This document shows positions 1 through 64,000 of a DNA stretch of 64,000 nucleotides, in pieces (position 1 is the stretch's first letter; every line of letters begins with the position of its first letter). The position numbers and the translations under genes are program-made. The notes under the pieces were generated by a model. It worked only from the letters and a program-made list of their open reading frames with translations. It did no database searches and had not been told where the DNA came from. Source of the stretch: Octopus bimaculoides (lineage: Eukaryota); the NCBI RefSeq assembly GCF_001194135.2, contig NC_068991.1:75414-139413 (forward strand). The letters are read 5' to 3'.

Positions 1-159
1 CAGCTGGAACCAGGCATGAGTAAAGGCAGCTAAGCAGTAGAGAACATTAGCTGTAAATACAAAAATGAGGCTGACTATTTCCAAGCTACCCCTTCCTCCT
101 TTCATGTTGAAGTCTTCGCCAGACAATTTCATTTTTAAGTCTTGAATGTCTGTATCCAT
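1..159 (-). CDS. First coding exon (partial, runs off window) of a probable claudin/PMP22-like tetraspan membrane protein
   Basis: ATG at 159-157 opens 53 stop-free codons to base 1: MDTDIQDLKMKLSGEDFNMKGGRGSLEIVSLIFVFTANVLYCLAAFTHAWFQL. It has a hydrophobic helix ending in 'AAFTHAW', like TM1 plus Trp of the PMP22/claudin superfamily. Acceptor ttttgaaAG| at 174-173; in-frame TGA 6 nt upstream of the ATG. Family call is by resemblance only. Confidence 0.55.
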   Translation of the reverse strand, partial: MDTDIQDLKMKLSGEDFNMKGGRGSLEIVSLIFVFTANVLYCLAAFTHAWFQL

Positions 160-1741
160 TTGTCATTGTTTGCTTTCAAAATGCACAAAATGTGGTAACT
201 GAAAGTGTTAATAAAGACAACATTAACCAAGAAGGAAATAAAGTAAGAATAAAACTCAAAGATTACTCAAGTCAAAGAAATTATGAGTATCAACAAATTA
301 CAATTGATAACCTGCTGAGTAAGATAGAAAAGCAATAACAAGACATAAAAACTGTAGTTATATATACACATATGAATGTGACAAATTCTACCCTCAAGCC
401 TTAGATCATACTTTGATCTGTTTTTATTGTTACTAGGTAATTACATTAACTAAATTTAGTTATTACATTTCTGTTGAGTTACTAATACCACGACAATCAG
501 ACACATTCCATTTTAACATCCTTGATTTAATATCTCTATCAAATCTATGAACTTTAGCCTTAACCTGACAAACACCAACCATTTTCATACGATGTATGCA
601 TCTCACTTAATGCATTTTGTACAAATCCAAAACTCTCATCTCAAAAGATATTTCTTTTTCTTCTTTGATGTCCAACCCTATCTCTTCTACCAACCTTGTA
701 CTGACCATTTGTTGAGAGAGCCAACTCTTATTCATAGGGATCCTGCATCCTTACATTTAACATCAGAGTTTAGGTACTTGGTTTCTACTGAGCACTAATT
801 CTATGTACAGATTATCTATATGTCCTTTGACACCTTACCTATCATTTGTGTGTGCGTGTGTGTGCATGCATGTGTCTGCATCTGTGTGTGTGTGTTTGTA
901 CAAGTGAGTTGATATTTCCCCTTGTCTTTGTGTGTCAACTGGTTGTAAATAAAATTTTCATTCAAATGATGTATTTGTTTCCAGGTCTCCGTGTAAGCTT
1001 GTCTGGACTGTTTGTTGTTGAATGGACTTGGATATTATTACTTCACTCAGAAACACATTAGGAGTGGCATCATGAAGGGTGCCCTAACATACTCCTGTCT
1101 GGCCCATGGAAATGTACATGTTAATACAATGATGGTGATCATCAACATTTAATGCTCACGTGGGTCAGATGGAATTTGTCAACACAATATTTCCCCAAGA
1201 CCAAACATGTTTTCCTCAAAAAAAACTGGGAATGAACACTGCTTGCATGACAGTGATGCTCATTTACAACCATCATGTGATGTCAAGACAGGAGTAATAC
1301 ACAATCACAATCACAAACACATCAACATCATTTAACATCTCTTTTTCTGTGCTGGCATGAGTTGGACAGTTTGACAGGATCTGGCAAACTGCAGAAATGT
1401 GGTGCACTCCAACATCAGCTTTGATATGGATTCTACAGTTGGATATGTTTCATAATGCTAACCAATTTATACTATGTACTTGGTGCTTTTTTTTTGTGAC
1501 ATCAGCACTAGTGATTTCCGCAGAAGCTGCATTTGCCAGCATATAAGGTACAGCCTCACATAAGATGCACCCCAATTTCTTAAATATTTTGTGGAAAAAA
1601 CAATGTTTGATCATACACTCACATTTTCAATTGGTTTTGTTAGGGAAAATGAGGGATTTAGTTCATATGAAAACAATATTGTGACAGTATACTTGGATAA
1701 AATATAAATCTGCATATTTCTGGAGAGAGTTCAGAATGCTC

Positions 1742-2040
1742 TTCATCATCATCATTGTCATTTAACATCCGCCTTCCATGCTGGCATGGATTGGACAGTT
1801 TGACTGAGGGCTGGCAAGCCAGAAGGCTGCACCAGGCTCTAATCTGATCTGGCAAAGTTTCTATATCTCGATGCCCTTCCTAACACCAACCACTCTGAGA
1901 GTGTAGTGGGTACTTTTTACATGCCACCGGCATGAGGGCCGATCAGGCAGTACTAGCAACGACCATGCTCAAATGGTGCTTTTTACGTGCCACCAGCACG
2001 GGAACTAGTCAGGCAACGATCATGCTTGAATGGTGCTTTT
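1742..2040 (-). mobile_element. RTE 3'-end copy (further short copies at about 3290, 17690, 20420, 29357, 31983, 45225, 62897)
   Basis: catcatcatc...tttaacatccgccttccatgctggcatgg...gatgcccttcctaacaccaaccactc. Confidence 0.75.
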
Positions 2041-4185
2041 TATGAGCCAGTAAATAGCAAAGAGCCTTTCCACTAGAGTAAAAGGCAGATTATATGATGC
2101 TTGTATAAACAACTATGCTACATAGTAATGAGAACACACAAAAGTGGAAAGAAATGAAGCCAACATACTCTGTTGATGTACACTGTCAATGTGTATGTAC
2201 AACAAAATGTAAATGTGTTGAGAGAAAAATTAGACATAAGAGGTATCAAATGTTGTGTGCAAGAGAGGACACTGCATTGGTATGATCATGTGATGTGTAT
2301 GGATGAAGACAATAGATCACTAAATGTGAACAGGATCTATGGAAGAAGAAGACCAGGGAGGTGTGGAATAAAGTGGTGAAAAATTACCTCCAGATGTTAA
2401 GCTTCACAGAGGAGATGACAAAGGACCATGATTGACAATTTTCTGTGCTTGAGAAAACTCATCCAGAAAAGCAAAACTTTGTCATCTCTTGTATGAGGCT
2501 CAACATCTTTAGATCAGCCATCACCACTTCATCCCAACTCTTCCTGGGTCTCTGGTCATGTGATGCATACAGATGAGAACAGCTGCATAAAGAAGTGTTG
2601 ATTGCCGAAGTGGATGGAACTTATGGAAGAGGGAGTCCCAGGAAGATGTAGGATGAAGTGGTGAGGGCTGATCTCAAGATGTTGAGCCTCATGCAGGAGA
2701 TGAGAATGGGCCAGGAAGTCTGGTGATACAAAGTTCTTGAGGAAACCCATCTGCTTCGGCATTACACTGACTCAACACCAACCAAGAAACTAAACTACCT
2801 CTCCTCCATGCCCCTGCAGCTTAACCCCACCTTGTCATTCCTCACTCTTCACAACTGTATCATTACTATCCTGACATTCTCCCTGCAACCTTCATCTCCC
2901 TTCTCTCCAATTCATACCTCATCAGTTATAACCCTTTACCTTGCCAAACTTCTTTTACCGCTGCAGGCTGCCTCCCCACACAGTCTTGCAATAGCCCTCC
3001 CCATCCACTCCTACTTACCTTATGCCTTGAGGAGTCACCTGGACACTTCATCTATTTATTTCTTCACAGCTTCTACTGATCACTCTCACCCTCCCCTAAA
3101 TATAAGTAACCATGCACCTCTTCTACAAGAACCTGCTCTCTGCACTCTCTTCTCTCATACTCTAACTCTTCCTCCCCTGATATAAAACTGACTCCAGCTC
3201 CCTCAGGATTCATAGTCTTGCAAGCTACATGGCAACTTCAACAGTGCTAGTGCCATGAAAAGGGCATCCAGTACTTATTGTAAAGTAGGTGGCATTACGA
3301 AGGGCATCCAGTAGTAGAAACCCTACCAAAGCAGACATGGAGCATAATGCAGTCCTTGGGCCCATAAGATCCACTCAAACCATCCAAACATACCAATACG
3401 GACATTAAATGATGATGATGATGACGATGATAGCACATACACAAAAGAAGATTTGCAAAAATTAGAACTAAATGATGCAAACATGTTGGATATTTACCAA
3501 TGAGCTGAGAGGAAACTGAAATACAAGAAGAATCAGATGAAGAATGCAAGAGAGACGACTGGCCTGGTATAGACATGAAATTCATGAGGATGATCACAGC
3601 AGCATAAAGAAGTGCCAGGTGCATGAAATGGAGGGGTTCTGCAAGAAAGGAAGACCTAGGAAGACATGGAACTAAATAGTGAAAACTGATCTCAAAAGAA
3701 CACACAAAGATAACAAAGAACTATGAAGATTGATGATAAGCAATGCTGGAGACGGTCACACCCATGCAAGCTCCCTGCAACATTTCATCAATATTTTTTC
3801 AAATCTCCATTTTCAGCCCTCTCTCTTAATCACCAAGTTCGCTAAGTAAAGAAAAATGACATTGGCTTAGTCCATATTCAAGCCCCTTTTCTCCCTATCA
3901 TTAATCTACATTTCTATCTCCGATCAAGATGCCTGTAAAGAAGAACCGCTTCCGATCAGGGTCCACACCACCGTCACCATTCTGCATCGCTTACAATCAC
4001 TCCCTTTCCCTCGTTATTGACGTTTGTCACTTTTACCATTGCCCTTGTAATTTAACGGAATTTGGCTGCTATTTCTAATGGGACTCGCGAAAATAGGGAG
4101 TAGAACTATTGTTTGACCATTTGAAAATATTTTAGTTACAAATGTTCAAATTAACAAGATTAAAGACGTTTTCATAACATTAATA

Positions 4186-4290
4186 GGCGAAGGTAAAGAA
4201 TACGCACACCACCCGTTTTCGGGGGTTAGGATTAGGATAGATTTAGAGTTAGGGTTACACCGAAAACGGGTGGTATGCGTATTCTTCGCC
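4186..4290. repeat. Short inverted-repeat element with TTAGGG-like spacer
   Basis: aagaatacgcacaccacccgttttcgg (4196-4222) pairs with ccgaaaacgggtggtatgcgtattctt (4260-4286) with 1 mismatch. Spacer is gggttaggattaggatagatttagagttagggtta. The left arm recurs identically (32 bp) at 15626-15657. Confidence 0.8.
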
Positions 4291-4795
4291 TCCACCACAT
4301 TAACATTGTATATAATATACAATACATTATAGGATTAATAGTTAGTGAAGGACGCACCAAAAACCCGATCTAATTTCGATCATCCCTGGTTTAAAACGTC
4401 TTATAACAAACGAAAGGTGGAAATGTAAATCGTCTGCTGGTGAAAATACCGAAACTATTTTGATGAAAAGTAGAAATAAGTGCACACACTTTGGACTTTC
4501 AACTCTATATGTTCCTAGAGGATATAGTTTATCTACAGTGTTGATATGGTATAATACAGTGATGATTACAGTCGTGTTGTGGCCCCAAACTAATGAAATC
4601 AGTGGTTCCTGACAGGATTGAGGTGGAGGAGCTGTAATTTATATCATTGAACAGAGACACAACGTAGAGCAGAACACAAAATACTAACAAAACATTGACT
4701 ATCTGACATATAATGTTTCTATAAGATTATCAAAAGTTTCTCCGCTTAAAAGTAAACGAAACAAGTTTAAAACCAAGAAATGCAAATATTTTTAC

Positions 4796-5200
4796 CTGAA
4801 CTGTCCCAACATGGAGGAGCGACAGGGGCAGATAACTGAGACGGAAGGGCAGATAACTAAGACAACTTCCAGCCTGGCTGACTGTCACAACTGAGGACAA
4901 TACTTGTTCATAGTTGTTACCATTAGCCTACCGTGGCAATGCCAACCCATTTAGCTATGCCAATTTCATCTCTTGCAGCCACCTTTCATGAAATTTATTA
5001 GGACAGCACCTCCCTCTATATCCTCTTCCTCCTCTCTGAGAGGTACTTGAAGAAGTTGATGAGAGATTGTTCTGAGAGGAAAAGCTCTTTTCAGACCTTT
5101 CAACCACATCAAACCTACAACTTCCTTTGCTATAACCATCAGACAGAGGAAGACAACCGACATTTCCTTGCCGAATGAACAGTGATTCGATATTAGACTC
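4796..5200 (-). other. Probable 5'UTR exon of the left-edge minus-strand gene (left boundary firm, right boundary uncertain)
   Basis: Donor TTCAG|GTAAAA at 4795. The segment is richer in GC than its flanks and contains only short ORFs. Further minus-strand donors occur at about 5634 (CTG|GTAAGC) and 5935 (CCG|GTAAGA). Confidence 0.35.
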
Positions 5201-5935
5201 GGTCAACAGTTAGATCCGTCCCACATATAATAACAACTATTCGACATAAACCCACATAATGCACTAACACTGAACGAGTTCGTAATAGTCAATTTCGTCG
5301 GCCTGTGTGTATCACGTACATGTTCGCTTGTCAACAGCTCTAAACATGGCCATGACTGTAGAGTTTATTCCGAACAATATTTCCCATCCGTGGCACTGCC
5401 AGACAAAAGACTTCCCAATACTTGATTTTAAAGTTTTCAAATAGAGACTACCCGGACGATCTCAGGTCATCATTGCTAATATTATCCACTAACTCTCTAT
5501 AGAATGCCACCAACTTTTTGACCCAAATGATACGATTGCAGTTAGAAAGATGAGTTAGGTAAGAAACAAAAAATGGGTTGCATGAACAGCAATGACACTT
5601 ATTCCCTGTTACGTACAGTGTCTTATCAGCTTACCAGCCGCATCAGCCCGTTTCTTTATACTAATCGTTTGAAACAGACAGGATTCCTGACAATTGCTCC
5701 TTCCACAAGAAGCGAACGAGCAGGGGTGTAGTTATGCCGTTAATTATATGCCCAGTCCAACATTGTAATGTGATGTTAAGTCTTTTAATGTCCATAAAAT
5801 CTCATTATTTCATTTACCTCATGTGCTATTATTGTCTCGACATGAATAACATAAAATACACGATGCTCTAGTTAATGATGATAATGAGAGTGTGTGGCTA
5901 AAAATTATAGAGCTAAAGAAATAATCCTATCTTAC

Positions 5936-6013
5936 CGGCGCGTGCGCGAGCGCAGATCAAAAAATCTAAGGGAGGCTACCGCTGAGGTGAGAGTTAGCAG
6001 TCGACAGGAAGTG
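5936..6013. promoter_or_regulatory. CpG-rich putative bidirectional promoter (VIPAS39 / left-edge gene)
   Basis: GGCGCGTGCGCGAGCGC (NRF1-like) at about 5937-5953 and CAGGAAGTG (ETS-like) at 6005-6013. Outward-pointing splice donors flank it at 5935 (-) and 5987 (+). Confidence 0.5.
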
Positions 6014-6177
6014 ATGTCATTGACGTTGTCTTTCTCTCCAAGTTGAGGGAAGAACCACTCCCACTGGTCTTATGCGCTTTACTTTCCTATACACGGTACT
6101 GAATTGTTTACAGTCGTCTCTTTTGTCCAAGCCGGATAATTTGAATTCAGTTGTATCTACACAGGTATATTTCGCCG

Positions 6178-7896
6178 ATGTCAACTTACCTGAACAGCGG
6201 CCGGAGCCGCCAAAACACAATCGACGGCGACGATTTCTGGGCCGTGTCACAAATTGAACGTTCAGCCATCAAGTTTAATTTATTCGATGATGATATCTCT
6301 GTTGACAACGCATCAGATTTTGCTTCAAAGATCCTTTCATGTAGAGATGAAGAAGATGAAGTAAGTGAAAGTCTTGCTTCTCTCATAGACTGTGAAACTG
6401 CAACAACACCTGGAGACCACCCACTGGCACATGCTAAAAATCTGAGTTTAAAATCAAACCAGGCGAATCTTATATCGAGAACAGGCACACCAGCGAAACC
6501 CTCGAATTTACCAGGTAGCAATCAACATTGTTCATCTTCTCCTTCGACTCCAGCTACTGAGTCAAATAGCAGCAGTTTGCAACAAACAGGATCATCTTCC
6601 TATGGTCACGGCCGATCAAAAAGCGATACAACCAGTGCTATTCTACCTGATCCACACGCCAATACGAGGCGAGGTAGTCAACACACCTCTAGCCAAACAT
6701 TCCCTAAGCCTGGCTTCAGTTCTGCAGATTCTAACTTAAGTATAGATGATGTAATCGAAAAATCTGTTCCCAAAACAGCGTCTTCGTCATCCCTCCATAA
6801 ACTTGAAGCCGAGGTAATTTCTTTAAAACACTCACTAAGGACAGCTGATCGTGAAAAGTGGTTAAAACCTCCGATTTCTGAGACCCTCAAAAGAATTCGA
6901 GATGGTGAAGTCCACTCTGGCATTAATATGTACCGAACGCGTGAAGACAAGGTAGAGATTTTAAATAAAGCTACTGAAAGTCATGATGGTAACATAATTA
7001 TTACAGTTGTCCTATTTCTTCGCCAGACACTCAAAGACAGTATATTCCATGACATTCTCAAGAGCCATCCCATTGCTGCTAATCATTACACCAGTCATAT
7101 GCGGGCTCTGAAGAATTACTCTGAACTGATATGTTTTTTAAAAGGAATGGATATGCACGAGGAAGCTGCTATGACCATGTATAAGCAAGCAATCAGCTGT
7201 AAGGATTTAGCCAATAAGTTTAGCAGCCTCAAAAAATGTCTGCAAGAATACAAATCCAGTTACCCAGGTATGTCAACAGAACTTTGGTTGATTGAAAGTC
7301 AACTTGCACTTTTAGAATGGCAAAATACTGTTGAAAGTATGGATAAAAGTGACCAACGTAACACCATTTTACAAAAAATCCCACCTACAAAACCTCTCGT
7401 TGATACATCTGTGATTTATTCTTTATATTATAGTGCTTTGTATCATTACAATGACAAAGAAGCAGAATTTGCCTCACCAAATATCTTGCGCAACAAACAC
7501 CAATTAACAGAAAAACAGTTTTTATGGACAACTTTAACTGCCAGGGCTTACTTGAAAGCCTGGCCTAGCATTGAAGATATGTTAACAACAAAAGGTAATA
7601 TTTTCAGTGGCAAGAGACTTAGGGCAGTGATAGGACTTGATAAAGTTGCAGAACTATTGTATCAGTTCGGAGCAGAGGAGGCTGACATTAAAAAATACCT
7701 GTTGGCCATGAACGACAATGAAAAGTGTTTGCAACTTTCTCAAAAACTAAAATGTTATGAGACTTTCATTGAAACATGTGTTGCAATGAAAGATCGCCGA
7801 GAGCTGGAAATATTTGCTCAGAAATTTTCAGCAAATGCTGAGTTACATCAGAAAGCCATAGATGCTCTGAACACATCAACCATCAAATGGAAATGA
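6178..7896 (+). CDS. VIPAS39: Spermatogenesis-defective protein 39 homolog (VPS33B-interacting protein), 572 aa, single coding exon
   Basis: Recognisable motifs: DDFW...FNLFDDD N-terminus; SHDGNIIITVVLFLRQTL; SLYYSALYHY; QLTEKQFLWTTLTARA..KAW; IGLDKVAELL; C-terminal STIKWK. The ORF-track start is TTG at 6151; first ATG is 6178. Probable 5'UTR intron 5987-6164 (GTGAGA...ACACAG). Confidence 0.93.
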   Translation: MSTYLNSGRSRQNTIDGDDFWAVSQIERSAIKFNLFDDDISVDNASDFASKILSCRDEEDEVSESLASLIDCETATTPGDHPLAHAKNLSLKSNQANLISRTGTPAKPSNLPGSNQHCSSSPSTPATESNSSSLQQTGSSSYGHGRSKSDTTSAILPDPHANTRRGSQHTSSQTFPKPGFSSADSNLSIDDVIEKSVPKTASSSSLHKLEAEVISLKHSLRTADREKWLKPPISETLKRIRDGEVHSGINMYRTREDKVEILNKATESHDGNIIITVVLFLRQTLKDSIFHDILKSHPIAANHYTSHMRALKNYSELICFLKGMDMHEEAAMTMYKQAISCKDLANKFSSLKKCLQEYKSSYPGMSTELWLIESQLALLEWQNTVESMDKSDQRNTILQKIPPTKPLVDTSVIYSLYYSALYHYNDKEAEFASPNILRNKHQLTEKQFLWTTLTARAYLKAWPSIEDMLTTKGNIFSGKRLRAVIGLDKVAELLYQFGAEEADIKKYLLAMNDNEKCLQLSQKLKCYETFIETCVAMKDRRELEIFAQKFSANAELHQKAIDALNTSTIKWK

Positions 7897-8238
7897 AAAA
7901 CTGTTCTTAAACTTTCTCTATTGATGAAATATATATATACATACATATACTATATGTGTGTGTGAATGCCCAGTTGTTATAGCCATTCTAATGTGTATAT
8001 AAATATGTACATAAATATTGATTACTTAAAACTTCACATGTTCAATATTTTTATTTCTATTATTTTATTTCTACTTGAACAAATTATTAGTTTAATATGT
8101 CAGCTGCTTTAAAAAAAACTCACTTGCAAGATCTCTGCAAGGGTAGCTACCTTCTTGCCACTAGTTTTTGAAATCCTAAAAAAAGTAGAGGTGTAACTCT
8201 TCAATGACTTGATCACGAAAAGAAAAAATTTCTATAAA

Positions 8239-8296
<58 letters not shown>

Positions 8297-8364
8297 TATA
8301 TATACATATAGTCATGCATGCATATATATATATATATATATAACACAACCCCACCATTTACTGA

Positions 8365-8399
<35 letters not shown>

Positions 8400-8528
8400 T
8401 GTCTCGGTGGTCTTGTGGGTAAAGGCATATGTAGACACCAATAACATTCTCACGGTGGTGCACCAGCATGACCGCAGCCACTTGGCTGAAACACATAAAT
8501 AAATAAATAAATAAATGTATATGCATAT

Positions 8529-8909
8529 NNNNNNNNNNNNNNNNNNNNNNNNNNNNNNNNNNNNNNNNNNNNNNNNNNNNNNNNNNNNNNNNNNNNNNNN
8601 NNNNNNNNNNNNNNNNNNNNNNNNNNNNNNNNNNNNNNNNNNNNNNNNNNNNNNNNNNNNNNNNNNNNNNNNNNNNNNNNNNNNNNNNNNNNNNNNNNNN
8701 NNNNNNNNNNNNNNNNNNNNNNNNNNNNNNNNNNNNNNNNNNNNNNNNNNNNNNNNNNNNNNNNNNNNNNNNNNNNNNNNNNNNNNNNNNNNNNNNNNNN
8801 NNNNNNNNNNNNNNNNNNNNNNNNNNNNNNNNNNNNNNNNNNNNNNNNNNNNNNNNNNNNNNNNNNNNNNNNNNNNNNNNNNNNNNNNNNNNNNNNNNNN
8901 NNNNNNNNN
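8529..8909. other. Assembly gap (N run) next to (TA)n and SINE sequence
   Basis: Run of N. Other gaps lie at 30251-30260, 38811-38820 and 41307-41353. Confidence 0.99.
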
Positions 8910-9050
8910 CGTAACTTAGCGGTTCGGCAAAAGAGATCAATAGAATAAGTACTAGGCTTCCAAAGAATAAGTCCTGGGGTCGATTTGCTCGACTAAAGGT
9001 GGTGCTCCAGCATGGCCACAGTCAAAAGACTGAAACAAGTAAAAGAGTAA
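8910..9050 (+). mobile_element. 3' half of tRNA-derived SINE (same family as 25506-25928)
   Basis: gtaacttagcggttcggcaaaagag...ggggtcgatttgctcgactaaagg...gactgaaacaagtaaaagagt is the reverse complement of the tail of the full-length copy; the 5' part is lost in the gap. Confidence 0.8.
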
Positions 9051-9249
9051 TACATATGCATACATATATATATACACATATATGTACATACATATATGTT
9101 CACATACATATACATATATATACACACACACACATATATATACATATATATATCATCAGGTGGTGCTATTAAGTTAGACATGGCCTGGACCAATCTTTGG
9201 TCGAAACATATCTAAGTTTTTTATCTAAGTTTATGCATATATATTTATA

Positions 9250-11130
9250 TTTAAGAGAGGAATATGTTCGCATGGATGATGGTTCACTTGCATTAAACAA
9301 GGCTGCAAATAGAGAGGTTTGGAGATGCCACTATGAAAGGTTGTTAAATAAAGAAAATGAATGGGAGAAAGAGAGTCTGCCGAATGCCAACCCAACAGAG
9401 GGACCAGCTATCTGAATTGACAGTACCTTGGTAGATAAGGCAATTAAGGGCATGAAGACAGGGAAAGCCCCCGACCCATCAGGAATCACCGCAGAGATGC
9501 TCAAACTATCTGGCAGTGTTTGCTATAGCCTAGTTACCCGTATAGTCAACCAGGTGATACATGAAGGAGTCATACCCAATGACTGGTGTAGCAGCACCAT
9601 AGTCAACTGCTACAAAGGTAAAGGTGACGTATTAAATAGGAATAATTACAGAGGTATCAAGTTGTTGGATCAGGTAATGAAAGTCACGGAGAGGGTCATA
9701 GCCCAATTAATTGGAGAGAAAGTCATCCTGGATTAGATGCAGTTTGGGTTCGTGTCAAGTAAGAGCACCACTGATGCTATATTTCTGGTAAGACAGCTGC
9801 AGGAGAAATACCTAGCCAAAGATAAACCTCTGTACCTGGCTTTCGTTGACATGGAGAAAGCCTTTGACAGGGTCCCCTGATCCCTTACCTGGTGGTCAAT
9901 GAGGAAACTAGGGATAAATGAATGGTTAGTGAGAGCTGTCCAAGCCATGTACAGGGATGCTGTCAGTAAGGTGAGGGTAGGCAACGAGTACAGTGAAGAA
10001 TTCTGGGTAGGGGTACCCCAAAGATCTGTTCTCAGCCCCCTCATATTCATCATAATCCTCCTGGCAATAACACAGGAATTCAAGACAGGATGCTCCTGGG
10101 AGCTCCTCTATGCTGATGCCCTTGCTTTAATTGCTGAGTCATTATCAGAACTAGAGAAGTTTTAGGTGTGGAAGCAAGGATTAGAATTGAAGGGCCTTAG
10201 AGTCAACCTAGCTAAAACCAAAGTCTTAATAAGTAGGAAGGCAGACAAACCACGAATCCCTTCAGGCAGATGGCCCTGCTTGATGTGTACAAAAGGCATA
10301 GGTAGAAACTCCATAAGATGTACCCAGTGTAAGCCATGGACACACAAGAGGTGTAGTAATATCAAAGGAAGGCTAACTGGGAAGATAGTTTTTGTATGTG
10401 GCAGATGCTCAGGAGTAATAAACACTGAAAATGTGCAGAGAACAACTTGTGTCACATTCCAGGGAGAAAAACTAGAAGTAGTTGATAGCTTCCGTTACCT
10501 AGGTGACCAAGTCAGTAGCAGGGGAGGGTGCACTGAAAGTGTAGCTGCTAGAATAAGAAAAGCCTGGGCAAAGTTCAGAGAGCTCCTACCTCTGCTCTGC
10601 TGGTGACAAAGGGTCTATCGCTCAGATTAAAAGGTAGAGACTGTGGCGCGTGTCTACGAACAGCCATGCTACATGGCAGTAAAACATGAGCCGTGACTAC
10701 TGAGGACATGCATAAGCTCGCAAGGAATGAAGCCAGTATGCTCTGATGGATGTGTAATGTCAGCGTGCATACTAGACAGAGTGTAAGCGCCCTGAGAGAA
10801 AAGTTGGACTTAAAAAGCCTCAGATGTGGTGTTCAAGAGAGACAACTGCACTGGTATGGTCATGTGTTGCGAATGGATGAGGATAACTGTGTGAAAAAGT
10901 GTCACACCCTAGCAGTTGCTTGAGAAGACCCATCAAGTCAAGTGAGACCGTAACCCATGACCTATGCCACTTATGAGTACCCTTAATTCATTGTACAATA
11001 AACCTTGCTTGCGAAGACCTGTTGAGGTAAGTGAAATCGAAATCACTGATGTGGCCAATGACAGTACCACCTGATTGGCACCCGTGCCTGTGGAATGTTA
11101 AAAGCACCATCCAAGCATGATCGTTGCCAG
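9250..11130 (+). mobile_element. 5'-truncated, degenerate RTE-clade LINE (RT domain, PHD-like finger, 3' UTR)
   Basis: Broken frames give KAPDPSGITAEMLK, NYRGIKLL, QFGF...STTDAIF, AFVDMEKAFDRV, GVPQRSVLSP, LLYAD, KGLRVNLAKTKV, FRYLGD, LRWYGHV. In-frame stops at about 9413, 9734, 9878 and 10163. Confidence 0.9.
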
Positions 11131-11131
<1 letters not shown>

Positions 11132-11189
<58 letters not shown>

Positions 11190-11611
11190 CATACATACAA
11201 TATTAGATATGTACATATATACACAAGGGTACTACATGAGTACCTATATCGCTAAAGATAGAAGTCAAAAAATACTTCTGAACCACCGAATAGTCACAAA
11301 TCTATTACAGACATGAGAGGCAAAAATATCAGTGAACAATAACCCTAATCTTAACCCAGTAGAGGTAAGACATTATTATTGTTCACTGATATTTTTGCCT
11401 CTCATGTCTGTAATAGATTTGTGACTATTCGGTGGTTCAGAAGTATTTTTTTACTTCTATCTTTAGCGATATAGGTACTCATGTAGTACCCTTGTGTATA
11501 TATGTACATATCTAATATTGTATGTATATATTTTATTAATATGCCTGTACGGCCGCTAATTCGCTTGCCACTTGTGATGGTATTTTAATAATACCATCCC
11601 TATATTTATTT

Positions 11612-11709
<98 letters not shown>

Positions 11710-11830
11710 ATATATATATATACATACTTATATGTATGTACATACCTATATGTATGTACATATATATATATATATATATACATACCTATATGTATGTACA
11801 TATATACACACACACACACACACATACATA
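11132..11830. repeat. (TA)n/(CA)n microsatellite clusters (representative; many more across the window)
   Basis: Long (TA)n at about 11132-11182 and 11620-11790. Similar tracts at about 8240-8400, 14560, 25730, 34145, 52085, 53505 and 61010. Confidence 0.9.
11191..11527. repeat. Fold-back element: 152-bp inverted arms (1 mismatch) with a 33-bp spacer
   Basis: Arm 11191-11342 is the reverse complement of 11376-11527. Spacer 11343-11375 carries telomere-like hexamers (aaccctaatcttaaccc from 11341). Confidence 0.9.
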
Positions 11831-12610
11831 TATATACAAGTGGCAGGAATGCTGGGGCCAGTGTATTGCTGAGCAAGGTGACTATTTCGAAGGAGATGAT
11901 GTTAAAACTTAAGTAAATAAGTTATTTTTCATTAAACATGACTAGTCTGAAAACTTTATATATACACAAACACACAGACATATATATCCTTTAATGGTAG
12001 GGTACTGTTACTATGGTATCAATGAATTATTCATCTCCCAATTTGATGTTGATCATTCACTTTTAGTTTTTGACTAATGTGTGAATGTCTTTATATTCAG
12101 TGAGTAATGCCAATATACATATGAACATTAATTCAAATTTTATAAATTATTTATAAACACAGTGTATTCAATAATCATTTAATTACAGGTTTATTATATA
12201 GTATTTACCACAAATGTCATATTTAAAAACAGCTTCATAGGTCTATGGTATGTTAGCAGAGGACAGGGATTCCTTACTTCAACATAGATATCTTTTCACA
12301 CAAATAAAGAAAAATATAGAGATGAAGTGGAAAATGATCTAGCACAAGACACACACATCCAAATGGAGAAAGAAAAAGATGGAGTAGAGGGATACATGTA
12401 ATCACACAATACTTTTCTAAATAGTATTACTAACACATTTAAGTTTCTTGTAGAATTCCCAAAGATATGATCCTTTAAATGCATAATATAATTTCTTTAA
12501 AGTCTTTTTGTGTGTAGGTAAAGGAGAAAAATTATTTTCAGTTTGAACATTGAGAAGTCATTGAGAGGTTGGGGAGGGTCACTTAACGTGAACCAAACAC
12601 AGTAAATTGT

Positions 12611-14419
12611 TCATAAGGACATGCTGTGTTGTTCTACTTTTACAGTGTAGTAACTCGGCTCATCAAGATAGTTATTGGACACCGAAACGTGGTCAATTGG
12701 TAACACACTGAAGAAGGAGATTGTCATCTGCTCGGAAGAATCTTTCACATTTTCAAATATTGTTTTCCAAAAATATGGTTGGGACTTGTCCAGGAAACTG
12801 TTGATACAGGAAACAGGAACAGAAAATTCAAAAGTCTGTTTACTTTCTAGTGGGTTACTGGTGAAATGCTTTAATGTAGTCAAAGCTGTAGAACTCAAAG
12901 TGGAGTGAGGCAGTTTAAGATATACGTCAAGTAAGGTGACCAACTCATAAACAATGTGTAGTTTTTCTAATCGTGACATTCTCTCTTGGATATTCCAGGC
13001 ACGGTCAGTGTAGAACTGTAGTTGGTCAAGTGTTGCAAGTTCGTTGGACACCAACATACTGATGTAGTCATTACATAGTTTCTCAACACCTATATCAATC
13101 AGTAGCTTCAATGGTACATAACCTTCCATGTCTGGGGTGTCCATACTGTTCATGTAGGAGCTGCGCACCAGTTCAGCAATACGAGTCTTGTTAGTCTTGT
13201 GCACCAATGGTTGTATGTTTTTACACTGTAGTTCATCAAACATGAAGTTTAGACAGTCAATAAGCTCTTCATAGCTGTGACAATTCATTAAAACATTCCA
13301 AACTCTATCAGAAAAGTCCTGATCTTTTCGATTAAACATAGGTATTTTGTGAGGAATTTCTTCATTATTCTCATTTTCATTGAAGTTATCATCAATGTCA
13401 GCATCACCAAGCTTTAAGTGTTCAAAAAGATTCTTCAAATCGTCAATAACAGATGTACTTTCAGATTCTGGCATCAACCAATTGACTTTACCTTTAGAAA
13501 GTCCCTCAAAAAATCCTCGCAGAGTTGAGAACTCTTGGAATTTTTTATAAGTTGGTCCCGTTTTATCTCCAGGCACAATTTTAACCTTGACAGTAACCCT
13601 AGCTTCAGGTGAAGGTTTATCCAAGTATTTCATGGATTTATTCCATTCTGCTTCGAGAATTATTTTACTCGTCTCTTCACTTTGATCATTATTCGAGGCA
13701 GTACTACTGTCAAACACATGATATTCTGCTCTGTTGTGGAGTTGGCGCATGTTTTCAGGAAAAGCATCAGAAGTGGAAGAAATGGAGGAAAGATTGTTAG
13801 TTGTTTGTGCAACAGTTATTCTGGAGTACAACAACATGTTGTTGCTATCAACATCGACTTCAGGTGAGACATAAACAAATGCTGTGTTTAGCAAATCTTC
13901 TCCATTGCAATACACCAAAATCGGAATCCGTTCTTCTTTGCTAACAGAATATTTGGGCGACAACATAAGAGAGCAGAAAACAGACAAGACACGTTTAGAA
14001 TATGAAAGACTAATGGGAAGAAACGAACTTTGGTTCTTTACATACACAGATTTCAAAGGAGAGACAACGACACGATTCAGATCGGCATATTCTTTCATTT
14101 CCAAAGGCGAACCTTCATATAAACTATTATTGTCGTCAGAAATATCACTCTTCTGAGAAAGGACATCAGATAGATTGCTTTCATATGAGTTGTTACGAGT
14201 TTTCACAGTGGCATTGTCTTTTCTTCCGAGACAAACCACAATAAACGGCAGAGTAAAAGAAAAGATGTTCTGCAAAATATCCAAATCGCCAAACAATGAC
14301 ACATCACGAACAATATATAACATCGTATCTTGAAACTTGATGACATTATTATTGGTCGTGGGGCTTTTGAAAAGCTTGCCGAGACATTCCTGAAATTGAG
14401 GAATTAATTTAATATCCAT
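12611..14419 (-). CDS. ZWILCH: Protein zwilch homolog (RZZ kinetochore complex), 602 aa, single coding exon
   Basis: Recognisable blocks: ILEAEW..., VKVKIVPGD..GP, GLSKGKVNW, RKDQDFSDRVW, IQPLVHKTNKTRIAELVRSSY, PLKLLIDIGVEKLCNDY, LEKLHIVYEL, NPLESKQTFEFSV. Acceptor ttttaAG| at 14427-14426, 6 nt before the ATG. AATAAA (-) at 12190-12195. Confidence 0.9.
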   Translation of the reverse strand: MDIKLIPQFQECLGKLFKSPTTNNNVIKFQDTMLYIVRDVSLFGDLDILQNIFSFTLPFIVVCLGRKDNATVKTRNNSYESNLSDVLSQKSDISDDNNSLYEGSPLEMKEYADLNRVVVSPLKSVYVKNQSSFLPISLSYSKRVLSVFCSLMLSPKYSVSKEERIPILVYCNGEDLLNTAFVYVSPEVDVDSNNMLLYSRITVAQTTNNLSSISSTSDAFPENMRQLHNRAEYHVFDSSTASNNDQSEETSKIILEAEWNKSMKYLDKPSPEARVTVKVKIVPGDKTGPTYKKFQEFSTLRGFFEGLSKGKVNWLMPESESTSVIDDLKNLFEHLKLGDADIDDNFNENENNEEIPHKIPMFNRKDQDFSDRVWNVLMNCHSYEELIDCLNFMFDELQCKNIQPLVHKTNKTRIAELVRSSYMNSMDTPDMEGYVPLKLLIDIGVEKLCNDYISMLVSNELATLDQLQFYTDRAWNIQERMSRLEKLHIVYELVTLLDVYLKLPHSTLSSTALTTLKHFTSNPLESKQTFEFSVPVSCINSFLDKSQPYFWKTIFENVKDSSEQMTISFFSVLPIDHVSVSNNYLDEPSYYTVKVEQHSMSL

Positions 14420-14527
14420 ATTTACCTTAAAATATTTTAATTAAATAAATCTCGGTTCTCAGTTAAACTCAGCTGTTAAATAAACCGCCACAAATGAAGG
14501 TTAGTTACAAAAACAAAAATAGTGAAT

Positions 14528-14556
14528 TGGGTGAGACTGTCTTTCTGTCTCTCCTT

Positions 14557-14619
<63 letters not shown>

Positions 14620-14653
14620 GTGTGAAGGAGAGACAGAAAGACAGTCTCACCCA
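14528..14653. repeat. Hairpin: 35-bp perfect inverted arms around a (TA)n core
   Basis: tgggtgagactgtctttctgtctctccttcacaca ... tgtgtgaaggagagacagaaagacagtctcaccca. Confidence 0.85.
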
Positions 14654-15711
14654 GTCTCACTTAATATATATATATTAAGTGAAAATAATTTTTTTAAATG
14701 AAAGCTAAGAAAATGATAAAAATGACGGTAATTACGTTTCAGCATTTCCATTTTAGTCTTTATATGAAACCCACGTAATAACTGTCTCAAATAAACGAAG
14801 TCGTCGTTTGCAGTTTCGCACCTTTCCTCCGTTTTAGATGTCGCAGATTACTAATATGCCTCCCCCCAAAAAAGTTTAACCGCCCCCTCACTACCACCAC
14901 TCCCCCCACTAAAATTTTGAACTTTTTCGAAATTTTCTTTTCCCTATGATTTAGATTCCGAATCTTGCAAGAAACCACGTTTTCAAATTGTTAAATTCAT
15001 TAAGCAGATAGATAGGTGTATAAAGAGATAGAGAGATATGGATGTCTTCCTGTGGTTAAAAACAACAGTAACACCGTCTTCTGTAGGACCACCACATTTA
15101 GTTGACAAATATATTTTATGAATAAAGGGACAGGGAATAAATAGATAGACAAATGAATAAAAGGATGAAAAAGTTTCAAAATTTAAAATTGGGGGCGGGG
15201 GTGAAATTTGAGCCCCTAATTAAACTTTATAATATTAATGATTAAGCATTAATGTTTGTTTCTCATCAATTGGTGTATATTTAATTGACATGAAATTATT
15301 ATTTACGGCAAACACGAGTAAAACGCAAATTCTTTTCACTCTAATGTTTTTGTCTATATTTAATTTCGATTTGCTAAGATCTCTTTAAAGTAAACAAAAT
15401 CAAAAATTTAAACTGGGAGGCGATTTTTTTTTCTTTGCATATTCTTTATCTTCGACATCTTAAAGGTAGGAATCTGAAAATTTTTTTGCAAAAAAATGCA
15501 TTTTTCAAGGCGAGGTGCGATGCTGCATTATCCCCGTCGTTTGACCTGCTAAAAAAAGCAGCCAAATTGTAATTTTGGAGTTACAAGTGGGAACATCATT
15601 AACAAAAAAAAAACAATAGCGGCCGAGGTAAAGAATACGCACACCACCCGTTTTCGGCCTAGAAGGGTGTATTCTTTACCTTCGACCTAATCGTTACTAA
15701 TTGCATTAATG

Positions 15712-16407
15712 TTTTTACTTGTCATTAGACTGCAGCCATGCTGGGGCACTTCTTTGAGAAATTTTAGTTGAACTAATCGACCCCAGTATTTATTTTGAAA
15801 TCTGATATTTAATTTATTCTATGGGTTTTCTTTTGCCAAACCGCTGTTACGGGGACGTAAACGCACCAGCATCTGTCGTCAGTCATTGGTGGGGGTACAC
15901 ATACACATACAGTGGTGAACTGGGTCTGCAAAAATTGGTTGCCAGGAGACTAAGGGAGCCAAACTGCAACTACAGTGCTATCATATATTTATTTTTGTTA
16001 AAAGTATTCTTTTCAACTCTCTTCAAACACAGCCAGGTTGAAATAATTAATGCATTCTTTCCCCCCCACCCCCACCACCACATATAGGGATTGTAATGAC
16101 GCAGGGGCCCACTTGCTATCGGGCAGCTGGCAACCTGGCCAGTCCGCCGCTGCTTATATATATATATACATACATACACGACGGGCTTCTTTCATGTTCT
16201 GTTTACCAAACATTTTTTCATACTCAGAATTCCTGAAGCATGGAATAGAAATTCACCAACCGTACACTTGATGACCCCCCCAACCTTTGTTTCCTTTTCT
16301 TCTTTTTATTTCTAGTGCACCTGAGCACTATACAACATCATATGCCAAATCCACTCAAAAGGATTTGCTCGGTCCGAAGCTATAATAGAAGACACGCCCA
16401 AGGTGAC
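15712..16407 (-). mobile_element. Fragmented tRNA-SINE (3' part about 15712-15900, middle part about 16175-16407)
   Basis: Segments match the full-length copy at 25506-25928 (gactgcagccatgctggggcac..., cgacgggcttctttca..., gctataatagaagacac.cccaaggtg). Confidence 0.6.
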
Positions 16408-16562
16408 TATGTCAATTTTAAAAAGAAAATATAAGGGAACTGCGACATTTCCACACACACACGCACCTCCCTATAGCCAACTAATTGATAAATCTCCTAC
16501 ACCTTTGTCTAGTAGAGAGAGGAGTTGGATGAGATACTGTTGTGTGAATCCGATAACAAATG

Positions 16563-16573
16563 AAAAAAAAAAA
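16563..16573 (-). terminator. Pol III oligo(T) terminator of 7SK
   Basis: 11 A on the plus strand (T11 on minus), 12 nt after the 3' hairpin. Confidence 0.75.
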
Positions 16574-16858
16574 CGGGATGTGAATGGCATACTGCCACGT
16601 GCAGTGCCGTAGTGGAGCGTCATAATTTGAAGTCTCCCCCAACTTCCCAATTTGATCTACACTAGCGTGACAGAGAAGCCAGGTCGTACCTGTAATAAAC
16701 CCAATTCTTAGATATGGATGGGTGCGTTCAACCGTGCGCGAGGCAGCGGGAACAGCAACACCATGGATAGTGTGTGAGTGTAGGGACGCCTAACCTGGAC
16801 AGATCGGCCGAAAGTGTCAGCGATCGATGTTCAGATGGATCACCAAAGCACACGCTCC
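16570..16858 (-). ncRNA. RN7SK: 7SK small nuclear RNA gene (about 289 nt, Pol III)
   Basis: Minus strand starts GGAGCGU, which pairs with ACGCUCC (16620-16614) as the M1 closing stem. The 5' hairpin CAUCGAUCGCUGACACUUUCGGCCGAUCUGUCCAGGUUAGGCG resembles human CAUUGAUCGCCAGGGUUGAUUCGGCUGAUCUGGCUGGCUAGGCG. The 3' hairpin GGCACUGCACGUGGCAGUAUGCC (16608-16586) resembles human GGCGCUGCAUGUGGCAGUCUGCC. T11 terminator at 16573-16563 and TATA at -31..-24. Human sequences recalled from memory. Confidence 0.9.
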
Positions 16859-16881
16859 GAAAGTAAAGATTCAGCAATTGC

Positions 16882-16889
16882 TATATAAA
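16882..16889 (-). promoter_or_regulatory. TATA box of type-3 Pol III promoter (7SK)
   Basis: TTTATATA located 31-24 nt upstream of the +1 G (16858), the canonical U6/7SK position. Confidence 0.75.
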
Positions 16890-17106
16890 CTAAATATTAA
16901 GTTGTTTTTATTATGTACTGATGTAATAATTTTAGATGTGTTCATAAATTAATAATTTGCCCGTTTAATTTTTCATTTTATGCATTAAATAGATTTAATA
17001 AAGCATTTTAAATTTTGCTAAGTAAAATTGAAGTAAATAAATGAATTTTACTCCTGAATAAAAAGTATTTTATAAATTTACCTTATCAAATAGAGCAGTC
17101 ACTGAA

Positions 17107-17117
17107 TGCGCATGCGC
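17107..17117. promoter_or_regulatory. TGCGCATGCGC palindromic motif (NRF1-type)
   Basis: Exact NRF1-like consensus. It lies 249-259 nt upstream of the 7SK +1 and just upstream of a minus-strand donor (AAG|GTAAAT at 17081), so it could serve 7SK or ZWILCH. Confidence 0.45.
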
Positions 17118-18329
17118 GTAATTAGTATATACAACATATTATGTATCTGTGTAGACGTGTGTGTGTGTAATTGAGTTGATGTGTCTGGCTTGAAGTGGAA
17201 GGCTTGTAAAATAGAAAACAGGAGCCAGAGAATGTTTCGTATTTCGGCATTAGGAATCCTTATTATTTGAGGCTGCTGATGTTATTTTTCTTCTTTAATA
17301 CTTTATTCATTAAATTAAGAATTGATACAAGTTTCACAAAATCCTACATTTTATATTAAAGTATGTTAAATACTGTAAAGACGATTAAAATAGGTCAGAA
17401 CTGGGTCAATATAAAAATCCTCACCTGATAACGAAAAGAAAAAAAAAAGAACCGCAGCCTGCTGGGTGTTAACAGCTGTGTAGAAAACGAATATGACAAA
17501 AAATTTGCGCAAACGAACCTGGGAGGTGGGGAGAGGACTTTCGGAAAATTCACAAGATCTTAAACCCTGTCCTAAAACACTAATTCATAATCGTTAACTG
17601 AAAACTTTTATTCACTCTGTGTGTGTGTTGGCGTAGTTGTACGTGATAAATAGCTATGTGTAATTATGTGGTATTTCACTGAATTAGTTCATCATCAGCA
17701 GCATCATTGTTTAACGTCCACCTTCCATGCTGGCATGGGTTGGATGGTTTGACAGGCGCTGGTCAGGCAGGGTTTTTACAGCTGGATACTCGCTGCTTCT
17801 TCAGAATCACCTGCACCATAACTTTTGAACCAGTGATTTTTTTTTTTTTCAGATTCATGTCTTCGATATTATATCGGAGATTACAATTCCCTCCCCCCCT
17901 CCACCAAAAAAAGCTTTTAATTTGAATCCCCCCCACCTACACCCATCCACCCAATTTATTTGCTTTGTTTACAGCTGACAAGACATGCTGTCATGCACCA
18001 AATGACAGCTTTCAAATCCTGTTTCCTGATCGGGTGAAAATTATCAAACTTTAAGCCTCTGTAACTTTTTAAAAACATTTTTTCTGGGAAAAGTGAAACA
18101 ACTCCTGCAATTTAGCTTGGAAGTGTACATTATTGTGCCAAATTTTGAAATTTTTGATAAACTTCAATTTTTGAAATGCTGGTAGCCAAACCAACTAGAC
18201 CCATTATAGAACCATTAAAAGTTAGTGTCAAACATACAATGAAGTTGATTCAACTTTGCTTTTATGGCATTATCTACCTCCTTGCTCCATCACTATGTCA
18301 CTCCTGGCCAAGCTGGGATTCTGAACCCT

Positions 18330-18975
18330 CCGTAGATTATCCTACAGGAACTTCCAATTCTCCTCTAAGGTATATGTCTCCATTTCTTCCTCTCTCATCG
18401 GAAGCTTTCATTAAGAAATCTCTCAATGTTTGTCTATTTGTTGGGTCTTTGAGTTTCCATACTCTTCTTTTCCAGATTGGTTTCTTTCTCTGAGTCTTTC
18501 TAGCTCTAATTCTGAAGTCGCTAACTTGTAACCTATGTTGGGTTGTACACTCTTCACCTGAGAAAGATTTTGTATTTGCAAGCATCTGTCAATCTCATTG
18601 TCTGGGGGGAGGGGGGCTAGTCAATCTGGCTTATGCGCCCATCAGACTGATAAGTGATGAGGTGGTGGGCTGGTTTTTTGAAGTTAGTGTTGCAGATTGT
18701 GAGATTATTTGCATCCCAGAACTCCAGCAGTCTTGTTTCCTCCTCATTCCTAGGGCCAAAACCATAGCCACCATGCACTCCCTAGAATCCATGGGGGTGC
18801 TGTCCAACATGTCCATTGAAGTCACCAGCCACAATAATGAAGTCTCTGTTATTTGTTGTGAGGTACTCTGCAAAAGGACCTCATAGAATCGGTCCCTCTG
18901 CTCGTCAGCCAGCCCAGACTGAGGAGCATAAGCAGAGATAAGTGTAACTGTTAATTTACCAGTGATAAGTCTCAT
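18330..18975 (-). mobile_element. RTE LINE fragment, APE endonuclease region
   Basis: Frameshifted TLISAYAPQSGL...DRFYEVL, NFKKPAHHLITYQS...SQIDY, EECTTQHRL..SDF and RRVWKLKDP. Confidence 0.8.
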
Positions 18976-21202
18976 CTTAATTACCCTCTCACATACTCTG
19001 ACTACCTCAATTACCTTACCTACCTACTTTTCTGCTAACAATATGCCTACACCACCCACTTCATCACTCCTGCTTTCCCAGAAGAATTTGAATCTCTGTG
19101 CCTTACAGACTTATTATTCATACAAAAAAAAGATACATGTAATATAATGTCTCTCTCTCTTGGTGACAGTGTTATTGTTGAATTCTGTTTCTTGGTGAAA
19201 CTTAGTCTAATAGGATTTTTTGAAGTTTGTAAAAGTGGATTTTGCTTTCTTGACTGCGATGTGAGTGTTTTATGATAATAACTGCTGTTGAAGGGTTGTT
19301 TACCAAGACAGTGGTAGTTGGACGTGTGGACTAGAAGGTAATGTCCTGGGAAGAGTTGTCATAGGTTTGTGTGTGTGTGTATGTGTGTGTGGATTGTTTA
19401 GGATATAAAGGGCAGTTATCTGTGATGCTATTATGTCACTTCTTGTTATCTGTGCTATTTGAAAAGCAAATGTTTAATAAAATGAAATCTTCCAATGATG
19501 TTTTGTGTGTTTGGGTGTGCAACTTAGAGGAGAGCCAGGTGCATCAGGTGGGAATGGATATTGTGCTAGTTATCAATCATATTCCTGATTTTATTGTTGT
19601 TGTAATGTAAATATTTCTGTCCAGGTTTTCAGAACTTCCTTGATTTATCTTCACTGGACATTTCTTTCTGTTCAACAGCAAAAAATATTTGTGGTCTGCC
19701 CTTACTCACTTCTTCATAACAGGCTTGTATGTCTACAAAGTACATCTACTCATATCATTATGGTTCTAAAATCTTTCTTTGATTCAACAGATTATCATCT
19801 ATACTCTGTCCATTACAACTAAACCTAATTCTTGATAATTTTAGTTTGTAAAAATATTTCTGTTGATTTCTGATGGTAAAAAAAAATGATGACGCTCAAA
19901 TTATTTTCTTCATTGTATGTGGGAAGAGGAGGGGGTACAATTAAATAGTGGTACAGGAGTGAGTGTAGTGCTGTGTAGTTGTAGTGTGTAGTGGTGATTA
20001 ACTCTGCCTATTCAGCTACAAGTTGATAACTCCAAAACTGAAACACTGTTTGGCTGTGATGACTTCTAGAACTACGTCTTAGCTTTTGGCAATGCATTCT
20101 ACAAAAATACTCAACAAATATCAATTGATTGCTGGTCTTCATCTTGGAAGTACTTTCTCAATGCTTTCTGAGTTGACATAAAAGAAAATTGCTTCTACTG
20201 GTGACAAAGATATTCCTCTTCTTCCAAAACACTTTCAACATATTCATGTTAAATAAGGGCAACCATAAACTTATATATTTCTTTATTGAGTTCCTTGATG
20301 TGCAAGTAATGAGGAGAAAGAGAGATACGAGGTTCTACTGGCAGTTCACTGATGTAGCCACATGCTAGATGTTGTAGTCTTTCCTCAAACTATGACACCA
20401 GTAATCACACCCACCACCATCATCCTCAATATTTTACGTTCACTTTCCATGTTGGCATGGGTCGGACAGCTTGACAGGGGCCATATGAGGTTCCATAGTC
20501 TGTTTTGGCTTGGTTTCTATAGCTGGATGCCCTTCCTAAAACCAATCACTTTACAACCTCTTTTAGTCACCTTTTACAATATGAAGACGAAATATTGAGT
20601 CTATTCTTTGACATGCCAGTTCCCACGAAACACTAGAGCAACGTAAAATGAAATGTTTTGCTCAAGAAGACAGCACACTACCCAATCCAGGAAATGAACA
20701 CACAATCTGACGGTCATGAAAGCAACACACTAACTACTTGATCACATACTTTAACAGAATAGAAAGAAAAAAAAATTTTTTTTTTAAACCTGAGATGCAG
20801 AAAAGGTTTTAAATGTATGAGAACATAGTTTTATTCCTCCATATGATACATGGAACAATATTGATAAAGTTAGTTGAGGAAATATAAGCACTGGTAGAGT
20901 ACTCTCAGTGAGAGTACTCAGTTCAATAAGAGTATAACAATATACGAAACATTTGAACACCTACCATCAGACATGAAATAATATCTAATATTGTCATTTC
21001 ACTTTTCAACAGTAGAGGACATTGCAGTGAAGTATATCACAAGAAACACTTGAATACGATTTATTGGAGTATAACACACAGTAAGGAATTCAAGTACATT
21101 AAAGCCAACCCTGGTGAATACCACATCCCAGCCTGGTGTCTACCTCATCTGACTGTAGATGAGATCCAGTGATTGGTTGGTTTTCTCCACATTGTTATTG
21201 TC

Positions 21203-23617
21203 TCAGGACTGATTTCGAAATTTTTCAATTTCATTCACCATAAAACTGATGGAGTCTGAAGGTTGCTTATATGCCACATTCATTACCAACTCCTGAATAG
21301 AACAAAGAGAAAGAAAATTCATTTAATACGAAAACAGCCAAACGAAATTGAAGCAATCATTCATTTCTCACAATTTATTAATATGCATTGTGTATGTTCT
21401 ATGAGTACATGTGTGGTCACACAGTTTAGGAGTTCACAATCAATCATCGGGTTCGTTGTTTGATACTATCAAGTAGCACCAGTGTCTTTAACCATAACTT
21501 GAGGAAGCTTTGTGAGTAAAATTGTGTAGAAGGAAACTGTTGGAGAACCAATGGATGGGTTGTAGTTGTGTGACACAGCTAGCCTTATCATACATAGTGC
21601 CAAATGATTCTTCCTGAGTATTACATAAAAGATGCAAGTGTTAGTGGAATACCCAACTACTAACACTATAATTCAATCAAGAGGAAGTTTAGCTGATTGA
21701 ACAACTGAATTTCCATCATTAAAACCAATATAAGATCTATTGTGTCATGGCTGTGTGCTACAGAGCAGAAATAAGAAAAGCTTTCACTCCTCGTGGCTTT
21801 AATTTTCAGCTGAAGTCAGGGAGAGAAGAAGAAGCTCAATGAGGTTTACTTGCTTCCAACATAATGTGGAACTTGTTATTATGTGATATTCTTTTACTGG
21901 TTCCAAATACTGGACTGCTCGGTGGAGCACTATTCATTCCATTATGACACACCTGAGAGAAGGTGGCCCTCAAGCTATTCAACATTAGGGAGGCCTCCAG
22001 AAGTATGTACCGGCTATCATCCAGGCTGGTTAATACTTCTTTCCTTTGCTGGAGTATCTCTTGAAATGAGTCCCCATGGTTTGGAGCATCTGGAGTACAT
22101 ATTACTATTTTCATCTGCTTAAAGTGTACCATCAGAGTGTCAAAGACTAAGTTTGAGTGTGACAGCAGGACCACAGGTGTGACATCTTCTCAGGTGTACA
22201 TTGCTACTCCACCACGAGTTGTGTATCTGAGCATCTGATATGGCCATGTTCAGCTGTGTTTCTGTTAGTGCCATGCACAATAATGCTTGATTACATATCA
22301 CTAAGTCTCTCAGTTACTGGGTTTTGCATTGGTGAGACATTATGAGGGCTCTTGCAGTTCAGAAGGAATACTGGTGTGACATACGGGGTGCCGGGAGTGG
22401 CCACTGCCCTGACATGTGTAGATGTATTAGAGGTGGCCACCTTGGTTCCTTTGTTGTTTGAAGTAGTCTTAAGTGCTGGTATGTGTTTCTTAGACTTGAT
22501 GTCTGGTGAAGCCATGTCAGCTGCCTTACAATCCTCTATACAACCTCCAAAAAAGCTCATTGTTCAGCAGCTACTCTCTGGACTGCATCCACGGTTTGTT
22601 GCCTCTTAGGAGCAGTGCATGTGCCATCCAAACATTCCCATTGCATCTTGTGACCTGACCCTGTGTTGTTAGCAGCCATTCTTCCTGGTCTTCAGGTGAG
22701 TGAAACAAGAATCGCTCACATAGGATTTTGGATGAGTAAATCTACAGCCTATTCCAATGTCCCCACGCCAGCAGGCACCTTTTATTCCCCTTTCAGTGAA
22801 TCCATAAATTGGTGCATTATAAACATCAAAATGTTATTAGTCCATTGACAGTTTTGGTTCAAGGCTATACTGTTGTAGAGAATGACATGGAATATAGACA
22901 GTTTAGCGTTATTTGTTATAAACAAAAAATATTATGATAGATTTAGGATTTGCTAAAATTCTAGGATGGAGAGTTACATTTATAATTTGTTTTCTAGGGA
23001 GTGTTTGAAATAGTATGAATGCAAAAAGAAAATACACACACGCACGCACACGCATACAGACACACAGAGACTAACATAGACAAACAGAATTAACATATGG
23101 CAAAGTAGGGTTTTCCATTAACAAGTAAAATCTTTTGATGGAATTCATGGTTTCTATCGACCAGGTTTCATTGACATGACTTGACTATGGTAAAAGATAT
23201 TTGCCCAAGATGTTACACCAGAATTGAACTTAACTTTGTGAAACAAGCATCTTAAGCACTCAGTTAAACGTATCTTGAAAAACGCCAGAAACACAGAGAA
23301 AGACAGACAGAGAATGAGGTGGGGTGGGAAAGACACCTTACCTGAAAAAGCGAGAACAAATTATGCTTATATAAATATCTGTTGGCTTTTTCAAACGGAT
23401 TTTCTGTCGTGGGAACGGTGTTGCGGACGTAAGTTGATTTAGCAGCGCTATCATTGCTCGACATCTCTATTAACCTGTCATCAAATTCGATCCTTTGTCC
23501 TCCTGCACTACTGCTAGTTTCTGTTCTATTTACGGACCATGTTTTGTCGTTATCAGCTCCGTGTTGCAGTGTCTCTGGTTCATAAGAAGACTGCTTCAAG
23601 TCACCTTCGTCAGCCAT
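21203..23617 (-). CDS. TEX55-like small protein with C-terminal RIIa-type dimerization/docking domain, 121 aa, 2 exons
   Basis: Exon 1 23617-23342 (276 nt, CAG|GTAAGG) and exon 2 21292-21203 (ttCAG|GAG...TGA) join in phase 0 to give ...TENPFEKANRYLYKHNLFSLFQ|ELVMNVAYKQPSDSISFMVNEIEKFRNQS*. This matches the 'PFE.S..YMEKHNI..IFQ.IT.NLVY.KPEDP..FM' pattern of TEX55-like D/D domains (from memory). AATAAA (-) at 21060-21065. Confidence 0.78.
21600..22330 (-). mobile_element. Old CR1/L2/Jockey-type LINE endonuclease remnant in the intron of the TEX55-like gene
   Basis: Decayed LTETQLN..ISDAQI, RGGVAMY..ED, LLSHSN..FDTLMV, KIVIC..PDAP...SFQEIL (APE-like motifs). Confidence 0.5.
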
Positions 23618-23636
23618 GATTGAAATAATCGATTGG

Positions 23637-23673
23637 GTAACCAGGTAACCAATGAAAGCGCTTCCTTAGTAAC
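23637..23673. promoter_or_regulatory. RFX X-box motifs upstream of the TEX55-like gene
   Basis: GTAACCAGGTAAC (23637-23649) fits GTNRCC-N-RGYAAC. Weaker GCTTCCTTAGTAAC at 23660-23673. Both lie 20-56 bp upstream of the ATG. Confidence 0.6.
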
Positions 23674-24162
23674 GGAAACAATAACAAAGATCAACATGGT
23701 AGAAATAGGGTACTATTCAACAAAAAAAAAAATATTTACTTTGTTTAAAAAAAAACCCTCATACATGATTTGCGCATACGCGCTAGATAGTCGTTGTAGG
23801 AACGACGAGTCACGACTAGCTAGCGCGGATGCGCGCACCGGGACCACTCTTCTTGAATAGTACCAGAAATAGCAGTTAGATCTTCCCCAAAACGGGAAAG
23901 GCACACTGGATATTGTAGAACTCGATACATTCTAAGGTGATATCAAATGTAAACATCGCGGGCCGAGGTTCGAGACTAGCGCATGCCATTTATAGTAGAC
24001 TAGACTACCAGTGACCCGTTGGGTCACCGGGAAAGTTTGAGTTTCCCAGCAACGGTGTTTTGTTTCGTGTTTTTTTTCTTTTCCAGGTTATTTTGCATGC
24101 TTTCAACGGACGTGACATCAAAAATCAAGCGTACGTAGCTCCTTTCCTCACAAAAAGGAAAT

Positions 24163-24273
24163 ATTTGGCTGCTATTTCTTGCACGCCCTGCTACCACGTA
24201 ACAGGTATTTCGGGTCCTTTATCGCAAATAGCTGTTACATGGTAGCAGGGTGTGCTAGAAATAGCAGCCAAAT
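24163..24273. repeat. 42-bp inverted repeat hairpin of a dispersed family (atttggctgctatttctagca)
   Basis: The arms differ at 3 of 42 positions. The same terminal motif recurs singly at about 4062, 23866, 25461, 40050 and 47850. Confidence 0.8.
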
Positions 24274-25505
24274 CTTTGGCAGTGAGATATGTTGAATGCA
24301 CTCAAAATAAACCTATAGGAGAAAATTATTTCACACTGAGCTTACGATCGGATCTTGAAAATTAATTTTAAAATCTGTGATTGAGATGGAATAAACCCCC
24401 GGATCTTTTACGAAATATTTATGCCAAAAAGAATTTTTGTAATGGTATTCACTTGAAAATAATTTTAAAAACCATTAAAATATTGTCAGTTTAAAGAAAG
24501 CTAAAATATTAATACTTATTGTATAAACAACTCGCATTTTTGAAATCTCATTCACTTAAAAATATTTCTAAATGATTAAAATATTGTGTTTCAGAAAAGC
24601 GAAAATAGAAACATTTTTTGTTGTCAAGTCATTGTATATCGAAAGGTAAGAGTTGCTTCCCTTCCAGGATCAAGTTAATTTCGGAGACTTTTCCAATTAT
24701 GCACCATTTTGGGTATTTATACTCTGAAAACCCTTACTATCTTCACAACCCCTTATCCAATTTACACGAAATTTGTTTCATTCCACTCGTATTTACATTT
24801 CAGGAGAGAACTAAATTCATAGCATTTTCCCATTATGCACCAGTTTGTCTGAGTAACATTACAAGCAAGTAGGCAAGATTCATTCTGACTTAATGTATTA
24901 CTAGATTATCAGTGATCTGCTGGGACACCAGGAAACTCTGAGTTCCATACTTTTTTTTGTCACAAGTTGGTGATCCTTTGTGATGTGAAGTGGGAATATT
25001 CAACAGTCAGTTCACTACACCCAATGTCACAATTTGTGAGAATATTACCCATGTGATCAACAAAAATCTAACTGATAATGATTTCATGTGGCAAAGGTTC
25101 GAGCAAGGATTTATCTTTTGGTATGCTTCTTTCTGAACCTAACCATCAGTGTACCTTGACTACTTGACAGAGAGTCTGGAGAGACAATTGAGAAACAGCA
25201 AGATGGCAAACAGATGTGGACAGCTGACCCATGCTGGTAACAACCACAATGAATGATCCCCCACAATATTCAGCAGCTAACTTTTTGACCACGACTACAA
25301 TTACACCGAGAAGAAGAATAACGATGTTCAAACTCCCTTAACATTTTGTGATTTGCAGTAATGAGTTTTTTGCTTTTAGTGTATGAAAAAAAAAAAAAAA
25401 TTTCTTTATCAAAAATCCAAATAGATTTCCATTTTCTTTGTACAACGGGTGACTTCTGATGCTAGAAATAGCACTCAACACTAGTAACAAGTGGTAACCC
25501 AAATA

Positions 25506-25727
25506 TTTACTCTTTTACTTGTTTCAGTCATTTGACTGTGGCCATGCTGGAGCACCGCCTTTAGTCGAGCAAATCGACCCCAGGACTTGTTCTATAACCT
25601 AGTACTTATTTTATCAGTCTCTTTTGCTGAACCGCTAAGTTACGGGGATGTAAACATACCAGTATCGGTTGTCAAGCGATGTTGGAGGGACAAATGCAGA
25701 CACACAAACATATACACACACATACAT

Positions 25728-25771
<44 letters not shown>

Positions 25772-25928
25772 GACATGCTTCTTTCAGTTTCTGTCTACTA
25801 AATCAACTCACAAGGCTTTGGTCGGCCCGGGGCAATAGTAGAAGACACTTGCCCAAGGTGCCACGCAGTGGGACTGAACCCGGAACCATGTGGTTGGTAA
25901 GCAAGCTACTTACCACACAGCCACTCCT
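25506..25928 (-). mobile_element. Full-length tRNA-derived SINE with internal (TA)n/(CA)n
   Basis: Minus-strand head AGGAGTGGCTGTGTGGTAAG (A box) and GGTTCAGTCCC (B box, 25880-25870); tail ...gactgaaacaagtaaaagagtaaa. Partial copies at about 28320, 42790, 56845 and 59053. Confidence 0.85.
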
Positions 25929-26468
25929 AGAACATTTTCACAGCCAACCCTGAAAGAAGTATATGATGCAGTTTAGAGACAACTTACCAATGACTGTCTG
26001 TAGGACACTGCTCACCAACACTTTTGCAAGTTCACATGAAGAGCACCAATACATTTATAAACAACAACAAAAATATTTACTTTTAAACACTACCTTAATT
26101 TTTCATGAATGTAATAAACTTTTATTAAAACAAGCAAATTAAAAAATAAAAATTTGAAGGACTAAATGCAGCAGTTATAGTTAGCAGCCCTGTATACAGT
26201 GGCATACTGAGAGTAATAAGGGTCCTCAAGCATAACTGTTCACCAGGCCCCTTAGCATTGATATCAAAGAGAGTTAACAACAGCTCAGTCCACCCCTGCC
26301 GGTATGTGCATTCAGGAATTCATTTAGAAATAAAAGACATCTGTATTATCAAAATCGATAGTGTTAACATTGATGATGGTCATGATGTTAACATCTGGTA
26401 AAAATAATTACAAATATAGTCGTTAATGTATATAATAATAAACAAATGAACAATGATCAACTTCAAGA

Positions 26469-26540
26469 CATGTGTTGAGATTTCCAGCCCAAGGTTTCAA
26501 TGTTTTTGCTTTCATCTGGGGCCTTCATAGATACCACATG
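26469..26540 (-). promoter_or_regulatory. SECIS element candidate in the SELENOL 3'UTR
   Basis: RNA: CAUGUG-GUAUCU-AUGAA-GGCCCCAGAUG-AAA-GCAAAAACAUUG-AAACCUUGGGCU-GGAA-AUCUCAA-CACAUG. It has helix I (CAUGUG/CACAUG), AUGA core at 26528-26525, an 11-nt helix II arm, unpaired AAA, a mini-stem and a 3' GGAA. Helix II has several mismatches; folded by hand. Confidence 0.7.
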
Positions 26541-26547
26541 CTTCGTT

Positions 26548-29500
26548 TTACACAGGAAAATTCTGAAATATCATAAAATATTTAGACTTAATAAATAATT
26601 AAGAGCTACAGAAGCAGTATTAATACCAAAAAGAAATCTAGATTTCCAACTTAACACGGATGTTGTGTTAGAAAACGGAATGCTGTGTTAACTTTGAGAG
26701 GACCTTTCATATGGACTCATGGTGCATTGAAGCACTTGCTACAGCCCCCAGAACTGCAAGATCCTCCGATTGCACCCTAATATGGGTTTCTCAGTGATGT
26801 GCCTGAACAGACACTGAAATTCTATATATAGTTGACAAGAAATTTGGCTGATATTGTGCTGCTGGACATTTTGTCACTGAGGAACCAATAGTAGGATGAA
26901 ATCAGGTGATCAGGCACTTCCAGCAGCCACAGCAGACAATTCTTGTCTGTCAGCAATATAACTACGAGTACTTTTATACACCATGAGTTCCGATGAGAGA
27001 TACTCTCAACTTGAATAAAGCAGTATTCTGTGTTCTAATGCAGCTCATATGTCAAGCTGGAGGTCAAGATTATCTATTTAGACTTAATGTTTCATTTTAT
27101 CAATGTAGTTCCTAAATGTTGCAATATCAAAGAGCTGATTGGTAAAGGAGGGATGACATTGGTGAAATATTGATGTTTCAATCAGATTGAGTGATAGGAT
27201 ATTTCTGTTTCACTTAGATCAATGTAAGAAGTGAAAGGGACATTGATGGGAAGTGCAACAATTTAGACATTATTTCACAAAACACACTAGTGTCTCTTGT
27301 GAATGTGTTATGAGACTCCCAAGGTGGGCATTAGTGTATGAACAGAATCAAAAACGTATTCAGTATTAATCTACATTTCTACACATTGACTCCATGAAAT
27401 CTCATTAATAACAACATACAGAAGATGATTATTATAAAGAAACACCAGAAATTTATTGTTCCAGACAAAACATGGATTATTTAAAAGGAAAGTAAAAACT
27501 GAAGAATAGTCATGTTTACAATAACCCTCCCCAACAAACACATAAAAGATGTGTGCATGTACATACACACATATGCTAAATTATGTGTGGGTGGATGTGT
27601 TTGAATATCCAAATAGGAGAAAAGTCACTCAATATAGATTATTCAGTCAGATTCATCTTTTTTAGTTGTTTCTGAAGGATTGCATATGGGGAGAAAGTGA
27701 ATGGCATCAGAATGGATCATCAGATTCAAATGAATGGGCATCTCTTTATTAGCAATAGCTAGAGGAAAAAGTGATTGTAGAAGAGAAACAAAAGTGAGAG
27801 AATATGATTGGGATAATAGTGTGGAAGAGGAAACGGTAAAGAAGGAGACTGTGCTACAGGGAGTAATGATGATGGAGCAGTAATGAGAGGGTGTAATAAG
27901 AGAGAGATATTCATATCAGCAGCTGACAGTTTGTTGGTGAGAGCATAAGTGATGGTTGTTTTAAAAACGGGCAGTGGTAATGAACTCCCCATTGGGAAGA
28001 GGAAGTGGTAACTTGCAGTATTAAAGGGTTAGGGTTAGTTGGTAAGAGAGAGAGAGTGCAAATGAATAGCATCATTATCATCACAACACCATTTTAATGT
28101 CTGCTTTTCCATTTTTTGCTTTAGCTAAATGAAATTTGCTTAGATAAATATTCAACAGCCAGGTGCCGTTCCTGTCACCAACCCTCACTTGTTGCCAAGC
28201 ACTGAGTATTTCCTCATGACCAGACAAGTTATTTGAAAAGTGGAAATGACATCATTTGTAGAATGGTGATGCTCATTTAGGACCATCATGTGACATCAAG
28301 ATAAGGATATATATACACATAATAGGCTTCTTTCAGTTTCCATCTGCCCTACCCATTCACAAGGCTTTGGTCAGCCCAGGTCTATTACGTAAGAAACTTG
28401 CCCAAAGTGACGATCTCGAGTTTGAATGCAAGCAGTATTGTGTGTCTGGGTCGGTTGTTTCATTCTACACACCTCAGTTCCCCTGGCTCTTGAGAGCAAT
28501 CTCACCCATCACTGCACCCATGTGTGATTAATGAATAATAAAAGACTTTGGTCTTATGTTGTTGGCTGATTCCATCAAGTACGACTTCTCCATAGCAAAG
28601 GTAATCAACTTCTCTGCTGTTTTAATATAGAAATAGTTTCATTATTGAGTATTCCCTTCTCTAAATATTGTCATCATGGCAACAATACCAAATTTTTAAT
28701 AATCTCATAAAAATTTATAATGATACAAAGATTGTCAACAGCAATGATGTTTACTGACCTTTAAGGTTCCTAAAATTTGCTCAGCAGAAGGTCGATCACT
28801 TGGAGTCTGACTGCGATAGGTAAACAAGATTTTACCAGTTTGGTCAATGATGAAATCACCACCCATCTAGCAAGAAATAATAAAGTTTAGAATCAAACTG
28901 TATCAGGTTTTAATTTTCAGTCAATGCTCTTAATATCACAAGTTGTGTGTCTGTACAAGTAGGGTATACAGTAATCTCTTGACTACTGTGGGTGTTACAT
29001 TTCAAAACCTCCCACAGAAATAATTCAAATATAAATCCCTATCAACTGCAGAAATCCAGATATACTGAGGAGTTTGCCGTAGAAATTCACAAAAATCCAC
29101 GATGTACTGAGTGCATGATAGGTGAACCGTGATATACTGAGTGCGCAAGGGGTGGACTGTGATATGATAAGGGACTACTGTATATGGACTTGTGTGGTTC
29201 CTGCGATCATTCTTCTCATGTAATTCGCATTGTTTTGCTCAGTCTTTAACATCCAGTCGTAGTCTTAAGTTTATGATGGAAATAGAACTAAAAGTTATGA
29301 TTTCCATCCTAACTTATAATTTCAGAATAAGTTATCACATTTCATCTCACTCATCATCATCATCGTTTAACGTCAGCTTTTCATGCTGGCATGGGTTGGA
29401 CGGTGTGACTGAGGGCTGGCAAGCCAGAGGGCTGCACCAGGTTCCAATATGATCTGGCAATGTTTCTACAGCTGGATGCTCTTTCTAATGCCAACCACAC

Positions 29501-32500
29501 CGAGAGTGTAGTGGATGCTTTTTACGTGCCACCGGCATGAGGGCCAGTCAGGTGGTACTGGCATTGGCCACGCTCAAATGGTACTTTTTACATGCCACCG
29601 GCATGGGACCAGTCAGCTAGCACTGGCATCAACCATGCTCTAGAAGTGATAATTTAAATGAAATTGAGTGGTTAGACATTAAAATGTCCTTACTTGGTAA
29701 ATATCTTCATTAAAATCTTTATATGGAGTTGGGATAATCCCATCAGAAGCCATTTCAGAAGCATAATATTGCATGGTCTTCATACAAAACACCTGTAAAT
29801 AAATAAATTAATATCGTCAATTCCTTGAGATTACAAATTGTACATTTATGGGAGGGAAATATACCTAGGTGGGTTAGGGTTAGAAATTCAAAGAAGGATT
29901 CATCATAGTCCTCCAGGCAATAACAGAGGAATTCAAGACAGGATGCCCCTGAGAGCTCCTCTATGCTGATGACCTTGCTCTAACTGCTGAGTCATTATCA
30001 GAACTAGAGGAGAAGTTTTAGGTGTGGAAGCAAGGATTAGAATCGAAGGGCTTTAGAGTCAACCTAGCTAAAACCAAAGTCTTAATAAGTAGGAAGGCAG
30101 ACAAACCACAATCGATCTGTACAAAAGGCATAGGTAGAAACTCCATAAGATGTACCCAGTGTAAGCCATGGACACACAAGAGGTGTAGTAATATCAAAGG
30201 AAGGCTAACTGGGAAGATAGTTTTTGTATGTGGCAGATGCTCAGGAGTAANNNNNNNNNNGGAAGGCAGACAAACCACAATCGATCTGTACAAAAGGCAT
30301 AGGTAGAAACTCCATAAGATGTACCCAGTGTAAGCCATGGACACACAAGAGGTGTAGTAATATCAAAGGAAGGCTAACTGGGAAGATAGTTTTTGTATGT
30401 GGCAGATGCTCAGGAGTAATAAACACTGAAAATGTGCAGAGAACAACTTGTGTCACATTCCAGGGAGAAAAACTAGAAGTAGTTGATAGCTTCCGTTACC
30501 TAGGTGACCAAATCATTTGTAGGGGCAGGAAGCTCTGAAAGTGTAGCTGCTAGGATAAGAATAGCCTGGGCAAAGTTCAGAGAGCCCCTACTTCCGCTGG
30601 TGACAAAGGGCCTCTCACTCAGAGTAAAAGGTAGACTATGACGCATGTGTGCGAACTGCCATGCTACATGGCAGTGAATCATGGGCCATGACTGCTGATG
30701 ACATGCATAAGCTCGCAAGCAATGAAGCCGGTATGCTCCAATGGATGTGTATTGTCAGTATGCATACACAACAGAGTGTAAGTGCCCTGAGAGAAAAGTT
30801 GGATTCAAGAAGCATCAGATGTGGTGTGCAAGAGAGACGGCTGCGCTGGTATGGTCATGTGTTGTGAATGGATGAGGACAGCTGTTACAGGAGAATAGTA
30901 TGGGATTATGTGATGTTCATTCTTCTCTTCCAATATATTAGTCTTCTCACTGATCTCAGACACAAACTTGTGAATTAAGTCATTCCTAAAATCTATGTAA
31001 AAAATGGAAATAAAACAAGGGGTGGAATTTATCAAAGTAAGGTCTGACTCCAGCTAAAGAAATATTTAACTATATATACACACACACATATATATATATA
31101 TAGGAAAGAGTATAATACAAATATCTTACTTCCTTGACAGATCTACTTAATCCAAGAGCAGAGTAAATCTAGAAAAAAAAAAAAAAATTGTGATTAAGTG
31201 ACAAAAAGTTACAAGCAAGATTACCCCCACCCCACGTGTATATCTATCTATACCTATAGTATAGCTCAGTTTGTGTGTGTGTGTGTGTGTTGCATCTATA
31301 GAAATCCACACCTTAACAAAAAGTTTTTTAAATGAATTCTCCGATATAGATCTCCACTCATCTTTATTCAGGCATATAATTTAGTATTTTATACACACCG
31401 GACCACTTGGAATTTTCATTTTTATTTTTTCCTTTAGACTCATTTACAACTCTTTCGGCTTTTCTATATTTATTATCAAGATCACACAGTGGTTGTGGGA
31501 AAAACTCTTTTTAAAAAACTTTAAAAATTCTATCTCTGATGAAGGAAATGCAGCCACCAAAGTCAAAGGAAAAAGTTTTTTCTTTGTGTATTCCCTGAAA
31601 CGATTGCAAGATATCTCACTTCATTATATTTTTATTTCAGCCATGAACTGCTTTATTTTTATTTCATTCGAGGACAATTTAAAATCGTTTTACTCTACTT
31701 AATTTTATTTCATTCAAGGGCTATCGTAAATCAACATCTCACCTGCTTGTGATTTTAATTTATTTTATCAGATGTAATTTTCTGTATATATCTTGTGATC
31801 ACCCAACCTTGGAATTATATAATAAAAATATATATGTATATATTTGATTGTATTCCCAATTTGAATATGTATTGGCCGGACAAGGAGGATGATAAATTAA
31901 TCTGTTTTCTCTCGCTCCTTGAACTTTGATATTTGCTCAATATATTGAGCCCTTCCATGTTATTCTGTGGAAAAAGTTATATATCATCATCATCGTTTAA
32001 CGTCCGCTTTCCATGCTAGCATGGGTTGGACGATTTGACTGAGGACTGGTGAAACCGGATGGCAACACCAGGCTCCAATCTAATTTGGCAGAGTTTCTAC
32101 AGCTGGATGCCCTTCCTAACGCCAACCACTCAACATTGTAGCTCACTTGAAGCATTGTAATAGAGAAGTAGAAAATGAAAGAAAAGAGAAATACGGAAAG
32201 CTTCTAATGATGCAGAGTTTTCAAAAGGAAAAAAGGAACTTTAAATTTTGGGTGCAAAGGCCTATCTTAGTCAAAGATCTGTGCATTTGCATAGATTTTG
32301 TTATTTTCAACTGCTCAGCATTTGGGTTAGCAGCAGCAGCAACTCTCCAACTGTTGGTAATATTTAGAATTCAACATTTCTGAAAAATATTTTTAAATGT
32401 CTCACATTTTTTGAAGAATCTTGAAAAGAAGGGAAAGAAGATTTCGTTTCTGCCAACCACTGTTTAATAGACTTCTGTGATCCAAAGAAAAGAAGTAGAA

Positions 32501-34160
32501 TATCACAGCCTAAAGCTTTCAAATCTGACTGCAAAATGAAATAAAACTGTGTCAGTAATTTTATCAATTTAAGTATTTAGGGACATAAGGTGGAAAAAAA
32601 AAAAATTTTTAGGGTTAATAGTAAATTTAAATATTTTTTCAAATATTTCTTATATTAATGGCAACTTAGCAGTTCTGAATAGATATCTTAAACTTCTTAG
32701 AAACATTGTTTATAATCTAGAAGGGTATATTCTGAGCAAGGTAAGTGAAAAGTTAGGCAAAATATGTAAAATGATGTCAATAAATAAAAGCCATAGAAAA
32801 TATATTGTATAACTTTACATAGGTTGTTTAATACTTTTATAATATTTTGGGAAGCATTCTTCTTATCAAATAAGGGAAAGAAAATAATCCATGAACTTAG
32901 AGCGAAGTGTTGTTACTGGCAGGCCATTTTGGGGTGTTGGATTACAAGAAGGTGAACAGACAAAGAAGACTCAGTATTCAACAGATACATAGGAGCAAAA
33001 ACTAAAGACATATAAGAGACAAATTTTCTGAAATGCACAGATGGTTCTCTGGAGGTAGTCAATAGTTTCTATTACCTATGTGATCTTATTAGCAGTGGAG
33101 GAGAATTTTCTGCAAGTCTAGTTTCTAGAACAGAACCAGCTGGAGAAAGTTCTGTTGTGGCACCTGCTGCCAATTAAGTCATTTGGTTAGTAAAGAGACC
33201 TATTTCTAGGGAGCCTTCTCACTGTTTTCCATGTTTAATGCCTCTGTGCACCTGCCACATTTTATGGTTACCACTGCTGTTAGCCTGTCTGTAACCTATA
33301 TATACATAAATACAGGATCACAAGTAGGTTAACATGTAAAAAGGAATGTTACATAACCTATCTGCAGAAGAAAGTGAGACAACAAATATGATTGCAAGAG
33401 TTATTGTAGACTGGTGGTGGGGGGGAAGAAACAAGCCTACCTTCCGAGTTTCTAGCTCCATTACGTGTTTACGTCAGGGTAGTCATGCAAAGTGGCGCTG
33501 GAGAACAAGTAGTAAATAAGGAGAAGTGAAAGCTGGGAGTAATTTGTCCAGAGTAACTGAATTTCCCTCTACTACATCAACAACTGTTAGTTGCTGGGAT
33601 AAATACTCTCCAGCCTCAAGTATTTTAGTTTTCTCACGGGACTCACCATGGATAGCAGCATCAACAGTGTGAAGAAACTGATCCCATTCTATCTGTAAAA
33701 AGGATACAAACCAAAAGAGAACATTAAAGAAGGTTGGCTAGGCATGAATTAGCTAATTACACAAGAAATGTCGGTGTGCTTTTGAGGAGATGTGTAAATG
33801 TTTTATGTTTGAACTTTTTTTGAAGATAAAAAACTGACACTTCCACCTCTTGTGTAACTTGTTAGTCTTGAAGTATTTTCATGAGGTAAAGAAAATGTTT
33901 GATGAGCAGATGATTGCATACATATCCAAATATATACACAAATATATACACAAATATATACACAAATATATACACAAATATATACACAAATTCTAGTTTT
34001 TGTTAAAGAGGGTCTAATAATATATATCCTCTTATACAAAATCAACTGTATAATTAGTTAGCTGTAAAAAAAAACAATTATTACAGCAATAATGGAAATT
34101 GACAAATTTTGTCAAAGCAATATCAACCATGAAGAAGATGATGGGTGTGTGTGTGTGTGC

Positions 34161-34209
<49 letters not shown>

Positions 34210-36243
34210 TATGAGTTTTTCTTCTCCTAGATGAGTTGCCATCACCATGGGTAAGGAGTCTCATCTGCCCCATACATGTACATACACACAAAAAAAAAAG
34301 TAAAAATATATGAGAGCATTCAACGACAATATGAATCTTCGAAGACAGTTGCCCCCATAAATTCCAAAATAAAATTTGGGATGTATGGAGGCTCAAAGTT
34401 GGGAACGAAAACAGGACAGTGGAGACATACAAGGAAACTGAACGAAAACAAACATGGAAGGTTATTAGACCAGAACGAGGGGAAAATAGTGAACACTGGG
34501 AGAAATATTTTCTTTGAAAAGGGAAAAGATAGAAGAGAGAGATAGAAGATGTCCAGTCCTTAGAAAGTCGTGCAGGAAAAGCAAGATGGATGATGGTCAC
34601 ATGTGAGCAACGAGAGAGAGAGAAAAAAGAAAGAGGGGGAGAGAGAGAGAAACAGATGGAAAACAGTGAAGGAGAGAAAAAGGGAATTAGAGAAGGATGG
34701 GGGAGAAAACAGTATAGAATCACATCAAAAAGGTGAAGATAAACTTATTTGGAAATGGATGCGTGGCATTCAATGAAATAATAATATAAATTATATATAT
34801 ATATATATTAGTAAAACAATAAAAAATGTTAAAGAAATACTACAAAAATGTCATGCATTACCTCGAATTCAATGAGATTATTTGCCAGCTCTTTTACGGA
34901 AGAATTTCTAAAACAAATAAAAATACTGACATTTCAAATGAAGAAATTTGATTCATCATTTTTGTTTCTTTTCACCAACTTTAAGGCAGGGTGTAGTGCA
35001 GTGGGGTGGAGTATTGATATGGTACAGTGGGGGTGAAGTGTAGTGGACAGGGAACATTCACAGTTGTGTTAGCTGAGGAAAGGAGCACTAATGAACATCA
35101 GTGGTGATTTCTGGCCCATAACTCTGAACTCAGAATTTAAGATTTTGGCCATGGTACATGGTGCTTGTTAGTAATGTGGTTAGGAGCATGTAGACGTGCA
35201 GGATTCCTGGCAGTTCTATTCACAACCATCTCTTTCCTCAAGCAATACATCCCAGAGTAGGTGACTATTAACCCTTTCAATACTAACCCGACTGAAACCA
35301 CCTCTGGCTCTGAGTACAAATGTCTCATTTTCATAAGTTTTGAATTAAAATCTTCCACCAAACTTTAGTCACAATTTATGTTCCTAACACTAGCTGAATG
35401 ATAACTAAGTTATTTTACTAAATTCTTTGTTATATCTAAAATTAATTGAAAGAAACACAGAGCATCTCAAAATAAATATTGTATTGAAAGGGTTAAGTAT
35501 GGTTTTGATGAAGCTCTGATCCATTCGGATCAATCCAAAAGCCTTAGACAAATTTGCTTATCAGTATTCAGTGCACCTAGTTTTGATTTTGTTTGCAGGT
35601 TGGGTCCCTTCAATGACGAGAAGCTTTTGTTCTGTGACCAGACTAAATGGCCACTGGTCAAAATCATTTCAAATCTCATGCTTAACCTATGTCCTTTCAC
35701 ATTGCTTCTACATATTTGATCTCATGAGCCAGTGTTGCAGAAATGCAGAAGTTAGTGGTGTTGAGGGGCATCCCATTTCATCTAGGATACAAGAAGGCTG
35801 TGTCAATGTATGCAGACAACATCACCACAGAAGCCATGTTGGTCAGCACTATACTGAAGGAATAGGAAGGAGTCACAGGAGGAAGTATTAATTCAGTAGC
35901 TTTTGTCCCTCCTGCATCAATAAAATAACACTGGAACTGAAGGTGTTAACTAATCCCTCCCCTCAAAACAACTGACCTTATGCCAAAGAAATCACTGTTA
36001 GAGTGGTGTGTGAGAGAATTACATTCTGAGTTCAAATCCTGCTGTAGTCAACTCTATATTTCATCCTTTCAGAGTAAATAAAATAGCCAACAACTATGAT
36101 TGAATTAACTAAAAACCCTTCCCAAAAGTTGTGGCTTTGCACCAAAGTCAGATATTAATTTCAAGGACTGGCAAAATCAATAACACTAGACAAAGTATTT
36201 AAGTCCCTTCATGTTTTGTTGATTTGGGTCAATAGTGAAGAAA

Positions 36244-36278
<35 letters not shown>

Positions 36279-39200
36279 ATAATAATAATAATAATAATGG
36301 GTGTTCTTGAAATGTCTCTAACTAATCCCATGCTAGCATGGAAAATGGATGTTAAATGATGATGATGATAACCCCTACACATTTAGGGTTAATGTAAGAA
36401 AGGCCAAGGCAGTATTTGAACTGATGAAATCATCATTTCTAACAGCTTTACCACTAGATAAAACAACCCACAATACCATAATTTAGTTAAAATTATTTAC
36501 CTGAAATGCTTTCCTAGCTGTAAATCCAGTTCCTTTCGATTTTGAATGCCAAGGCTGTCGTAAATTCAGTAAAACAGGAAGAAGTGAATAAAAAATGTTT
36601 TGTTAGATAAAAAAAGAATTTCAAACATTAAATATTATCACCATTATCATTACTATTCTATACATCTACATTTTGTCCTATTATAATCAAGCAGGAATAT
36701 TTTTTGTCACCAACTCGAACTTGTATATATCATTAGAGAAATAGTTTTAAAATAAGTTCCCTACTTATAGCAAACTAGTCATACATGATGTAGGAATTGT
36801 ACCTGGGGAAAATAAGGAGACAAAAAGTTTTATGGGTTCATTCTTAGAACAACCAAAAGTCTTTTGCTATTGTTTTTTGTGACTTCGATTAAATAATAGA
36901 CAGATGCATTGAGTTATATTGAAATTGAAAAATTAAGTTTAATTTTCAGATGTCATTTTTGCAACAACAATGTCACACTGCAATGTGGGTTTCAAATTTT
37001 GGCACAAGGTTAGCAATTTTGGGGGAGGAAGGAAGTCAATGACATCAACCCCCAACTGATAATTATTTCATTGACTCCAAGAGGATGAAAGGCAAAGCTG
37101 ACATTGGCAGAATTTGAACTCAAAATATAAAGACAAACAAAATACTTGGCAGCATTTTGCCTGGCAATGCTTATAATTCTTCAAAATAACCACTTCACAC
37201 TAACATAGGTTGGATTTTTTTAACAAAGTCTTTCAAAGTCACTTTTTTTCTCTACATTTAACAGCTTCTCACCCACATGACTGTTTATCCATAAAATTAT
37301 GTTTGGGTAGTTTAACTGTCAAGTAAAGGACACACTTCACCTAATAAGGTTCCTTGTGCTGATCACAAAGTCTATATCACAACACATTTACCACAGAATC
37401 ACTATATTAAATACTGAGCTTATGTCATCTTATGCTTTCATAAATTCATCTTGCAAATTTTAAATTTGAATACCTTACCTTCTAAACAACGTATTGTATG
37501 TGTTGGCGAGCTGAAACATTTTTCCCACTTTTGAGGAAATGAAATTTTCAAGACAATCTGAAAAACACAAATTATATAATGAAAAGTTAAATAGGGGTTT
37601 CACATGCACATAAGGGCAAGACAAACAAATCACAGTTTTGCAAGCTCACAAATGCAGGGGCCATGATAAAACACTCAGTGCATTCTGTATAGTGGTTGTC
37701 TGGCAGTATAAACCATGCTCAAACATTGAACGCTACACAGTCCTCAGACCTTTCAGATCTTATCAAACTCTCCAACTAAAGACAGCAAGTAAGAAGGTGA
37801 TGTTGATGTGGTATTTGATTTTTATTGAGAAGAGACTCAAGGAAAATAGAAAGCAAAGTCGATCTGGGCAGGATTCAAACATAAATCATTCTACTGATTT
37901 TGCCACTAATATGTTAATTATTTAGGTTCAAAGTCAATTGAAGTTGATTACATTGAATAATACAGTATATAACTGGTGCTGCATATATCAGCTTTAGTGT
38001 ACCTGTTCTTTCCTGGTTATTAATTACACTGACCTTAAACATTAGGATTGTAGAATTACTAAAATTCTAGCTTATGGAGCAACACGTATCGCAAAGATGG
38101 TACGTTTCAAAGAAGGTACAACATTGGCAACATCAATAATGCTGCCAAGGTCAGTGCTTGGGTACTCAGCACTTTCGATCAGCCCTGCAATGTACACTAC
38201 CAACTTCTTCAACAACACCTTCCAACTAACCATCTTCACTACACCAGCAGGAAATTGCAGTCAAAAAAAAAAAAAGATCAATAGTTTTATGATCAAGCAC
38301 ACCGTGGAGTAAATTTGTAACTCGGCAAAATTTGAAATATTTCACACCAAATCGTGTGACAGGCCATATCACCACACAACCCTCTCGCCCCCTTCATCCC
38401 CCAACTCACGTTGTCTCATCTTCTTTGTTCCGGGAGTGTTCCCATGTTCTTATTAAGTTGTTATTAACTAGATTTAAAAAAATTGTGTAAGTTATTTGAG
38501 TGCTCCAGGCGATCGTCCATTCAAGAGAACAGGCTCTAGCAGCCCACTTTAGAGTAAGAAAAATTGGTAGAGCGCCGAACATCTTTGCAGTATTTAGTTA
38601 GCATTAGGAAGGAATTTCAACCATGTTTCGTGGTCTGCTACCACAACAGCTCCTTTATAGGATCCAGTTAGCTCAAGACATCATCAGGAGGAACCACGTC
38701 CGGTTTCGGCCCCTACTCCTCTACCGTTTTGACGTGGCGGGGCCCCTCCTTTCGGAGGTGTCTTCAGCTCTGGTGTTGGGTGCATGTCTTCTTTCGCTGT
38801 TTGTGACTGTNNNNNNNNNNCTACCGTTTTGACGTGGCGGGGCCCCTCCTTTCGGAGGTGTCTTCAGCTCTGGTGTTGGGTGCATGTCTTCTTTCGCTGT
38901 TTGTGACTGTTCTAATTCAACTGTGGAATGTCTCTCGCTATGGTTATTTTCCAGGAGGTTCTGGCCACACGTCTTACGGTTCATCAACCCGCGTTGTTGA
39001 ATTACTTTCTTCCGACATACCTTCCCTTGTGTACATACCTTCCAAGTTGTGTACAAAAAACTGTCCTGCAAAATGGAAACAGCAAACTGAATTTATTTAC
39101 GCTTATATTTCACTGCACAAATGTTAAGAGATGAAATATATAAAGAAAACTAGTTTCTTCTTTCCATTTACATTCTGTGATCAAATCTAGACGAGGTCAG

Positions 39201-39591
39201 CTGTTCCTTTCATCCTTCTGAGGTGGATATTAAATATGTAACCAGTCGAGTATAAGGTCAATTGGGCGATCTTAGGTTAAATAGCGGACCAATTTCCACA
39301 CCTCATACTCCTACTTTCTTAAAAAAAAAAGGAAGATATATGAGAAACCGGTCGGACTAAGAAGACCAGTTGGAATACCTTTCATGACCCGTCTGCTCAA
39401 TTCGGGCAAACCTGGGGTTAAACAGCAGAATTAAAGATCATACCTTTCCTGTTAAATTCTGCAATGCCATCTTCAAGAATGATTTTACCGTGTTTCAAGA
39501 ATTCTTCAAGTGCAGCGGAAATATTTGAGGTAAAAACAGAATTTGATTCCAACGATTCTGATGTTTGACCTTTGTTTAAGTCGGAGGCCAT
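26548..39591 (-). CDS. SELENOL: Selenoprotein L (thioredoxin-like/AhpC-TSA fold, UxxU motif), 320 aa, 10 exons
   Basis: Exons: 39591-39444, 37557-37479, 36554-36501, 34907-34862, 33692-33441, 32528-32406, 31168-31130, 29792-29694, 28866-28759, 26562-26548. All GT-AG with consistent phases, 963 nt total. Translation includes CLENFISSKVGKMF...EFEIEWDQFLHTVD...LLLVLQRHFA-U-LP-U-RKHVMELE...ILLLFFGSQKSIKQWL...IYSALGL...EDIYQMGGDFIIDQTGKILFTYRSQTPSDRPS. TGA at 33485-33483 and 33476-33474 (codons 179 and 182). Confidence 0.93.
28969..29180. mobile_element. pogo/Tigger-type (Tc1-mariner) MITE, 212 bp
   Basis: TA|CAGTAATCTCTT...AAGGGACTACTG|TA: 12-bp TIR (10/12 match) flanked by TA target duplications. 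Confidence 0.7.
29903..30885 (+). mobile_element. RTE LINE fragment (RT C-terminus and PHD-like finger) in SELENOL intron 7, with gap-flanking duplication
   Basis: Closely similar to 10070-10880 (LLYADDL, KGFRVNLAKTKV, CTQCKPWTHKRC, LRWYGHVL). 30092-30250 is repeated at 30261-30419 across a 10-N gap. Confidence 0.85.
35272..35492. mobile_element. piggyBac-type MITE, 221 bp
   Basis: TTAA|CCCTTTCAATAC...GTATTGAAAGGG|TTAA: perfect 12-bp TIR with TTAA target duplication (35268-35271 and 35493-35496). Confidence 0.85.
37040..37170 (-). mobile_element. Second SINE family remnant (TTCATCC...GGGTCGATAAA-type core); others at about 36020, 39190, 52870
   Basis: ggatgaaaggcaaagctgacattggcagaatttgaactc on the plus strand is the reverse complement of a B-box head gagttcaaattc...gcctttcatcc. 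Confidence 0.5.
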
Positions 39592-39593
39592 CA

Positions 39594-39892
39594 CCGGAAG
39601 TAAACACCTCTTTTTTACGCACTGCCTTCTGGGAGTCGGTACGTGGCAGCGAAGTCGTGTCCACATCTCTCCCTCCCACTCTCTCTCTCTCTCTCTAGCA
39701 GCCTTATTTACTCACTCCCTCCCACTTTCTCTCTCTCTTATTTACTCACTCTCACCTTATTTACTCCCTCTCTCTTTATTTACTCACTCTCTCTTATTTA
39801 CTCACTCTCTCTCTCTCTCTCTCTACCATTACACATCAAACCCGTTTTATAACATCAACTCGACTTTATTTCTGATTATTTCTGACATCAAA
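39594..39892. promoter_or_regulatory. Putative bidirectional promoter / first non-coding exon shared by SELENOL (-) and SEC23 (+)
   Basis: CCGGAAGT (ETS) at 39594-39601, 3 nt from the SELENOL ATG. CpG-rich stretch, then a (CT)-rich tract at about 39664-39824. Donor CAAA|GTAAGT at 39893 could splice to the SEC23 acceptor ttttaaAG| at 41842. Confidence 0.6.
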
Positions 39893-41840
39893 GTAAGTCA
39901 ATATTTTTACTCAATTCTCCACAATTTTTCTTAAACTTTGTCGACTTTTCTTCTTTTTTATTCATTAACTTTTATATTCTCAATTTATTTGTTCGTTTTA
40001 AATAACTTAATTTCCTCAAACGTCACTTTTCCATGGGCCTTCTTCAATCTGCTAGAAATAGCAGCTAATTCTCTCTCGAATTTCGCCCCAAAATTAGGAA
40101 GTCCCTGTTGGATAAGGTAGTCCTCTTTTCTATTGTCTTTGAAAAAAGACGGAATGGTCATAACTGGATTAGAGAGGGAATCAATCCTTGTAAGGGGACA
40201 ATCCCTTCAGTAGAATTACAAAGTTGCCTTTCTATAAAAATAATTTATCTTTTCATTCTCATGAATTATTAACAATTCTGTCAAGAATAGCCACACAGGT
40301 ATGTCTGGGGTTATAGTGATTGTATAAAACACACCCGACTATGTATTGTTACATATGAAACCCAGTCAAACAATAATTGAAAGAATAACTTAATACAAAC
40401 GAATGTCAAATTGTTGCACCGAAACGGTTGACTTCCAACTTTGGCCGGTTTTTGATGCGAAGTCGATCTTTTCCTTGTGTGTCTATGTATGTATTGTGGT
40501 TGACCACTTCTTTGTACCTATACCGTATGTACACATACGTACGTTCTTGAATCTTTTACATTCGGCCTGTTTTGTGACACACTGATGCTCTCATATATAT
40601 ATATATATATTAACAAGGTGGGGACGACCCCATTGTCTATTTATTGTATCACTTATTCAGAGCTGCCCACAACGAAACGCATTCCTTTAGAGTGGGAATT
40701 AAACATGTATGGTTTCAATATCGTAGATTATAAAAGCCTGATCGAAATATTTTAGTGAACTCTGCTAGACATCGTCTTTCCCAATGGAAACCGGACAAAT
40801 TAGTTTCCTTCGATATCCAAACAATACGTCAAGGGAGTAAAAACGTGACATTCTGTACTCAGGAACAACTAAAACCTAATAGATCGTGGCGATCTTGCAT
40901 GGTTTCACCTGTGATGGCCAAAACAAACCTTTAAGAACCAATAATAACTGTTCTTTCATTGGAATTCTGTATCTATAACAGACAAAACTACATCTCAAAA
41001 TTAGACTTTCTCTTTAGAACGAAGAAACTTCTTCAGCTGCTGACTCTATACAAGTCACAATGTTTCTCATATCCCTGAGATAAAACACCTGATAAACGTA
41101 CAAATATTCTTGACCATCTCCTTAAAATAGCACCACTCACACACATTCTACTAACACTAACATAAACATAGTGTCATCTGTTCCATCACCAAAATGGGTG
41201 ACCTGTTTGGCCCTAACATTTCAAAGATGACAAAAAGAGTTGTAAACAATCATTTCTTTCATAACCAGGAATGTTTCTGTTCCTTTATATATATATATAT
41301 ATATATNNNNNNNNNNNNNNNNNNNNNNNNNNNNNNNNNNNNNNNNNNNNNNNTATATATATGTATATATATATATATATATACTGATATATAACTTCTA
41401 TAGACCAATACCTACTGAAGACTTTCTCACATGTCACCAATGATCCTTCATTTTTGACAGTATTGCTGACTGAACATCAGGTAAAACCTTCAGCTACATC
41501 TTGTAAGAACCTCCTGGCTATACTGACTATCTCCGGTCTATATTGTTTTCTTCTACCATGTCATTGCAGCATGTCGCAGTTGGCGCTCTGTCTCTCTCTC
41601 TCTCGACTCTGGTGTTCCCTAGAGTTTGTCTTTCCCACAGCCATTCTACTGTAGACTAAGGACCAACTTACATCCGTTTGAATAATACTTCTACCCAGAT
41701 ACGGCAGGTATCCTGCACAAGCAACCTCAACCTCATGGAACCAAGCTGTGTGTCTGATTTATGTCCCACTTTGTAACTTTTGGTGCTTGTTTGCTTCAAT
41801 GGATTTCTCAAAAAATATCCTTGTAATATCTTCTTTTTAA

Positions 41841-63875
<22,035 letters not shown>

Positions 63876-63897
63876 TGATGTTATTGAAAGCAGACAC

Positions 63898-64000
63898 AAT
63901 GGTCCTTCCCTGAATGAGAGTGGTGAACATGGCCTGAGTGAATGGTCCTTCCCTGAATGAGAGTGGTGAACATGGCCTGAGTGAATGGTCCTTCCCTGAT
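63898..64000. repeat. 43-bp minisatellite, at least 2.4 copies, truncated by window end
   Basis: Unit aatggtccttccctgaatgagagtggtgaacatggcctgagtg at 63898 and 63941, partial from 63984. Confidence 0.9.

Follow-up and report, generated by a model that had tools for sequence, protein, structure and literature searches.

The 7SK RNA is a small nuclear RNA that restrains the transcription-elongation kinase P-TEFb. Mammals possess one source gene for this RNA together with many 3′-truncated pseudogenes, and the human 7SK pseudogenes are of this 3′-truncated, diverged kind. Gruber et al. in 2008 and Marz et al. in 2009 reportedly described the 7SK RNAs of molluscs and annelids. The human system is the best characterized, and its biology includes a switch between linear and circular forms and the participation of MePCE, LARP7, HEXIM, and P-TEFb (PMC10083321). 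A role for a third GAUC motif has also been described (PMC10083321). Knowledge of the family in molluscs and annelids dates from 2008 (cited in PMC10083321 and PMC2995076). In invertebrate 7SK RNAs, conservation is found in SL1 and SL4 and is lacking in the central stem-loops, SL3 in particular (PMC10083321). The hairpin with paired GAUC motifs is the mapped HEXIM1 site, and in vertebrates and lophotrochozoa such a site is recognized by two paired GAUC motifs, 6–30 nt apart, with bulged pyrimidines flanking them (PMC2995076). Among the papers searched, none joined 7SK with cephalopods or octopus genomics.

The window analyzed here is a stretch of 64 kb from the genome of Octopus bimaculoides, and its positions 16570–16858, on the minus strand, very probably constitute the single intact 7SK snRNA gene of this octopus, expressed and with protein partners that would parallel those of the human RNA. 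The gene spans about 289 nt (approximately 286–292 nt), with its 5′ end at 16858 and its 3′ end inside a T run; in assembly GCA_001194135.2, it occupies about 91,983–92,271 of record CM046611.1. RNA positions are numbered from nt 1, which corresponds to window position 16858 on the minus strand. The whole 64-kb window was scanned on both strands with all 4227 Rfam families, a scope covered by the E values. The sole match at gathering level was RF00100 (7SK), at 16579–16858 (−), with 54 bits against a gathering threshold of 35, an E value of 2.9e-11, and coverage of model positions 1–331 without truncation. A prior reading of the letters alone, referred to below as the sequence-only reading, had recognized a 7SK gene here by its structure and had proposed a covariance-model search with RF00100 as a check; this match agrees with that identification. 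The arthropod 7SK model (RF01052, clan CL00013) scored below RF00100 and was displaced as an overlapping match of the same clan. The posterior of the RF00100 alignment was maximal at the RNA start, two GAUC segments, the apex of SL2, and the entire 3′ hairpin; confidence was low in SL3, a region of reduced length in the octopus RNA, and the central third was poorly aligned. This pattern, with SL1 and SL4 well aligned and SL3 not, agrees with the published picture of invertebrate 7SK (PMC10083321). The gene forms a G+C island: its G+C content is 52%, and that of the 300 nt upstream is 23%. Neither a second 7SK copy (blastn with short words) nor a tRNA or other RNA polymerase III gene (Rfam scan, ARAGORN) was found in the window. 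Public sequencing runs, used as assembled contigs with guessed RNA or DNA labels and with organisms coded A, B, C, and E, were compared with the locus. In the order of transcription, its elements are the following.

16902..16926 (−): candidate proximal sequence element TTACATCAGTACATAATAAAAACAA, −44 to −68, proposed from position and conservation
16882..16889 (−): TATA box TTTATATA, −31 to −24, unchanged in O. sinensis and in the contig of organism B
16852..16858 (−): 5′ strand of the closing stem SL0/M1, GGAGCGU, nt 1–7; the centroid structure contains SL0
16838..16841 (−): GAUC1, nt 18–21, able to pair with GAUC2 to give the SL1alt hairpin
16799..16830 (−): distal SL1 hairpin, nt 29–60, predicted HEXIM site, from the fold and the Rfam posterior ('*') over CAUCGAUCGCU and CGGCCGAUCUGU
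16716..16739 (−): conserved central block GCGCACGGUUGAACGCACCCAUCC, nt 120–143, SL2 region, aligned to the Rfam consensus gcGCGCuCgGucgAAGA
16614..16620 (−): 3′ strand of the closing stem SL0/M1, ACGCUCC, nt 239–245, perfect complement of nt 1–7
16586..16608 (−): 3′ hairpin SL4 GGCACUGCACGUGGCAGUAUGCC, nt 251–273, predicted LARP7 xRRM site, posterior '*' throughout
16563..16573 (−): predicted RNA polymerase III terminator (T11) of exactly 11 T, source of the 3′ U tail

Every motif on which the sequence-only reading had based its identification lies where that reading had put it. These include the GGAGCGU/ACGCUCC closing stem (nt 1–7 with nt 239–245), three GAUC motifs at nt 18, 34, and 54, of which the latter two pair beside a pyrimidine bulge, the central block at nt 120–143, the 3′ hairpin at nt 251–273 with maximal posterior, the TATA box beginning at −31 (16889–16882), and the terminator of 11 T (16573–16563). 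A fourth GAUC, at nt 202, was absent from that reading.

The closing stem SL0 consists of seven Watson–Crick pairs, and its 3′ strand ends 5 nt before the 3′ hairpin. Compared with the Rfam RF00100 consensus GGAUGUG/CACAUCC, which is vertebrate-dominated, positions 4–7 are altered on both strands with pairing kept, so that four of the seven pairs differ and all four are compensated (from consensus to octopus: U-A to G-C, G-C to C-G, U-A to G-C, and G-C to U-A). In shuffled sequences, the 5′ end finds a perfect 7-nt complement no further than 20 nt from the 3′ hairpin in 0.1% of cases. The same nt 1–7 can alternatively pair with CACAC..UCC (nt 84–94), forming the base of a 'linear' SL1, and the two duplexes are nearly equal in energy, at −11.2 kcal/mol for SL0 and −11.6 kcal/mol for the proximal SL1.

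In the fold of nt 27–64, the GAUC at nt 34–37 pairs with that at nt 54–57, 16 nt apart, with U32-C33 and one C (52/53) bulged. With this spacing and these bulged pyrimidines, octopus SL1 has the paired-GAUC arrangement described for HEXIM sites. The fold of nt 12–44, which contains GAUC1, gives a 9-bp stem (nt 13–21 with nt 34–42) of −7.7 kcal/mol. Since the alternative pairings of the 5′ end and the pairing of GAUC1 with GAUC2 are all present, the elements of the human linear/circular switch are all retained. Toward the middle of the molecule, the posterior of the central block GCGCACGGUUGAACGCACCCAUCC against gcGCGCuCgGucgAAGA is high over its first part. The SL4 hairpin, with a fold energy of −10.4 kcal/mol and a sequence identical in O. 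sinensis, is followed by a U-rich 3′ end, the T11 run lying 12 nt downstream of the hairpin. The folding energy of the whole molecule is no better than that of shuffles (z = −0.65), which places the 7SK signal in specific motifs, not in overall stability; we give this value no weight in either direction. Sequences within the genus are nearly identical and provide no covariation of their own. A metagenome scan for distant 7SK RNAs through their 3′ hairpin returned 13 loci, one of which was 7SK; this one, at 169 bits, is vertebrate-like and cut at its 5′ end, and is therefore of no use for lophotrochozoan covariation.

From the 3′ edge of the TATA box it is about 24 nt to the start nucleotide G1. 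In O. sinensis, the box and the following 13 nt are unchanged, and the T11 run is conserved as well. The TTACATCAGTACATAATAAAAACAA block is identical in O. sinensis at 24 of its 25 positions amid varying neighboring upstream bases, and differs at 2 bases in organism B. This block at −44 to −68 is the leading candidate for a proximal sequence element, an assignment that amounts to a guess. No octamer-like distal element was found within 600 nt upstream, a difference from vertebrate 7SK genes. Judged from its sequence elements, the combination of an upstream TATA box and a T-run stop fits the layout of an upstream-promoter (type 3) RNA polymerase III gene.

Transcription of the locus is evident in public data from several organisms. 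A contig of 265–279 nt lying within 16573–16849 was present in 11 of the 13 RNA or guessed-RNA runs, these 11 coming from four coded organisms; the twelfth run has one chimeric contig, and the contig of the thirteenth runs on upstream. Six runs of organism A (X11, X12, X18, X20, X28, and X1) contain one such contig each, of 265–276 nt within 16574–16849, and the adjacent flanks show nothing continuous with the gene in the RNA runs of this organism. These contigs carry no differences from the locus, as is also the case for organism B (X15) and organism C (X16 and X17), and organism E (X32) carries two. Two contigs of organism B reach past the gene, which indicates that some libraries hold DNA or read-through.

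The 5′ end of the transcript was located by a contig of run X30, with a depth of 317, that matches the locus up to 16858 and then passes directly into CCCATGTACTCTGCGTTGATACC, which we take to be the reverse complement of the SMART/10x template-switch oligo. This junction indicates that the cDNA, and hence the RNA, starts at G1. In the sister run X1, depth exceeds 11,000 at 16833–16856 and is zero beyond 16868. The expectation of an abundant RNA of about 290 nt starting at 16858 is thus borne out by discrete contigs and by the template-switch junction at that position, with abundance gauged roughly from contig depth. On the 3′ side, the gene contig stops at 16573–16581, the edge of the T run, in 11 of the 13 runs; the X30 contig breaks at 16586, and that of X25 continues to 16552. 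The 3′ end is accordingly bounded by contig stops, not by read-by-read mapping, and stops at the T run are the outcome expected of variable U tails in an assembly graph. At RNA nt 3 (window 16856), one template-switch junction contig in X1 reads C, where the DNA runs and X30 have A; the C could be a minor variant or could have arisen as an artefact of reverse transcription close to the 5′ end.

The genomic neighborhood of the locus is shared with a related species. The window contains a ZWILCH open reading frame at 12611–14419 (−), encoding 602 aa (Pfam PF09817, E 2.6e-59), whose closest homolog, with 94% identity, is from Octopus sinensis. In that species, a 7SK ortholog (55.5 bits) precedes ZWILCH on the same strand; the distance between the two is about 1.9 kb, compared with 2.15 kb in the window. 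The two genes are identical at 286 of 289 positions, against 216 of 241 ungapped columns upstream (Fisher p = 1.5e-6), and the downstream flank breaks up into indels. The three substitutions, U118C in the SL2 loop, U129C in a poorly aligned stem, and C284A in the single-stranded 3′ tail, spare SL0, SL1, and SL4. A contig of organism B shows the same contrast: its gene is unchanged, and the 101 nt upstream carry 8 changes (p = 1.9e-5). Constraint on the 7SK gene is much stronger than on its flanking sequence, and among related octopus species the RNA hardly varies. Synteny with ZWILCH in other cephalopods, which had been suggested as a check, holds in O. sinensis and fails further away: no 7SK was found by Rfam search (E up to 1) or blastn within 10 kb of ZWILCH in Argonauta hians (ZWILCH identity 67%) or in a more distant ZWILCH contig (49%). 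On present sampling, the linkage is seen in two Octopus species and is not seen outside this genus.

The copy number of the gene was assessed in three DNA runs of organism A, in which single-copy depth is about 11–17. Unitigs identical to the window cover 16165–16691 (unique downstream flank into the gene) and 16823–17484 (gene into the unique upstream flank), both at this depth, which implies that the exact gene sequence exists once; between them, the assembly graph branches. At 80% likeness, 36 contigs match, and their summed depth peaks at about 340, equivalent to roughly 20 diverged 7SK-like copies. They show 80–90% identity, are mostly 3′-truncated, lack a promoter, and begin at the RNA 5′ end. 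Several of them start at 16848–16856 (RNA nt ~3–11) and end together at 16663–16668 (RNA nt 191–196), and one is nearly full length (16578–16848), with 36 substitutions and 12 gapped positions (~83% identity). The promoter region 16856–16920 is single copy. Because the copies start where the RNA starts and the promoter exists once, an RNA-derived origin is indicated. The sequence past the shared 3′ end of the copies is T-rich in the RNA sense, not A-rich.

Diverged pieces are also found in RNA runs. Some, matching 16773–16850, lie inside contigs of 404–1071 nt, and one of them reaches a depth of 99.5 in X28, compared with 111.7 for 7SK. In another, with single-copy DNA depth and a depth of 95 in X1, 55 nt (16717–16771) are replaced by 9 nt. 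The shared end points, the transcribed pieces, and the copy of nearly full length could suggest that the roughly 20 copies represent a 7SK-derived mobile element or a second functional 7SK-like RNA, as put forward for Drosophila (PMC8406779). We consider this reading very unlikely, its support being copy number and incidental transcription.

These copies, together with the limited strength of the family match, bear on two other explanations of the locus. A GC-rich structured segment might score against the 7SK model by accident, and the 54 bits of the octopus gene are indeed modest beside the 169 bits of the partial, vertebrate-like metagenome copy, just as the central third of the RF00100 alignment is poor. 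An E value of 2.9e-11 with coverage of the full-length model speaks against such an accident, as do a discrete transcript whose 5′ end coincides with model position 1, a TATA box and a T run that are rightly placed, and conservation of the gene far beyond that of its flanks. Expression and conservation rule out a chance resemblance, and the probability left to it is vanishingly small. It is also very improbable that the window copy is itself one of many 7SK pseudogenes or repeats, with the real gene located elsewhere. The roughly 20 diverged copies, with their summed depth of about 340 against 11–17 for a single copy, could suggest such an origin, and so could the copy of nearly full length at ~83% identity. 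However, the window sequence equals the RNA contigs base for base; at 16765, for example, the gene and all RNA contigs have G, and most diverged copies have T. Its exact k-mer paths run at single-copy depth and are continuous with unique flanks, the TATA box is found only at the window copy because the upstream region is single copy, and the syntenic sequence in O. sinensis is conserved under a constraint far above that of the flanks.

RNA identity, copy depth, the TATA box, and synteny largely refute the pseudogene reading, and the window copy, which matches the RNA and has no other exact counterpart in the DNA reads, is the source gene and not a pseudogene. The description of a retropseudogene does not suit this copy: it has a TATA box and its full length, its sequence is identical to the RNA, and it has a syntenic counterpart in O. 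sinensis; the same description fits the other roughly 20 genomic copies. The sequence-only reading had named many degenerate dispersed copies as a finding that would speak against it, and about 20 such copies do exist, with the window locus still exact, promoter-bearing, and RNA-matching. Its proposal that this is the functional cephalopod 7SK locus is supported by the family match, the discrete RNA, the source-gene status, and the O. sinensis ortholog, and protein binding would follow by analogy with other 7SK RNAs.

If the octopus RNA operates as human 7SK does, it would be transcribed by RNA polymerase III, MePCE would cap and hold its 5′ end, and LARP7 would bind the 3′ hairpin and the U tail (UUU-OH). 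The motifs of the 5′ hairpin and the human precedent suggest that the paired GAUC/GAUC helix with bulged pyrimidines may bind a HEXIM dimer, which in turn would capture and inhibit P-TEFb (CDK9/cyclin T). In the modeled pairings, nt 1–7 could join either nt 239–245, giving the closed 'circular' form with SL0/M1, or nt 84–94, giving the base of the 'linear' SL1, and GAUC1 could replace GAUC3 as the partner of GAUC2. This switch between linear and closed pairing might accompany the release of P-TEFb, as in human cells. A true, expressed 7SK could also act in cephalopods mainly without P-TEFb and HEXIM, for instance in the transcription of snRNA genes or with other partners, and P-TEFb-independent roles of human 7SK are published (PMC10083321 and PMC3064786). 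This alternative is highly unlikely for the octopus RNA: the GAUC/GAUC helix, the most HEXIM-specific element, is intact and invariant in organism A, O. sinensis, and the RNA contigs of organisms B, C, and E, an invariance that is hard to explain without a HEXIM interaction. The preferred reading is an octopus 7SK that would restrain P-TEFb through HEXIM.

In common with vertebrate 7SK (human RN7SK; RF00100), the octopus gene matches the family model end to end and has three GAUC motifs in its 5′ domain, a GAUC2/GAUC3 helix with bulged pyrimidines, SL0/M1 in the same position, and an SL4 of nearly identical sequence. Both have one source gene, with a TATA box near −30 and a terminator made of a T run, and both are accompanied by many 3′-truncated, diverged copies. 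There are also differences. The octopus RNA measures about 289 nt against 331–334 nt in human, with a shortened and poorly alignable SL3, and the single strand between SL4 and the U tail has 12 nt instead of about 3 nt in the Rfam consensus. The SL4 bulge reads UAU in octopus and UCU in human, at a place where the Rfam consensus is variable; in human 7SK, C320 and U321 matter for LARP7 (PMC10083321). Set against published descriptions, not sequences, the 7SK RNAs of molluscs and annelids, which belong to the same superphylum, agree with the octopus RNA in the hallmark hairpin with paired GAUC motifs (PMC2995076) and in the conservation of SL1 and SL4 but not of the central stem-loops (PMC10083321). 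Arthropod 7SK (RF01052, clan CL00013) is a homologous RNA with the same logic of 5′ and 3′ hairpins, and its model gives the lower score on the octopus gene. The octopus RNA is nearer to the vertebrate and lophotrochozoan type than to that of arthropods.

The locus provides a verified octopus 7SK gene with a mapped 5′ end, a terminator, a TATA box, and a syntenic ortholog, which is useful for annotation. Its promoter is a candidate RNA polymerase III promoter for genetic tools in octopus, and the RNA adds a lophotrochozoan data point in which both ways of pairing the 5′ end, closed (SL0) and linear, are kept far from vertebrates, together with all three GAUC motifs. Knowledge of 7SK itself is unchanged, given that molluscs were already known to possess this family and that the locus turns up in a standard Rfam scan; this is an ordinary member of the family. 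The NCBI pipeline annotates Rfam matches above threshold. As the locus passes the Rfam threshold of standard pipelines, it is probably already labelled automatically in public annotation.

The surroundings of the gene are rich in repeats. High-copy repeats flank it at 15800–16410 and 17440–17560 and are abundant in the RNA runs too; a repeat at 16166–16226 has a summed word depth of about 4e5 against about 11 for a single copy, equivalent to tens of thousands of copies. ARAGORN found no tRNA-like part in these flanking repeats. A transposon-like open reading frame occurs in two copies, at 10166–10606 (+) and 30022–30306 (+), which share MWKQGLE.KG.RVNLAKTKVLISRKADKP... and show a weak PHD-finger match, and fragments resembling retroelement proteins lie nearby at 9428–9736 and 49910–50341. 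Assembly gaps, present as N runs at 8529–8909, 30251–30260, 38811–38820, and 41307–41353, sum to 448 bases. A protein with a Vps16_C domain is encoded at 6151–7896 (+) by an open reading frame of 581 aa, called as 572 aa. This frame and that of ZWILCH are each uninterrupted, and the two genes converge, tail to tail, with about 4.7 kb between them.
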